A stretch of DNA of 64,000 bases from an uncultured Acidimicrobiaceae bacterium (GTDB lineage Bacteria; Actinomycetota; Acidimicrobiia; Acidimicrobiales; Palsa-688): assembly GCA_963794125.1 (NCBI GenBank), contig CAWCCW010000009.1, forward strand, positions 1,238,007 to 1,302,006, read 5' to 3'. A program made the translations under genes and the position numbers. Shown here piece after piece: positions 1 to 64,000 of the stretch. Below the pieces are notes generated by a model that was not told the DNA's origin, made no database searches, and saw nothing but the letters and a program-made list of their open reading frames with translations. Position 1 is the first letter of the stretch. Every line of letters starts with the position of its first letter.

Positions 1-330
1 GCGGGGCGTGGCATGGCAGGCGCGGCAGGGCTGGGCTAGGCGGGGCGCGGCATGGCATGGCAGGCATGGCAAGGCTCGGCTTGGCCTGGCACGGCACCGG
101 CCGGGCAAGGTACGGCGCGGCAGGGCATGGCAGGCGTGGCTGGGGGGCATGGCATGGCACGGTACGGCCAGGCGTGGTCCGGCGCGGCTCGTTGGGGCGT
201 CGGCGTGGCGTGACGGGGCAAGGCGCGGGCAGGGCAGGCGCGGCACGGCAGGGCGGGGCGCGGCGGGGCGCGGCGGGGCGGGGCCTGGGCGTGGCCCGGC
301 CTGGCAGGCGCGGCACGGCATGGCTTTGGC
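1..330 (+). repeat. degenerate pentanucleotide array (GGCNN)n, roughly 65 units, G-rich on + strand
   Basis: Read directly: ggcat/ggcag/ggcgc/ggcac units with GG every 5 nt from the window start to about 330. Period 5 is not a codon multiple, so I treat ORFs 8..439, 57..776 and 36..380 as repeat artefacts. Confidence 0.8.
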
Positions 331-363
331 GGTCGTTGCCCCTCCGGCTCACCTGGGGACAAG

Positions 364-975
364 ATGTGGACTGTGGCCACGCCTTCCTTGGAGTTGCGGG
401 GCGACGTACCGCTCCGGGAACGGCGTCGGCGCCACCTGATCGAGTTGGGCGTGTTGCCCGACGACCCCGACGACGACGAGGAGGCGGATCAAGTGACGAC
501 GACCGAGGTCGAGCTGGTGGCCGAGGCCGAGCCAGCTCCCAACGGCTTAGGCGTCCCAGTGGTGGTGGTGAGCGAGCCCGAGAGCCCCGCCCGGAGCTGC
601 CAGGGCTGCGGAGCACCGCTCACGGGCCGGCCGTTCCAGAAATGGTGCAGCGCCAAGTGCCGAAAGCGCACCGTGCGCTCGGCGCCAAAAGCGCAGGTCG
701 GCCGCATGACCGCCGAGGTGCTGGGTTCCCCGTCGACCGTAAACCACGATCTTCAGAATCGAACGCCAGAGGGTGAAATCCCCAGTAACGATCTTCAGAA
801 TCGAGCGCCAGCAGACGACAGGCCCAGAGGTACCAGGACCGTCCCCCCAGCGCCTCCAGCGGCCCCACAGGCGGACGTTTTCCGCCAGCTCATCGCCGTG
901 GCCCAGGGGTTGCCCGCTGGCGTCCAGGTGGACGAGCTCTCTCCGGCCGGCTTCACCCTGCGCTGGGCGCCATGA
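364..975 (+). CDS. hypothetical Zn-ribbon protein (phage element)
   Basis: 203-aa ORF with an acidic N-terminus and the motif CQGCGAPLTGRPFQKWCSAKCRKR. It has an internal 42-nt-spaced repeat (DLQNR) and its stop overlaps the next ORF as ATGA. Confidence 0.5.
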   Translation: MWTVATPSLELRGDVPLRERRRRHLIELGVLPDDPDDDEEADQVTTTEVELVAEAEPAPNGLGVPVVVVSEPESPARSCQGCGAPLTGRPFQKWCSAKCRKRTVRSAPKAQVGRMTAEVLGSPSTVNHDLQNRTPEGEIPSNDLQNRAPADDRPRGTRTVPPAPPAAPQADVFRQLIAVAQGLPAGVQVDELSPAGFTLRWAP

Positions 976-1334
976 CCGCCCGGCGCTACGTCATCAGCCA
1001 CCAGGGCCAGACCTGGGAGGCCGAGGGCCGGTACTGCCAGCACACCGACGAGGACGGGGTGACCACGCCGGCCATCGACACCGACGCGGGACTGGTGGAG
1101 CTGCCGGCGGCCGCCACCGTGCGCGACCTCGACAGCGGGGTGGCCGTGTGGCCACCGTCGGCATACCTCGCCGAACTGGTCGATGTCTCCGGGGCGCAGG
1201 TGGAAGTGCCGGTCTACGACAGCGAGGGCAACCTGCTGCGTATCGACCGGGAGGCCACCTTCGCCCTGGTGCCGCGGGCGCTCCTCGAGCGAGAGCCCCG
1301 AGACCCCGACGCCCCGCCGGCCGGGCTCACCTGA
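972..1334 (+). CDS. hypothetical protein (phage element)
   Basis: 120-aa ORF translationally coupled to 364..975 (ATGA) and followed by a terminator-like hairpin. I recognise no family. Confidence 0.45.
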   Translation: MTARRYVISHQGQTWEAEGRYCQHTDEDGVTTPAIDTDAGLVELPAAATVRDLDSGVAVWPPSAYLAELVDVSGAQVEVPVYDSEGNLLRIDREATFALVPRALLEREPRDPDAPPAGLT

Positions 1335-1402
1335 GCACCGAGCACTAGCATCGGTAGCGATCCCCGGCGCGCCAGTGGGCGCCGTGGGAGGCCCAGTGGG
1401 CG

Positions 1403-1422
1403 CCTCAGGACGCTGAGGTTTT
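1403..1422 (+). terminator. rho-independent-type terminator
   Basis: Stem cctcag/ctgagg with loop gacg, followed by tttt. A longer imperfect hairpin follows at about 1426-1471. Confidence 0.5.
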
Positions 1423-1598
1423 CAAGGCAAAGCGGGCAAAGTGCCGCCCCTGTGCGGCATTTCGCCTTGCCCCCCTGACCCGGTGCCCCGAGGCAGGTCC
1501 GCCATGGTGCCCCCTGGCGGCGAGAGGAGCAAGGCCCTTGCCCGGTAGACGGTTTCTTTCGACCTGCCCCATAACCCTTTTCGCCCTAGGAGGCACCC

Positions 1599-2471
1599 AT
1601 GACTGTTACCCGCTCTGATTGGCAGGGCTACCCGTTCCCCCCCGATGTCGTCTCCCGGTTGCTGGCCCTGGGCCTGGCCGGCGCCCCCTTCGCCCTCAGC
1701 CTCACGGCCCAGCCGACCAACCGGGGCGTGGTGGCCTGGCCGCTGGTCGACCCCGAAGGCGCCGGCTGGGTGGGCGAGGCCCAGCAGATCCCCACTGCCC
1801 GCCTTGGCGACGACATTTACACCGTGGCCGTCGCCAAAATTGCCACCGTCATCGACCTGTCGAATGAGTCCGTGGGCGACAGTTCGTTCAACCTGCTCGG
1901 TGCCGTGGGCAATGCCCTGCGGGACTCGATGGGCCCCATCATCGACAAGGCGTTCCTGTTCGGCCAGGCCGCCCTGGAGCCCAAGGGCGTGTGGGGCGTT
2001 GCCCCCGAGGCGGAACCCCTGGGCGACCTCCGGGCCAGTGCCATAAATGCCTGGGGCGAGCTGGCGGCGGCCGGCGCCCAGCCTCAAAACGTGGTCGTCT
2101 TCGCCCACCCCACCGCCATTGCCGCTGAGTGGGGCCGCACCAACGACACCGGGACGCCGATCCACGACGACCAGGCCACCGACGCCATCACGCTCGGGCC
2201 CGGCATCCGGGTGGTGGGGGTACCCATGCTCACCACGCCGGCCGACATCCTGGTGGCCGACGTGGGCTCGGTCTACAGAGTGGTGCGGGACGATTTCTCC
2301 ATTGAGGGGTCCCCCTTCCCAGGGTGGACGAGGGACACGGTTTCCCTGAGAGTAAAAGGGAGATTGACGGTCGCCGCCCCCACGCCGGCCAAGTCACTGC
2401 GCAAGGTCGTCGGCGACGGTACCGCACGCGCTGCCGCCAAGTCAGCGCCGGCGCCTACGGCCAAGAAGTAA
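1599..2471 (+). CDS. phage major capsid protein, HK97 fold (no delta domain)
   Basis: 290 aa with a strong RBS (taggaggcaccc ATG). Segments such as AVAKIATVIDLSNESVGDS...IIDKAFLFGQ and VPMLTTPADILVADVGSVYRVVRDDFSIE resemble the HK97-family capsid pattern. Confidence 0.75.
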   Translation: MTVTRSDWQGYPFPPDVVSRLLALGLAGAPFALSLTAQPTNRGVVAWPLVDPEGAGWVGEAQQIPTARLGDDIYTVAVAKIATVIDLSNESVGDSSFNLLGAVGNALRDSMGPIIDKAFLFGQAALEPKGVWGVAPEAEPLGDLRASAINAWGELAAAGAQPQNVVVFAHPTAIAAEWGRTNDTGTPIHDDQATDAITLGPGIRVVGVPMLTTPADILVADVGSVYRVVRDDFSIEGSPFPGWTRDTVSLRVKGRLTVAAPTPAKSLRKVVGDGTARAAAKSAPAPTAKK

Positions 2472-2487
2472 CCGGCCGGAGACCGAA

Positions 2488-2539
2488 GGCCCCCCTGTCG
2501 AGTGGGGGCCACCGCCATTACGAGAGTGACGCTCGTAAT
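2488..2539 (+). terminator. two consecutive stem-loops after the capsid gene
   Basis: ggccccc-N9-gggggcc at 2488-2510 and attacgag-N7-ctcgtaat at 2517-2539, starting 17 nt after the capsid stop. Confidence 0.5.
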
Positions 2540-3338
2540 GTAAGAAGGCGAGGCAGGCGCATGGAGACTTTGCCCCCCAATGCCGAGGGGCCCCGGCGCC
2601 CCTGCCCCTGTGGCGTGTGTGCTGGCTTGACCCACCGGTCGGTGTCCGCCCCCATGCCCTCGCCTGCCGAAGTGAGCATCCCCTTCGGGCCTGCCCCTGT
2701 CGGGGTGGTGGCCCCGCTGCCGGCGCTGGTCCCCCCTCGGGCAAGCCTCCCCCTGAGCGGCCGCCCCCACCGGCATAAGGGGGCCGGGCGCCCATAAGCC
2801 CCGGTGGGCAGGAGACAGGCCCGCCCCCTGCGAGGGGTCAGGGCGGATCCCAGCCCCCTGCCTGCCGGCCCTCTCCCTGCTACCCCCTGGTGGTGCCCCG
2901 CCCCTGTGCGCCCTTGGAGCGGGGTGTGCAGCGTATACGCCAGCACCAGGCCCACAGCTCGGGACAAGCTGCGTCCTCGCAGGCCCCCCCAAGCTCAGGC
3001 CCCTTCGTCCCCGCCGCCCGGCGCTGGGAGAGCTGGAGCGCTCGGGCCTGTGGCGGTCAGCAGCGGACGGTGGCAGTCGGCTGTGATACATCGGCTCGCT
3101 AATACCACGGCCGACCGTAGGGCCGGCACCCAGCGACCGTGGTTGGTGGCGCTCACCGTGCCATCGGCGACGGAAGGCGCAGCGGTGGTCGGGGAGCTGG
3201 CGCCCGCAAAAGCATTGTTGTTGCTTGGGAAATTTCCGAGCGGCAGGGGAGGGGAGGCACCACCTGGCCGTGAACAACCTAAGAGAGCCAAGTTGGCCCA
3301 GCCCTTCCCGTACAGGTTTGGGCATTTTCGGTGGGACG

Positions 3339-3680
3339 ATGATCCCGGTGCCGACCGCTGCTCCTCGCCCTTGTCGCGACCGCCTGTGCCCAGAGGTCGC
3401 CGTCAACCGGCGGGGCTGGTGCGCCCTCCACGACCCCGGCGCCTTTTCGGGCGGCCGGCCCATGCCGCGGGGCTGGGCTCAGCTGCGCGCTGCGGCCCTT
3501 CGCCGCGACGGAGGTCGCTGCCAGCTGTGCGGGGCTCCCGCCTCTGAGGTCGATCATGTGGTCCCCCACGCAGCCGGCGGGAGCGACAACCTCGGGAACC
3601 TCCGCTCCCTGTGCCAGCCCTGCCACCGGCACCGCACAGGCGTCCAGGCGGGCCAGGCCAGCGCGGCAATCCGGCGCTGA
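3339..3680 (+). CDS. HNH endonuclease (phage type)
   Basis: Motif CQLCGAPASEVDHVVPHAAGGSDNLGNLRSLCQPCHRHRT. I prefer the ATG at 3339 (preceded by ggtggga) over the ORF-track start at 3225. Confidence 0.8.
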   Translation: MIPVPTAAPRPCRDRLCPEVAVNRRGWCALHDPGAFSGGRPMPRGWAQLRAAALRRDGGRCQLCGAPASEVDHVVPHAAGGSDNLGNLRSLCQPCHRHRTGVQAGQASAAIRR

Positions 3681-3891
3681 GAACGGGCGTTCCCAGAGGC
3701 CCTAGGAGCCCGCAGCGGGGCGCCAGGTCTGGAGTGCCAGCCTGACCCGCCAGCGGGGCTGTGGGCGCGCTGTGGGGGCTCCGCTTCGGCGACGCCGAGG
3801 CCGGCGCCCCCTTTCCGTCGGCGGTAGTGGTCTTTCGTTGCGCTTTTGATTGCGCGGCCGAGAACAACGAAACCCGCAACGGAACCCAGCT

Positions 3892-4110
3892 ATGAGCGAC
3901 CGCCGCTTCCATGCCGGCGACACGTTCGTCATCCCGCCGCTCGAGTACCGCGTGGTGGCCGGGAAGAAGGGGCCGGGCGACCTCCGCCTTGACTGGCGGT
4001 GGTGCTCAGGGTGGGAGCCCGTGCCGCTCGACCACCTGGCTGTGGGCATGCTTCGGGCTTCACGCCTGCCCCAACAGCTGCTCCATGGCGTCGGCGGCCT
4101 TGCGTTGTAG
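3892..4110 (+). CDS. hypothetical small protein (weak call)
   Basis: ATG at 3892 inside ORF 3850..4110. It overlaps the integrase 3' end by about 50 nt in convergent orientation. No recognisable family. Confidence 0.2.
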   Translation: MSDRRFHAGDTFVIPPLEYRVVAGKKGPGDLRLDWRWCSGWEPVPLDHLAVGMLRASRLPQQLLHGVGGLAL

Positions 4111-5252
4111 CTCGGGCCGGACCTTGGCGTACACATCAGCGGTGATGGCCAGGCCCGTGTGCCCGAGCGTCTTGGAGACCACCTCGAGCGGGACTCCTGC
4201 GTTCAACATCAAGGTGGCGGCCGTGTGGCGCGATGCATGGAACCTCCGCCTGCCCACCCCCGCTCGGATGGTCAGCTCATGCCACCAACGGGTGGCGTTG
4301 CGCCGGTGGATGTGGGTCCCGACCCGAGTGGTGAAGACGAGGTCGGGGTCGCCCCATACCTTGGCCGCAAGGCGTTCCTCTCCCTGGCGGGCGCGGTGGC
4401 GGCGCAGGGCGGCGACCAGGAAGGGCGGAAGGGCCACGGTACGGACGCTGGCGGTTGACTTGGTGCCAGCCACGGCTGCCACCCCGGCGTCGAGGTCCAG
4501 GTCGCCCCACCGCAGGCCGAGCGCCTCAGCCTGGCGCAGCCCCACCGCCAGGACGACCACGGCCAGAGCCTCCAGCCGGTCGCCTCGGGCGGCGTCGAGG
4601 ACCTTGGCCGCCTCGCTGGCGTCCATGGTGTCGTCAAGGAGGGAGCCGCGGTCTTTGGGCGCGTCGGTGAGGGCGGCAGCGTTGCGCGGCACCCGCCCGT
4701 AGCGCTCAGCGACCGTGAGCGAGCGGCGCAGGATGGTCCGCGCCTTGCGCTGGGTAGTGGGGGAGCGGCCCTTACGCTCCAGCGAGCGCATCATGGCCAC
4801 CACGTCCTCCGGCGACAGCTCCTCGAGCGGGACCTTCCCCACGTAGGGCCGGACCCAGTCTTTGACCACCTGGCGGTACTGGCCCTCGGTGGACGCGGCA
4901 ACCGTACCGGGGAGGACCTCGTCAGCCCAGAAGTCGAGCCACTCGCCGGTGCTGCCAGGCGGGAAAGCTGACTTCCTAACCGCCGGCGCGGCCGCCGTAG
5001 TTGTCGGTCCGAGAGCGCTGGCGGGCTGGGGAGCAGGTGCCCGACGAGACGCGCTGGTGCCGGAGGGACTGTCCCCTCTTGGACTTGGCGCACGAGCTCA
5101 CGCACCAACCGGCGCGCCTCGGGCTTGGTCTTGGCGCTCACCTTGCGCCGCAGCCGCCGGCCGTCCGGCCCCCGGCCCAGCTCGGCCGTCCCGACCCATA
5201 GGCCCTTGGACTTGTCCTTGTAGACAGCCCCGTCCCCATAGCGGTTTGCCAC
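4060..5252 (-). CDS. int: tyrosine recombinase / phage integrase, frame-disrupted in this sequence
   Basis: The C-terminal catalytic part (RHTAATLMLNAGVPLEVVSKTLGHTGLAITADVYAKV) is in ORF 4060..4869. The N-terminal arm-binding part (GDGAVYKDKSKGLWVGTAELGRGPDGRRLRRKVSAKTKPEARR) is in ORF 4791..5339, in another frame. GTG at 5252 is the likely start, and the frames join somewhere around 4975-5060. Confidence 0.8.
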
Positions 5253-5338
5253 CTGTTCGCCCCTTTCTCGTCCTCCAGGCTTGGGGCCCCTAGTGACCCT
5301 TTGGGGAGCCATTCGGGAGCCATCTTTAGAATACAGCA

Positions 5339-5398
5339 CTGGACAGCCTTGGACTGGACAGGACTCTGACCAGGGATTATATGGACCGGTCTGGACAG
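5339..5398 (+). repeat. three direct CTGGACAG repeats (candidate integrase arm-type sites)
   Basis: CTGGACAG at 5339-5346, 5354-5361 and 5391-5398, between the int start and the tRNA fragment. Confidence 0.45.
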
Positions 5399-5426
5399 TT
5401 CAAGACCCCATGCCCATCACTGGGGG

Positions 5427-5461
5427 TCTGGGGGTCGCGGGTTCAAGTCCCGCCCGCCCGA
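5427..5461 (+). other. tRNA 3' fragment (T-arm plus acceptor 3' strand) = putative att core
   Basis: gcggg-TTCAAGT-cccgc T-arm followed by ccgcccg-a. There is no matching 5' acceptor strand, D-arm or anticodon arm upstream. Confidence 0.55.
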
Positions 5462-5573
5462 CAAAACAACCGAACGAACGAACAATATAAGAGCAGGTCA
5501 GTGGCGGGCACGGCGGCTCGCCTACCACCCCCAAAAGTCCCGATGTCAGCGAAAGGCACAGGCTGACCTGATC

Positions 5574-5611
5574 GGCCTAGGCGGCCTACGCGGCCTACGC
5601 GGCCTACGCGG
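5574..5611 (+). repeat. 9-nt tandem repeat (GGCCTASGC) x4
   Basis: ggcctaggc ggcctacgc ggcctacgc ggcctacgc, read directly in intergenic DNA. Confidence 0.8.
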
Positions 5612-5831
5612 ACAAGTCGTGGTCGTCACACCGGCGAAACGGCGGCCAGGGTACGGCCAGCCCCCTTCCGGGTGCGCCCGATGTCGGTTGGAGGCAGGAG
5701 ACTGTCGAGCGCGCTCGGCATGATCGGCGCGACATACACGGCCGCAACGCGCGGCTCAATTTCCGACGGCCCGACGTCGTTGTCCGAAATACGCCGGAGG
5801 GGGGCGATGCTCCGGCTTAGGGTTCCCTGCT

Positions 5832-6647
5832 ATGAGTGCTGACGAGAAACGAGCCAAGTTCCGGGAGTTGCACGTCAAGGGGTCGCCGTTGATCATGCCG
5901 AACCCTGCTGATCAAGGCGAGGCCCGGGTCCTGGCCAGCCTGGGCTTTGCCGCCCTCGCCACTACCAGCAGCGGGTTCGCCGCCACGTTGGGACGCTTGG
6001 ACTACGGGGTCTCCCGGCCCGAGGCCATCGGCCACGCCGCCGCCATCGCCGCATCGGTCGATGTGCCGGTATCCGCCGACCTCGAGAACGGCTTCGGTGA
6101 CGGGCCCGACGATGTGGCCACGACTGTGCGCGATGCCTTTGACGTCGGATTAGCGGGTTGCTCCATCGAGGACTTCACCACTCGAACGGACCCCGCTCTG
6201 TATGAGATCGACCGGGCCACAGAGCGTGTGTCAGCCGCAGCCGAAGCCGCCCACGGCGGGCGCGGTCCCGGTTTGGTGCTAACTGCCAGGGCCGAGAACT
6301 ATCTGCGCGGCCACCCTGACCTGGCCGACACCATAAAGCGTCTCCAAGCCTTCCAGGGAGCCGGCGCGGACGTCTTGTACGCTCCTGGCTTGTCTGACCT
6401 CTCCGAGATTAGCGCGCTCGTCTCCGCCGTCGACCGGCCCGTGAACGTGCTCCTCGTGCCTGGTGGCCCCAGCGTCATGGAGCTGGCCCAGGCCGGCGTC
6501 GCCCGTATCTCTGTGGGCGGCGCCTTCCATAACGTGGCCCTGGGAGCCTTGGCCCGAGCCGGCCGCCAACTGCTCGAGGACGGCTCTTGCGCCTGGATGG
6601 ACTTGGCCGCGGAGGGGCGAAAGGCGGCCGCCGGCGCCTTCAGCTAG
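5832..6647 (+). CDS. isocitrate lyase / PEP mutase family enzyme (2-methylisocitrate lyase-like)
   Basis: 271 aa; FRELH..PLIMPNPADQGEARVL..GFAALATTSSG and DLENGFGD are typical of the ICL/PEPM superfamily. Confidence 0.8.
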   Translation: MSADEKRAKFRELHVKGSPLIMPNPADQGEARVLASLGFAALATTSSGFAATLGRLDYGVSRPEAIGHAAAIAASVDVPVSADLENGFGDGPDDVATTVRDAFDVGLAGCSIEDFTTRTDPALYEIDRATERVSAAAEAAHGGRGPGLVLTARAENYLRGHPDLADTIKRLQAFQGAGADVLYAPGLSDLSEISALVSAVDRPVNVLLVPGGPSVMELAQAGVARISVGGAFHNVALGALARAGRQLLEDGSCAWMDLAAEGRKAAAGAFS

Positions 6648-6723
6648 CCGGTCACCTGGTCCCCGCACGCGGCCCGAACCTTGGCCGGTCCCACGGAAAG
6701 GGCGGCGGCTGGGCCCGGCCAGC

Positions 6724-6750
6724 TGTCACAGACGGCACGGCTACGTCGTC
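6724..6750 (+). promoter_or_regulatory. ECF41-type promoter TGTCACA-N16-CGTC
   Basis: TGTCACA at 6724-6730, an exact 16-nt spacer, then CGTC at 6747-6750. This sits 30 nt upstream of the epimerase ATG and matches the published ECF41 target motif. Confidence 0.7.
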
Positions 6751-6779
6751 TGAGAGGTCATGAGACTGAGGCGCCAATC

Positions 6780-7742
6780 ATGAAGGTTTTCGTCGCCGGC
6801 GCTACGGGCGTCCTGGGCAGGGCATTAGTCCCTCTGCTCGTGGCCCGGGGCGACGAGGTCGTCGGGATGACGAGGACCGCCTCCAAGCAAGACCTGGTGC
6901 GCAGTCTGGGCGCCCGCCCGGTCGTGGCCGACGCCCTCGACCCCGACGCCGTCGCCCAGGCGGTGGCGTCAGCCGAGCCCGAGGTGATCGTGCATGAGCT
7001 GACGGCGCTGTCAGGCAAGGTGTCCGCACGCGACATGCGCCACCCCGATCGTTCCCCGGTGGCCATAATGACCAACCGGCTGCGCACCGAAGCCACCGAC
7101 CATCTCCTGGCCGCCGGCCGTGCCGTCGGGGCACGGCGGTTCGTGGCCCAGAGCTTCGGTGCTTTCCGGTGGGCCCGTAGGGGCGGCGCCGTGCAGTCCG
7201 AGGCCGATCCCCTCGATCCCGCCCCGCCAGGGGCGCTGAAGACTGCTCTGGTAGGCATCCTGCATGTGGAGCACGCGGTGACGACCATCGAATGGGGCCA
7301 GGGACTGGTATTGCGCTACGGCGGCTTCTACGGCCCGGGGACCACGGTCAGCCGCGCCCCCGATGCGCTGATGGCAGAGGCGGTCCGCAAGCGGCGGTTC
7401 CCCATCATCGGCGACGGCGGTGGCGTCTGGTCGCACGTCCACATTGACGACGCCGCCGCCGCGACGGTTGCGGCCATCGACCTCGGCGCCCCGGGTATTT
7501 ACAACATCGTTGACGACGAACCAGCCCCGGTGCGGGAATGGCTGCCCGGGCTGGCCCGCGCCCTGGGGGCCAAACCACCCTGGCATGTCCCACGGTGGGT
7601 AGGGCAATTGGCGGCCGGAGAAGCAGTGACGCTCATGATGACCGAGGCACGGGGCGCCTCCAACGCGAAGGCCAGGCGCGAACTGGGCTGGGAACCGCGT
7701 TATGCGAGTTGGCGGGTGGGCTTTACCCAGGGGCTCGGCTGA
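6780..7742 (+). CDS. NAD(P)-dependent epimerase/dehydratase (SDR) family protein
   Basis: MKVFVAGATGVLGRALVPLLV Rossmann motif. I prefer the ATG at 6780 with an upstream gagg to the ORF-track TTG at 6681. Confidence 0.8.
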   Translation: MKVFVAGATGVLGRALVPLLVARGDEVVGMTRTASKQDLVRSLGARPVVADALDPDAVAQAVASAEPEVIVHELTALSGKVSARDMRHPDRSPVAIMTNRLRTEATDHLLAAGRAVGARRFVAQSFGAFRWARRGGAVQSEADPLDPAPPGALKTALVGILHVEHAVTTIEWGQGLVLRYGGFYGPGTTVSRAPDALMAEAVRKRRFPIIGDGGGVWSHVHIDDAAAATVAAIDLGAPGIYNIVDDEPAPVREWLPGLARALGAKPPWHVPRWVGQLAAGEAVTLMMTEARGASNAKARRELGWEPRYASWRVGFTQGLG

Positions 7743-7745
7743 GCG

Positions 7746-8657
7746 GTGACCGAGGAGGAGTTCGATGAGCTTCGCCCGTCAGCGTTCGGCATCGCCTACC
7801 GGATGCTCGGCCGGGTGAGCGAGGCCGAGGACGTGGTGCAGGAAGCGTTCGTACGCTTACACCGAGTACGCCAGGCTGGCGAACGGATCGAATCGCCGCG
7901 CGCATATCTCTCGACTGTGGTTTCGCGGCTCGCGCTCGACCATCTCCGCTCGGCGCGGGCCCGGCGGGAGACCTACGTCGGCGAATGGTTGCCTGAACCG
8001 CTCCTGGCCAGCGCCGACGACGACCCCGCGAAGAGGGCCGAGATGGCAGACTCGCTGTCGTTAGCGTTCCTTGTCCTGCTCGAGAGCCTTTCGCCCGAGC
8101 AACGCGCCGCCTTCTTGCTGCGTGAGGTGTTCGACGAACCCTACGACCGCATCGCGGAGATTATCGGCACCAGCGAACAGAACGCCCGCCAGCTGGTTAC
8201 TCGCGCCCGCCGCCACGTGGCGGCCCGGCGCCCCCGGTTCGAGGCGTCACGTGAGCAACGCGACCAGCTGGCGGCTCGCTTCTTCGCGGCCGCCGAGACG
8301 GGCGACCTCGAAGCCCTGGAACAGGTGCTGGCCCACGACGTAGTGCTCCACGGCGACGGCGGCGGCAAAGCGCCGGCCATCGCACGAGCGGTCCACGGCC
8401 GCGCCCGGGTGGCCCGGACGCTAATCGGCGGCCTGCGCAACGCCGCCCGCGTCGGCGGTTTCAGCTTGCGCCCCGAGGAGCTGAACGGCCAACCGGGCGC
8501 CCTCTTGCTCGACGGCGAGGGCAAGGTGGCCGGTGTCATAGTCCTGGATCTGGCCGACGGCCAGATCCAGGCTGTGAACGCAATTGTCAACCCCGACAAG
8601 CTGCAACACCTGGGACCGGTAGCCGACCTGAAGTCGCTGTTGCGGCCGCGGAGCTAG
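7746..8657 (+). CDS. ECF sigma factor, group ECF41 (SigJ-like) with fused C-terminal SnoaL-like domain
   Basis: 303 aa with region 2 (DVVQEAFVRLH), region 4 (NARQLVTRARRHV) and a long C-terminal extension. It begins 3 nt after the epimerase gene, and no anti-sigma gene is adjacent. Confidence 0.85.
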   Translation: MTEEEFDELRPSAFGIAYRMLGRVSEAEDVVQEAFVRLHRVRQAGERIESPRAYLSTVVSRLALDHLRSARARRETYVGEWLPEPLLASADDDPAKRAEMADSLSLAFLVLLESLSPEQRAAFLLREVFDEPYDRIAEIIGTSEQNARQLVTRARRHVAARRPRFEASREQRDQLAARFFAAAETGDLEALEQVLAHDVVLHGDGGGKAPAIARAVHGRARVARTLIGGLRNAARVGGFSLRPEELNGQPGALLLDGEGKVAGVIVLDLADGQIQAVNAIVNPDKLQHLGPVADLKSLLRPRS

Positions 8658-8663
8658 GGCGGG

Positions 8664-9694
8664 TCAGGCCGGCACGACGTAGGGGAAGTCGTGGGCCCGC
8701 TGGGCCTTGGTGGTGGCGGGCTTGAGCCCGGATTGCACCGCTGTGTTGGTGACGAGGGACAGCATGGCTTCGGGCGCATTGTCGGCTTGTGTCCGGCCGT
8801 TGCGGGCGGCGAAGCCGTAGGAGGCGGGCGTCCCGACGATATAGGAGAGTAAGTCCGGGAACAGGTCCCCGGCCACGGTCTGCCCGTAACCTTCCGGGTC
8901 GTCTGAGGTCCCGGCTGCCGCCACCACGGCGGCCACCTGGCCTCCGATGTACTTGGCCGCGGCGTCCACGTCCTCGGAGGGGTGGCGGGTGTTGGCGGGG
9001 TTGGAAAAGTCGGTGTCGTTCGGCCAAAAGATGGGCCACATCATCGGGTGACCGGCCCGGTTGACCTGCCGCCAGCCGCCGGCGTCGGTAGCCAGTTTGG
9101 TGGCGCACCACACACCGGCGCGGGCACCGGGCCGCAGTTGCGGGTGCTGGTGGGAGACCTCGAGGACGATCGATTGGACGGTGCTACCGGCAAAGCTGTT
9201 CTGTGCCTTCTCGGGCCGCCAGCCGGAGAGGTCCGGTGCGGTCCCACCGGCAATGGCCCCGTTGACGATGGCCAACAGCGACAGGTCGATGTAAAACGAA
9301 TCGGCAATGCGCCCGGCCCAGACCCGAACTCCATTTGCGCTGGCCGTCGCGCCTGTCCCGCCCTCTAGCACGAGATCGCCAGTGGCGGAGTCCTTACGCG
9401 CGTCGTCACCGGCCAGGGCGTGTAACTGCAAGGCCTGTCGCCCGTCGGGGCCCGGGGCGGCGAAGGCCACTCGGTAGGTCAGGGTCTCGAAGTCGGCCCC
9501 GTCGAAGTGCACCTTGAACTCGTAGCGTGCCTCGGGGTGGAACCCAGGTTCGGAATGGAGGCCGTTGACGTTGGAGTTGACGTCCATGACGAACACCGTG
9601 CTGCTGTGGCCGGGAAAGACGTACAAGTCATCGATGTAAAGCTGGCCCGTCTTGGCTGCCAGCGGCGTGTCGAGGTGATGGGACGTGGGGGCAT
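8664..9694 (-). CDS. DUF4331 family protein, N-terminus frame-disrupted
   Basis: ORF 8664..9626 continues in frame upstream as TSHHLDTPLAAKTGQLYIDDLYVFPG, the conserved DUF4331 N-terminus, but without a start codon. The ATG at 9694 is one base out of frame across a G5 run at 9687-9691. Confidence 0.7.
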
Positions 9695-9881
9695 TCCTTT
9701 CTTCGGGTGGGGACGAGCAAAAAGGGCGGGCGTCGCAATCTGCCGCCGGTGGACGCTTCCGTTCCTCTGTGTAAGCACCACCGAATTGGGCGGCTGGAGA
9801 CAGCTTGCAGCCTACTGGCGTGGTTGGCCCCCGGAGAAAACCCGGGTTTAGGCCAGGATCTGGGCCAGCCGGGCCCGGGCG

Positions 9882-11669
9882 CTAAGCGTACGCCCTTGCC
9901 TGCAGCTCGAACAGTTGGGCATAAGTGCCGGCCGCCTGGATGAGCTCCCGATGGCTGCCGACCTCGAGGATACGGCCCTGGTCGACCAGCACGATCGTGT
10001 CGGCCATGCGGACGGTGGAAAGCCGGTGGGTGACAAACACGGTTATCGTGCCTCGGGCGTGGGCCGCGGCGCGCGAGGCCACCCCATAGCCTTCGAATAG
10101 CGCCGCCTCGGCGGCGGCGTCCAGGGACGCAGTCGGCTCGTCCAGGACGAACAGCAGGGGGCTCGGGCGCATCATGGCTCGGGCCAGGGCCAGCTTTTGC
10201 CACTGGCCGCCGGAGAGCTCGACGCCGCGTTCGAACTGCCGGCCCAGCTGGGAGCTGAGGCCGTCGGGCAGGAGGGCGAGGACGTCATCAGCAGTGGCCT
10301 GCGAGAACGCTCGGAGCAGGTCGGGGTCAGATCCCATCAGGGGTAGCGCGCCGCAACCAACGCTCTCCCGTGCGCTGAACTCGAAATGAGCGTGGTCTTG
10401 AAAACCGGCCGACAGACCTTCGCGCCACTCCCATGGGTCAAGTTCACCCAGGTCGGTCCCGTCGACCGTGATCCGCCCTGCGGTGGGTTCGTACATGCGG
10501 GTCAGCAGTTTGACAAGGGTGGTCTTACCCGCACCGTTCGGGCCCACCAGGGCTACAGTCGACCCGGCGGGGATGAACAGATCTACGCCCTCCAGGACGG
10601 CCCTGTCCGTGCCGGGATAGGAGAAGCCCACGCCCTCAAACCGGATGCCGGTGTCGAGCCGGGCCGGGACCGGGTGGGCCTGGGGGCGGCGGTCTTGGCT
10701 CAGGCGTGACTCTGCCAACAGCCAGTCGTAGCGCTCGGCGGTCTCCAGCCCCTGGCTCATGTCGTTCAGCACGGAGGTCGATGTGGTGATCTGGCCATTG
10801 AGCTGGGCAGCCAGGGTGATGGCCAGGACGACCTGGCCCACTGCTACGTGGTGGGCGAGGGCGTCGTGGCCGATCAGTAGCAGGGCACCAGTAAAGGCCG
10901 CGCCGAACACGGCCCACCCAGCCGTCTGGCCCAATAAGCCTCGCTTGCGGGCACGCGAAATAATGGCGTTCGAGATATCGATCTCCTGCGTGTGGCGGGC
11001 GGCGACGTGGCTTCGGCGGCCCAGGACTCGCAGTTCCCGGCCACCCGGCTCGTCCGCCCCGAGGCGGAACAAAGCACCTTGCAGCCGCCAATGCGGCATC
11101 AGCTCGTCCCACGCCTGGTAGAAGATCTTCTGCATCCGGAACGTCCCCAGGACGGCCGGCACAGAGAACACAGGCAGCAATAGCAACCGCCAGTCGATGG
11201 TGGCCAAGACCGCGAGTGTTACGGCCAGGCGGACGACTGTCCCGAGTAGTACGGCGGCCCAATCTGGCAGGCGAGCCAGGTTTTGGTGCTGCTGGCGCAG
11301 GATCTCCAGCTTGTCGAGGTACTCCACCCGCTCGAAGTGCTCGATCCCGGCGATAGAGGTAGCGGCCGCGCCGAGCTCGGTATCGAGGGCCAAGGTGGTC
11401 CGCTCGACCATCTGGTTACGCAGTACGAAGGCAACGTAAGGCCCCCCTACCGCCCACAGTGATGACACGGCCAGCACGACCACCGCAGTGGTGGCGGCAC
11501 CGGACCGTTTTTCCGTCACCGCGTCGATGGCTTCGCTCATGCCCCAGGCGAAGCTGACCACCGCCAGCTGGGACACCACCTGCATGCCCGCCGCCGCCAG
11601 CGGTCGCCACCAGCTGATGCGGAACGGGACCCGGACCAGCAGCCGGAAGGCGTGCAGCTTGGCCCTCAA
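9882..11669 (-). CDS. ABC exporter, fused permease/ATP-binding subunit
   Basis: 595 aa with an N-terminal 6-TM domain, Walker A GPNGAGKTT, signature LSGGQWQ and Walker B LFVLDEPT. Confidence 0.9.
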   Translation of the reverse strand: MRAKLHAFRLLVRVPFRISWWRPLAAAGMQVVSQLAVVSFAWGMSEAIDAVTEKRSGAATTAVVVLAVSSLWAVGGPYVAFVLRNQMVERTTLALDTELGAAATSIAGIEHFERVEYLDKLEILRQQHQNLARLPDWAAVLLGTVVRLAVTLAVLATIDWRLLLLPVFSVPAVLGTFRMQKIFYQAWDELMPHWRLQGALFRLGADEPGGRELRVLGRRSHVAARHTQEIDISNAIISRARKRGLLGQTAGWAVFGAAFTGALLLIGHDALAHHVAVGQVVLAITLAAQLNGQITTSTSVLNDMSQGLETAERYDWLLAESRLSQDRRPQAHPVPARLDTGIRFEGVGFSYPGTDRAVLEGVDLFIPAGSTVALVGPNGAGKTTLVKLLTRMYEPTAGRITVDGTDLGELDPWEWREGLSAGFQDHAHFEFSARESVGCGALPLMGSDPDLLRAFSQATADDVLALLPDGLSSQLGRQFERGVELSGGQWQKLALARAMMRPSPLLFVLDEPTASLDAAAEAALFEGYGVASRAAAHARGTITVFVTHRLSTVRMADTIVLVDQGRILEVGSHRELIQAAGTYAQLFELQARAYA

Positions 11670-13612
11670 GAGGCGTCCTCGTCAGCCGGGAAGTACCGGG
11701 AGGCCTGGATGCGGAACAACCGGGCGTAGCGCCCGTTGAGCGCGATGAGTTGCTCGTGGGTGCCCTGTTCGGCGATCCGGCCCGCCTCCAACACCGCGAT
11801 GGACGACGCCAGCCGGACAGTCGAAAAACGGTGGGAGATGACCACCGTCGTGCGCCCGCGCGTGATTTGCAGGAACTGTTCGTAAAACGCGGCCTCCTGG
11901 CGTACGTCCATTTGTGCTGTCGGCTCGTCCATCACCAACAGGGGAGCCCCCTGCTCCCCGGCGGCCAGGGCTCGGGCCAGGGCGAGGCGCTGCCACTGGC
12001 CCCCGGAAAGCTCGGTGCCGCCGAACGGCCGGCCTAGCATGGTGCCCCAGCCCTGGCCCAGCCCGTCGACCACATCCTTGGCCCCGGCCAGCGCCGCCGA
12101 CCGGACGAAGGCGACGTCCTCCGGGTCGGCGCCCGCCCAAACGTTGTCGAGGGCGGTCATAGGGTAGTGGACGAAGTCCTGGAAAATGACCGCCACCTGC
12201 GGTTGCCACCAGCGGGCGTCGAGGTCCTTCAGGTCAGTGCCGTCGACCGTTATCCGCCCCGCCGTCGGGTCGTACAGCCGGGCCAGCAGCTTTACGAGGG
12301 TGGTCTTGCCCGCCCCGTTGTCGCCCACCAGGGCCAGGCTCGAGCCGACGGGCAGCACCAGGTCGAGGTCCTCCAGGACCGGGTGGCTCGAACCCGGGTA
12401 GCGGAAGCTCACCTTTTCGAAACGGATCTCTTTGGCCGGCGGGCGCTCCAGCCGCCCGCTGCCGGTCAAGGTGAACCGCTCTACGCCCACGGCCTGCTCC
12501 AGGTCAGACATAGACGCGAACGACGACAGGCCCAGCTCCAGCCAGTTGTCCCAGGGGGTCACCAACGCGGCCGCGGGAGCAACGACCAAGGACTGCAACA
12601 CGATCGACAGGCGGCCGACACTCAGTTGTCCCGAGAGGGCACCGTGAACTGCGTGGAGGGCAAGCAACGCCACTACCACGACCAACGGCACCACTCCCAG
12701 GGCGCCGGCCACCCAGATACCTCGGCGACGGGCCCAGACCCGGTCCATGGCCCGCAGCCACTCGTCCCGGAACCTGTCGACCAACCACGCTGACAACCCG
12801 AAGACACGGATCTCCTTGGCTGCTGGCACCGTCAGCATGAGCTCGCGCACGTAGTCCGAGCGGCGCAAAATGTCGGTCTGCGCGGTTTGGACCTGGACCA
12901 CCGCCAGTTGCTCCACCCGGGTGCGCCGCAACAGGTTGGCCATAGCCAACGCCAGCAATAGGCCCGCCCACCAGCGGTACACAAAGACCAAGGCCAGCGC
13001 GCCCAGCCCACCGGCCCGGGTCGCCCACTGGTTGGCCAAGCCTCGAAAAGCGGCGCGAGGCCCGTACATCCCCGGGTTGGTGGCCCGGCTGACTTGGTCT
13101 CTGAGCCCCGGCTCCTCGAGATGAGCCACCGTGTCGGGCCGGCCCAAAGCGTCCAGTGTGCGCTCGAACACCCGCCCGCGGACCCTGAGACCGACCTGGT
13201 CTGCGATCACGTCATTGAGAGGGGCGACGCACTGCTGAACGGCGTACAACAACCCGAGCAGGCCCAAAGCCCAATAGAGATGGCCGGCCGACGCCGCGGG
13301 CGGGTGCGACACCGCCGCCACGACGGCGGCGACGGCGTTACCCGTAGCCAGGATGAACAGCGTCGGGAAGACACCCGAAGCGAGCAGCAGCACAGCCTGG
13401 ACTGTCACCAACCCGGGCCCCGTCGACCAGGCCATGCGCAGCAATAACCATCGCAGGCGGAAATAGTCGCCAGGGCCGTAGCCCAAAGCGTCGACGGCGC
13501 CCGACCGCTCCCCCCAAGGCTCGGGCACGCGAACTTCACCGGACCAATCGCGCCGCCAGTGCGGCCTCCAATGCGCCGCCGCCCCCGGCCCGTCTCTCGA
13601 CCACGACCACAC
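11666..13612 (-). CDS. ABC exporter, fused permease/ATP-binding subunit (partner of 9882..11669)
   Basis: Walker A GDNGAGKTT, signature LSGGQWQ and LLVMDEPT. There is a 4-nt overlap with the downstream subunit. The true start is probably internal to the 648-aa ORF. Confidence 0.85.
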   Translation of the reverse strand: MWSWSRDGPGAAAHWRPHWRRDWSGEVRVPEPWGERSGAVDALGYGPGDYFRLRWLLLRMAWSTGPGLVTVQAVLLLASGVFPTLFILATGNAVAAVVAAVSHPPAASAGHLYWALGLLGLLYAVQQCVAPLNDVIADQVGLRVRGRVFERTLDALGRPDTVAHLEEPGLRDQVSRATNPGMYGPRAAFRGLANQWATRAGGLGALALVFVYRWWAGLLLALAMANLLRRTRVEQLAVVQVQTAQTDILRRSDYVRELMLTVPAAKEIRVFGLSAWLVDRFRDEWLRAMDRVWARRRGIWVAGALGVVPLVVVVALLALHAVHGALSGQLSVGRLSIVLQSLVVAPAAALVTPWDNWLELGLSSFASMSDLEQAVGVERFTLTGSGRLERPPAKEIRFEKVSFRYPGSSHPVLEDLDLVLPVGSSLALVGDNGAGKTTLVKLLARLYDPTAGRITVDGTDLKDLDARWWQPQVAVIFQDFVHYPMTALDNVWAGADPEDVAFVRSAALAGAKDVVDGLGQGWGTMLGRPFGGTELSGGQWQRLALARALAAGEQGAPLLVMDEPTAQMDVRQEAAFYEQFLQITRGRTTVVISHRFSTVRLASSIAVLEAGRIAEQGTHEQLIALNGRYARLFRIQASRYFPADEDAS

Positions 13613-13731
13613 TCTAGGTGGTGGTAATTCGACCTGGCCGGGCGGTGACGAGCAAGCGGGCCCGCGTCAGCGAGCGGGCGCACTTGCGCCTATCGTTGGT
13701 CCAGACGCGCTTGAGAGTGGAGGGGTGTCAC

Positions 13732-14466
13732 ATGAGCGATGTCGCAGGGACGACGGTGCGCCAGTTCGCTCGGGCCGCCCACCAAAAACGCTTACTTGGC
13801 CGTGGCGTCATCGACGCGGTAAGGGTCGCCATGGTGGCCGCCGCCACTGCCATTTTTTCAATACCAATATGGGTTGCGCCACCACCAGCCGCCGCCCTCT
13901 CTGCGCATGACGTACCCCGCTCCGGCAATAGAGCCCTTATTTCGTACCAACTGCCCGCTTCCTGGCAGGTCCAAAACGAGCCCGATCTGGAGAAGATCGG
14001 GTTCATATCGGCGCCGTACCCGGTTTATATTTCGATTGGCGGCGCCGAGCCCCCGGAATTAGCCGGGGTACCCAATCCCCCGAATAATTACGCCTTCTCG
14101 GAGACGCCGAGCCCGTGGTTCATGGCCTCCGTAATAACCGGGCCCTCAGCGGCACCGCCAGCCGACGACGCCTACCGTCTGGCGCCGGACGACGAGGTCA
14201 GGGTCCAGGAGCAACAATCCGGGCTGGTGCCCGTGGTAATACGCCTCAGTCACGTCTTGGACGTCAGCTCCGGGGGCCTCAAAGGATCGGAGGACCGTTC
14301 TGAGATCGTCGTCCCTGGCGCCGGCGACATCGAGCTCAACGGAGTCGTTTACACGAAGGGGAAAACGGTGTGGATCTTGATGGTGGGTTGCTCCTTGACC
14401 TGTTACAACGCTAATGCAGCCACCCTCGCCAAGGTCATTGACAGCGTGAAGGTGGCGGCGGGCTGA
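13732..14466 (+). CDS. hypothetical membrane-anchored or secreted protein
   Basis: ATG at 13732 after ggagggg. It has one N-terminal TM helix (VAMVAAATAIFSIPIWV). No recognisable family. Confidence 0.5.
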   Translation: MSDVAGTTVRQFARAAHQKRLLGRGVIDAVRVAMVAAATAIFSIPIWVAPPPAAALSAHDVPRSGNRALISYQLPASWQVQNEPDLEKIGFISAPYPVYISIGGAEPPELAGVPNPPNNYAFSETPSPWFMASVITGPSAAPPADDAYRLAPDDEVRVQEQQSGLVPVVIRLSHVLDVSSGGLKGSEDRSEIVVPGAGDIELNGVVYTKGKTVWILMVGCSLTCYNANAATLAKVIDSVKVAAG

Positions 14467-14517
14467 ACGCGCTGAGCTGACTTTAGGCAGCAGGCCTCGA
14501 GCCCGCCGTCGAACGGC

Positions 14518-14895
14518 CTATTCGATACCGAAACTATTGACTTTCTCGGGGTAAATGCGGATGAACGACTCGCCGAACCCGGGCCCCAGGTTGGCCCCAC
14601 CGCTGGCCACAGCCTCGGCCCGCCCGCGGATCTCCAGCATCCGGGGCCGCCACGGGTCGGTCGACGCGAGGTCGTCGATGACTATCGCTGCCCAGGGGTT
14701 GGCCTGGACGTCCCGGTACTTTTTTGTGGTCGCCATCCGCAGACCGCCGACGTCAACGGTGCCGAGACCAGCGCTGTAGCGGAAAGAGGTTGGCACTACA
14801 TGTGGCTTGCCGTTGGCACCTGTAGTGGCGATCCGGCCCAGCCGCTGGCTACCCAGGTATTCGATTTGCGCCCTTGTCAATGTGGCCATAGTCAT
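14518..14895 (-). CDS. PPOX-class F420-dependent oxidoreductase family protein
   Basis: YLGSQRLGRIATTGANGKPHVVPTSF...WAAIVIDDL...PRMLEIRGRAE matches the pyridoxamine-5'-phosphate-oxidase-like fold family. ATG at 14895 follows an RBS, ggaagagg. Confidence 0.75.
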   Translation of the reverse strand: MTMATLTRAQIEYLGSQRLGRIATTGANGKPHVVPTSFRYSAGLGTVDVGGLRMATTKKYRDVQANPWAAIVIDDLASTDPWRPRMLEIRGRAEAVASGGANLGPGFGESFIRIYPEKVNSFGIE

Positions 14896-14946
14896 ATAAA
14901 CCTCTTCCAACGACCCTCTAGTCCCGGCCGGTCGGGTGGGCGCCCA

Positions 14947-17388
14947 CTACCGAGGTACGGTAGCGGCCGGTACGCGCCACGGGAAGCGCGCCAGAAGCTG
15001 CCAACTGGAGCCCCCGTCGGTCGTAGCAATGAGCGCCGTCGTGACTGGCTCGGTGACGCCTTTGGGTACCGCGGATGTGCCCGCGACCGGGCCGAGGACG
15101 AACCCGTGGTCCGGGTCAGGGAAAGAGAAGGAGGGAGGCAGGAGGGGGACCGCGCTCAAATGCGGCGGCGCGATGGTGCCGCAACGCGAATTGGGGCCCC
15201 CACCGGGCGCTCCGGTCCAGTGGTTGCCCCCGTCGGAGGTGAAGGCCAAACCGAAGCCGCTGGCACACGCAGTGCCGTAGTCCTCCCACAGGTCAACGGC
15301 GGTGCCCGGACCAGGGACAGCCAGGGCCGCAACGGGTTGCGTCAAGGCTCCGACCGGCGACTGGACCGCTCCCAGCTGGCCCACGGGAGTCCCGGCCGTA
15401 GGCGTCAGCGAGGGGACCGAAAAGGGGTTGTGCGGCGCCGGGTGGACGCTGGTACGCCACGTCCGGCCGCCGTCCGTGCTGGCAGCGACGCCTCCGACGG
15501 TGGCCATGTTCTCCATCCAGTTCAGGCCCAGCCAGACGTCTGAACGACCAAGACAAGCGAGCGGCCCGGGAGACGTGTTGACGGTGGCCACCTCTGACCA
15601 GCGCAAGCCGCCGTCATCAGTTCTTTTGACCATGGCCGACGCACCAGGCCGACGCCACACGGCCCAGCCAGTCTGGGCGGTCCCGAAGCATACGCCGGTC
15701 ATCGTCCCCGGCGACGGGGGGACGCTCCCACAATCGAGCTCGTTGGGGTCGGGGAGAGGCAAGAGGCCCCAGCTCCGACCCCCGTTGTAAGTGGCGAGCG
15801 CCCGGGTCCCGCCGGATTGGCCGCAAATCACCCCCACCCCGAACCCGGGCCTCACGAGTTGCACGTTGCTGAAGGCCCCCAGCCGACTTTCGGGCTGCGC
15901 CGACCAATGTGCGCCGCCGTCGGAGGTGGCGAACAGCTGATCAGGCGTGAGCGCCCAGCCGTCCTCGGGGCCCGCGAACGAGAACTGCTCGACCGGCTCG
16001 GCAGTGGCCATTTGCGCGGTCCAGGTCCTGCCTCCGTCGGTCGTCGCTTCTATCCCGTCCATGCCTCCCACCCAGCCGACCCTAGGGGTGGCAAAAGTGA
16101 CCGTGGAAAAGGGGACCTCGGTGTTGACATTGCCAAGGAACGCGGGGGCGGAGAACTGCACTGCGGCCCACGAGTGGCCACCATCGCTGGTGCGCATCCC
16201 GGTGTCGCCGCTGCTGGCCAGGCCCAGGTCCAGCCCGCTGGAGAAACCCACCCCGCTGGCCGGCGAAGCAAAGCTGGTCTCCGCCATGCCCGGGAGGCTG
16301 AGACCCGAGCGCCGGAGTGCCCACCGCTGTCCAGCGTTGGTCGTGACGTACAGCCCTGCAGGAGCCGGCATCTCCCAGACGACCGGGGTACTGGCCCAGA
16401 AACCGGCCGGCCGGGCCAGGGAACCCGTGCCGAGCGCCGACGCCAGCGACCACGACGCCCCGTCATCGGACGTGCGGTACACGAGCACCTCGCCGGGCCG
16501 GACCGCCACCGCCGCCACCCCTTGGCCGTGGGGGAAAAACCGCACCCCCACGACTTCGGCCCCGCTCCGTGCCACGCCCGGGTAGCGCCATCTTTCCGCG
16601 GCGGCCCATCCGCCGGGTGGGGCCGGCAACAGCACCGGTCGCCAGTCCCGCCCGCCGTCGTCGCTGCGCCAGAGACCGGGCGCTGTCGCCGGGCACCCAG
16701 CCTCCGCCAAAAGCACCACACTCTCTGAGACGGCCGTGATATCGAAAGGGTCAGGAACGCTGCAACCGGTGGCCGACGCGGAAGAGAAGGTGCTGGCCTG
16801 CCAAGGCAGCCCGGCCGCCGGGACCCGACTCCAATCGCGCCCGCCGTTGGCCGTAGCCCACAAGTAGCCCTGGCGCTGCTGTTCGAAGCCGGTCGTGACC
16901 GGAGCCTCCACCCCGAAACCAAAACCGTGCTCGGCATCGGAGAAGGCGAACTCATCGAAACCCGGCGTCCCATAAAACAGTCCTCCCGGCAGCGAGAGCC
17001 CCTGGCGCCAGCTGGCGCCGCCGTCCGTCGTTTGCCAGGTGGTGGTCACGCCGGGCTGCGCCGGCCACTCGTGCTCCGTCTCCGCCCAGGCATCTTCGCC
17101 GTTGAGGAAGAACGCCCCGCTCACCTGCAGGGAAGTCTGCGTCAGCGGCCAGGTTGGCAGCATTGCCCGCCACTTGGCGCCGCCATCTGTGCTGCGCAAA
17201 ATCTGCGACCCGTCGTAATCCCACACCACGCCGCCGGGCAAGGCCAGTACCGCCGGCGCCCCCGAGCCGGAAGGTGGCGCGGGCAGCGTCTGTGCGGCCT
17301 GGGCCGCCGGCACCGTCGTCACGGAGCGCAGGAACGCCGAAGCCAGGAGCGCTAACGCGACGATTGCTGCCCGGGCTGGCCCCTCCAC
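14947..17388 (-). CDS. secreted BNR/Asp-box repeat protein, probably two beta-propellers (GH74/sortilin-like architecture)
   Basis: 813 aa with a signal peptide (AAIVALALLASAFL..AAQAAQ) and about 13 SxDxGxxW-type motifs (TDGGASW, SDDGGRDW, TDGGRTW, SDGGAHW, TSDGGNHW, TTDGGSSW and others). Confidence 0.8.
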   Translation of the reverse strand: MEGPARAAIVALALLASAFLRSVTTVPAAQAAQTLPAPPSGSGAPAVLALPGGVVWDYDGSQILRSTDGGAKWRAMLPTWPLTQTSLQVSGAFFLNGEDAWAETEHEWPAQPGVTTTWQTTDGGASWRQGLSLPGGLFYGTPGFDEFAFSDAEHGFGFGVEAPVTTGFEQQRQGYLWATANGGRDWSRVPAAGLPWQASTFSSASATGCSVPDPFDITAVSESVVLLAEAGCPATAPGLWRSDDGGRDWRPVLLPAPPGGWAAAERWRYPGVARSGAEVVGVRFFPHGQGVAAVAVRPGEVLVYRTSDDGASWSLASALGTGSLARPAGFWASTPVVWEMPAPAGLYVTTNAGQRWALRRSGLSLPGMAETSFASPASGVGFSSGLDLGLASSGDTGMRTSDGGHSWAAVQFSAPAFLGNVNTEVPFSTVTFATPRVGWVGGMDGIEATTDGGRTWTAQMATAEPVEQFSFAGPEDGWALTPDQLFATSDGGAHWSAQPESRLGAFSNVQLVRPGFGVGVICGQSGGTRALATYNGGRSWGLLPLPDPNELDCGSVPPSPGTMTGVCFGTAQTGWAVWRRPGASAMVKRTDDGGLRWSEVATVNTSPGPLACLGRSDVWLGLNWMENMATVGGVAASTDGGRTWRTSVHPAPHNPFSVPSLTPTAGTPVGQLGAVQSPVGALTQPVAALAVPGPGTAVDLWEDYGTACASGFGLAFTSDGGNHWTGAPGGGPNSRCGTIAPPHLSAVPLLPPSFSFPDPDHGFVLGPVAGTSAVPKGVTEPVTTALIATTDGGSSWQLLARFPWRVPAATVPR

Positions 17389-17742
17389 GTTCCACTAAAC
17401 CCTCCCTGGCGCCGCCTGGTTGCAACCAAGGCGCCGGACCACCGGACTGCGATTTCGCCGTCCTTTTCTCATGACCTGAGGAAAGGTGCCCATGCGCCCG
17501 GGCGCTGGTGAGGACGCACCAGCCAGCGCCCCGGGCGTGGTCCCGGCGAGGCGGGCGAGGCGGGCGGGGGAGCGCTCCCCAGAATTCGTAGCCCAAGCCG
17601 TGGGTATAGCAATTACACGTATGGTCGGAGAGGTCCCAATTCAGCTGTTAGCCCGGCGCGCCACTGACGGCGCTCGGCACGGTCACGGTGCCCGGGAAAG
17701 CCACTCCGAGGAATTGCTCGTCTACAAGGAGACTGAGACCCA

Positions 17743-20235
17743 ATGCAAGTGAGAAATCCCTTGGCCCGTATACGCATGTTCACGCGAACACGGGCGAAAG
17801 TGGCGGCCACCGGCCTGGCCGTGACCACGGCGGCACTTGGCGGAGGGCTAGTGGCCACCGCCTTGCCCGCCTACGCAGACGTCACCACCAACGCTTATGC
17901 GGTCGGGGCGCCGTCCGGGGCGGTTAGCGGGGTATCGGCGGCGCCGAGCTCGGTGGGAGTGGGAGCCCTGACGAATTTTGCTGTCACCTTTGACCTGCCC
18001 GCCGCGCTTTCGGGCCTAAGCGACGATTCGATCACGGTTACGCCTTCGACCGCCCTGGCTTCGACGCCGACCAACGTCGACGTCGTTGGTGGCTCCTGCA
18101 TCCAGGGCGGCACGGCGGGAGGGGGAGGGGCGGGAAGCGCGGCCGCCACTGGCGTGACCATTGAGTTGTCGAGCCATTGCAGCTTGAGCGCCGGCCAGAA
18201 GGTCGAGGTGGACTTTACCGCCGACGCCCCGTCGAGCACTGGCACGATGCATTTCGACGTCTCGACGTCGAAGAACGCCACCCCCGCCTCGTCGAGTGCC
18301 GTCACCATTGCTACCACCGGGCCTCAGTTGTCCGCCGGTTCTGTGGAGTTCGGGGCCAATACGGCCTACACCATCACGGATGTCCCCGTGGCCAGCGTGA
18401 GCGCCGACCAGACCACGCTGAAGCTCACGGTCGGGGTTACCACCGGTACCGAGGCGATCAGTTTCTACGGTGGCGCAGCGGGCTACACGGTCACCTACAC
18501 GCCCTCCGCCGGCACGGCCACGGCGGACGCCGTGACCAACGTGGCCTTGAGCTCTTCCAACCACGTAGCCACGTTGACGCTGGCCACCGCGGTGGCCAAC
18601 GGCGGGATCCTCAATATCACCGCTAAAGGGACCAACCCGCCGGCCAACGGAGGTGGCCAGGCCAACGAAATTACGGTGGCGCCCGGCAACGGGACATCGG
18701 AAAGCTCTAACTCGATCATGTTCGGCCAATCGGTAACCGGCGTAAGCGTTTCGCCGTCCAGCCGCGTCGCCGGTACCTCGTCCAATTATTTCGTCAGCTT
18801 CAAGGCCTCGGACGCCATCCCCGCCGGCGGGGACATCTACCTTTCGGAGCCGGCGGGCCAGACCGGCTTCACCGCCGTAACGGGGATCGAGGTAACCAAC
18901 GCCACTCAGAACTGGCATATCGTCGTCACTGGCGCCGCTCTGGCCAACGGTTCGGCCACGATCCCTGTGTCGCACGCGGTTAATAGCGGCGACTCATTGA
19001 CGGTGTTCGTGGTCGGCGTGACCAACCCCGCGCCCGGCACGGTCAACGATTTCTCCGTCGCCACCTCATCGGACGGTGTGGCGGTGGACGCTCCGCCGTA
19101 CACGATCGGCGCCAGCGCCGGCGTAAACGTGAGCCTCAGCCCCAGCTCGGCCGGCGCGCTGGCCAGCTACGTCATATCGGACCTGTATGCCAGTGCGCCC
19201 ATGACGGCTGGTTCGAGTGCGATCAGTCTCGCCGCCCCCACCGGGACCACGTTCCCGAGCAACCCGGCCGAGTACTCCGTCCAGGACGCCACCACTCCTT
19301 CTGGTTCCGGGACGGTCTCGGCCGCGCCCACCGGCGGTGGGACCAATAACATAACGTTCAAGGTCCCTGGCAACATCAGCACCGGCGACCGGCTGACTAT
19401 CACCATCCTGGACGTGATCAACCCGGGCACTGCGTCGGGCACGTACACCATCGGGTTGACGGGCAATGTGAACGGCCCGTCGACGGCGGCGGCCCCGTTC
19501 CCGCACGCCCCTGACACGTACCCCAACGGGGCCATAATCAAATTCTCCGGCAAAGACTATGTCCTGGCCGGTGGGCACGCTTTTGAGGTCACCTCGTCGA
19601 AGATCATGACGGCGGTGCAGAAAGTCGACCATGCCACTGTGGTCACGGCCGCAGGCGGCGCCAAGCCACCCAGCGGCACGCCTCGGGCGGGGACGTTGCT
19701 GTTCACTCGCCCCGTCAATGGGGCGGCAACTATCTATGTGGTTGGCACCGATGGGGAGCTGCACGGTTTCGTCAGCCCGAAACAGTTCAAGAACGGCGGC
19801 TACGACCCCGCCCTGGTCGTCACTGTGCCGAGCCTTAGCGGAGTGAAAGTGGGCAAGAGCGCGGGGGCAGTGGGCACGGCTGGCACGGCCTTCGGCTCCA
19901 GTTCAGACGGCGCCATAATCGATTCGTCAGGGACATATTTCGTGTTCGCCGCCGGCCGGGCTTTTCTCGTACCGAGCTCGGCAGAGCTCTCTAGTTTGCG
20001 AAAGGTCGATAAAGCACAGGTGCTCGCGGGCAAAGTCACAACCGCCCAGGAAGACGCCGGCATCGCTAGTGGCGTCGAGCTGAGCGCACCCGGACGGGTG
20101 TACGTGACGTACCAGGGCAAGCTGTACCCGTTCAAATCGATCGGGCAGCTCCACACGGACGGCTACGGCGGTACCGCTGCAGTGCAGGTCCCCGGCACGG
20201 CCGGCCTTCCGGTCACCACTTACTCGGGGTCCTAA
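17743..20235 (+). CDS. secreted repetitive cell-surface protein (four Ig-like modules plus duplicated C-terminal module)
   Basis: 830 aa; RBS aaggag; signal peptide ending ALPAYA-DV. It is Ser/Thr/Ala/Gly-rich with about 120-aa modules. The C-terminal pair GAIIKFSGKDYVLAGGHAFEV... and GAIIDSSGTYFVFAAGRAFLV... is a duplication. Confidence 0.7.
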   Translation: MQVRNPLARIRMFTRTRAKVAATGLAVTTAALGGGLVATALPAYADVTTNAYAVGAPSGAVSGVSAAPSSVGVGALTNFAVTFDLPAALSGLSDDSITVTPSTALASTPTNVDVVGGSCIQGGTAGGGGAGSAAATGVTIELSSHCSLSAGQKVEVDFTADAPSSTGTMHFDVSTSKNATPASSSAVTIATTGPQLSAGSVEFGANTAYTITDVPVASVSADQTTLKLTVGVTTGTEAISFYGGAAGYTVTYTPSAGTATADAVTNVALSSSNHVATLTLATAVANGGILNITAKGTNPPANGGGQANEITVAPGNGTSESSNSIMFGQSVTGVSVSPSSRVAGTSSNYFVSFKASDAIPAGGDIYLSEPAGQTGFTAVTGIEVTNATQNWHIVVTGAALANGSATIPVSHAVNSGDSLTVFVVGVTNPAPGTVNDFSVATSSDGVAVDAPPYTIGASAGVNVSLSPSSAGALASYVISDLYASAPMTAGSSAISLAAPTGTTFPSNPAEYSVQDATTPSGSGTVSAAPTGGGTNNITFKVPGNISTGDRLTITILDVINPGTASGTYTIGLTGNVNGPSTAAAPFPHAPDTYPNGAIIKFSGKDYVLAGGHAFEVTSSKIMTAVQKVDHATVVTAAGGAKPPSGTPRAGTLLFTRPVNGAATIYVVGTDGELHGFVSPKQFKNGGYDPALVVTVPSLSGVKVGKSAGAVGTAGTAFGSSSDGAIIDSSGTYFVFAAGRAFLVPSSAELSSLRKVDKAQVLAGKVTTAQEDAGIASGVELSAPGRVYVTYQGKLYPFKSIGQLHTDGYGGTAAVQVPGTAGLPVTTYSGS

Positions 20236-20261
20236 GGAAACCTGCGGATCGGGGAATTCCC

Positions 20262-20294
20262 CGGGCGGGAGCCGAATTCTTGGGCTCCCGCCCG
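20262..20294. terminator. bidirectional stem-loop between convergent genes
   Basis: Perfect 12-bp stem cgggcgggagcc / ggctcccgcccg with a loop of about 9 nt. It is preceded by the palindrome ggggaattcccc. Confidence 0.6.
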
Positions 20295-20345
20295 TGGCTT
20301 CGGTATTGCGCTGCGGGCTGGGCGGACCGGGCCAATGACGCCGCT

Positions 20346-21635
20346 CTAAACCAGGCCGCTCCCGAAATAGTCTGAACGGCCCTGCAAACCCGGGGGGCAG
20401 AAAAAGTAACCGCCACCTATCGGGCTTATGTAATCGACGAGAGGTTCGCCGATCAGGCGCGTTTGCACCGCCTCGAACTGGCGCTGGATGTCCTGCTGGT
20501 AGCAGGTAAAAATGAGGCCCTGGTTGAGGTTGCCGTTGACGTCGAGCCCGAGGTCGTAGTTATAGCCACGGCGCAAGATCCGGCTGTCAGCGCTCGCCGG
20601 TGTGCGCGGGTTGGCCAAGCGGATATGGGCGGTCAAGGGGACGATGTTGCCCGCCGGGTCAGCCGCATAGTCGGGAGGGGCAAACTCGCCGTCGGCGTCC
20701 AGCGGCGCCCCTGTGGCCCGCCGCCGTCCGATCATGTTCTCCTGTTCGTACAGCGAAACCCGGTCCCAGAACTCGACGAGCATGCGGATGACGCGGACAA
20801 CCTGGTACGTCCCGCCGGCGGTCCATGGCGGCTCCGGGGCGCCGGGCTGTACCCAGATGAGCTGGCCCATCTGGGCCGCATCCGACGTGTCCGGGTTGGC
20901 AATCCCGTCCTTGAACCCGAGCAGGTTGCGGGGCGTGCCCGACGGCCGGGGCGGGCTTTTGAAGCCGTCCATACGCCACCGCGGCTGCATCGCACCCCGG
21001 GTGTGCTTGGTGATGTCCCGCAAGGCGTGGACGACCGTGTCTGCGTCCCCGGCCACGATCTGGACGCTGAGGTCGCCCTGCGTCAGTGCCGGGTCCAGGT
21101 TGTCGTTCGGGAAGCTCTGCATCGTATAGAGGCGGGCCGGTTGCAGCGCCTTTAGACCGAAGCGGTCGTCGAAGAGGCTGGCGCCCATCCCGATGACGAA
21201 GCCGACGCTGCGCGACGGCACCACCGGGCCCAGGATGCCGTTATCGTCCGTCGGGGCGGCCGGCCCGTCGAACTGCGGCGTACCGCCGGAGTACAGGCTG
21301 CGCATGCGGGCCGTTATGGCCCGTAACAGGTCGCGGAATTCTGAGCGCGACCCGGCGATTACGTCGAACGCGACGACGGTGGTGGCCTGCGCCGGCTCGC
21401 TCAGGACCGCAAGCTGGTGCGGGCCTTCGAAGGACTGGAGCTGCGCTCGCTCGGCGGTGACCTTCGAGGCCCCGTCGGGGTAGGCGGGGCCGTCGCTGCC
21501 TCCCGTCCCGGAGCTGGCGGAGGCGGCGGCCCGGGAAAGGCCACCCAGGGCCCCGGTGGTGGCGGCCGCCGTACCCGTCAAGGCCCCAAGTTGGAGCAGT
21601 CTCCGACGGGAGATCTTCGGCTCGTCCTTGGTCAA
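20346..21635 (-). CDS. efeB: Dyp-type peroxidase / deferrochelatase EfeB (Tat-exported)
   Basis: 429 aa with a twin-arginine signal (SRRRLLQLGALTG) and a DyP-family body. Its TTG start overlaps the efeO stop (TTGA). Confidence 0.85.
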   Translation of the reverse strand: MTKDEPKISRRRLLQLGALTGTAAATTGALGGLSRAAASASSGTGGSDGPAYPDGASKVTAERAQLQSFEGPHQLAVLSEPAQATTVVAFDVIAGSRSEFRDLLRAITARMRSLYSGGTPQFDGPAAPTDDNGILGPVVPSRSVGFVIGMGASLFDDRFGLKALQPARLYTMQSFPNDNLDPALTQGDLSVQIVAGDADTVVHALRDITKHTRGAMQPRWRMDGFKSPPRPSGTPRNLLGFKDGIANPDTSDAAQMGQLIWVQPGAPEPPWTAGGTYQVVRVIRMLVEFWDRVSLYEQENMIGRRRATGAPLDADGEFAPPDYAADPAGNIVPLTAHIRLANPRTPASADSRILRRGYNYDLGLDVNGNLNQGLIFTCYQQDIQRQFEAVQTRLIGEPLVDYISPIGGGYFFCPPGLQGRSDYFGSGLV

Positions 21636-22854
21636 GATTGGTCCCCCGTGGCCGGCAGGATCGGGAGCTCGAGGAGGTCGGGGACGACAGAGAGCTGCTC
21701 GAGCAGGCCCCCGAGCTCACCGTCGAGGTCCTCGCGCTGAGCCCGGGTCAGCGACTGGAGCGGCGTCCAGGTCCCGTCGGGGTGCTCGAAGCCTTTGAAG
21801 GTGCCCGCCATGTTTTGCAGACCCTGGCGGAGCGACGCCACCAGGCCCGGTTCGCCCTGTTGAAGCAGCGGCGCAATGGCCGCCAGGGCCAGTTGCGTCC
21901 CCTGTACGTTCGCCCAGGCGGTGGCCAGGTTGGTGTTGCTACCCTCGTCGGTCTCGCCTGTCAGTTCGAACTGGAGCGTGTTCTCCAGGATCTCGTGGGC
22001 CCGCAGGGATAGGTCGTTGGCCGGCATCAGCATCTGGGGGAACTGTTTTATAAGCCCGTGGACGGCGTTGTCGAGGGCGGCGACCACCAGGACGAGCTTG
22101 CTGTCGGGCTGGCCGTGCCACAGCCCGTACTCGAGGCGCAGGAAACCCTGGAAGTTCGGGCTGTTGACGCCCCCCACCAGGCCCAGGGGGCGGCCATTGA
22201 TCTCGTCGTTGAAGTTCCCGAACGTGTCGTAGGCGGCGCCCAACCGGGAGTAATCGAGGTGAGCAGGCAACCACAACTGGCGGGCCCTGGCCAAGTCGTC
22301 TCCGTCCACCGCGGCCTTCAGGGCGTCGGTGGCCACGGCCAGGCGCCCCATCCATGCGGTGAGGGTGTTGCGGTAAGCGAGCGTCGCCAGCTGGATCTGG
22401 TCGGAAGTTACCTGGACGAAGGGGTGGGCCCCGTCACCGGGGGGCCGGTGACCCGTTCGACACGAGAGGTGAGTGTGGCCCCCGCAAACGACTCGCATTG
22501 GAAGGAATAGTCGCCCGGGGGCAGTACCGCGTCCATCTGGTCGTTCGTCCCGGGCGCCAGCATGTCGATGTCGCCGTAGACCAGCGCCTGGTTCGCGCCC
22601 ACGAGGTCGATTTCAAAGATCGTGCTCGAGGACGTGTTCTTGACGGTGAAGACGGTGAGGCCGGACCGGGGTGCGGCCCAGCCCGGGGCGCATTTCGTGG
22701 CTGAGACGACGACGGTGGCAGGGTCGTCACCGCCAGAACGGCCACCAATGGCCAGGTAGCCCGAAATGGCTAGCGCCACCGCCACCACTCCGAGCGCAGC
22801 GCCTCGCCAAGGCGTCAACACCGAACGCCGCCGGCGTCGGCGTCGCGGGCTCAT
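21632..22854 (-). CDS. efeO: EfeO-type iron uptake component (cupredoxin plus imelysin/M75 domains), frame-disrupted
   Basis: The cupredoxin domain is in ORF 22408..22890 and the M75 domain (..RAHEILEN..) is in ORF 21632..22498, in different frames. Adding one base to the G6 run at 22439-22444 gives ..RVERVTGPPGDGAHPFVQV... Confidence 0.8.
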
Positions 22855-23009
22855 GGTTTCCCTCTGCTCATGACGGTATTTGTAGCTCATGAGCCTGGCC
22901 CCTCGTGTTGCTCGTCAACTGGCCGTCGCTGTCGTGCATCTACTGGCCCGGTCACGCCGTGCCGTGCGACCAGCCCTGGCCGTTCGGAACGCACTTAATC
23001 ATTCGTAGC

Positions 23010-23042
23010 CCAGCAGCGGGCGGCCTCTCCACCCGCTGCTGG
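23010..23042 (-). terminator. stem-loop downstream of the phosphoesterase gene
   Basis: Perfect 11-bp stem ccagcagcggg / cccgctgctgg with an 11-nt loop, about 30 nt after the stop at 23070. Confidence 0.55.
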
Positions 23043-23069
23043 CTCAGCGGTTAGCTGCCGGAGGGCCGC

Positions 23070-25154
23070 CTACGACGTGTAGGTGTACTCCCCGGCGTAG
23101 TTGAGGGCCCTGGTCGTGCCCACCCGTACGGTGATCGGCACCTGCAGCCCGGCGCCGCCGTGAGGGGCGATGGCGGTGCAGGTCGTCGCCGGCGCGGAGA
23201 GCGTAGTCGACGCTGCGCAGCTGACACCGAGCGCCGGCCGATTACCGAAGAACACCTTGGTCACACCGGTCACCGTGGAGAAATTGATGCCGCTTATAGT
23301 GACGCTGGTCCCGGCCGGTCCCGAGTTGGGGGAGATCGTCCCCTCGACGGGGTAGCTGGGCTCACCGGTGGACGGGTCGAGGAACAACGGCGGCGCCAGC
23401 TGGGACCGGGTGGCGCTGAAGTTGAACAGGTCGTCGAGGGGATTGGAGACGTTGGCGAACGACCCGGGGATCTGGCCCAGGTCCCAGTTGTCCTCGATGA
23501 ACCCCACGACCGACGACTGGGTTGTCTCGACGGTGCTCACGTAGTTCTGTTTGGCCCAGGGCGAGATCACTATCAGCGGGAGCCGAGGCCCAAAACCGCA
23601 CCGACCCTCTTGGTTGTAGAGGGGGACGGTCGTTTGGCCGGAAGGAACGGTCCCGCACGCGTTCGGCCCCGTGAGGCTGTCAGCGGTGGTGTTCGACGGG
23701 TTGCTGACCCCGCTGTACACGTGGTCGTACCAGCCGTCCGAGTCGTCGTAAGTGACAAAGATGGCGGTGCTATCCCAGGTCGGCAGCTGCTCGATGGAGT
23801 TGACCTCGTTGACCAGCCAGTTCTGCTCGTCGATGGGGTCAGACGTGGCCGGGTGGCCGGTCTCGTACACCGGAGCCTTCAAGTAGCTGACAGCGGGGAA
23901 GTGGCTGGCCGACAACGTCCCGGCATGTATGGCCGAAACGAGCTGGTTGAACCACGAGACGTCGTAGTTGTGGTTCGCAGTATCGAACTCACCCGAGGTG
24001 GCGGTATCCGTGCCGACCACATTGAGCGAGGTCGGGGCCAGGTGGTGGGGGTTGGCCGTCGAGGCATAGAACATGAACCCGTCGTAGTGGGCCGAGTAGT
24101 CGCTATCGACCCCGTACGGGTGGGCGCCGGTGGTGCCCGTCCCGCCCACCGCCGCCCCCACGTTGTGTGCGGACGTGCAGGAGACCTTGTCGGGGTTGTT
24201 CAGCGGGTCGTAGTTGGTGGCCGTTGACACCGGCCCGCTGTACGGGGTCGTGGGCGCGAAGCCGCCCTGGAACCAGCCCCAGCTCAGGTCTTTGGAGTTG
24301 AGCTGGTTGCCGACGTTCTCGCCAGTGAGGGCGGCCGTCGTGCTGGGCGCACAGTCGTCCCAATAAGGCGAGGCATCACCGATCAGGGTGTAACCCCCGT
24401 TGGGCCCGGCCGAAACGGCGTCGCCGTCTGTCAATGTGCTGCCGCCGACGTGCTGCGGGTCGACGCCGCTCGTGTCGCCGGAAACCACGTTCAGGGCGCC
24501 CTCAGTCGAGGGGCCGAAAGTCGAACCGTAATTGTTGTCGCTCATGGCGAAATGCTGGGCGTAGTTCCACTCGGCCGTGACCGCGTTGCCGTCGTAGTAG
24601 TCCAGCACTGTCCCCGATGCGCAGTTCTGGCCCGTGGGGCTCGTGCCGCTCGCCGTCGCTGTCCCGTCCGTCGCCGTGAACTTGTTCATATTGCCGTCGT
24701 TGAACGCGTTCTGCTCGGGGGTGTAGTCATGGTTCTGGTCGCAGGTGAGGATGTCGTTCACGTTGGTGGGATCGAGCCGGGTCGGGTTCTGCCCATTGGG
24801 ATTGTCAGTCAGCAAGGTCCCGGCGTTGCACGTCAATACCGTCGCGCTGGCGCAGAGGCCGTTCACTGACGGCGTCCCTGGCGCCCCGTAGAACGGCTCA
24901 CCGCCTGTGTTAGTGGCGTACGGGTAAGTCCCGAAGTAGTGGTCGAAAGACACGTTCTCGTCGAAAATCACGACAACGTGCTTGATGGGTGTACTCGTGG
25001 GCGCATCGGCCGTTTTGGTGAAAACCAGGTTGGCGTGCTGTAGCTGGGCGTTGGCGACGCCGCTGGTGAGCGCCAGACCAGCACCGGTAGCGCCCAGCGC
25101 GATGAGGGCAACGCTGGCGCCGGTTGCCAATAACCGGCGAGGACCAAGCTTCAT
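23070..25154 (-). CDS. phosphoesterase family protein (phospholipase C / AcpA-like) with C-terminal IPT/TIG domain
   Basis: 694 aa with signal RRLLATGASVALIALGATGAG and the phosphoesterase signature HVVVIFDENVSFDHYFGTYP. The C-terminus, SPNSGPAGTSVTISGINF, is IPT/TIG-like. Confidence 0.8.
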   Translation of the reverse strand: MKLGPRRLLATGASVALIALGATGAGLALTSGVANAQLQHANLVFTKTADAPTSTPIKHVVVIFDENVSFDHYFGTYPYATNTGGEPFYGAPGTPSVNGLCASATVLTCNAGTLLTDNPNGQNPTRLDPTNVNDILTCDQNHDYTPEQNAFNDGNMNKFTATDGTATASGTSPTGQNCASGTVLDYYDGNAVTAEWNYAQHFAMSDNNYGSTFGPSTEGALNVVSGDTSGVDPQHVGGSTLTDGDAVSAGPNGGYTLIGDASPYWDDCAPSTTAALTGENVGNQLNSKDLSWGWFQGGFAPTTPYSGPVSTATNYDPLNNPDKVSCTSAHNVGAAVGGTGTTGAHPYGVDSDYSAHYDGFMFYASTANPHHLAPTSLNVVGTDTATSGEFDTANHNYDVSWFNQLVSAIHAGTLSASHFPAVSYLKAPVYETGHPATSDPIDEQNWLVNEVNSIEQLPTWDSTAIFVTYDDSDGWYDHVYSGVSNPSNTTADSLTGPNACGTVPSGQTTVPLYNQEGRCGFGPRLPLIVISPWAKQNYVSTVETTQSSVVGFIEDNWDLGQIPGSFANVSNPLDDLFNFSATRSQLAPPLFLDPSTGEPSYPVEGTISPNSGPAGTSVTISGINFSTVTGVTKVFFGNRPALGVSCAASTTLSAPATTCTAIAPHGGAGLQVPITVRVGTTRALNYAGEYTYTS

Positions 25155-25420
25155 CTCTCTCCCTTCGGTGGCGACTTCAGGACGGGTTCAAGGGTTGAGC
25201 CATTCAGCCTGCGCGCCGCTCGACGACCGGCGCCGCAGTCCGGGACAATACCTATCTCCCGTAAGTTGAACGCTCGGTTACCGGATGGTGTCATCCGGGC
25301 CAAAGCCGTCTGAACTTGTCCGGCTCCAGACGAGCCTGCCGCGGAGCGTGGGCGCGTGGTCTGATCTCAGTGACCGCGCGTCGCGGGCCGAAGTGGGAAG
25401 GGTGCGAAAAATTGAGGCAC

Positions 25421-25448
25421 CGCCGCCGCTTTTGGCGAAACGGCGGCG
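25421..25448 (-). terminator. stem-loop downstream of the GYD gene
   Basis: cgccgccg ... cggcggcg, an 8-bp stem. On the - strand a T5 run follows about 10 nt later. Confidence 0.5.
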
Positions 25449-25476
25449 CAGATCGCCAAGGCCCCCTGAGTTGCCC

Positions 25477-25803
25477 TTACCCCCCGGGCGGGAAATAAGA
25501 GAGGCTTTTCGCCTTGTCCAGGATGTCGTTCAGGGACGCAGGCGGGATCAACTCGTGGGTCTCGAGGTGCCCGAAGGCGCCGGTGGCGGAGACGGCGACG
25601 CTGACGGCGGCGGCGGAGATGGAATCTGGCACATCGCAAATGGCGATCCCGTCCCATTGCCCGAACATCCAGTAGTAGGCGTCGAGCGTCCCGCCCACGC
25701 CGGAAAGAAGGTTGCTCACCACTCGTTCGCGGTCGCTGGGCCGGTCGACCATACCCTTAACTGTCTCGCCCTTCAGGGTGAAGAGTATTACGTATTTCGG
25801 CAT
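25477..25803 (-). CDS. GYD domain-containing protein
   Basis: MPKYVILFTLKGETVKGMVDRPSDRE...YYWMFGQWDGIAICDVPD is typical of the GYD family. I prefer the ATG at 25803. Confidence 0.75.
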   Translation of the reverse strand: MPKYVILFTLKGETVKGMVDRPSDRERVVSNLLSGVGGTLDAYYWMFGQWDGIAICDVPDSISAAAVSVAVSATGAFGHLETHELIPPASLNDILDKAKSLSYFPPGG

Positions 25804-25899
25804 CGGGCGCTCCTTTGGACGCTGGTCCTCCGGTCCAAATCCTGGCACTCCTGTGCCAAATTCACCAGGGGTGAGGGAGCGACCACAGCTAGAAGGCGA

Positions 25900-25931
25900 A
25901 CGGCCCGCAGGGGGAGGCGCCTGCGGGCCGT
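25900..25931 (-). terminator. stem-loop downstream of the DJ-1/PfpI gene
   Basis: Perfect 12-bp stem acggcccgcagg / cctgcgggccgt with an 8-nt loop, about 50 nt after the stop at 25979. Confidence 0.6.
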
Positions 25932-25978
25932 TCCTGGTTTGCCCTTCGGCCCGTCCGCTTACACCGGGCCGATCAGCT

Positions 25979-26512
25979 TCAGACGCCAGCCGGCTGACGC
26001 GCCATCGATTCGATGATCGCCCGACAGAAAGCAGGCAGGTCCGCGGGAGTACGGGAGGTCACCAGATTGCGGTCGACCACCACTTCCTCGTCTGACCACG
26101 TGGCTCCCGCCGCCTCCATGTCGTCACGGATCGAGTAAAAAGAGGTGGCGTTGCGGCCGGGGAGGATCTTCGCCGACACGAGCACCGACCCGGCGTGGCA
26201 AATGGCTCCGACCGGCTTGCCCGCGCTGTCCATGTCGTGGACGAAGGCCACCAGGTCTTTGTCCAGGCGCATCTTGTCGGGGGCCTGCCCACCGGGGATG
26301 ATGACCGCATCGAAGTCGTCGACCTTGGCTCCGCTGGCCGGCAGGTCCGCTTTGACGGAGCGATCGTGGCTCGAGAACGTGTCGGCCCGGTTGGCGCCGA
26401 CCACCTTTACTTCGGCGCCCGCCTCCTTGAAGCGGTGATAGGGGTAGACGAACTCGTCGAGGTTGTAGCCGTCTTCGACGAGCAGGGCAACGCGCTTTCC
26501 TTCGAGTTTCAT
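25979..26512 (-). CDS. DJ-1/PfpI family protein (type 1 glutamine amidotransferase-like)
   Basis: 177 aa; KRVALLVEDGYNLDEFVYPYHRF, IIPGGQAPD and the nucleophile elbow GAICHAG. Confidence 0.9.
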   Translation of the reverse strand: MKLEGKRVALLVEDGYNLDEFVYPYHRFKEAGAEVKVVGANRADTFSSHDRSVKADLPASGAKVDDFDAVIIPGGQAPDKMRLDKDLVAFVHDMDSAGKPVGAICHAGSVLVSAKILPGRNATSFYSIRDDMEAAGATWSDEEVVVDRNLVTSRTPADLPAFCRAIIESMARQPAGV

Positions 26513-26622
26513 CTTCTGTCTCCTCCTGTGTCCCGGGTCCGCGGGCTCATGCTAACCACCGTCCGTTGTGGGCCGGGCGCCCCATGGCCCGGTTGGTTCG
26601 AGCCGATTGGCTACCGTGCCGT

Positions 26623-26641
26623 TTTCGTCACTGTGACGAAA
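26623..26641. promoter_or_regulatory. 19-bp perfect palindrome TTTCGTCAC-T-GTGACGAAA (copy a)
   Basis: Read directly. It lies in the divergent intergenic region between the DJ-1/PfpI start (26512) and the LprI start (26736). Confidence 0.6.
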
Positions 26642-26735
26642 TCGGCCCGCTGCCGTGGTGATGTGGGGGAGCGGAGGCGGCGCCGGTGGGAGCGCCTGCC
26701 CATAACTGCCCACGTGGTAGATGAGAAAATAAGAC

Positions 26736-27218
26736 ATGCTCAGGTGCAAACCAATTGTCGCCGGCGCCTTCGCCGCCTTCAGTGTCTTGTTGGCTGTCGG
26801 CATGGCGCCCCCTGCCGGTGCGGCGACCACTGCCGCTGGCCCGGTACTGCCGGCCATAACCGAACAGTTCCGGCCGCTGCTGCCATGCAACCCGGACACC
26901 ACCGTCGGCCAGGAGGGGTGCGGCGAGCGGCGCGTCGTGGCCGCCGACAAGCAACTCATGAGCGACGCCAAGCTGATCTTCCAACGGCTCCACAGCACCT
27001 CGGCCCGGCGGGACTTCGTCGTCGCCCAAACCACCTGGCTGGCTTACCGGAAGGCCGACTGCCAAAGCCAGTCCGACGCCTACCAGGGCGGTACCGAACA
27101 GCCGGTGGCCTACGTCTCCTGCCTGGCCTCCGCAGACCTCGCCCGGCGTCTCGACCTAAAAGGCTTCTACGCCGTGCTCACCCGGGGCCAGGGGCCCAAC
27201 GTTCCCACCTTTCCGTGA
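26736..27218 (+). CDS. lysozyme inhibitor LprI-like (DUF1311) secreted protein
   Basis: 160 aa with a signal peptide (AGAFAAFSVLLAVGMAPPAGA) and conserved Cys pairs, including AQTTWLAYRKADCQSQSD...YVSCL. Confidence 0.75.
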   Translation: MLRCKPIVAGAFAAFSVLLAVGMAPPAGAATTAAGPVLPAITEQFRPLLPCNPDTTVGQEGCGERRVVAADKQLMSDAKLIFQRLHSTSARRDFVVAQTTWLAYRKADCQSQSDAYQGGTEQPVAYVSCLASADLARRLDLKGFYAVLTRGQGPNVPTFP

Positions 27219-27298
27219 GCTGAGGCCGCGCGACGGCGTGAGAGCGCCAAGCAGCGCCAGTAACGCCCGCAGCGCCCGCAGGTAGGTATGCACCCGCT

Positions 27299-27317
27299 TT
27301 TCGTCACTGTGACGAAA
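27299..27317. promoter_or_regulatory. 19-bp perfect palindrome TTTCGTCAC-T-GTGACGAAA (copy b)
   Basis: Read directly, about 80 nt after the LprI stop and at the edge of a stretch of about 550 bp with no convincing CDS. Confidence 0.55.
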
Positions 27318-27771
27318 TTGGCGGTCTCTGCGCCGGGTGGAGTGCTCCGGGAGGCTCCGTGGAGTGCTGCCGGCGCGGGTGCCGGCCAGGCAGCCTGGGC
27401 AGCCAGCCTGGGCGGGCAGCCTGCCGTCGGGTTCGTCGCCCCCCGGAACTTTGCGCGCCAGGATCGCGATAAGCGACGCTCCGACGCACAGGTCCCGCAC
27501 TCGCCCCCGCAAATCCGGCCGGCGCCCGCCGCTGACGCCACGTTCGGGCCACCGCTCTACCCAACGCCGACCGGGGAACGAGAAATGGGCGAGCCAGGTC
27601 ACCACCCGGCCCCGCTAGTACCGGCCCCGTAGCCCGCTAAGCGGCGACGGACTTTCCAGCCTCGGTCGTAGCCGTTCCTAGCTCAATCGCCGATAATGCC
27701 CGTTATGTAAAGTTGAGAAGGAAAAGCAGCGCTGGCCCGTAGGCAGCCACTTCGCGCCCTTCGTGTAGCCC

Positions 27772-28824
27772 TCAGTCAGACCGGGAGGCTCCAAACGCCC
27801 GCAACAATGCCTCTTTTATCCCGGCCCGGCTCGCGAACACGAGCAGGAAGGCGGCCTCCCGGCTGAGCCGCTCGGCTACGTCGCCGGCCATGGCAGACCT
27901 CGCCCCACGGTGTACGGCCAAGGCGTGGGCGGCCTGGACAGCGAACTCACTGGCCCGGGCCCGAGCCACCGGCATGGCCTCATCGCCTGCGGTGTCGAGC
28001 TCGGCTCGCCGCCGGTCCAGCTCGTCGTCCAGCGGTGAGGGCCCCAGCAAATTACAGCACCTCCTGGCCACACCGAGGGCAAACGACCCGTTTAGCCGCA
28101 ACCGCTCCGACTGGAAGCGCCCCTCTTCGTATGGCTGCACTCTGACTGCCCGCTCGCCGGGCACGAACACCCCGTCAAAGCCGAGCCGGACGGTCGCGCT
28201 GGCATTGGCCGCCGACAGGCGCAACCGTTCCACGGCCAGCCCCGGCTGAGCCCGGGCATCGACCAGGAGTGAGACAACGGTATCGTCCGGGCCCCGGGCG
28301 ACGACGAACACCAGTTCGACAACCCCCCAACCGCTGACCCATGGCGCTTCGCCCTCGAGCGTCCACCCCTCGCCCGTGGGCCGGGCGGTGAGTCGGGGCG
28401 GCCCTGGCAAAAGCCCAGTAAGGGCGACGCCGGCCTTTACCTCTCCCCGGACGGCCGGCCCCAGCCACGCGTCGCGCAATGCAGCCGGGGCCGTGGGGTC
28501 GACCATGGCACCGAGGAAACGAAAGTGCTGAGCCCAGACGAACGTGGACGCCAGGCACGCCGAAGCCAGCTCCTCCACCACCGCGCACCCCTCTGCATAC
28601 CCAAGCCCCAGCCCGCCCTTTGATACGGGTGCGAATATGCCGTACATGCCGGCGGACGCCAGGGCGTTCGTGTGGGCGGCCGGCACCATGTCCGCCGAAT
28701 CCACCGCGGCGGCGTCAGCAAAGAAAAGTGCGCTGAGATCCTTTACCTTTTCGGCTACAACTACACCCCCCTTGAGCGCCACCAAAGGATAAGAGGCCTC
28801 CTCCTCCCTTGGCGCCGCAGCCAT
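27772..28824 (-). CDS. acyl-CoA dehydrogenase family protein
   Basis: 350 aa; the N-terminal and middle segments (GMYGIFAPVSKGGLGLGYAEGCAVVEELASACLASTFVWAQH) are typical of ACAD-fold proteins. Confidence 0.7.
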   Translation of the reverse strand: MAAAPREEEASYPLVALKGGVVVAEKVKDLSALFFADAAAVDSADMVPAAHTNALASAGMYGIFAPVSKGGLGLGYAEGCAVVEELASACLASTFVWAQHFRFLGAMVDPTAPAALRDAWLGPAVRGEVKAGVALTGLLPGPPRLTARPTGEGWTLEGEAPWVSGWGVVELVFVVARGPDDTVVSLLVDARAQPGLAVERLRLSAANASATVRLGFDGVFVPGERAVRVQPYEEGRFQSERLRLNGSFALGVARRCCNLLGPSPLDDELDRRRAELDTAGDEAMPVARARASEFAVQAAHALAVHRGARSAMAGDVAERLSREAAFLLVFASRAGIKEALLRAFGASRSD

Positions 28825-28936
28825 CAGCTGCTCTCCTCGTGTCTTCTCGACGATCTCAGCACGGGCTGAGCCTAGGCAGAAATCCGGGCCAGGACTGCGG
28901 TTGGCCCACCCAGGGCCGGGCTAGGGGCGCGGGATA

Positions 28937-31589
28937 TCAGGCGATATCGTGGCGGACAGCTAGCTCGGGCGCCGGCACCCGGCGACGGTTGCGCCCGCCG
29001 ATGGTGGAAATCGTGCTCGGCCACCGGAAGTCAGTGATCCACGTCTCACACTCGGCCGCCGGCAACGGCCGGGCCAGGTAATAGCCCTGAGCGGCGTGAC
29101 AACCGAGGCTGGCCAAATGGTCGAGGGTGTCTTTGTCCTCCACGCCCTCGGCCGTTACCGTCCGGCCAAGGTTGCGGGCCAGCTCGATAGTTGAACGGAC
29201 GATGGCCGCGTCGCCTTTGTCGTGGTTCATTTCTTTGACAAAGGAGCGGTCGATTTTCAGCTCTTTGAAGGGCAGGTGCTTCAGCCGGCTGAGCGACGAA
29301 AAACCCGTGCCATAGTCGTCGATGGAAAGGTTGACGCCCAGTTCTCGCAGGTTCAGCATGGCCCGTTCCGATACCACCGGGTCCGCCATCATCGATGACT
29401 CGGTCAGTTCCAAGGTGAGGGCCGCGGGCTCCAACCCGGACCGCGCCAACGACGTCTCCACTCGTTCCGAAACCTTGGGGCTGGTGAGGCTCCGGGCGGA
29501 CAGGTTGACCGCCACGCTCAAGTGGGGCAGGGACTCACGCCACGACGCCAGCTGGGCCAAAGCCTGGTCGAGCACCCACCACGTCAGAGGGTCGATCAGC
29601 CCGGCGCTTTCGGCCACCGGGATGAACTCGACCGGCGCGATCGGCCCGAACTGGTCGTGGCTCCAGCGCAGCAGCGCCTCACAGCCAAGGACTTCACCGG
29701 TGGCCAGCTTCACCACCGGTTGGTACCAAACTTCCAGCGCTTCCTTATCGATGGCGCGGCGCAGCTCAGTGGCCAGAGTCAGGCGGCGCAGGGTCGAGTG
29801 GTCTTCTGCAGGGTCGTAGAAACGCACGCCCCCGCCCGAGGCTTTGGCCAGGTACATCGCGACGTCCGCGTGGCGCATGAGATTGGTGGCGTCGCGCTCG
29901 GTGCCCGCGCTCCGGGGCGATGGCGACCCCGATACTGGCGCGGACGTCGAGCAAAAGCCCTTCGACCGCTAACGGCCTCGTCACCGTGCTCAGGAGCTGG
30001 TCGGCGGTCGTCTCGACGTCGAGGTCGTCCTCTGCTCCCGCCAAGAGCAGTGCGAACTCGTCGCCGCCGAGCCGGGCCACCAGGTTGTCGCGGCTCGAAA
30101 ATGGGGCCAAGCGATTGGCTACCTCGCGGAGGAAAGCATCGCCCGTCACGTGCCCGAGGGTGTCGTTCACCTCTTTAAACCCGTCAAGGTCGATAAACAT
30201 CGTGGCCACTGTGCCTGGCGCCGATGCCGTCAATGTGGTGGCCAGGCGCTCGGTGAACATCGCCCGGTTGGGTAAGCCCGTCAATGTGTCGTGGTAGGCC
30301 TGGTGCTGGCGCACCGCTACTTCCCGCCGAAGCCGTTCCAGCAGTTCGCTGCTACGCAGAGCCACTCCGGCGTTCGCCGCCAGGGTCTCGAAGAAGCGCA
30401 GGTCGGCCGGCTTGAAGCCCTCATGCTGGAAACCTCGGTCTGCCACCAGGAGGTAGCCAGCGCCCGGCTCCTCCCGTTGGAGGGGGGCGATGAGCGCCTC
30501 GGTCAGGCCCCGCTCTTTCATGGCCCCCGCCACGATGGGGTCCTCCGACCGCGCTGCGCCCAGGAGCGCCCCCCGCTCCCCTACGAGTAGGTCAAGACGG
30601 GAAAGGAGCACCCCGTCTTCGAAATGAGGAGCTCCGTCTCCCTCCAGAGTGCACCGCAGAGCCAGGCGTTCAAGCGGCTCCTCCAGGGGGATTACGAGCT
30701 GGGCGCGCCCCGCTGAAAGCAGCGCCCGTGACTCCTCGAGCACTCGGGCCATGAGCTGGCGACCCTCCGTAGGGCTGCTCACGTGACGCGTAAAGTCGTA
30801 CAGCTTCTCCAAGTTGGCGTAGCGCTGCCCGGAAGTGACGGTGGCCCGATAGGCGAAGTTAGTGGCCACCGCTATAGCCATGAACAACGCAATGCCCCAC
30901 GTGTTCACCCACACCAGGGAAATTGCCACCAGCGCACCCGCCGTACAAACCGCTATGTACACCCCGGCCTGGACGGATACCCGAACTAATGGGACGCGGC
31001 GGACGCGCCGCTCCACCACGGCCATCACGACTATCACCAGCACCAGTTCGAGGACCGCGATAAGCGCAACGGTCCCCACGGTGACCAACCAGCCGTGGGT
31101 GCCCACAGGGGACGCCCGGCCCAGCCAGCGGTAATAGACGAGTATGCCGGCACCCACGGAGGCGGCATAGACGACCGACTGGATGAGCATCTTGGTCCAC
31201 GGACGTCGCTGATGAATGTTCGCAGCCAGGTAACCGCACGACACCGCGCCCAAAGCGAACCCCGGCCGGAGGAACACGATGCCCACCAGGACCGGGATTT
31301 CGGACAGGCCAATCGAGACGCTGGCCTTTCGGTTCCGGATCCTTACGGGATGGGCGTCGCTCGCCCATACCCCTAGGGCCACCAGGGGCAACAAGCCCAA
31401 CCGGTCCCCGCCAGCGGCCTTGATCCCGGCCAACCTTTCCACGTAGAGGAACGCCACGGCAGCCGCGAAGACGCTGACCGCTACCAGCGCACGCAGGCGC
31501 GAACTGTCGCTTCTCTGGGCGGCCGGTTTGGCGCGCTGGGCAGGTTCCGGGCTCAAAAGTGGCCTTTCGCGGTCACGAGAAATCTTCAC
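28937..31589 (-). CDS. membrane-bound GAF-GGDEF-EAL signalling protein, frame-disrupted
   Basis: ORF 29766..31589 has multiple TM helices, a GAF-like region and the GGDEF motif (RLGGDEFALLL). ORF 28937..29878 has the end of GGDEF (RHADVAMYLAK) and the EAL domain (GCEALLRW). The frames join at about 29900-29906. Confidence 0.85.
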
Positions 31590-31650
31590 CCTGGGTGTCG
31601 GACGGCCCGTCCGCGGGGTAAAGCCGAACTGGGCCTATGAGCCGCGCGAG

Positions 31651-31668
31651 TCGCTCTGAGTGACGAAA
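31651..31668. promoter_or_regulatory. half-site of the palindrome family (GTGACGAAA plus shared ATTGGCG extension)
   Basis: GTGACGAAATTGGCG at 31660-31674 is identical to the right side of copy b. The left arm is degenerate. It lies about 70 nt upstream of the GGDEF-EAL start. Confidence 0.4.
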
Positions 31669-31899
31669 TTGGCGCGCATAGTCGAATATCGGGCAAACTC
31701 GGTAGTGTGCGAAACCGCGGGGAGACGCCCAGCTCTTGCGATGCGGTCTGGCCGGGTGGCGGCCCCCGGCTACGTGCACCTTTAGGGCCGTCATTGCCCT
31801 CCGCACTGCCAGAGAAAGGGGGCGAACACATGTTGCGCACGTTCACCCTCGACTGAACCGTTCCCACCCCCGGTGGTTGAAATATCGCATCACCAGCGT

Positions 31900-31918
31900 C
31901 GGCCCCCGTCGGGGGCCG
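31900..31918 (+). terminator. GC-rich stem-loop in a long 5' intergenic region
   Basis: cggccccc-gtc-gggggccg, an 8-bp stem. It lies about 45 nt after an 8-codon mini-ORF (31830..31856) and 185 nt before the next start. Confidence 0.35.
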
Positions 31919-32103
31919 GCTGTGATCGGTGGGCGCAGGTGCCGTGGCGGGCCGGCAGTATCCCCGTAACACATGGCGGGCCCTACTAGCGTTTGGCGTT
32001 GAAGCGCGCCCTTAACCGCGTAGCTTCCGGCTGCTCACCGTAGGTGCCAGGCTGCTACATTCTTTGCCGACGCAGACCGCCACAGGTTCGCAAAGGAGCC
32101 CAA

Positions 32104-32298
32104 ATGCACAATGCCCTCCTTCTGGCCAGCATCAGCAAGCACACCATTGGAGGCATCGTCTTTGTGGTGATAGCCGTTGCGTTGCTTGCCTGGGGGGCTG
32201 TGAAGATCGCGGCCAAGGCGGCTGGCGCGGTCCTGTGGCCTCTCCTTGGCGTCATTGCCATAATCATCGCCATCCTTCTGTTCACGAGGGCCGTATAA
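32104..32298 (+). CDS. small two-TM membrane protein
   Basis: ATG at 32104 preceded by aaaggag. 64 aa with two hydrophobic helices (IGGIVFVVIAVALLAWGAV, VLWPLLGVIAIIIAILLF). Confidence 0.55.
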   Translation: MHNALLLASISKHTIGGIVFVVIAVALLAWGAVKIAAKAAGAVLWPLLGVIAIIIAILLFTRAV

Positions 32299-32327
32299 GG
32301 CCTGCCGAGGCGGTCTGTCCACGGCTT

Positions 32328-32348
32328 CGCGGCTCAGCCTGAGCCGCG
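32328..32348 (+). terminator. stem-loop after the small membrane protein gene
   Basis: Perfect 9-bp stem cgcggctca / tgagccgcg with a 3-nt loop, 30 nt after the stop. Confidence 0.5.
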
Positions 32349-32477
32349 AGCCGGCTCACACTGAGCCCCCGTGTGAGGTTCGTTTTGGCCGCCCACTAGC
32401 GTTCGCAGGGGGCTCGGCATCCGATGGATGCCGGCCGGCCAGGCACCCTAGAAACAACGAAAGCGAGGCACGCCCAC

Positions 32478-33755
32478 ATGTCGTACGAAGTCACCTCAGT
32501 CCACGCTCGTGAGATCCTGGACTCACGCGCCCGGCCCACCCTGGAAGTCTCTCTTCGGCTCGGTTCTGGTGTGGAGGCGGCGGCCGGCGTGCCATCGGGC
32601 GCCTCCACCGGCACCCGCGAGGCCGTAGAGCTGCGGGACGGGGACCCGAAACGGTTCAAAGGGGCCGGCGTCACCAAGGCCGTGGCCAACGTGAACGGCG
32701 AGATCAACCAGTTGCTCACAGGCCGCTCGTGGAAGAACCTGGAGGAGCTCGACCAGGCCGTGATCGACCTGGACGGGACGGAAAACAAGAGCCGTCTGGG
32801 GGCCAACGCCACCGTCGGTGTCTCGATGGCGGCCGCGCGGGCGATGGCGGCTGCGGATGGCCAGCCGCTATACCGCTGGTTGGCGCCGGACCAAAGCCTG
32901 CTCCGCCTCCCGGTGCCCAATTTCAACGTCGTCAACGGCGGCGCCCACGCCCAGAACAAACTCGAGTTCCAGGAGTTCATGCTTTCTCCGCTCGGCGCGC
33001 CCAGCTTCGGCGAAGCCTTGCGCGCCGGGTCGGAGGTCTACCTGGCGCTACGGGCCCTGCTGCACGCCAAGGGGCATTCGACGGGTTTAGGGGACGAGGG
33101 CGGCTTTGCTCCCAACCTCGCAACCCCTGAGGAGGTCCTCGACCTGCTGCTGGAAGCCATCGCCGCGGCGGGCTACACGCCGGGCCGTGACGGCATCGCC
33201 ATCGCTTTGGACCCGGCCTCATCGGAGATGCGCGAACCCGGAGGTGAGTACCGCTATTCAGACGTCACCCGCCTTACGACGGACGAAATGATCGCCAAGT
33301 ACCAAGCCTTGACCGACGCCTACCCGATATGGTCGATCGAAGACGGCCTGGGCGAGGACGACTGGCAGGGCTGGGAGAAATTGACAGCTCAGTTAGGCGA
33401 TCATGTCCAATTGGTGGGCGACGACATTTTCGTGACCAACCCGGCCATAATCCGCGAAGCGATCAGCAAGAAAGTCGGCAATTCGGCCCTCATAAAGGTC
33501 AACCAGATCGGCACGATCAGCGAGACGCTCCAGGCCATCGCCGTTTGCCGGGCCGCCGGGTACACCCAGTTCGTCTCCCACCGCTCGGGTGAGACGGTCG
33601 ACACGTTCATCGCCGACCTCGCTGTGGCCAGCGGCTGCGGGCAGATCAAAACAGGCGCCCCCGCTCGCGGCGAACGCGTGGCCAAGTACAACCGGCTGTC
33701 CGCGATCGAGGCCGAGGTCCCGACGTTGCCCTACGGGCTGGCCCAACGCAACTAG
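32478..33755 (+). CDS. eno: enolase (phosphopyruvate hydratase)
   Basis: MSYEVTSVHAREILDSRARPTLEV..SGASTGTREAVELRDG..SHRSGETVDTFIADLAV are canonical enolase motifs. ATG at 32478. Confidence 0.95.
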   Translation: MSYEVTSVHAREILDSRARPTLEVSLRLGSGVEAAAGVPSGASTGTREAVELRDGDPKRFKGAGVTKAVANVNGEINQLLTGRSWKNLEELDQAVIDLDGTENKSRLGANATVGVSMAAARAMAAADGQPLYRWLAPDQSLLRLPVPNFNVVNGGAHAQNKLEFQEFMLSPLGAPSFGEALRAGSEVYLALRALLHAKGHSTGLGDEGGFAPNLATPEEVLDLLLEAIAAAGYTPGRDGIAIALDPASSEMREPGGEYRYSDVTRLTTDEMIAKYQALTDAYPIWSIEDGLGEDDWQGWEKLTAQLGDHVQLVGDDIFVTNPAIIREAISKKVGNSALIKVNQIGTISETLQAIAVCRAAGYTQFVSHRSGETVDTFIADLAVASGCGQIKTGAPARGERVAKYNRLSAIEAEVPTLPYGLAQRN

Positions 33756-33762
33756 CGGCGGC

Positions 33763-34109
33763 TCAGGCCGCTCCCCCCCTCAAGCGCTCGCTGGCTCCGA
33801 CCAGCGGGCGGGCGGCCTCGAGCAGCCAGCCGAGGCTGCGGGAGAGCTGCTCGAGGGAACCGTCGAGGGCCAGGTCGTTCTCGACGTCCTCTATCGCGCA
33901 CGTGAGCACAAAGAGCAGGTCGTCCAGGCCTTCCATCGACTTGCGGGCAACGATCAGATCCGATTCCGCCAACCCCAGTTCACGCGCCCGCTTGCGCGCT
34001 TCGAAGTCCCTTTGGCGGCAGCTCCTTCGGCAGTACCTGCGCGGCCTGCCCGCCCCCGGCCCTGGTCGATAGGCTTACCGCACCATGCGCAGGCTGGGTA
34101 TTTCGTCAC
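33763..34109 (-). CDS. small Zn-ribbon protein, frame-disrupted; start codon lies inside palindrome copy d
   Basis: Frame X from GTG 34109 reads VTKYPACAWCGKPIDQGRG. Frame Y (ORF 33763..33972 extended) reads RPRRYCRRSCRQRDFEARKRARELGLAESD.... Adding one base to the C5 run at 34053-34057 joins them into a CxxC...CxxxC protein. Confidence 0.45.
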
Positions 34110-34119
34110 TGTGACAAAA
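34101..34119. promoter_or_regulatory. palindrome family copy d (TTTCGTCAC-T-GTGACAAAA, one mismatch)
   Basis: Read directly. It lies between the divergent Zn-ribbon gene and the conserved 660-aa gene, with AT-rich taataactaa adjacent. Confidence 0.55.
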
Positions 34120-34146
34120 CACTAATAACTAACTCCTCCACTCTGT

Positions 34147-36157
34147 GTGATTTGCACTGGGGCTGCGAAGTTGTACGTTGGTGCCGTGGCCCGCCGTATC
34201 GAGATCGAGCTAACAAGCGCGCGGCCTGACGGTACCTGGACGTGGCGTGCCGCGGGCGCGCTCAACCCGCGGGGGACCCTGGACGGTTCCCTGCTCTACG
34301 AGGCGGCCAAGGCTGGAGATGTGGTACGGGCCGAAGCGGAGTTCGGTATCGAAGGGATAACGGTCGTCGCAGTGGAGCCTCCTCGTCCAACTGAGACGAC
34401 GGATCCCAACCGGATCGAGTTGATCGAACGGCCGACGACGGCTGGGGTTACCACTCAATTGACCGGCGGTCGAGGGCGGCCAGGACCGGACGGCGGGCCC
34501 GACAGGCGGCGCGGCGACCAGGGCGGCGGCCAGCGCCGGGGGCGACCGTCACAACGACCGACGCCCACGGGGGCCGGTGGAGGCTCCGACCAGTCTGACT
34601 CGAACGGCAACGGCAGAGGCGCTCGTGACGGGCACGGTGATTCGGCTCTGGGGCCCACGGCGCCCGAACGGACCGCCCGGCCCGTCCCGACCGTCCCACG
34701 AGACAACCACGGGCGACGGCCGGTCCTGGACGGGGCGGCGCCCGCACCCAGGGCCCAGGTGGCCGCGAAGCCAACGGCGGCCCACGAGCTGACCGAGAGG
34801 GCAGTGCCCGGCCGGACGGTGACCAAGGCGGCCAACGACGCCAACCCGCTCCGCGCCAAAAGCGGCTCAGCCCAGGTAACGCGCACCGCAATGCCATGCT
34901 CGAAAGCCTGCCGGCGGAGCAACAGCCCATTGCCCAGCAACTCCTGCGCGGGGGCATCCCAGCGGTGCGGACGGCTCTCCATTTTGACGCGAGCGCGCCC
35001 GGGAAGAGGGCCGCCCGGAACCCAGCACGGAGGGCGTCCTGGCCCTGGCCGAGTCGCTGGTCTCCCGGGTGAAGGCGGCCGAATGGCGCGACCGGGCCGA
35101 GGCGGCCATCAAGCTGGGGGACGACCTCGCGATGCGTGACTTACGTTCACTGGTCAGCGGCTCGGATGCGGCCCGAGACGAAGCGTCGCGGGACCTGGTC
35201 GTCACCTTGCGGGAAATGCTCGAGCGCCGGATCGAGGCCCACCGGACGGCCTGGTCTGACGATGTGACCAAAAACCTCGACGAACAGCACGTCGTGCGCG
35301 CCCTCCGCCTGTCCAGCCGACCCCCCGACCCCGCGGCCCGCTTCTCCGCCGAGTTGGCGAGCCGCCTTCGGGACGCCGCCAGCACCGCCCTCTCCCCCGC
35401 CACGCCCGAGGCCCAATGGCTCGCCGTCCTCCAAGCGGTTGTCGAAAGCCCGGTCCGGCGGACGGTCAAACCGGAGGGACTACCGGCCAACCCGAGCCCC
35501 GAGTTGCTCGAGACGGCCCGCCAGCACTGCGGCCGGGTCCCCGCCCTCGCGCCGCTACTCGGCATCAGCGTGCCGCCCCCTCCTGGCCCAGTCCGGCCAA
35601 ACGTGCCGACGAAGGCGCCCTCTCGCGGACGGGCTCGCACCGGTCGGCCGGCACGGCGTACAGCGGCGGTACCGGCGCCCCCGACCCGTGCCGAACAGCC
35701 CGCCCAAGAGCCGGTGCCCGCCGAAGAGCCGGCGACCGCCGAAGAGCCGGCGACCGAACCTCAGGCTGCCGTCGAGCCGGAGCCTGCAGCCGAAGCGGTC
35801 ACGCCGCTTACGGTGGTTGAGCAGGCACCCGAAGCCCCAGTGCCCGAAGTTGCGGCGCCCGAAGTTCCGGTGTCCGAAACCGAAGCGCCCGAGCCTCAGG
35901 CCGCCGTCGACCCGGAGCCCGAAGCCGAAGCGGTCACGCCGCCCACGGTGGTTGCGCAGGCACCCGAAGCCGCAGTGCCCGAAGCCGCCGTGCCCGAAGC
36001 CGCGGTGCCCGAAGCTGCGGTGCCTGAAGCAGAGGCAGCAGCAGGGCCTTCTCCTGGCCCCGAGGAGCCGTTGGCCCTCGACGAAGGGGCACCCGAAGGC
36101 CTGCCCGCCACGGAGGTCACTTCAGGGGCCGGTGCATCACTAGCAAACGAGCCGTAA
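34147..36157 (+). CDS. conserved actinobacterial protein with R/G-rich linker and P/E/A-rich repeat tail, frame-disrupted at least twice
   Basis: N-terminus VARRIEIELTSARPDGTWTWRAAGA (likely GTG 34186). The middle, KRLSPGNAHRNAMLESLPAEQQPIAQQLLRGGIPAVRTALHF, is in a second frame. From 34988 (RERAREEGRPEPSTEGVLALAESLVSRVKAAEWRDRAE...) it is in a third frame, ORF 35069..36157. Confidence 0.6.
35756..36034 (+). repeat. in-frame tandem repeats: 135-nt duplication plus 15-nt unit x5 (PEAAV)n
   Basis: About 95 nt starting at 35756 recur, near-identical, from 35891 (135-nt offset). The unit GTGCCCGAAGCCGCN appears x5 at 35960-36034. Confidence 0.8.
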
Positions 36158-36617
36158 AGCCCTCGCTCTCGAAGAAGCTTTTTACGGCCCGGCTGCCAGG
36201 CAGGGCGTTGGCATCGACGCCGGTACACCCCTCCGAGCTGCACCACCGCACCAATAGCGCGCCCATGGCGCGGCCGGCACCGGCGCGGCGGGCGAGCGGC
36301 GTGACATAAAGATCCTCGATCGACCCCACCCGCTCACCGTCAGAAAGATCCAGCATTCGGCACGTCCCGAAACCGACAATGTCCTCCCGGTCATCGTCCC
36401 GCGCCGTGACGACGACGAACTGGCGCGGATCTGCGAACTGGCGGGCAAATGAAGCCGCCAAGGGCGGTTGACGACCGCTAAGCCCGAGGAGCACCCGCCC
36501 GCCCCGCATCGGGGCCAGCTCAGCGGTCGCTTGCTCGTACAGGTCCACCAGCTGGGGGATGTCTGCCTGCCGCGCCGCCCGGGCGACGGGGGTGGCCTCC
36601 GGGACGACCGGGGTCAC
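36117..36617 (-). CDS. GNAT family N-acetyltransferase
   Basis: 166 aa; IVGFGTCRMLDL...LYVTPLARRAGAGRAMGALLVRW is the acetyl-CoA binding motif region. Confidence 0.8.
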   Translation of the reverse strand: MTPVVPEATPVARAARQADIPQLVDLYEQATAELAPMRGGRVLLGLSGRQPPLAASFARQFADPRQFVVVTARDDDREDIVGFGTCRMLDLSDGERVGSIEDLYVTPLARRAGAGRAMGALLVRWCSSEGCTGVDANALPGSRAVKSFFESEGFTARLLVMHRPLK

Positions 36618-36652
36618 CGGCGGAACGCTTCGAGGACGGCGATCTCCACTCG

Positions 36653-37297
36653 CTACCCGGGCATCTTCAGGAGCTGCTGCGCTCGGACTAAGACGGTCCT
36701 ACGGCGCCGGGTGGCGGCTTCGTAGGCCGCCACGGCCGCCACTTCCTCCCGAGACAGCCCAGCCAAACGCTGGACCACCTGTGTAGCCGACAAAGAGTCA
36801 TAGCTCGGGATGGCCAGCTCACTGGCCCGGAGTTCGCCCAGAGGGGCTTGGGGGGGCCGATAGGGGGCGGCGGCGGGACTCTGGTCCGCTTCCCCCTCGA
36901 CGGCCTGGGCCGGCGCCGTCTGGGTCGGCGCCGTCTGGTTCGGCGCCGTCTGGGTCGGCGCCGCCTGGGCCGGTCCCCCGGGACCGTCATGAACGCCACC
37001 GCCGTCAGCTCCGCCCGGCGGGGCGGTGTCGGCCCCATTGATCGTGTTCGCGGTCGTCGCCGCAAAAGGGAAAACGCCCCGAGATGTGGCAAATCCCACA
37101 AAATGGTTGTAGCCCTGACGGACGGCGAACTCCCCCACCGTCCGCGCCATTCCGACTTGCGGGGCCAGCCTCGCCCGTCCCTTACGCACCAGCCCTGGCA
37201 CAGCCTCGACCACACTCAGCGCCAGTCCCACCGGTCCGTACAGCGCCAGGTCGAGGATGCGCTCCCCCACTGGCTCGTCAGCAGGGCCCGGGCTCAT
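36653..37297 (-). CDS. conserved hypothetical protein with (TAPTQ)n linker and C-terminal SAP/Rho-N-like helix
   Basis: I prefer the ATG at 37297. N-terminus ILDLALYGPVGLALSVVEAVPGLV; C-terminus IPSYDSLSATQVVQRLAGLSREEVAAVAAYE. Confidence 0.55.
   Translation of the reverse strand: MSPGPADEPVGERILDLALYGPVGLALSVVEAVPGLVRKGRARLAPQVGMARTVGEFAVRQGYNHFVGFATSRGVFPFAATTANTINGADTAPPGGADGGGVHDGPGGPAQAAPTQTAPNQTAPTQTAPAQAVEGEADQSPAAAPYRPPQAPLGELRASELAIPSYDSLSATQVVQRLAGLSREEVAAVAAYEAATRRRRTVLVRAQQLLKMPG
36896..36970 (-). repeat. 15-nt tandem repeat, about 5 units, inside CDS 36653..37297
   Basis: cggcgccgtctgggt units read directly on the + strand. They encode QTAPTQTAPNQTAPTQTAPAQ. Confidence 0.8.
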
Positions 37298-37316
37298 CTC
37301 AGGCCCGAAGCCCCTG

Positions 37317-37805
37317 TTACACGCAGTCGCGGCATAACTGGCGCTCCTCATCGGCCAGCTGGCTGCGGTTCTTGACCAGGAAACACGACTGGCATACGAA
37401 CTCTCCCGGCTGTTTCGGCAAGACCCGGGTCGCTACCTCACCTCGCTCCTCGCCTTCGGCCTCCTCCTCGTCTTCTTCTTCCTCCTCCTCGTCTTCTTCG
37501 CTCTCCGAGACGACGAGGCGCGATTTCAAGATGACGTCCAGGCTCGCTTCTACGTCGTCCCCGTCGTCGTCCTCATCCTCCTCGTACTCTTCTTCTTCCT
37601 CGGTGGCGACAAGGGCCCCGGCGTCCTCATCGGTCTCTTCGGCCCCGGTTTCGTCGGCCTCTTCGACATCGATGTCCGCTTCGTCTTCGAGGTCCTCTTC
37701 GGCTAGCTCCTCGTCATCGATCTCGAGTTCTTCTTCGTCGTCGATATCTTCCGGCTCGGGGCCGTCTTCGAGCAGCTGATCGTCGAAGTCGTCGTCGTCA
37801 GTCAT
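37317..37805 (-). CDS. DUF4193 family protein
   Basis: Extremely acidic N-terminal two-thirds, then the conserved C-terminus PGEFVCQSCFLVKNRSQLADEERQLCRDC. ATG at 37805. Confidence 0.8.
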   Translation of the reverse strand: MTDDDDFDDQLLEDGPEPEDIDDEEELEIDDEELAEEDLEDEADIDVEEADETGAEETDEDAGALVATEEEEEYEEDEDDDGDDVEASLDVILKSRLVVSESEEDEEEEEEDEEEAEGEERGEVATRVLPKQPGEFVCQSCFLVKNRSQLADEERQLCRDCV

Positions 37806-38277
37806 TGGCAGGTGTCCTTCAACCATTTCAAGCACACAGGATGGCACGTACCACGCCTTACCGGCGGGCGCATGCTAAGCGAACTACGCGAAGCTCACCA
37901 GTCGGCAAGACCGCGGCGACGTTAACGCAAGTGGAGCGACATTTATTCACAACGCCTCCGCCAGCGTGGCCAACGCCGTTCAGGACGGCCCGGGGGCCTT
38001 TGGTACCGCCAACGCACGCCCGGTAACTTTCGTACCGACAGTGCCGAAGTCGTTTTCTACTTAGCTCCCCGGGCCTCCTGGCCGAGCACTGCAGGGACGG
38101 TGCCCCGCAGGACCTCTGCGGAACATCATTGCGCACCGCGGCCCGGCCTTCAAGCGGAGTCTTCGCCCCCTGACCAGCACTTATACGCGTCCAGCCTGCT
38201 CAGCGACGTGGAAAATAAGTGAGCGCGTACCGGCTGTGCCGGCCCGCTCTCCCCCCCTCTACGGCCGGACCTGGCCC

Positions 38278-39939
38278 TTATCGCTGCTGGCCCCGCCGGC
38301 GAGCCTCGGCCCGACGCTCGGCCCCCAGGCGGCCCAAACCGTTTTCCTCGTAGTCCCCATGGTCGACGAACCCCATCATGGCGGCCACCGACCCGTGGCC
38401 GGCCTGATCGGCAATCAGGTCGTGCATCTTCTGGCACACTTTGCGGTACTCGGGGTGGCCCGCAGGCGTCGTCCGGAGCTCGAGCATGTGCATGGCCTCC
38501 CGGGCGTTCATCTGGACGCTATAGCGCACGCAGTGCCCGAGGGTCACGGCGTAGGCGGCAACAGTGCTACCGAATTGCTCCTCGAGCGCCTCGTACAGCG
38601 CCGCTGAGCGGGTCATGGCCTCCTGGTAGACCTCGGCTCCGCCCGCGGCCGCCACCGCCTCGGGCATCGAGTAGCCGAGGAACGGCGTCAGGCCTTGCCA
38701 CTCGATCGTCAGGAGGCGGTGGCGCTGGAGGTCCCGGAACGCCCCGTAGTCCGACACGACGTCGAAGCGGTACGAGCAACGCTCCAGCGCCCGCCCCGGC
38801 CTGTGCCGCCTGTTCGTTCTGTCTCCCGCGTACTTCGCCATTATTTGTTGGCGCTCCGCGCCGGTCATTTGTGAAACCCGCGCCGAAAGCTCTTCCTCGG
38901 CTAAATGAGTGAACGGGTAGAGCATGGCCGTGACGAGTTTCACCTCGGCGTCGGGGTCCCAGTCCACCAATTTCACGTCGGGCGCATTGCCCGGTGACGG
39001 GGAGGACGGTGCGACGGCCGCCTCGCCAATAACATCCTCGGCCAGGTCGGCCATGGCCGCAGCATTCTCTTCCATATACGCAGACCAGGCGCTACCCCTG
39101 TCCGCCACGTCCACTCGGCGTACCCAGGAAGGAATTACTTTGCGCAATTCCGTCAACATAAGGTCCGCATAATCGCGCGCTTCGGGTAACGGGTGCGCTC
39201 GCATTCGCAGCAATAAAGCCTCGTATCCCTGCCCGGACCCATAAATCCCAACGTTCGACGTTGCCGCAGAGGGCAAAAGCCCGCGCAAGGTGTCAAATGC
39301 CTTGGCTTTCACGGCCCGGCGGTGGGCAAAGTCGCTCACCCCGTCCGCCCTCGGGTGCCTTTGGGCGAACCATTCGTACAGGACGGGCAATAACCGGGCG
39401 TAGGCGTCGAACATCCGGTCCATGTCACCTACGTACCTGGCCCCTAGCGGCGAGGCCAGGATTTCAGGGCTCCGGTAGTAGCGGTACCGGCCGCTGGGCA
39501 ACCTCGTGTCGTAGGCGACGTACCTGGTGGATTTTTCCATATACGACATGAGCCGGCCCCGCTCGAGCACCTTGGTGAGCAGGTTCGACGCTTGCTCACA
39601 GGCCAGATGGACCCCTCCGAGCTGGGCCACGGAGTCATCGCCGTACTCGAAGAAAACCCGTTCGTACAGCTCTTCCGCCCTCGCCAAACCCACGGTGGCA
39701 TCGACGCTGTGGTCCCCGCTCACGTCGAGGTCGCGTACGAACTCGTCGAGGAACAGCCGCCGGAGGCTCTTGGCCGAACGAGAATACCGGGCAAAGAGTG
39801 CCCCTTTTACCACTTCGGGCAGATTGACCAGGGCAAAGACGGGACCCTCGAGGTTGGTGAAGTAGCGTCGCAGGATGTCAGCCTCGGCTGGCGTCCAGGT
39901 CTCTGACGCATACGGTACGTCGGGGGCGTGACGGCTCAT
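38278..39939 (-). CDS. thyX: FAD-dependent thymidylate synthase ThyX family, long (about 550-aa) form
   Basis: 553 aa with a ThyX-type RHR motif (FRDLQRHRLLTIEWQ) and an N-terminal ThyX-like segment (KGALFARYSRS). Assigned by motif recognition only. Confidence 0.55.
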   Translation of the reverse strand: MSRHAPDVPYASETWTPAEADILRRYFTNLEGPVFALVNLPEVVKGALFARYSRSAKSLRRLFLDEFVRDLDVSGDHSVDATVGLARAEELYERVFFEYGDDSVAQLGGVHLACEQASNLLTKVLERGRLMSYMEKSTRYVAYDTRLPSGRYRYYRSPEILASPLGARYVGDMDRMFDAYARLLPVLYEWFAQRHPRADGVSDFAHRRAVKAKAFDTLRGLLPSAATSNVGIYGSGQGYEALLLRMRAHPLPEARDYADLMLTELRKVIPSWVRRVDVADRGSAWSAYMEENAAAMADLAEDVIGEAAVAPSSPSPGNAPDVKLVDWDPDAEVKLVTAMLYPFTHLAEEELSARVSQMTGAERQQIMAKYAGDRTNRRHRPGRALERCSYRFDVVSDYGAFRDLQRHRLLTIEWQGLTPFLGYSMPEAVAAAGGAEVYQEAMTRSAALYEALEEQFGSTVAAYAVTLGHCVRYSVQMNAREAMHMLELRTTPAGHPEYRKVCQKMHDLIADQAGHGSVAAMMGFVDHGDYEENGLGRLGAERRAEARRRGQQR

Positions 39940-40034
39940 GCGACGTGTCAGCCTATGAGGCAGCCGGCGCTGGTTGGGGGATACTCAGCGGCCGTCAAGC
40001 CTTCCAGGTGCGACGCTGGCTGGGACCGCTACGC

Positions 40035-40745
40035 CTACTGGCCGGCGACGACGGGGCCTTCCACGATGGAGATGGCGAACCCGTCGTACCCTTTCGCGCC
40101 TACCGTCTGGAGGGCCGTGGCGGCCGCCCGGGGCAGGTCTTCTTCAGGCGCCCGGGCCATCGTCTCGAACAGCTCACGCGTGCCCACCACTGACGGGTCC
40201 GAGCTCTCCGCGTCGGCCACCTTCCCGTCCCGCACGACATTGTCCACGATGATGGCCCCACCTGGCCTGGTCAACTGGAGCGCCCATCTGTAGTAGGCCG
40301 CGTTGTTGGCCTTGTCGGCGTCGATGAAAGTGAGGTCGAAACTGGCTGGCCCCAGATCCCGAGCTACTCGGGGCAAAGACTCGAGCGCCGGCCCGACGAT
40401 GACTTCGACGGTCCCGCTGAGCCCGGCGTTGGAGATATTGGCCCGGGCTACAGCGGCGTGGTGGTGGTCCACCTCCAGGCTGATGAGCCGGCCGTCGGGC
40501 GGCGGTGGGAGGGCCCGGCCAATCCAGATGGCGCTGTACCCGCCGAGAGAGCCGATCTCGAGGACCCGGCGCGCCCCCATCAACCGGGCCAAGACATGGA
40601 GGAACTTCCCCTGGAGGGGGGAGACGCTTATGGCCGGGAGGCCGGCGTCCGCGCTCGCCCGCAACGTCGCGGTCAGGACGTCGTCGTCACCAACCAGTTG
40701 CCCTGCCAGATAGCTGTCGACTTGCTCCCAGAGCGCGTTGTCCAT
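40035..40745 (-). CDS. class I SAM-dependent O-methyltransferase (caffeoyl-CoA OMT-like)
   Basis: VLEIGSLGGYSAIWIGRAL, LISLEVDHHH and FDLTFIDADKANNAAYYRW are typical of the family. Confidence 0.85.
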   Translation of the reverse strand: MDNALWEQVDSYLAGQLVGDDDVLTATLRASADAGLPAISVSPLQGKFLHVLARLMGARRVLEIGSLGGYSAIWIGRALPPPPDGRLISLEVDHHHAAVARANISNAGLSGTVEVIVGPALESLPRVARDLGPASFDLTFIDADKANNAAYYRWALQLTRPGGAIIVDNVVRDGKVADAESSDPSVVGTRELFETMARAPEEDLPRAAATALQTVGAKGYDGFAISIVEGPVVAGQ

Positions 40746-40822
40746 GCGGCCATTGTTGCAGGAGAGGCACTGGGGCCGCCTACCCGCCTACTCCCTACCC
40801 GCCTCCCGGCCGGCGTTGCTCG

Positions 40823-41809
40823 TCAGTGCCGGAGCACGACCTTGCCGAACTGGGCACCCGACTCCAGTCTGTCCAGCGCCGCAGGGTAGTCCTCCAGCTC
40901 GAGCACATTGTCCACGACGACCGGCACCCCGTCGGCAACCAGCGCCGTCACCTCGTCGAACTCCTTGAACGTGCCCATGGTCGAGCCGATCACTTCGTGC
41001 TGGCTCAAAAACAGCCGGGCCAGGTTGACCTCGACCCCGACGCCTCCCGTGCCCCCACAGGTCACCAACCGGCCGCCAGGTTTCAGTGCTCGCATAGACA
41101 GCGACCAGGTCGGGCTGCCGGCGCTGTCCACCACCACGTCCGCCTTCACCGGTACCGGGCCGCCGTCCGAAACGAAGGCATCCAGGGCGCCGAGGCCGAT
41201 GGCTCGCTGGCACTTGGCCGGGTCACGCGACGTGGCGAACACGCGCCCGCCCAAACGATGCCCTATACCGATGGCGGCGCTGGCGACCCCACCACCGGCG
41301 CCCACGACGAGGACCGTCTCCCCCGCCGACAGACGCGCTCGGCGCAGCATACGGTACGCAGTCAAACCGCAGAGGCCGTAGGCCCCTGCCTCTTCCCACG
41401 ACAGCTGGGAGGGTTTGCGGACCAGGTTGGCCTGGCCGGCGACCACCGACTCGCCATGGCTACCCCAGTAGTGCTCGCCCATGATCCCCCACTGGGTGCA
41501 GAACACCGACCTATCCCCCAGGCACTCAGGGCAGTGGCCGCAGGCAAGCGACGGGTTGATTACCACCTCGTCGCCCACTTGCCAGCGGCTCACCCCCTCC
41601 CCCACCGCCGCCACCCGGCCGGCGCCGTCACAGCCAGGCACCATGGGGAACGTCTTCGGTTTGGGCAGGCCCTGGCGCAACCACAGGTCGAGGTGGTTGA
41701 GCGCGCTCACCGCCACGTCCACCCTCACCTCCCCGGGGCCAGGCTCGGGCAAGCTCACCTCAGTCCAGGTGTAGTCGCCCGGTGACTCGAGAAGCGCCCA
41801 AGCTCGCAT
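40823..41809 (-). CDS. zinc-binding MDR oxidoreductase (quinone oxidoreductase/ADH-like)
   Basis: 328 aa; PMVPGCDGAGRVAAVGEGV, CGHCPEC and the GAGGGVASAAIGIG Rossmann motif. Confidence 0.85.
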   Translation of the reverse strand: MRAWALLESPGDYTWTEVSLPEPGPGEVRVDVAVSALNHLDLWLRQGLPKPKTFPMVPGCDGAGRVAAVGEGVSRWQVGDEVVINPSLACGHCPECLGDRSVFCTQWGIMGEHYWGSHGESVVAGQANLVRKPSQLSWEEAGAYGLCGLTAYRMLRRARLSAGETVLVVGAGGGVASAAIGIGHRLGGRVFATSRDPAKCQRAIGLGALDAFVSDGGPVPVKADVVVDSAGSPTWSLSMRALKPGGRLVTCGGTGGVGVEVNLARLFLSQHEVIGSTMGTFKEFDEVTALVADGVPVVVDNVLELEDYPAALDRLESGAQFGKVVLRH

Positions 41810-41992
41810 CCAAACACCCTAAGGCAACTGCGGCCGGCCAAGGCCCGAAGGTGGCTCAGTCGGAGGCGTTGACCACCGAGGAAGCCGCTACTACTCCACG
41901 GAAGAGAGCGTCGGCGGCCTCCCGGGCCGCCCTGGCCGCACTCTCGTCGGGGAGGACCTCTCCCAGCTGGCGCAGAAGGTCGATGAGCTGCT

Positions 41993-44614
41993 TCATGTTC
42001 CGGACGAAATCGCCGGCCGAGATCCCGGTCGGACCGGCGGGCCAGGCCGGCCGCGACTGGCCGCGTCGGGGGGCGCCAACAGCTCCGCCAACTCCTTACC
42101 ATTGGCCCAGCCGCAGGCCAGGGCCCCAAAACCGGCGTCGGTGGCCCTGGTCCTGACCAGGCCGAAGGTCTGCTCGTCGAGGTTGAGCTGCAGGGCCACC
42201 CCTTGAATGGCCCGCCAGCGTTCCTGCAACCGCCGGGTCGGCAGGGCGGCTCCCTCGCCGTCCGCTACCGCCGGGCCACGCGGCTCGTACGTGAACACAG
42301 AGGCAAGGCCGGCCAGCTCCGCTGGTTGTAACCCGTCCAGGAGACCCCGTTCGGCACATTCGGCCACGAGAAGGTCTTGCTCGTGGTAGATGCGGGCCAG
42401 TCGGGAGCCGGCCGGGGTGAGGGACCAACCGGCCACGTAACCCCAGCGTTCGAGCAACTGGAGGACGCGGTCGAACTGGCGGGCCAGCGATTCGGTCCGC
42501 CGGACCACCTGGCCTTCCAGTCGTTCGACTTGCCCGGAGAGGCGCTCCGCGTTGGCGGCCGCCTTGAGGTGGGAGCGAGCATCGCGACAAGCGGCGACGG
42601 GGTGGGTGGCGGCCGCCTCGTCCCCTCTGCGGTGACGTTCACCGGGGAAGTGCCGGCCCGGACGGGCCTCGACCAGCGAAGAGGCGACACGGCGCTGAAA
42701 ATCACGGTTCCTCGGCGCGTACGGGACGGGCAGTTCGAGGTGGGCCACCACTCGTGGTGGCGAGTGGAAATCCTTGGGACCGAAAGAGACCAGCCGGCGA
42801 CCAGTGGTTATGGCCCGCACGTTCAAGTCGCCTTTTTTTCGCTGCCGGGTGGAAAGAACGGCCACCCTGTCATTCGTCCTGGCCCCGCCTGACTTACGCG
42901 CCGGTACCAGCAGGACGTCTCCAGGCCGCAGCCCCTCCATGGCCGCCACAATCTCAGCCGGCTTGTCTTGGCGGGGTTGGGGGCGCTGATGCGTGCCGGC
43001 GACGAGGCGCCGGTACTCGAACACGTCCCCTTTCTCACACTGCGCCTCTTTTAGCGCCCTGTCCAGCTCCTGGCGGGAGCGGGCCAGATAGCTCTCCAGG
43101 CGCACGATGTCGGCGTCCGCCCGGTACTGCGCGAATGAGAGGTTGAGCAGGTGGTGGGCCTGGAACGGTGTGCACCGGCGGACAAGGTTGGAGGCCATGT
43201 TGTAGGTAGGCCTGAAGCTCGAGGTGAGCGTATAGCTTCGGGCGCCGGCCAGGGCGGCCACCTGGTCGAAGTTGACACCTGGGGACCACATCACGACGGC
43301 GTAGCCCACCTCGTCGGTGCCCCGCCGCCCGGCCCGGCCCGTGAGCTGGGTGTACTCGCCCGGGGTGAGGGGTTCGACTCGTTCCCCGTTGAACTTGGAC
43401 AGCTTTTCGATCACGACCGAGCGAGCTGGCATGTTGATCCCGAGCGAAAGCGTCTCGGTCGCGAAGACAACCTTCACGAGCCCGGCGGCAAAGCAGTGCT
43501 CGACTGTCTCTTTGAACGGCGGGACCAGGCCGGCGTGGTGAGCAGCGAAACCGGCCTCCAGGCTCGCCAGCCACTCGCCGTACCCGAGGGCCGTCAAGTC
43601 GGCGTCAGAGAGGTGCGCCACCGCACTCTCGGCCACCTCACGGATATGACGTCGTTCCACTGAGCTCGTCAGGCGCCGGCCTTCCCGCACACACTGGCGT
43701 ACGGCCTCATCACAACCGGCCCGGCTGAAAATGAAGTAGATGGCCGGGAGCAGGCCCTCCCCGGCCAGCAACTCGACTGTCTCGGTCCGCCTCGGGGCGA
43801 ACAGCCCGCTCCGACTGGACGCCCGCCAGCCGCCCTCGACCCGTGACGTGACGGCGATACCCCGCGGGTTGGGCCGCCCGTCAACGAGCGTGGGCAGCAT
43901 TAACAGGCGCTCGCTCCGGCGCTCGCCGACCAGGAACAGGTTGTGGAGCGGGACCGGACGACGTTCCTCGATGATGGCCCGGGTCGAGCCCCGGACGGTC
44001 CCGACCCAGTCGGCCAGCTCCTCGGCATTGGAGACGGTAGCCGACAGGCACACGAGGTCGACTTCTGGGGCGAGGTGGATGATGACCTCTTCCCAGACCG
44101 GTCCCCGGTAAGGATCCTGGAGGTAATGGACCTCGTCGAGGACTACGTACCGGAGCCCGGTCAGACTGGACGAACCGGCATAGATCATGTTGCGCAGGAC
44201 TTCTGTCGTCATCACGACGACCGGGGCCTCGCCGTTGATCGCATTGTCGCCGGTGAGGAGCCCCACTTTCGACGGCCCGCAAATGCGGCTGAGGTCGGCG
44301 AACTTCTGGTTCGACAGCGCCTTCAGAGGGGTCGTATAAAAGGCCTTCGAACCCTCCGCCAGCGCCCGGGCCACGGCGTACTCCGCCACCACCGTCTTGC
44401 CCGAACCGGTCGGGGCGGCCACCACCACACTATGGCCGGCGTCAAGGGCGTCGATCGCTTCTAGCTGGAAGGCGTCGAGCTCGAACGAGTAGCCAGACAG
44501 GAACCTGTCCCGCAACGTGCCGGCCCCCGACGGCCTCTTCATTGCCTTCTTGGTGCTGACGTCCGTGTTGCCAAGATCCGTCGGGCCAAGGTCCGTGGTA
44601 ATCGCGCGGGCCAC
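41993..44614 (-). CDS. helY: DEAD/DEAH-box (Ski2-like) RNA helicase, HelY type
   Basis: 873 aa; Walker A AAPTGSGKT, the DEVH box (VLDEVHYL) and a Ski2/DSHCT-type C-terminal region. Its position after the paf genes matches mycobacterial helY. Confidence 0.85.
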   Translation of the reverse strand: MARAITTDLGPTDLGNTDVSTKKAMKRPSGAGTLRDRFLSGYSFELDAFQLEAIDALDAGHSVVVAAPTGSGKTVVAEYAVARALAEGSKAFYTTPLKALSNQKFADLSRICGPSKVGLLTGDNAINGEAPVVVMTTEVLRNMIYAGSSSLTGLRYVVLDEVHYLQDPYRGPVWEEVIIHLAPEVDLVCLSATVSNAEELADWVGTVRGSTRAIIEERRPVPLHNLFLVGERRSERLLMLPTLVDGRPNPRGIAVTSRVEGGWRASSRSGLFAPRRTETVELLAGEGLLPAIYFIFSRAGCDEAVRQCVREGRRLTSSVERRHIREVAESAVAHLSDADLTALGYGEWLASLEAGFAAHHAGLVPPFKETVEHCFAAGLVKVVFATETLSLGINMPARSVVIEKLSKFNGERVEPLTPGEYTQLTGRAGRRGTDEVGYAVVMWSPGVNFDQVAALAGARSYTLTSSFRPTYNMASNLVRRCTPFQAHHLLNLSFAQYRADADIVRLESYLARSRQELDRALKEAQCEKGDVFEYRRLVAGTHQRPQPRQDKPAEIVAAMEGLRPGDVLLVPARKSGGARTNDRVAVLSTRQRKKGDLNVRAITTGRRLVSFGPKDFHSPPRVVAHLELPVPYAPRNRDFQRRVASSLVEARPGRHFPGERHRRGDEAAATHPVAACRDARSHLKAAANAERLSGQVERLEGQVVRRTESLARQFDRVLQLLERWGYVAGWSLTPAGSRLARIYHEQDLLVAECAERGLLDGLQPAELAGLASVFTYEPRGPAVADGEGAALPTRRLQERWRAIQGVALQLNLDEQTFGLVRTRATDAGFGALACGWANGKELAELLAPPDAASRGRPGPPVRPGSRPAISSGT

Positions 44615-44746
44615 CAGACCTTTGTACCGCAGATAGGCCCTAGCGCTGTTGGACGCCCAGCCTGGCGCCCCTAAAGGACTCGAAACTGCGCAGGTCCCGG
44701 CGCCCCCCCAGCGTCGAGGAAAGGGTAGACGGCCTGGGCCCGAGGC

Positions 44747-44905
44747 TCACTTAGCGGGCCGGCGCGCTCGACGCCTGGGCGGCGGGAGCTCGACCCGGGC
44801 CGGGCGCATGCGGTTTGCTTCGCGGCGCACGGCACCCAATAAAGCGGTACCGACCGCCGCCCCCAAACCCGCCACAATCAATGGGACCGTCCAGGCCCAG
44901 CTCAC
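44747..44905 (-). CDS. possible small single-TM protein (52 aa; below the ORF-track cutoff)
   Basis: GTG at 44905 preceded by gggggag. VSWAWTVPLIVAGLGAAVGTALLGAV followed by an Arg-rich tail. It starts 19 nt downstream of the Zn-ribbon gene. Confidence 0.3.
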   Translation of the reverse strand: MSWAWTVPLIVAGLGAAVGTALLGAVRREANRMRPARVELPPPRRRARRPAK

Positions 44906-44924
44906 GTGGTTGCTCCCCCACCCG

Positions 44925-45257
44925 TCAGCGGCGTCGGCCGCCGGCGATAACTTGCTCGAACCAGCCTTCGCTGGCCAGTTCGAAATGGAAGGCCAACAAG
45001 TCGTCGTAACTGATGGCCGGGCCAGATTTCGGTTCGGACAGTTCGGCCGGGAGGTCCCAGTTGACGACCCTGACGCCGGCCGATACCAGCAGCTCTAAAA
45101 CTCGCTGCTCGGCCGGTTTGTTGACGATCAACCGGCAGCTCGGGCACACAAACGAGTACGTCCCTTCGTCAGTAGCGGTGCACACCTGCACCTGCACTTC
45201 ACGAGTCGTTAGCTCGACGTCCCCGCAACCTGAGCAACTGGCTCTGACTGTAGCCAC
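44925..45257 (-). CDS. hypothetical four-Cys Zn-ribbon protein
   Basis: 110 aa with CSGCG...CPSC. A single clean ORF with good coding look. Confidence 0.6.
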   Translation of the reverse strand: MATVRASCSGCGDVELTTREVQVQVCTATDEGTYSFVCPSCRLIVNKPAEQRVLELLVSAGVRVVNWDLPAELSEPKSGPAISYDDLLAFHFELASEGWFEQVIAGGRRR

Positions 45258-45466
45258 CTCTGCAACTCCCTCTGTCTTAACCCAATCTCTACCCGGAGCG
45301 TGGCCCTAGAAACTAGGGCACTTTCAGTGATATCGGTTTAACCGGGAAATCGCTTGAGCGTTTGGCGGCCCGAAAGAGGCACCCGGGCGCTAAGAGTTTG
45401 CTGAGACGGGGCTCTAAAGGAAACCGAGGCGGCTCGGTGGCCACATTCGCACGAACGCCCGCCCGA

Positions 45467-46033
45467 CTATGTAATTCGCCGGGAGAGGGCCCAATAGCGG
45501 GAGTCGTAGGAGTCTTTCCGATTGTCGCCCATCACGAAGTAAAAGCCCTTCGGGACCTTGTAAGGGTCGGGCAAATTGGACGTCCACGTGGTGCAGTACT
45601 CCGAGGAAGGGTTCTGCCAGCCTTTGGGCAGGTATGGCTGGGCTAGTTCCTTGCCGTTGATGTAAACCGCGCAATTGGCGACATAAATTGACTGACCAGG
45701 CAGAGCGATAACGCGCTTGATCAGGTCGTCGATACCCGGAGTGGTGTCGTTAGGGGGGCGCCGGAAGACAATCACATCACCCGTGTGGACAGGGTGGAAG
45801 TCGTACGCCAGCTTGTTGACGAGCACCCTGTCGCCCGGCAGCAGAGTCGGCTCCATCGACTGCGAGGGGATATAGAAGGCCTGTACGGCGAACGTTTTTA
45901 TGAGCAGGGCGGCGACTAGCGCCACCACCACAATGACGACCCACTCGACTAAGACGTTGCGCCGGCCGCCGGACTGGGAGGGCTTCCCTTCCGCCGACTC
46001 GCGCTCTTCCTGCTCTTGGTCGGCCAGAGTCAC
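45467..46033 (-). CDS. lepB: signal peptidase I
   Basis: PSQSMEPTLLPGDRVLV, GDVIVFRRP, IKRVIALPGQ and GDNRKDSYDSRYW are S26 peptidase boxes. Confidence 0.9.
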   Translation of the reverse strand: MTLADQEQEERESAEGKPSQSGGRRNVLVEWVVIVVVALVAALLIKTFAVQAFYIPSQSMEPTLLPGDRVLVNKLAYDFHPVHTGDVIVFRRPPNDTTPGIDDLIKRVIALPGQSIYVANCAVYINGKELAQPYLPKGWQNPSSEYCTTWTSNLPDPYKVPKGFYFVMGDNRKDSYDSRYWALSRRIT

Positions 46034-46043
46034 CTCTTAGAGG

Positions 46044-46988
46044 TTACATGCCATAGGCACCCAGGAGGCGTCGTGCGGCCGCCGGCAATACACCTTCCGC
46101 ACCCGAAATAATAGTCACGTCGGGCCCGGCCCGAAGCAGGAGCCTCTCCAGCCACGCTGTAGAACTGACGCGGAGCCGCACCCGGACCTTGCCGTCCTCC
46201 AGGTCCATCGTGCCCTCGTTGGGGTAACGTTCAACGACCCAGTGAGCGCCCGGCGCCAAGTCCAGGACGACGAGCGGGTCTTCGGGCCGCCCCTCGTAGA
46301 CGGTGACCGCCCCGAGGTCTCCCGGGGGTTCAAAGCGGTCGTCCAACAGGACGGCCGAACGGGCTCGGTCGACACGGAACAGCCGCCTGTCAGCCACTTT
46401 TTCGCACCACGCCAGCAGGTACCAATGGCCGCCAGAGGAAAACAGCCGCCACGGCCGCACGACGCGCTCCCCCACCTCGTCCCGCCCGAACGAGTAGTAG
46501 TCGACCAGCACTTTGCGCTGCTCACCGACGGCCCGCTGGAACGTGCGCAGGACTTCGGCTGACGCCGTACCGAGCTCCACCTCCAGCGCCTCCTCGCCGC
46601 CGGCGCCGAGGACCATTTCGAGTTTGGAGACGGCGCTGGCCAACCCTCCCCTTTCGTCAAATGTCCCTTCGCCGGGGACGCCTAGTAGAGCGCGGGCAGC
46701 GGCCACGAGGGCGAGCCCCTCCGGCGGAGTGAGGCGCAGCGGGCGCCGGAACCAGTCTGCGAACCGTACCCATACCCGCCCGCCGTCGACGTCCACCTCG
46801 ATGAGGGCGTCGGGCGTGTAGGGGTAGACGCCGCACATGAAGAGCAGGTTCAGATCGGCGATCAGGTCACGTTCCGAAATGCCGAACCGATCGCACGTCT
46901 CGGCCACCGTAGGGCCGTCCTGGGCCACCACCCACGGCACGATAGCCAATAGGCGTTCGAGCCGCTCGGCGGCGCTGGGCCGGCTCAT
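46044..46988 (-). CDS. pafC: WYL-domain transcriptional regulator PafC
   Basis: ATG at 46988 overlaps the pafB stop (ATGA). AERLERLLAIVPWVVAQDGPTVAETCDRFGISERDL is the HTH region, followed by a WYL-type body. Confidence 0.8.
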   Translation of the reverse strand: MSRPSAAERLERLLAIVPWVVAQDGPTVAETCDRFGISERDLIADLNLLFMCGVYPYTPDALIEVDVDGGRVWVRFADWFRRPLRLTPPEGLALVAAARALLGVPGEGTFDERGGLASAVSKLEMVLGAGGEEALEVELGTASAEVLRTFQRAVGEQRKVLVDYYSFGRDEVGERVVRPWRLFSSGGHWYLLAWCEKVADRRLFRVDRARSAVLLDDRFEPPGDLGAVTVYEGRPEDPLVVLDLAPGAHWVVERYPNEGTMDLEDGKVRVRLRVSSTAWLERLLLRAGPDVTIISGAEGVLPAAARRLLGAYGM

Positions 46989-48085
46989 AGGTGCGGGCCC
47001 GCCACTGGCTCTATGGCGCTGGGCCCTTCGTCCGCGGTGTGCCGGGGGGCGTCGGCCTGGGCGGACGAGCGCTGGCGCACTGGCGGGCGCGGGCCGTGGC
47101 GTGGCGCCGGGCCTTCCGTGCGCGCGGCGCGGGGCGAGGCACCGGCCAGGCCCCTTAGCCAATCAACAATCTCGTCCCGGACCTCGGGAGGCCCGATAAC
47201 TTCGGCCCGGTCCAGCAGGCCGAGGACGAAACTGCGCAAAGCGGCCCGGTTGGTCACCGGCAACTTGAAGTCGACCCAGCCATCGGGGCTCGTCCCGGCC
47301 ACGCTCTCCTCCCCCGCCAGGGAACGCACCCACCCCGCCTGGCTGGCCTCCACTCGCAGCTCGACCACGATCTCTTCATCATCGCCGAGCCGCCAGGGCG
47401 GCGGGGGCACGGAAGCCACCCCTTCGGGCCTCACGAATTGGCCCGGGGGGCCTTCCAGTTCGACGGGCCCGGTGACACGGTCGACCCGGAAAAGGCGCTC
47501 CGCCTCGCGTGCCCGGTCGAAACCGGCGAGGTACCAACGGCCCTGACGGTAAGAGAGCCGATAGGGGTCGACCTGCCTGGCCACGCCGTTGTACTCGAAC
47601 CGGGCCACCCGGCGTTCGTGCACGCCGGAGAACAGGGAAGCCACCCTTTCATCTGTGGGGACGTCAGCCAATGGCGGCGCGACGCGATCGTTTCCGCCAG
47701 CTCGCGCCGCGCTCACGGCGGCCAACTTCCACAATGCCGTGGTCGCCGCCCCCTGGGCGGAGCCATCGAAGGCTACTGCCGACACGGCCAAGCTCAAGGC
47801 CAACAGCTCGTCCTCGTCGAGGCCGGGGTCCGGCAGCTCGTAGAGCTGGCGCGGGACCCGGTAGCCGGTGAGCCGGTCGGAGGGCTCGTTACCAGGCAGA
47901 GTTTCGGCGACGATCGGGATGCCCATCTGGCGGAGCAGGTCCTTGTCGCGTTCGAAATTACGGTGAAAATTGGTGGCGTCGTCGCTGTACCCGCCTACCC
48001 GTTGGCGCAACTCCTCCCTCGTAAGTGGCCGAGGGGTATCGAGCAGCGCCACCACCAGGTTCACTAGGCGCTCCAGCCGGTCCAC
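46985..48085 (-). CDS. pafB: WYL-domain transcriptional regulator PafB
   Basis: DRLERLVNLVVALLDTPRPLTREELRQRV is the HTH region, with a WYL region (RQGRWYLAGFD). It lies immediately downstream of pafA. Confidence 0.8.
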   Translation of the reverse strand: MDRLERLVNLVVALLDTPRPLTREELRQRVGGYSDDATNFHRNFERDKDLLRQMGIPIVAETLPGNEPSDRLTGYRVPRQLYELPDPGLDEDELLALSLAVSAVAFDGSAQGAATTALWKLAAVSAARAGGNDRVAPPLADVPTDERVASLFSGVHERRVARFEYNGVARQVDPYRLSYRQGRWYLAGFDRAREAERLFRVDRVTGPVELEGPPGQFVRPEGVASVPPPPWRLGDDEEIVVELRVEASQAGWVRSLAGEESVAGTSPDGWVDFKLPVTNRAALRSFVLGLLDRAEVIGPPEVRDEIVDWLRGLAGASPRAARTEGPAPRHGPRPPVRQRSSAQADAPRHTADEGPSAIEPVAGPHL

Positions 48086-48162
48086 ACCAAAATCTTACGG
48101 GTGCAATCTGGCTCAGATGACGGGCCTCTACTGGAGTGCCCAGGTCGCCGACACGAAAAGGG

Positions 48163-49521
48163 TCAGAGCGAAGCGATCAGCTTTTCGACCCGTTCGTCGC
48201 GGGCTTTGAACGGGTCCTTGCACAGGACGGTGCGTTGAGCCTGGTCGTTCAGCTTGAGGTGGACCCAGTCGACGGTGAAATCACGACGCCGTTCCTTGGC
48301 TCGGCGAATGAACTCGCCCCGCAGGCGGGCACGGGTCGTCTGGGGCGGTTCGTCGAGGGCCCGCTCGATTTCTTCGTCTGTCGCCAAGCGCTCGGTCAAC
48401 CCGCGCTTCTCCATCCGGTAGTAAAGCCCTCTCTGCCGGTTGACGTCGTGGTACTGCAGGTCCATGAGGGCCACTTTGGGATGAGTGAGCGCGATGCCCT
48501 CCCGCTCCCGGTACGCCTCGATCAATTTGCGCTTCATGACCCAGTCACATTCGCGGTCGAGCGACCAGGGGTCTTTTTCTATCCCCTTCAGGCAGTGCTC
48601 CCACATTTGCAAAGCCTTGTCCTCCAGCGGCGACAGGCCTTTTGACTGCTGGTAGCGCTGAGCTCGTTCGAGGTATTCCGACTGAATGTCGAGGGCGCTC
48701 GCCTCCCGGCCATTGGCCAGCCTCACCTTGCGCCGGCACGTCGTGTCGTGGCTTATTTCGCGGATCGCCCTTATCGGGTTTTCCAGGGTCATGTCCCTGA
48801 TCACGACCGAGGAGTCCTCGAGCATACGGAGCATGATGCTCGTCGCCCCCACCTTCAAAAACGTGGCGTACTCGCTCATGTTCGAGTCGCCCACTATCAC
48901 GTGGAGACGGCGGTAGCGCTCGGCGTCCGCGTGCGGCTCGTCCCGAGTATTGATGATCGGCCGGCTCCTGGTCGTCGCCGACGAAACGCTTTCCCAGATG
49001 TGCTCGGCCCGCTGGCTCACGCAGTACTGCGCGCCGCGTGCAGTTTGCAGGACTTTACCGGCGCCGGCGTAGATCTGGCGGGAGATGAGGAACGGGATCA
49101 GCACTTCCGCATAATGCGTGAAGTCGTCCCGCCGTGTCGTCAGGTAGTTCTCGTGGCAACCGTAAGAGTTGCCCGCCGAGTCGGTGTTGTTCTTAAAGAG
49201 GAATATGACCCCCCGTATCCCCTCTTCCCGCAGGCGGGCCTCGGCCGAGACCACCAGGTGCTCCAAGATGCGTTCGCCGGCCTTGTCGTGCACGACGAGG
49301 TCGCTGATCGAGTCGCACTCGGGGGTGGCGTACTCAGGGTGGCTACCCACGTCCAGGTAGAGCCTGGCCCCGTTCTCGAGGAAGACGTTCGACGAACGGC
49401 CCCAGGACACGACCCGGCGGAAGAGGTACCGTGCCACCTCGTCCGGGCTGAGCCGACGCTGCCCGCGTAACGTACAGGTGACCCCGTACTCGTTCTCTAA
49501 GCCGAAGATGCGCCGTTCCAT
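48163..49521 (-). CDS. pafA: Pup-protein ligase PafA
   Basis: 452 aa; [16 protein letters not shown] and the carboxylate-amine ligase fold shared with Dop. It sits in the Pup-proteasome locus. Confidence 0.95.
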
Positions 49522-49811
49522 GCCCTTTGTCTCCTAGCTTCCTAAATCCGCAGGATACCCCGCCGTTTGCACGAGAGCATGCCGGCTCCGGAGGTCCACG
49601 AAACTAGCGGCCGAGAATAGAGCGGGCCAGCCCTCCCTTTTGGCGCTAATCCCGCACGTCACAAGGTGTAGCGAGATGGGCTGCTCCCTTCTCTGAGCGC
49701 CACGGGCCCCGTGAACCCAGGTGAGGCCACACCCACGGTACGAGAGGCAGTCGTGGGGTTCGGCGTACCGGCGCCGGCACTAGGGTGACCACTATGAGCC
49801 AAGGTCTACGG

Positions 49812-50221
49812 ATGGTCCACTTGCGTACCGTCCCGGACGCCTGGCAGGCCAGAGTCCTTGCCGCTCGGCTCGGCTCCGAGGGCATTGTCACCCACCTCCA
49901 GGGGGGCTGGGCCGGTCCGTACCCGTTCGGGGCCGTCTCGGTGCTGGTCGAGTCTGGCCAGGCCGACTTGGCCGCCGAGCTGCTCCTGGCTGACGAGGTA
50001 GAGGCCGCTTTCGCCGGCCAGCGGTCCGTGGGAGCGGGCCGGGGCGGTCAGGGGAGGCGTCTGCGGAGGACAATTTCCCCACGTTGTACGCCGGCGAGGA
50101 CGCCACCGACGATCTGCTGCCCGCCAAGCGGGGCGCCGGTCGCCGGCGACGCGCCATCGCGGCTGTGGCCGCCCTCCTTGTGGCCAGCGCACCCCTGTTG
50201 GCCCACTTCGTCGGCCAGTAA
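49812..50221 (+). CDS. DUF2007-like small protein with C-terminal TM anchor, frame-disrupted
   Basis: N-terminus MVHLRTVPDAWQARVLAARLGSEGIVTHLQ. After about 50054 the plausible continuation (EASAEDNFPTLYAGEDATDDLL...AIAAVAALLVASAPLLAHFVGQ*) is in another frame. Adding one G to the G4 run at 50051-50054 joins them. Confidence 0.5.
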
Positions 50222-50256
50222 CCAGTAACCAGCAACCAGCAACCAGCAACCGGTAA
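50215..50256 (+). repeat. heptanucleotide microsatellite (CCAGYAA) x5 plus CCGGTAA
   Basis: ccagtaa ccagtaa ccagcaa ccagcaa ccagcaa ccggtaa, read directly. The first units contain the stop codons of the DUF2007 frames. Confidence 0.85.
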
Positions 50257-50343
50257 GCGACGGGCTCGGCGGCTAGCGTCCCCGCCTGTGCGCTGTCGAG
50301 CCCACCCCGTCACACCCGGTCACGGTCACGCTGACCTGGCGAC

Positions 50344-51132
50344 CTACCCGCCTTCAGTCGCCGATTCGTTTTCCTCCGTTGCCAGTACTTCCTCGACCGC
50401 GTCGAGCAGGGCCTCGTCCCCGTCCCCCGCCGCCGTCGACTGGCCCGGCCGCGGCTGCCCGAGCACGTCGGCCACCTCCGCCTCGAGCACCCTCCGGAAC
50501 GCGCGGCGCCCGTTAGCCCGGTCGAGGACCGCCACCTCGAGGTCGCCCGCGCCCACCTGGCGCTCCGACCCGGCCAGCGCCTGGACGGAAGCCACCAGCG
50601 CCTCGTTCATCGTCCAGGCGTCCCGGTACATGGCCGCGAACCGGGCCGTAATGGTGTCGGCCTCGCCGCCGAGCACGCTGAAACGGTCCTCGTCCACCAC
50701 GGTGCCGTCGTAGAGGATGTGGAACAGCTGGTCCTCGCCGGGGCGGGGGCCGACTTCAGCGACCAGTATCTCCACTTCGAGGGGCTTCATTTCATGAGTG
50801 AAGACGTTGCCCATGTACTGGGCGTAGAGATTGGCCAATGAGCGGGCGTCGACGTCCTCCCGGCTGAACTGGTAGCCCTTGATGTCGGCGCTCTGCACGC
50901 CTGCCCGGCGGAGCTGGTCGAACTCGTTGTACTTCCCCACTCCGGCGAACGCGATCCGGTCGTAGATCTCGCTCACCTTGTGGAGAGAGCGCGAAGAGTT
51001 CTCGGCGCAGATGAGGACGCCGTTGCCGTACACCGTGGCCACCAGCGGGCGGCCACGGCCGATGTTCTTCCGAGCGAAGTCCGCCTTGTCCTTCATGAAC
51101 TGCTCAGGGGCGACATAGAAGGGCATGGTCAT
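50344..51132 (-). CDS. prcA: proteasome subunit alpha
   Basis: 262 aa; MTMPFYVAPEQFMKDKADFARKNI..RIAFAGVGKYNEFDQLR. ATGA overlap with prcB. Confidence 0.95.
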   Translation of the reverse strand: MTMPFYVAPEQFMKDKADFARKNIGRGRPLVATVYGNGVLICAENSSRSLHKVSEIYDRIAFAGVGKYNEFDQLRRAGVQSADIKGYQFSREDVDARSLANLYAQYMGNVFTHEMKPLEVEILVAEVGPRPGEDQLFHILYDGTVVDEDRFSVLGGEADTITARFAAMYRDAWTMNEALVASVQALAGSERQVGAGDLEVAVLDRANGRRAFRRVLEAEVADVLGQPRPGQSTAAGDGDEALLDAVEEVLATEENESATEGG

Positions 51133-52061
51133 GACCGGTTGCCCCCAGGCCCGGTGGCCTCACCGGTGACGGAGATCTCGTCGCCTTCGTCGACCTCACC
51201 CGGCGCGGGTGGGAACTCGGCCGCGCTCAGCGTGGATATCACGCGGTCAAACGCAGCCGCGACCTCACCCTCAGGCACCCGCTCGAACCCCTTCGCCGTG
51301 ATCGTGGCCACCGTGGGGTAGATGCCACGGACCACGTCGGGGCCCCCGGTGGCGGAGTCTTCGTCAGCGGCTTGCCACAGCGCTCGGACGCACAGCTCAA
51401 CCCCTTCCTCGCGCGACATTTGTTCCCGGTACCCCAGCTTGATCGTCGTGCGGGCGTCTCGCCCGCCCGAACCGTCGGCGTGGTAGTCGGTCTCTTCGTA
51501 ACGACCGCCAGTGGGGTCGTAGGTGTAGATCCGCCCCTTGCCTCGGCGCAGGTCATAACCAGCGAAGAGCGGCACTACGACGAAACCCTGTAGCGCCATC
51601 TGGAGGTTGCCCCGCACCATCTGGGAGAGCTGGTTGGCTTTGCCCTCCAGGCTGATGGCCTGACCCTCTACCTTCTCGTAATGCTCGAGCTGGAGTTGAA
51701 AGATGCGCACCATCTCCAGGGCGGGGCCAGCCGCACCGGCGATAGCCACTCCGCTGTGGGCGTCAGCCGGGTGGACCTTTTCCAACATGCGGTGGGCGAT
51801 GGCCGAGCCCGCAGTGGCCCGCCTGTCGCCAGACATGATCACTCCTTCGCGATAACGCACCGCACAGATCGTCGTGCCGTGGGTCACCTGAAAGCTGGGG
51901 GCATCGCCGCGATAGCCGCCGGCAGCGGGTAACCCGGACGGCGGCGGCGCGCCCGGAACGACGGGCTCGCCGGTACCGAAAGGCCCGAGACCGAGCCGGC
52001 GCAGCACCTCGTAGAAGTTAGGGCCGGGATCTTGGCCCGGCGGGAAGATGGGAAGGGTCAT
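51129..52061 (-). CDS. prcB: proteasome subunit beta (with propeptide)
   Basis: 310 aa. A propeptide is followed by HGTTICAVRY (N-terminal Thr nucleophile after processing). Confidence 0.95.
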   Translation of the reverse strand: MTLPIFPPGQDPGPNFYEVLRRLGLGPFGTGEPVVPGAPPPSGLPAAGGYRGDAPSFQVTHGTTICAVRYREGVIMSGDRRATAGSAIAHRMLEKVHPADAHSGVAIAGAAGPALEMVRIFQLQLEHYEKVEGQAISLEGKANQLSQMVRGNLQMALQGFVVVPLFAGYDLRRGKGRIYTYDPTGGRYEETDYHADGSGGRDARTTIKLGYREQMSREEGVELCVRALWQAADEDSATGGPDVVRGIYPTVATITAKGFERVPEGEVAAAFDRVISTLSAAEFPPAPGEVDEGDEISVTGEATGPGGNRS

Positions 52062-52094
52062 AAGTGCCTACTGACCCTAGTAGCACCCGGGAAC

Positions 52095-52127
52095 GAAGGC
52101 GCGCAGACGTTGGTACAACGCGCCTTC
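52095..52127 (-). terminator. stem-loop between pup and prcB (possible attenuator)
   Basis: Perfect 9-bp stem gaaggcgcg / cgcgccttc with a 15-nt loop in the 148-nt pup-prcB spacer. Confidence 0.4.
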
Positions 52128-52209
52128 TGGACGCATAGAAACCGCTGACCGGCCGCGGCGACCGCCCCTACGCCCGGTGACGGCGGCCGCCGCCTCCTGC
52201 TGTGCCCTC

Positions 52210-52407
52210 TTACTCGCCGCCTTTTTGGACGTACGACTTGACGAACTCCTCGGCGTTGTCCTCCAGCACTTCGTCGATCTCGTCCAGGAGGTCGTCCAGC
52301 TCCGCCTTTAGCTCCTCCCCCCGTTTGGACCCGGCGGCTACCTCTTCAACCTGCTCCGGCTCCGTACGCGAGGGGGCTTGTTTCTTGATCTGCTCTCTTT
52401 CAGCCAT
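52210..52407 (-). CDS. pup: prokaryotic ubiquitin-like protein Pup (C-terminal GGE)
   Basis: 65 aa; ...[30 protein letters not shown]. It lies directly downstream of dop. Confidence 0.95.
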
Positions 52408-52422
52408 GGTGTACCTGCCTCC

Positions 52423-53916
52423 TCAAGAGCCCAGCTGCTCCAGCAGTTCCGCTGGAGTGTTACAGCGTGCAAGTAGTTGGTCGACGTGAGCCGCCGTACC
52501 TCTGAGCGGCTCCATCATGGGGACCCGGCGCAAGGGGTCGTTCCCCAGGTCGAAAACGAGCGAGTCCCAGTTGGCGGCGGCGATCGCCTGGGGCCAGCGC
52601 TGGAGGCACCTCCCTCTGAAATATGCCCTCGTTGTTGTGGGCGGCTCCGTCATGGCGCGTTCGACCGCGGCGGGCTCCAGGAGCCGTTCCATACCGGCCC
52701 GGGCGAACAATGAACGTTCCGGTCTGACGTCGTGATATTGCAAGTCCATCGCTAATAACTTCGGGTCTCGCCAGCCTAGGCCATGGCGCTCCCTGTAGCC
52801 GTTCACCATCCTGTACTTGGCCACCCAGTCCAACTTATTTGCCAGGCTCATCGGGTCTGACTCGAGCCCTGACAGTACCTCTTCCCATCGGCGCAGGATG
52901 TCCTTCCCCACGTCTTCGCCACCTACAGAGACGAGGCCAACGTCCTCGGAGTACTTGCGGGCCAGCTCCAGGTGCTCCCACTGCATTTCCAGGGCGGTCA
53001 TTTGCCGCCCGTCAGCTAAGGCCAGGGGTTGCGAAAGGCTGAGGTCGTAGGACACCTGCCGCATAGCCCGCACGGGGGCGGCCAGTGTGTAGTCCCGCGC
53101 GTGACGTGCAAACCAGTCGTCTTCGATCATGGCTAACACGAGGGCGGTAGCGCCGATCTTCACGAAGTTGGCCACCTCGGAAAGGTTGGCGTCACCGAGG
53201 ATCACGTGCAGCCGGCGGTACTTCTGGGCGTCGCAATGAGGCTCGTCCCGCGTGTTTACGATGGGGCGCTTCAATGTGGTTTCGAGGCCGACCTCCTCCT
53301 CAAAGAAGTCGGCCCGCTGGGTCAGCTGGAAGTCCACCTGCTCCGAACCGGAGACCTCCACCCCAACCTTGCCGGCGCCCGTATAGACCTGGCGGGTCAC
53401 AAAGTGGGGGATGGCGTACTGGACCACGCGTGAAAAGGGGACCGAGCGGTCCATCAAGTAGTTTTCGTGGGACCCGTAAGAGTTGCCCTTGCCGTCGGAA
53501 TTGTTCTTGTACACGCTTATGGTCTGGCCGGCGGGCAGCAGACGGCTGGCGGCCTCGACCGAGCGGGCCAGGATGGCCTCGCCTGCCTTGTCGTAGAGGA
53601 TGGCCTCCCAGACGGTCGAGCACTCCGGCCCCGAGTACTCGGGGTGGGCATGGTCGACGTAGTAGCGGGCGCCATTAGTGAGGACGGCGTTGACGAGGTG
53701 GGTCTCGACCTCAGGGGCTACCTGCGGCTCCCGGACAAAGCCCCTGGCGTCCCGGGCCGGCGACTCGTCCTGGAAGTCCCACTCGATGCGGCGCGCCAGG
53801 GAGGCTACATAGGCGTTGATCAACGCCGATGACGCCGCGATCGGGTTGGGCTCTCCGCCACCCCGCAGGATGATGCCGTACTCGGTCTCCATCCCGAGCA
53901 CCTTCACTATGGCCAC
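52423..53916 (-). CDS. dop: Pup deamidase/depupylase Dop
   Basis: 497 aa; VLGMETEYGI, a PafA-like fold and a Dop-specific insertion. It lies between mpa and pup. Confidence 0.9.
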   Translation of the reverse strand: MAIVKVLGMETEYGIILRGGGEPNPIAASSALINAYVASLARRIEWDFQDESPARDARGFVREPQVAPEVETHLVNAVLTNGARYYVDHAHPEYSGPECSTVWEAILYDKAGEAILARSVEAASRLLPAGQTISVYKNNSDGKGNSYGSHENYLMDRSVPFSRVVQYAIPHFVTRQVYTGAGKVGVEVSGSEQVDFQLTQRADFFEEEVGLETTLKRPIVNTRDEPHCDAQKYRRLHVILGDANLSEVANFVKIGATALVLAMIEDDWFARHARDYTLAAPVRAMRQVSYDLSLSQPLALADGRQMTALEMQWEHLELARKYSEDVGLVSVGGEDVGKDILRRWEEVLSGLESDPMSLANKLDWVAKYRMVNGYRERHGLGWRDPKLLAMDLQYHDVRPERSLFARAGMERLLEPAAVERAMTEPPTTTRAYFRGRCLQRWPQAIAAANWDSLVFDLGNDPLRRVPMMEPLRGTAAHVDQLLARCNTPAELLEQLGS

Positions 53917-54024
53917 GCGCCGACGTTACCCCGCTTTCATGAGAGAACAGTGCGGTCGGGCAAAGAAGCCCGTGCTGCCAGCCAGGAAACAGGCCGGACT
54001 GGCCCTCTCCCAGGGTACCCGCCG

Positions 54025-54064
54025 GTGCCCTCAAACCTTGGGTTGCCTCCAGGTTTGAGGGCAC
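54025..54064 (-). terminator. strong stem-loop downstream of mpa
   Basis: Perfect 14-bp stem gtgccctcaaacct / aggtttgagggcac with a 12-nt loop, 37 nt after the mpa stop. Confidence 0.6.
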
Positions 54065-54100
54065 GTGGCGCGGCGCCCGCCCACGCCTTTTAGCGGGCGG

Positions 54101-55898
54101 TTACAAGTACTGGCCAGTAGCGACCCGTTCGATCGACCGTCCACCCTTGGTCTCGTCTCCCTGGGCCGTGATGGTGCGGATATAGACGATCCGCTCACCC
54201 TTCTTGCCCGAGATCTTGGCCCAGTCATCCGGGTTGGTCGTGTTGGGCAGGTCCTCGTGCTCCTTGTACTCCTGCTTTATGGAGTCGATGAGGTCCTGGG
54301 TCTTGATGCCCTTGCCCAGCCCGGCGATCTGGCGCTTAATGGCGAGCTTCTTGGCCCGTCGGACGATGTTCTCGATCATGGCCCCGGAGGCGAAGTCCTT
54401 GTAGTACATGACCTCCTTGTCGCCGTTCTGATAGGTGACTTCGAGGAACTGGTTCACCTCTTCGTCCCGGTACATCTCCTCGACCGTCGCCTCAATCATG
54501 AGGCGGACCGTCTTCTCCCTGTCACCCCCGCCCAGGCTGCGGACCTCACCCTCATCAAGAGGCAGCGTCGCCATGAGGTAGCGGGAAAATATCTGGGCGG
54601 CAGACGTCTCGTCGGGGCGTTCGATCTTGATCTTGACGTCGAGACGGCCCGGTCTAAGGATGGCCGGGTCGATCAGGTCCTCCCGGTTGGAGGCACCGAT
54701 CACGATCACGTTTTTTAGCGCCTCAACCCCGTCGATCTCCGCCAGGAGCTGGGGGACGATCGTCGACTCGACGTCCGACGAGATGCCGCTCCCGCGGGTG
54801 CGGAACAGCGAGTCCATCTCGTCGAAGAAGACGATGACCGGGACCCCCTCTTCACTTTTTTCTCGCGCTCGCTGGAACACCAGGCGGATTCTGGCGTTCC
54901 GTCTCGCCGACGTACTTGTTCAAAAGCTCGGGGCCTTTAATGTTCAAAAAGTAGCTCCGGCCTTGGCCGTCGCCCGACCGCTCGGCCACCTTTTTGGCCA
55001 GGGAGTTTGCCACCGCCTTGGCTATGAGCGTCTTGCCACACCCCGGGGGGCCGTACAGCAGGATGCCTTTGGGCGCGGGCAGCTTGTGCTCGTTGAACAG
55101 CTCTTTGTAGAGGAACGGCAGCTCGACAGCGTCCGTTATCTGCTCGATCTGCGAATCGAGGCCACCGACGTCTTCGTAAGAAATGTCCGGGACCTCTTCG
55201 AGGACCAGGTCCTCGACCTCCGGGCGGGGCAGCTTTTCCAGCAGGAGGCCCGAGCGCGAGTCCATCAGCAGCGAGTCTCCGGACCGTAGCTTCTCGCCGA
55301 TCAGCGAGTCAGCGATCTCGACGACCCGCTCCTCATCGGCGCGGCCCACCACGATGGCCCGGTGACCGTCGTCCATCAGCTCTCTCATGGTGACAACCTC
55401 GCCGGACAGGTCAGATCCGCGGGCCATGACCACGTTGAGGGACTCGTTGAGGACCACTTCCTGGCCCCGGCTCAGCTCCTTGGCTTCAATGCCGGGGTGG
55501 AGCGAGACCCTCATCTTGCGCCCGCCCGAAAAGACATCGACCGTCCCGTCTTCGTTGGAGCGCAGGAAGGTGCCGTACGCCGACGGGGGCTGGGTGAGCT
55601 TGTCGACTTCTTCTCGAAGCGAGGCGATGTGCTCGCGTGCGTCTCGCAGCGTGAACGTGAGGCGCTCGTTTTGCGAGAGCGCCTGCTGGAGCTGGCCCTT
55701 GGTCTCGAGGAGCCTCTCCTCGAGCGTCCGGACCCGTTTCGGGGCGTCTGCCAACCGGCGCCGAAGGGCTGAGACTTCCTCTTCCAGGGCGGCAACCTGC
55801 GCCTCAAGCGCCCCGGCCTGGGTACCTTGGCCTCGCGGCCCCGAGGTCTCTCTGTTTTCCGCGCCGCCCCGAGCGGCCTGCTCGTCATGTTGGGCCAA
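54101..55898 (-). CDS. mpa: proteasome-associated AAA ATPase Mpa/ARC, frame-disrupted in this sequence
   Basis: ORF 54852..55898 (coiled coil, OB domains, Walker A GPPGCGKT, ..[18 protein letters not shown]) and ORF 54101..54880 ([17 protein letters not shown]...C-terminal GQYL) are in different frames. Removing one base at 54889-54890 gives [17 protein letters not shown]. Confidence 0.9.
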
Positions 55899-56063
55899 GC
55901 GGGCTCACCTCCTTGTCCCGGCTCCTCATCGGAGCATCCTCGCCGTACGGCCAATTGGTTTGGCCCCAAGGTAAGGTCCTATCCGACGATACTGCGCGTC
56001 GGGCTCGCGCTGGCGTACGCCCCCCCGACCTGCGCTCCAAGAAACCTGGCCACAAGGGGGTGA

Positions 56064-56093
56064 TTGACACTTGGGCGCCGGCGCCGGTACCTT
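56064..56093 (+). promoter_or_regulatory. candidate housekeeping-sigma promoter TTGACA-N18-TACCTT
   Basis: A perfect -35 hexamer at 56064-56069 and a TAnnnT -10 at 56088-56093, about 60 nt upstream of the ferredoxin ATG. Confidence 0.4.
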
Positions 56094-56153
56094 GGTTTGT
56101 CGAGGACTCAGGTTCACACGCGCAACGCACGTAGAAAAGGGAACCAACAGCGA

Positions 56154-56387
56154 ATGAAGGTCTGGATTGACCAGGATCTTTGCACCGGTGACGGCCTGTG
56201 CGAAGAGATCGCGCCCGCAGTCTTCACGCTGCTCGACGACGGGCTTTCGTACGTGAAAGAGGGCGACAAGATCTTCAGCGACCCTGGCGGGCACGCTGGC
56301 TTGGCGCTCGTACCTGAGGATATGGAAGACGCCACCCGGGAGGCTGCCGAAGAGTGCCCCGGGGAGTGCATCTTCATAGAGGAGTAG
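56154..56387 (+). CDS. small ferredoxin (single Fe-S cluster type)
   Basis: 77 aa; MKVWIDQDLCTGDGLCEEIAPAVF ... CPGECI. ATG at 56154. Confidence 0.85.
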   Translation: MKVWIDQDLCTGDGLCEEIAPAVFTLLDDGLSYVKEGDKIFSDPGGHAGLALVPEDMEDATREAAEECPGECIFIEE

Positions 56388-56610
56388 CACCCTCGGCGGG
56401 CCGGTTTGGCCACACCCACAGGTCAGGCGCTCGTTCGTCATTTTCTCTCGGGTAGCCGGCGTCCCGGTCGCTGCGCCAGAGAGGCCGGTCCTTGCGCGAG
56501 AGATGCGAGAGATGACTGCCGTCTGGCCGTTCACAGGCCAGCCGCTAGCATGAGGGCCTGACCACCGTCCTCCACGTCGAGGGTCAAGCTCAGGGGGCAC
56601 GACGGACCAG

Positions 56611-58460
56611 TTGAACTCGGCATCGCCACCCCGTTCGACCGCGCCACCACCGGGTTCGGCGGCGCGCCTGAAGCGGGGCGGGGCCACGGTGGCCGTGGCG
56701 GCTGCCTACTTGGTGGCCGCCTATGCCATGTACGGCCGCCTTCGACCATTGGACCGCGCCCACCTACCCACTTGCACCTGCGGTGACATCGTGAACCAGG
56801 TCTGGTTCTTGGCCCTTGCCCTTCGCATGGTGGGGCACGGTCAATTATCGTTGTGGACCAACCTGCTCAATTATCCGGTGGGCATCAACGCGGCGGACAA
56901 TGCCAGTTTCCCGCTGCTTGGGTTCGGTGTCAGCCCTATTACGGCTTGGCTGGGCCCCGTCGCCGCCTTTGCGCTGCTGGTCCGGCTGAGCTTCTTCCTC
57001 TCAGCGTTGTCCTGCTTTTTGGTATTAAAGCGACTGGTCCGTTCCCGAATTGCGGCCGCCTTAGGAGGGATCCTCTATGGGTTCTCGCCGTACATGGCTC
57101 ATCAGGGTGCCTCTCATATGTTCCTGATATTCGCGCCGCTCCCGCCCGTGTTGTTTTTTCTCGTGTACCGTCTCTTCGTCACGAGACTCGTCCATGATAA
57201 TTTTAGGACCGGCCTTTTACTGGGAGCTCTTATCAGTGCTCAATATCTGATAAGTAGCGAAATAGCGGTTTCCTTTGTCCTCATGACCGGCCTCACGTTG
57301 GCTTGGTTCGGCGTTCGCGCCCTCTACCGGTACCGGTCGTTGGTTGACGGGGCCCGCGTGGCGGCGACCGTGCTGGGCGGGGCGGTGCTGGTAGCCGTGC
57401 CGCTCCTGGCCTACCCGGCATGGGACGCCCTGGCCGGGCGCCAGCACGTGGCCGGCCCCACCCAATCGGTTTCGTCACCGGGCATCGAGGTGCTGTCCGC
57501 CGTGTTCCCGGTCGACCGCTTCGTCCTGGCCGGCCTGTGGCGACCGTGGAGGGTACCCCCGGTCGCCCTTCTCGGTGACACCGGCTATATCGGGGTTCCC
57601 CTCCTCATAGTCCTCATTTACATCTCCGTGCGCTACCGGAGGCGGGCTTTGGTGAGAGGAGCGACGGTGCTGGGCGTCATTTCCTGGGCTCTGGCGTTGG
57701 GCCCCGCCTGGCCCTCTCCGACCACACCACGAACATCCCGCTCCCCTTCGCCCTCCTCACCCACATCCCCGTGGTGCAGGACCTCGTCCCGAGCCGCCTG
57801 ACGCTCTACACCTACCTCGCCGTAGCGGTGCTCCTGTCCGTCGGGTTGGACGAATTGTTGGCCCGCGCTCTCCCCGCTCGCTTGTGGGCCACCGGCCTCG
57901 CCGTAGGCACGGTGCTCGGGTCGGTGGCGCTTATGGCTCCCGATACGACATACCCGGTGACGGGCTTGGCCGGAGCGCAGGTGTTCTCTGAATTGGCGGT
58001 GGCCCGCCAGATACCGCGTGGCGGTGTAGTGCTCGCCTACCCGTACCCTGTCTTCCCCGACGACCAGGCCATGCTGTGGCAGGCCCTCAGCAATATGCGC
58101 TTCTCGCTCGTCGGAGGGTACGTAGTCCGCCCATTACCCGACGGCAGCGGCACCAAAGTGCCTCCGCTCCTGTTCCCGTCCGCCGTGCCCTCTTTCTTGC
58201 TCGAAGCTTGGTCCGGGCCGGTTCCAAGCGCCCAACTGGCATCCTTTGAGGACGCAAAATCCCAGCTGCGAGAGTTCGCGGCCCGGTACGACATCTCCAC
58301 TGTGGTCGCACAAGCGGCGGGGCGTCGTCCCAGTCAAGTGGTCGCCATGGTATCGAGCGTCTACGGGCGCCCAGTGCACAGAGGAGACATCGATTTTTGG
58401 TTCAACATCAGGCGTGGGACGCGCCTCGAACACAGAGAACGTCTGGCCCTGGCTGGATAG
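56611..58460 (+). CDS. large polytopic membrane protein (glycosyltransferase-like topology), frame-disrupted
   Basis: ORF 56611..57801 has many TM helices. ORF 57771..58460 continues (..HTTNIPLPFALLTHIPVVQDLVPSRL in-frame upstream of its start). Adding one C to the C4 run at 57702-57705 joins them. Function not recognised. Confidence 0.6.
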
Positions 58461-58515
58461 GATGGCGTTCAATCAATCACCACTGGCGTGGGGCATCGTC
58501 TTCAGGGGAGGAAAA

Positions 58516-59295
58516 ATGTCTGTCAGCGTGGATGACTTACCCGGCGCGTTGGCCCAACTCGGGGCATCGCGCCATCTGCTCAGTGACGTGGAGCGCGATC
58601 ATCTCGACGAGGACGGCTTCGTCGTGCTGGCCGGCTTGCTCGACGGTGATCAGGTTGACGCGATGCGCCAACGCTATGACGACCTCGTTGCCCTCGAGGG
58701 CGAGGGCGCCGGGGCCGAGTTCCACCAGGAGACGGGGACGCATCGATTGGCCAACCTGGTTAACAAGGGCGCGATATTCGATGCATTATGGACCAATCCC
58801 AAGCAACTGGCTGCCATTGACCATGTGCTGAACGGACGCGAGATCAAGTTGAGCTCGCTAAACGGACGCACCGCGCTACCGGGCGCCGGTCACCAGGGTC
58901 TACACACTGACTGGGCCCGGGCGGTGACGGCAGGAGAATACGAGGCCTGCAATTCAATGTGGATGCTTGACGATTTCACGGCCGAAAATGGCGCCACCCG
59001 TGTCATCCCGGGCTCGCACCGCTGGGCGACGCTCCCGGCCGAAGCGTTGGCTGACCCGGCCGAAGCCCATCCCGATCAAATCCTGGTGACGGGCCAAGCG
59101 GGCAGCGTCGTTGTCTTTAACGCCCATTTGTGGCACAGCGGCCGGAACAACGGCACCGACCGACCACGCCACGCCATCCACGCTTTTTTCGTACGACGGG
59201 ACGCGAAGCCTCAGACCGTCCAACGGGATTATTTGCTGCCCGAGACGGCAGCGCGTCTGCCCTCAGGTGCCATTTATTTGCTCGACGCAGCCTGA
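58516..59295 (+). CDS. phytanoyl-CoA dioxygenase (PhyH) family Fe(II)/2-oxoglutarate oxygenase
   Basis: ATG at 58516 after ggggagg. HQGLHTDW ... NGATRVIPGSHRW ... HSGRNNGTDRPRHAIHAFF. Confidence 0.8.
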   Translation: MSVSVDDLPGALAQLGASRHLLSDVERDHLDEDGFVVLAGLLDGDQVDAMRQRYDDLVALEGEGAGAEFHQETGTHRLANLVNKGAIFDALWTNPKQLAAIDHVLNGREIKLSSLNGRTALPGAGHQGLHTDWARAVTAGEYEACNSMWMLDDFTAENGATRVIPGSHRWATLPAEALADPAEAHPDQILVTGQAGSVVVFNAHLWHSGRNNGTDRPRHAIHAFFVRRDAKPQTVQRDYLLPETAARLPSGAIYLLDAA

Positions 59296-59302
59296 GCCGA
59301 GG

Positions 59303-60106
59303 ATGTTAACCTCCGAACAAGCCGAGACGTTCGCGCGCGATGGCTTCGTGGCCGGGCCTGTCGTGCTCGACGACGCCAGGGTCGACGAACTTCGCCGAGA
59401 ACTCGACCGGGTCATTTCCGACCAGGACCGCGCAGATGTGGCCCAGCCTGTTCGGGTGGCCAACCTCGACGATGAGGCCAAGCCCGTATGGCAGGTCGTC
59501 AATATTTGGCAGGCCAGCTCATCTTTTCGTCGGCACCTGGCTCACCCGCTCATCGTCGAGGACGTAGCCCAGCTCACTGGCGCGCGGCAATTGCGGGTCT
59601 GGCACGACCAGATCCAGTACAAGCCGCCCCGACACGGTGGCGTTAATCATTGGCACCAAGACGCGCCGCTGTGGCCTCCGATAGAGCCAATGACCCAGGT
59701 CACCGCCTGGGTCGCCTTAGACGACGTAGATGAGTCCAACGGTTGCATGAGCATGGTGCGTGGATCGCATTTATGGGGAGACCAGATGGACCACCTCAAC
59801 GCCATAAGTCCCAGCCTGGACCTACCGGGCTCGTTCGACGGGCACCGAGTCGAGATTTCTCTTCGCCCGGTGAAAAAGGGCCAGGTTCACTATCATCACT
59901 CGGTCACCTGGCATTCCTCGCATGGCAACCAGAGCGACCGGCCGCGACGGGCCATAGCCGTTCACTACATGACCGGGGACACCCGCCACGTCGCCTCCGG
60001 GAAAGACCACCCGATGCGCCCCTTTATTACGGTGGCAGACGGCGAGGTACTGACCGGAGATGCATTTCCCCTGGTCTACAACGGCAAACCGGTCCCTCCG
60101 AAATAG
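59303..60106 (+). CDS. phytanoyl-CoA dioxygenase (PhyH) family oxygenase, paralogue
   Basis: ATG at 59303. VNHWHQDAPLW ... NGCMSMVRGSHLW ... HSSHGNQSDRPRRAIAVHYM. Confidence 0.8.
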   Translation: MLTSEQAETFARDGFVAGPVVLDDARVDELRRELDRVISDQDRADVAQPVRVANLDDEAKPVWQVVNIWQASSSFRRHLAHPLIVEDVAQLTGARQLRVWHDQIQYKPPRHGGVNHWHQDAPLWPPIEPMTQVTAWVALDDVDESNGCMSMVRGSHLWGDQMDHLNAISPSLDLPGSFDGHRVEISLRPVKKGQVHYHHSVTWHSSHGNQSDRPRRAIAVHYMTGDTRHVASGKDHPMRPFITVADGEVLTGDAFPLVYNGKPVPPK

Positions 60107-60157
60107 CATCGTCAGCTTATGCCTGTCGGCTGGCTGACCAGAGATGAGGTGTACTCA

Positions 60158-61183
60158 ATGAGCGCTCCCACGATGCAGCGGCTGCGTCTAAGCGGCAACC
60201 GCCAAGCTGCGGTTGAGGAAGTCGATTTACCCGAGGCACAGGGCGACCAAGTAGTAGTACGCGTCAAGGCGTCGGCCTTGTGCGGGAGCGACCTGCACGG
60301 GTTGTACCGTCCGGAGCAGGGCTCGCGCTTTACTCCCGGGCACGAGGTCGCCGGCGAAGTGGTCGCCGTAGACCGGGCCGTGCGGGCCCGGGTGGGCGAC
60401 CGGGTGTCGTTGCACGCTCCCGCTGGTTGCGGTGAATGTTCGTTTTGCCGGAGGGGGGCACTGATAATGTGCTCTGCCGGCACCACTCTGGGCTTTTCCC
60501 GAGACGGCGGCGACGCTGAGTACGTGCTCGTCCCCGAGCGCGCCTGCCTGCCCCTACCTGATTGGGTCTCGTTCGAAGTTGCCGCCCTCATCGGCGACGG
60601 CGTGGGGACACCCTTTCGAGCGCTGATGAAAGCGGGCGGGATCCGCGCTGACCAGGCACTGGGTGTGTTCGGTCTCGGTCCCGTCGGCCTGGGGGCGTCG
60701 ATGCTTGGAGTGCGGTTCGGGGCGCGGGTGATCGGCGTGGATGTAAATGCGGACAGGCTGGCATTGGCAAAGGAACTGGGGGTGGCGCACCTTGTCGACG
60801 CCTCCACCACAGACGTTGGCGCCGCTGTGCGTGAACTCACGAGAGGCGTCGGCCTCGACGTGGCCATGGAGTGCGCAGGCAGCGACGTCACCCTGCGCTA
60901 CGCGCTCGACAGTACCCGGCACTTTGGCCATATTGCGCTCGTCGGCGAGCACCGCGATGGCGTAGCTACCATCGACCCTTCACGCCACTTTCTCGGCCGA
61001 GAGCTAACGATGACCGGTACGAGGTATTACCACCTTTCAGACTACGAAGAGATCCTGGCCCTGGTGGCGGACGGCTTGTCGCCCGAGAGGATGATCACGC
61101 ACCGTTTCCCGCTCGGCGACGCTCCGCACGCTTTCGCCCTCTTCGATGCCGGCGAAACGGCCAAGACGCTGCTGCTCTTGTGA
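60158..61183 (+). CDS. zinc-dependent alcohol/polyol dehydrogenase (MDR family)
   Basis: CGSDLHG, GHEVAGEVVAV, GCGECSFCRRG and GLGPVGLGA. ATG at 60158 after gaggtg. Confidence 0.85.
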   Translation: MSAPTMQRLRLSGNRQAAVEEVDLPEAQGDQVVVRVKASALCGSDLHGLYRPEQGSRFTPGHEVAGEVVAVDRAVRARVGDRVSLHAPAGCGECSFCRRGALIMCSAGTTLGFSRDGGDAEYVLVPERACLPLPDWVSFEVAALIGDGVGTPFRALMKAGGIRADQALGVFGLGPVGLGASMLGVRFGARVIGVDVNADRLALAKELGVAHLVDASTTDVGAAVRELTRGVGLDVAMECAGSDVTLRYALDSTRHFGHIALVGEHRDGVATIDPSRHFLGRELTMTGTRYYHLSDYEEILALVADGLSPERMITHRFPLGDAPHAFALFDAGETAKTLLLL

Positions 61184-61190
61184 TTTAGTC

Positions 61191-62006
61191 TCAACCCTGG
61201 CTGTGTAGCGCCTCGTACAGGAGTAGAGCGGCGGCGTTGCCGACGTTCAACGAGTCGGCCATACCCATCATCGGGATGGAGACTTCCAGATCCGCCGCCC
61301 GGCGCCAGAATTGGGCCAGCCCATTTCGCTCGCTCCCGACCACGAGGGCGACGCGACCGCTGTAGTCCGCCTCGCGGTAGGACAATTTCGCCAACGGGTG
61401 GGCGGCAATGACCCGGAAGTCCAAAGCCCGTAGCCATTGGAGTGCTTCCTCATGGTCCATCCTGAGTATTGGGACCGAAAACAACGTCCCCATGCTCGCT
61501 TTGACCAACGCCGGGTTCGTCAGTCTGAGACGGCCACCCGACACGATGACACCGGCGGCGCCCGATCCATCGGCGCAGCGGATTACGGTGCCGAGGTTGC
61601 CGGGTAGTTCGAGGCTGTCCGCGACTGCGATCCTGGCCGCTGTCCCCGGGACAAGGTCCGAGGGCCCTGTGCGGGAAAGCTGGGCAATGGCCGCCAACCC
61701 GTCGGGGCCGTCGCGGTCGGAAACGCGACGCAGAACGCGTTCGCTGACCTCCAACCGGTCGACGTGGCCGCCGACCCGGGCGAGGACGTCCTCAATGTCC
61801 TCGCCGCGGAGAAGGGCGGGGCACACGAAGATCGCCTTAAGGGGAAGGGACGCGGCTATCGCCGCCCTGATCGCCCACAAGCCTTCCAGGGCAACGGAAA
61901 GTTCGTTTTCGGGCCGCCGGTTCCGCTTGATGTTTATTAACTCTTGGACCAGCGGGTGCCCATACCCAGCTGGTTCGAGACTGTGTGGATGCCTGGCAGG
62001 CACCAT
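61191..62006 (-). CDS. TrmH/SpoU family RNA 2'-O-methyltransferase
   Basis: NLGTVIRCADGSGAAGVIV, ALVVGSERNGL and IPMMGMADSLNVGNAAALLLYE. Confidence 0.85.
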   Translation of the reverse strand: MVPARHPHSLEPAGYGHPLVQELINIKRNRRPENELSVALEGLWAIRAAIAASLPLKAIFVCPALLRGEDIEDVLARVGGHVDRLEVSERVLRRVSDRDGPDGLAAIAQLSRTGPSDLVPGTAARIAVADSLELPGNLGTVIRCADGSGAAGVIVSGGRLRLTNPALVKASMGTLFSVPILRMDHEEALQWLRALDFRVIAAHPLAKLSYREADYSGRVALVVGSERNGLAQFWRRAADLEVSIPMMGMADSLNVGNAAALLLYEALHSQG

Positions 62007-62215
62007 GCACCTCCGTGCTCATGGCAGGAGGTGTACGGGCGCGGAACTACTGTCCCAGTAAGGGCGGGTTCGGCACGCCGTTTCTCCCGCCGCTTCCTCC
62101 GACGCATGGGTGGAAGCGGCGGGCGCCAAGCGTTGGCGTGAGCGCCTTCATTCGCCAGGGGCGTGGTACCCCTTGGCCACGGTGGGCCTGCATCGTCGGG
62201 GACGCTACTGCTTCG

Positions 62216-64000
62216 TTACGCGCCGTGCGGGCTATTTTCTGCGGCTTGGACCAGCAGCGTCTTGACCTCGAAGGGACGGAAGCCGAGGGCAACCTCGATG
62301 TCGCCCTCTGCCCCGGCGGCCGTCTCGAGACGACCGGTCACGTCCTCTACGATGTTCGCCGCCAGCACAGTCGCCCCCGCCGGTAGCCCGGCGAGACGAG
62401 CCCGGGCGGGGCGGCCCGCGCTTTCATGGAGGCGGACGACGACCGCCCCGTCACCCCGGGCGGCGTATTTCAGAGCGTCGATCACCACCGTGGACGTCTC
62501 TCGCAGATGAGGTCGGCCGGCGCCTCCTGCCTCGGGGGCCACCGCCGTGGCGTGGCCCGAAGCCACCGTGGCGCCGGCGGTTGCGCCCACCGCTCGGCCC
62601 CGCAAGGGAGTGTTGAACCCGGCGGCCAGCTCTCCCAGACGAGCGTCGCGCCAATCTCCGGCGTGCGGCACGACGGCAAACGCACACTTGGTCACGGTCC
62701 CACAGTCCGAGACCGTGTCCGGCTCGTAGCTGCTCCGCACGACGTGGGCCCGCAAGCGGGAACCGAGGGCGTCGAAGCCGTACTTGCTGTCGTTCAGAAG
62801 AGCCATCCCGTAGTCCGGGTTGCCAATGTGCGCCCAGCGCAACCCGGGAACGACCAGCCCGTCGGCGGGACGGCTATCGGCGCCGAAGGGCGTTTCGTAC
62901 ACTGCCTCGCACGCCGACAAGCGAGTGCCAAAGGACAGCGCCAGGTTCGGGATACCGATATGCGGCCCGCCCGGCTCGTTCCAGCTCACCTCGAGCTCGA
63001 TATCGATGCGAGGGATAGCGGCAAAGAAGACCACTCTCTTGACGATGCTCGAGGACCGCACGGCATGGCTACTCTCCAGGACGACCCGCACCGGGCCGGC
63101 TTCCGCCACGCGGACCTCAGCGCCATCGATGAGGCTTTGCTCGGCATAGATGTCGTCGACGACCCACGACGACATGCCGTGCGGCCGCTCGTCGAACAGC
63201 TGCAGCACGCCGAGGCAGAGGTCGGGCCGGACTTGTTCGAAATTGACGGCCCGGGCGATGTTGTAGCCCACGAGCTCGCGGCGCGCGACTTTGTCGTAAA
63301 GGGTGGTAATGATCCCGCTCCCCCGCCCGACCATGGCGAAGAAATAGGGAGTATCTACCGAGAAGTAACGGGAATTGGCCTCTCGAACCTCAATCGCCGG
63401 AACTTCCGGCGCTTCGTTGGTGAGGCGGTAGGTGGAGGTGGCAAAGGCCGGTACCGACGCGACGAACCTCAGCCCGTCGGTCCCCCTCTGAGCGGCCACC
63501 CGAGTCCCGTGCTCGTCCACTAAGACGGCCACGCCCTCCCCGGCGAGATCCGGTACCACCACTACTTCCTGGCGGTCGCACCCGATCGGGTTGGTCACTG
63601 CTACCTCACCGGCCGGTACTTCGCGTGCCAAGGTGGCCAGCGCCTGGTCGCTTATCCCGCGGGCCTGGCCGAGTACCCGAGCGAGCTCGCCCGCGCTGAG
63701 CTGACGAGCATCAGCGATGGCTGACCCGCAAATAATGTCGTGGAACTGGTGGAACAGCGCCGTGCGCCAGAGCTCTGTTAGCTCAGCGGTATGCTCCACC
63801 CCGGCTAAGGCACACAGCGCCTCGGCGGCGACAAGCTCGTTCTCGACGGCACGGTTGTAAAACTTGACGTCGGCCTGGGACGTATAGCAACCCTCGAAGA
63901 TCGTCGGCGACTCGCTGCGGTGCTCGGGCAGCGGCACGCCGGAGGCGATCACTTCCTCGGCGAAGGCTCCGACCGTGGAACAGAAAATGGACGGCAGGCC
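62216..64000 (-). CDS. GH38 alpha-mannosidase, C-terminal part (5' end beyond the window)
   Basis: The ORF is open to the window edge. FHQFHDIICGSAI is the central GH38 motif, followed by the beta-rich C-terminal domains. Confidence 0.75.
   Translation of the reverse strand, partial: GLPSIFCSTVGAFAEEVIASGVPLPEHRSESPTIFEGCYTSQADVKFYNRAVENELVAAEALCALAGVEHTAELTELWRTALFHQFHDIICGSAIADARQLSAGELARVLGQARGISDQALATLAREVPAGEVAVTNPIGCDRQEVVVVPDLAGEGVAVLVDEHGTRVAAQRGTDGLRFVASVPAFATSTYRLTNEAPEVPAIEVREANSRYFSVDTPYFFAMVGRGSGIITTLYDKVARRELVGYNIARAVNFEQVRPDLCLGVLQLFDERPHGMSSWVVDDIYAEQSLIDGAEVRVAEAGPVRVVLESSHAVRSSSIVKRVVFFAAIPRIDIELEVSWNEPGGPHIGIPNLALSFGTRLSACEAVYETPFGADSRPADGLVVPGLRWAHIGNPDYGMALLNDSKYGFDALGSRLRAHVVRSSYEPDTVSDCGTVTKCAFAVVPHAGDWRDARLGELAAGFNTPLRGRAVGATAGATVASGHATAVAPEAGGAGRPHLRETSTVVIDALKYAARGDGAVVVRLHESAGRPARARLAGLPAGATVLAANIVEDVTGRLETAAGAEGDIEVALGFRPFEVKTLLVQAAENSPHGA

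Follow-up and report, generated by a model that had tools for sequence, protein, structure and literature searches.

The locus raises the question of why one 19-bp palindrome should recur within 7.5 kb of an actinobacterial genome. A preliminary description of the window (the whole 64-kb stretch of DNA analyzed here) had placed the element at four sites and read it as the operator of an unassigned regulon. Scanning the window with TTTCGTCACTGTGACGAAA at up to three mismatches, we found exactly three matches and no further copies elsewhere: two perfect (26623 and 27299) and one with a single mismatch (34101). The recurrence is genuine and unlikely to arise by chance, with 0.01 matches expected per window and three copies in 0 of 100 shuffles. 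The palindrome has the core CGTCAC-N-GTGACG and A/T-rich ends. The fourth site is the half-site GTGACGAAA, which occurs seven times (0.33 expected), including at 31660-31668 and at 57470, within a long ORF. The 15-mer GTGACGAAATTGGCG reported as common to positions 27309 and 31660 is indeed present at both, and the distances given for the 27299 copy and the 31660 half-site relative to the LprI and GGDEF genes are correct (Table 1). In the closest relative (L094), however, where the surrounding region is evenly 87% identical, the 31660 half-site reads GTGGCGAAA. It therefore does not behave as a footprint and is probably not a functional copy.

Table 1. Positions in the 64-kb window of the features discussed in the text.
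Feature	Position	Strand	Description
Palindrome copy 1	26623..26641		Perfect 9-1-9, between the divergent DJ-1/PfpI and LprI genes
LprI-family gene	26736..27218	+	Pfam PF07007, E=6e-11; between palindrome copies 1 and 2
Palindrome copy 2	27299..27317		Perfect; 81 nt after the LprI stop (27218)
dif-like XerCD site	27686..27713	+	ATCGCCGATAA-TGCCCG-TTATGTAAAGT: XerC-type arm, 6-bp spacer, XerD-type arm
Right half-site GTGACGAAA	31660..31668	+	Isolated, without left half; 71 nt upstream of the GGDEF gene start (31589)
Zn-ribbon gene	33763..34109	-	Small Zn-ribbon (CxxC...YCRRSCRQR) and helical protein; GTG start at 34109
Palindrome copy 3	34101..34119		One mismatch, GTGACAAAA; overlaps the Zn-ribbon gene start codon and probable transcription start
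-10-like hexamer TAGTGT	34119..34124	-	Ends 9 nt upstream of the Zn-ribbon gene GTG
Conserved ~660-aa protein gene	34147..36157	+	Frameshifted here; diverges from the Zn-ribbon gene across the palindrome

Comparison with five to six relatives showed copies 1 and 2 to be islands of identity amid diverged intergenic DNA. Copy 1 is kept at the same position in L094, L055, L077, L111 and L073, with diverged flanks, and copy 2 is kept in L094, L055 and L077 and, with two mismatches, in L111. The bracketing of LprI by two palindromes is likewise found in L094, L055, L077 and L062, at spacings of 679, 760, 668 and 448 bp, respectively. The survival of the palindrome in the intergenic alignments of six relatives while its flanks diverge supports an element that behaves as a protein-recognized dyad, rather than a chance occurrence or mobile repeat. 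The LprI-family gene appears to be context for the palindromes and a candidate target at most.

The preliminary description overlooked a dif (XerCD) site at 27686-27713. It is the single dif-like match in the window, and its 28 bp are 100% identical in L077, L055, L111, L062 and L094. It matches the published Frankia dif CACGCCGATAATGCACATTATGTCAAGT at 23 of 28 positions (PMC3025954). The site lies at the switch in G-C skew, whose sum is +70 over 1-28 kb and -877 over 28-64 kb. The centers of copies 1 and 2 lie 1068 and 392 bp from the dif center on its XerC-arm side, copy 2 in the typical dif-linked position, and copy 3 lies 6410 bp away on the XerD-arm side. The 370 bp separating copy 2 from dif are not conserved in sequence among the relatives compared. 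The presence of dif explains the clustering of palindromes within 7.5 kb better than does a regulon made up of the four neighbors (DJ-1, LprI, GGDEF-EAL and the 660-aa gene). The ~660-aa protein has no Pfam match, and its orthologs adjoin the Zn-ribbon gene in L017, L031, L061, L065, L074 and L090.

A short dispersed or mobile repeat, such as a REP, a MITE or the remnant of a dif-integrated element, was the other possibility raised earlier. It would account for several copies inside 7.5 kb and for pairs of copies standing on either side of one small gene (LprI in the window; the Zn-ribbon gene in L007, L080 and L097), and dif is a known integration site of Xer-dependent elements. Against it, the 64-kb window holds no other copies and no second dif-like site, the flanks are not repeated, and positions are kept among relatives of 70-85% identity. 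Only seven matches occur in viral contigs, and phage relatives exist for the zinc-ribbon part of the Zn-ribbon protein alone. We regard this origin as largely refuted and highly improbable.

The association with dif, at the replication terminus, extends to many Actinobacteria. A search with the exact palindrome gave 79 actinobacterial loci. In 59 of them a dif-like site lies no more than 1.5 kb from the palindrome, and five further loci are cut by the tile edge; for 10 palindromes there is no dif inside the 8-kb tile. The palindrome lies on the XerC-arm side in 66 of 74 sites and 230-420 bp from dif in 54 of 74. It is found beside dif in Acidimicrobiia, Nocardia, Rhodococcus, Mycobacterium, Mycolicibacterium and Amycolatopsis, with a non-coding gap between the two in Nocardia, Rhodococcus, Mycobacterium and Mycolicibacterium, and once beside a dif-like site on L045, whose record title calls it a 351-kb plasmid. 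With dif as the starting point, a palindrome, exact or variant, was present between -44 and -480 in ~17 of 100 loci with enough flank; another match lay at -1293, and the other side of dif had none. Since only ~15-20% of dif sites of this type have the palindrome, Xer recombination does not generally require it. In DNA ascertained independently of the palindrome, a search gave nine near-matches in the 217 kb lying no more than 1.5 kb from dif and one in the 377 kb farther away, namely the window's own Zn-ribbon gene site. We found no prior description of this arrangement in the literature.

The 34101 copy was thought, like the others, to lie outside coding sequence, yet it holds the minus-strand GTG (34109) that starts the Zn-ribbon gene. 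In this assembly a single-nucleotide frameshift following CAWCGKPIDQ splits the gene into two frames (MTKYPACAWCGKPIDQ / GPGAGRPRRYCRRSCRQRDFEARKRARELGL...). In ~31 loci, including the window (34101), the gene's start codon falls inside the palindrome; of the 32 loci having both, 31 have the codon there and in frame, the exception being the frameshifted window copy. Gene callers place the protein start at MTK/VTK, and an 8-0-8 variant, TTTCGTCATGACGAAA (ATG start), accompanies the protein subfamily FCSQRCRQWDW. A TAnnnT element precedes 30 of 31 orthologous starts by 6-10 nt (mostly 7). This geometry fits a leaderless, self-repressed gene, with copy 3 as its putative auto-operator. Judged from this anatomy, the palindrome would span about -10 to +9 of the promoter, with TAnnnT 7 nt upstream and the GTG start as the first triplet of the right half-site; because the site covers this interval, bound protein would shut off its own transcription. 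Leaderless self-repressed actinobacterial regulators are similar in having TAnnnT ~7 nt before an A/GTG that serves as transcription start and start codon, with a dyad covering the start. They differ in that the Zn-ribbon protein has no HTH or RHH domain and most other palindromes are not at promoters.

This geometry would also be expected of a conventional transcription factor that represses its own gene and, as a small local regulon, the DJ-1/LprI pair; its closeness to dif would then be inherited gene order of no mechanistic significance. This is essentially the preliminary view with the regulator named. The auto-operator geometry is strong, and copy 1 lies ~95-110 bp upstream of two divergent genes, a placement kept in six genomes. 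In Acidimicrobiia the Zn-ribbon gene itself abuts dif, so palindromes would follow the gene and part of their proximity to dif could simply mirror its location. The gene lies far from dif in some Mycobacteriales; in M. tusciae, M. brumae and one Rhodococcus, where it adjoins rbpA, there is no dif or palindrome within 10 kb. Such a factor does not, however, account for the orphan palindromes, which hold 230-420 bp from dif with no Zn-ribbon gene or CDS between them in Nocardia, Rhodococcus, Mycobacterium, the window, L257 and L260. A TAn -10 prefix occurs in only 5 of 84 flanks of the dif-near orphans and is absent on either side of copy 1, suggesting that they are not promoters. Many palindromes also lie downstream of convergent genes (e.g. 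window copy 2 and L101), and almost none are found away from dif in unascertained DNA. We rate a purely local regulon as unlikely. In a protein-first search, 5 of 5 Acidimicrobiia loci had dif and the palindrome or a variant within 1.5 kb, the distance between palindrome and dif being 235-362 bp regardless of gene position or direction, and several Actinomycetes share the order Zn-ribbon gene, palindrome, ~300 bp, dif. The operator originally proposed is only partly supported: the element behaves like a protein-recognized dyad, whereas a regulon of the four neighboring genes finds no support, and dif-linked copies outside Zn-ribbon genes lack promoter features.

The adjacent Zn-ribbon protein, already named as a candidate regulator, fits these comparisons and probably binds the palindrome. 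It has ~110 aa and 936 homologs, all annotated 'hypothetical', with no Pfam or NCBIfam model and no PDB relative. Its AF2 model (pLDDT 90) comprises a zinc ribbon, a basic helix and a helical hairpin; Foldseek gave no significant fold match (best E=0.9), and we identified no HTH, RHH or other recognized DNA-binding domain. The nearest matches, all non-significant, are to YacG, TRASH, zf-FCS and MYND. The C-x2-C...(F/Y)C-x3-C spacing resembles that of YacG, TRASH and FCS-type zinc ribbons, though YacG binds GyrB rather than DNA, and the C-terminal helical hairpin is specific to the present family. The ligand of FCS-type zinc ribbons is often protein or RNA instead of double-stranded DNA, which counts against palindrome binding. 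With moderate confidence, we propose that the palindrome is the recognition site of this protein, autoregulatory at its own gene and serving a dif or terminus role elsewhere.

The palindrome might instead work through a hairpin or cruciform structure, without a sequence-specific protein dedicated to it, either as an insulator or terminator shielding dif from read-through or as a replication-termination structure, its arms perhaps arising by template switching. The 1-nt spacer had been taken to exclude a hairpin, but together with its flanks the element can form an 8-bp stem closed by a 3-nt loop, with folding energies of -11 to -23 kcal/mol. Perfect arm extension far exceeds chance (at least 3 bp in 25 of 96 copies against ~1.5 expected; at least 13 bp in nine of 96), reaching arms of 24-27 bp and -50 kcal/mol in Nocardia, and suggests that structure matters. 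The spacing between half-sites differs among copies (8-0-8, 9-0-9, 9-1-9 and 8-4-8), which is unusual for one rigid dimer on double-stranded DNA, and several copies directly follow the stop of the last gene before dif (L101, L033, L007, L258 and window copy 2). On the other hand, 44 of 96 copies have no extension, and an 18-nt core kept across two Actinobacteria classes is unneeded for a mere hairpin. No T-tract follows the palindromes, a terminator scan did not pick up the copies, and there is no Rfam family match. The fixed relation to one protein family's start codon and -10 element would also be left unexplained. We consider a purely structural element quite unlikely.

Another possibility is a replication-fork barrier, with the Zn-ribbon protein as terminator protein and the palindrome as its Ter site. 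As with tus/TerB of E. coli and rtp/IR-I of B. subtilis, a putative terminus-binder gene adjoins its own site, which overlaps the gene's promoter and through which the gene would be repressed; the location beside dif at the skew switch also fits, and no Tus or RTP homolog is known in Actinobacteria. Ter sites, however, are asymmetric and polar and stand in opposed flanking groups, while this palindrome is a perfect dyad and therefore has no built-in polarity. With copies chiefly on one side of dif (66/74), no trap is formed. The occurrence beside a dif-like site on the plasmid-titled record likewise argues against a barrier, which we consider very unlikely. The Zn-ribbon protein has no homology to the proteins of these systems.

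Parallels to recognition by the Zn-ribbon protein come from Xer accessory sequences. As at cer (ColE1, ArgR/PepA) and psi (pSC101, ArcA/PepA), a putative protein-binding element lies on the XerC-arm side, accompanies only some Xer sites, once on the plasmid-titled record, and is joined to the core by DNA not conserved in sequence. The accessory regions of cer and psi are ~160-180 bp and contiguous; here a single 19-bp dyad stands farther out, at 230-420 bp. ArgR, ArcA and PepA have no relationship to the candidate protein, and the palindrome is chromosomal, where FtsK is thought to give control. MatP-matS of Enterobacteria and ZapT of Caulobacter offer a second likeness, a small protein with DNA-binding and helical oligomerization parts (predicted here) and palindromes concentrated around dif. 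The half-sites (GTCAC-N-GTGAC) nevertheless face the opposite way from those of matS (GTGACRNYGTCAC), the protein has no MatP or MerR domain, and one to three sites lie within ~1.5 kb of dif in the available DNA, rather than tens over a macrodomain.

We propose a dif-linked role in Xer accessory function or terminus marking, for a protein (encoded at 33763-34109 on the minus strand) whose zinc ribbon is FCS/TRASH-like and is combined with an arginine-rich helix and a helical hairpin. The DJ-1, LprI and GGDEF genes would then be bystanders that happen to be at the terminus. At the promoterless copies beside dif, in the window at 27299 (-392) and 26623 (-1068), the protein may assemble into a nucleoprotein complex with an effect on dif. 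The likeliest role of this complex would be accessory or architectural, controlling or assisting XerCD synapsis, with oligomerization bridging both dif regions of a chromosome dimer; less likely, it would mark the dif region for placement at the septum, in the manner of MatP or ZapT.

Comparison of the window with close BLAST relatives, six syntenic uncultured Acidimicrobiaceae MAGs (the 'MFD' MAGs L094, L055, L077, L111, L073 and L062; L numbers denote loci retrieved from other genomes) of 70-85% identity, uncovered a short block identical in all of them. Neither a tRNA nor a tmRNA was detected in its 38 nt, and no Rfam family matched there; the block proved to be dif, which had been absent from the elements listed in the preliminary description. 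The site has the arms-plus-spacer layout and fits the phylum consensus (54 sites give AACGCCGATAATCCACGTTATGTCAAGT), and it is single-copy in the 64 kb when up to three mismatches are allowed. We take its arms to be of XerC and XerD type by similarity to E. coli dif. The G-C sum is +70 over 1-28 kb, with a noisy left half, and -877 over 28-64 kb. Because a unique dif site and a change in G-C skew coincide, the window spans the replication terminus. Judged by its sequence, the element, located where the GC skew switches, belongs to the XerCD sites of dif type; 23 of its 28 positions are identical to the Frankia (actinobacterial) dif quoted in PMC3025954.

Features of the window and of one related locus (window coordinates unless a locus is named)
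Feature	Coordinates (strand)	Description
Dyad copy 1	26623-26641	perfect match to TTTCGTCACTGTGACGAAA
Dyad copy 2	27299-27317	perfect match to TTTCGTCACTGTGACGAAA
Conserved block	27682-27719	32-38 nt, 100% identical in all close relatives
dif-type XerCD site	27686-27713	ATCGCCGATAA-TGCCCG-TTATGTAAAGT; two ~11-bp arms, 6-bp spacer
GAF-GGDEF-EAL gene	28937-31589	split by frameshift
Segment shared with L094	31562-31800	~87% identity to L094, the level of coding DNA; no Rfam match
Gap between GGDEF gene start and enolase	31590-32400	~800 bp without a credible ORF
Half-site	31660	GTGACGAAA
Zn-ribbon gene	33763-34109 (-)	split by 1-nt frameshift
Dyad copy 3	34101-34119	one change
Conserved ~660-930-aa protein, window	34147-36157	split by frameshift; no Pfam domain
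Conserved ~660-930-aa protein, L065	3942-6737 (-)	no Pfam domain
Half-site	57470	GTGACGAAA; looks coding

Pattern search recovered the three copies of the 19-bp dyad as originally reported, against an expectation of 0.01 in shuffled sequence, and the 9-1-9 symmetry is non-random. No further match with up to three mismatches occurs in the 64 kb. The distances first given from dyads to genes were correct, and the statement that all copies lie outside coding sequences fails for copy 3, which holds the start codon of the minus-strand Zn-ribbon gene. The half-site occurs seven times in the window (0.33 expected). At 31660, which had been described as a further copy, the left half is absent; we do not count it because the nearest relative reads GTGGCGAAA there, within uniformly conserved DNA. 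Positional conservation in relatives, which the preliminary description had set as its own test, is seen for copies 1 and 2: in alignments of orthologous intergenic regions they stand as near-identical islands in diverged, indel-rich DNA. The ~370 bp from copy 2 to dif are unconserved in these alignments and contain no conserved ORF, which argues against a coding reading in the window lineage; in the orphan modules of Corynebacteriales, where no Zn-ribbon gene lies at the dyad, a frame opened at the dyad's GTG toward dif meets stops within a few codons. Measured between centres, two dyads lie 392 and 1068 bp from dif on the side of the XerC-type arm and the third 6410 bp away on the opposite side.

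A scan for the exact dyad with one genome per species returned at least 120 loci. Twenty-eight of those listed are Nfu/NifU genes of Alphaproteobacteria and a few other bacteria (L006, L011, L013 and 25 others, from Rhodobacteraceae and other Alphaproteobacteria), unrelated to the actinobacterial element; the exact match is there a coding coincidence, as the 19-mer encodes FVTVTK in the Nfu_N domain. Actinobacterial titles are borne by 79 loci. Among the matches listed, a dif-like site lies no more than 1.5 kb from the dyad in 59 of these 79; 5 more have a Zn-ribbon gene at the dyad, 5 are truncated by the edge of the 8-kb tile (the DNA retrieved around each locus), and 10 lack dif within that tile. 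Dyads within 1.5 kb of dif favor one side and one distance: among the matches listed, 66 of 74 lie on the XerC-arm side and 54 of 74 at 230-420 bp, with a few at 40-60 bp. Dif-linked dyads occur in, among others, Acidimicrobiia, Nocardia, Rhodococcus, Mycobacterium, Mycolicibacterium, Amycolatopsis, Prauserella and Corynebacterium. The dyad and a dif-like site also occur together in L045, which by its record title is a 351-kb Mycolicibacterium plasmid; a PLSDB search with its module found no relative. In Nocardia modules (L005, L010, L069, L101 and others), the ~300-bp gap between dyad and dif contains a further conserved block, GGGGAAGTGGAGGGGGAGTG, and an inverted repeat, ATTCATC...GTCATGAAT.

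The reverse search, a metagenome scan with the dif pattern CGCCGATAA-N6-TTATGTCAA, found the dyad or a variant (TTACGTCACCGTGACGTAA, an 8-0-8 form TTTCGTCATGACGAAA, or an 8-4-8 form) in ~17 of 100 dif loci with sufficient flank. All but one of these dyads fall at -44 to -480, the other at -1293, and none lies on the opposite side of dif. Around dif, k-mer enrichment picked out the palindrome core toward the XerC arm and GGTGGCGA toward the opposite arm. In loci L121-L240, GGTGGCGA is enriched in the 600 bp next to dif at its XerD arm (20 versus 3 loci), as is ATCGCCAC (12 versus 0), which may reflect a conserved neighboring gene.

DNA not ascertained through the dyad contains 9 near-matches in 217 kb around dif versus 1 in 377 kb elsewhere, the latter being the window's own copy 3. 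It follows that the dyad is not a dispersed element and not the motif of a broad regulon. A mobile repeat is largely excluded by the same bias toward dif: a REP or MITE element fits poorly with unrelated flanks and no other copy in the 64 kb. Seven viral-contig matches show no consistent context, phage relatives cover only the zinc-ribbon part of the Zn-ribbon protein, arguing against a phage or mobile origin, and PADLOC returned no match. Overall, the dyad is conserved, shows a preferred side and distance relative to dif, and in one large clade falls where the Zn-ribbon gene begins. On the sequence comparisons made here, it is a terminus element of a minority of lineages.

When ORFs near dyads were clustered, the largest family comprised 31 loci including the window. 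Its members are ~110 aa long, with the consensus xRCRWCGRx(6)GPGRPRxYCRxSCRQRDYEARxRxxExGLxExELVxTRxELDxLxDRLYVLEAAVEDVxRDL.... In all family cases the dyad at the Zn gene reads FVTVTK in frame; the first in-frame start is the GTG of the right half-site, and gene callers begin at MTK or VTK. The start codon lies within the dyad and in frame at 31 of 32 loci, the exception being the frameshifted window copy. Frameshifts in three window genes suggest assembly errors rather than decay, and the split genes look like the product of long-read assembly. A TAnnnT hexamer ends 6-10 nt (mostly 7 nt) upstream of the start in 30 of 31 loci. Leaderless actinobacterial genes are built in this way, with TAnnnT just upstream of the start codon, and the dyad would cover approximately -10 to +9 of such a putative promoter. 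A scan for sigma-70 promoters across 26.3-34.4 kb found none. In the FCSQRCRQWDW subfamily the dyad is 8-0-8 and its central ATG is the start codon; a 9-0-9 form was also found.

In its symmetry and its overlap with the gene's own start, the putative promoter, the dyad resembles the operator of an autoregulated repressor. From this arrangement we infer that the Zn-ribbon protein would bind the dyad and repress its own gene. The TAn prefix is present in only 5 of 84 orphan-dyad flanks, indicating that orphan dyads are not promoters; these copies, we infer, act on dif, a plain local regulon being a rival account.

Approached from the protein, 5 of 5 Acidimicrobiia loci carry a dif-like site as well as a dyad no more than 1.5 kb away, the two spaced 235-362 bp apart, with the gene within the gap, outside it, or facing away. 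Several Actinomycetes (L022, L033, L084, L150, L168, L210) show the order Zn gene, dyad, ~300 bp of non-coding DNA, dif. In L053, a perfectly palindromic dif-like sequence, TTTGCGGATAATACAGATTATCCGCAA (~2523-2550), follows ~300 bp after the Zn-ribbon gene, and an ordinary dif was not found in this locus. The Zn-ribbon gene has rbpA as its divergent neighbor in Rhodococcus and Mycolicibacterium genomes; at L248, L249 and L251 (gene at 10001-10340) it is divergent from rbpA (PF13397) and beside lnt/ppm1-like genes, and an lnt-like gene lies upstream of it in the Acidimicrobiia locus L256. Neither dif nor the dyad occurs within 10 kb of the gene in three of the Rhodococcus/Mycolicibacterium genomes checked. 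Judging from this synteny (rbpA, lnt/ppm1), the M. tuberculosis ortholog is probably Rv2049c. At seven loci the divergent partner is the conserved ~660-930-aa protein, whose parts are a beta domain at the N terminus (RIxxELTSxRxDGTWxWRAAGA), a linker rich in Arg, a helical domain and a long tail rich in Pro, Ala and Glu. A ZMP/ZTP riboswitch (RF01750, 53.6 bits) at 4943-5030 (-) of the Rhodococcus locus L042 is unrelated to the dyad.

No Pfam or NCBIfam model matches the Zn-ribbon protein, and no relative was found in the PDB by sequence. Its homologs (936 and 638) are all annotated 'hypothetical' or 'FCS-type domain-containing'; at E <= 1e-10 the family counts 279 clusters of 50% identity. 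In a confident AlphaFold model (pLDDT 90), two beta-hairpins make up the zinc ribbon, residues 29-45 an Arg-rich helix and residues 49-104 a long helical hairpin. A Foldseek search of the PDB yielded no significant hit, YacG appearing only at probability 0.38.

Among possible roles, we favor an accessory or architectural one in XerCD synapsis, by analogy with cer and psi, whose accessory sequences lie on the XerC-arm side. The dyad shares this side, its distance from dif is kept over non-coding, unconserved DNA, and the module also adjoins a dif-like site on the plasmid-titled record. As to adjacency to the XerC arm, the dyad mostly stands 230-420 bp away and only a minority are at 40-60 bp; its candidate binder also differs from ArgR, ArcA and PepA, which bind at cer and psi. 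If a protein does act at the dif region, the chief alternative is tethering of the MatP or ZapT kind. The half-sites of matS (GTGACRNYGTCAC) and of the dyad (GTCAC-T-GTGAC) are in opposite order, and no MatP domain was found in the Zn-ribbon protein or in the part of the other window genes that was screened. Half-site order or spacing, compared by eye, also rejects parS (TGTTTCACGTGAAACA), matS and CRP/GlxR (TGTGA-N6-TCACA) as the dyad's identity. A replication-fork barrier is weakened as an explanation: Tus-Ter and RTP-Ter sites are polar and opposed on both sides of the terminus, in contrast to perfectly symmetric dyads that keep mostly to one side of dif in the matches listed.

A protein-free hairpin or insulator is a further rival to the synapsis role. 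The 1-nt spacer had been thought to exclude a hairpin terminator, but the dyad can fold into a hairpin whose stem has 8 bp and whose loop has 3 nt; frequent arm extension (reaching 27 bp and -50 kcal/mol) and the varying central spacing speak for the hairpin view. An intrinsic terminator is rejected, as a terminator scan did not list the dyads and none of the window copies is followed by a T run. For an RNA family, Rfam returned nothing in the window at the gathering threshold, and only spurious miRNA-hairpin matches on long palindromes in eight modules searched with an E-value threshold.

To our knowledge, Actinobacteria have neither a known terminus-specific DNA-binding protein nor a known accessory factor of chromosomal Xer recombination. 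A full-text search of papers readable without subscription found no literature on MSMEG_3857 and no description of the dyad, of a terminus protein or Xer accessory factor in actinobacteria or of the probable mycobacterial orthologs; by title and abstract, the three papers that name Rv2049c deal with other subjects. Protein and dyad appear new and non-homologous to known terminus or Xer-site binding proteins, with a putative function. We tentatively propose, as a possibility short of a probable one, a dif-accessory system, dedicated and hitherto unrecognized, in many Actinobacteria (Acidimicrobiia and several Mycobacteriales and Pseudonocardiales). In it, a novel zinc-ribbon/helical protein would bind a conserved dyad ~300 bp from the XerC arm and either control how chromosome dimers are resolved, serving as an activator or a topological filter, or link the dif region to cell division; a further copy of this dyad, on the leaderless promoter of the gene, would set the protein's synthesis. 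The sharply defined cis element and a candidate family of ~280 clusters of 50% identity make this directly testable, with cultivable hosts including Rhodococcus baikonurensis, Nocardia spp., Mycolicibacterium novocastrense and a Corynebacterium sp. In practice, the dyad marks out the terminus of replication on actinobacterial contigs that lack annotation. If true, the proposal would reveal how a phylum that takes in Mycobacterium, Nocardia, Rhodococcus and Corynebacterium marks or controls its dif region, and would add a new DNA-binding fold.
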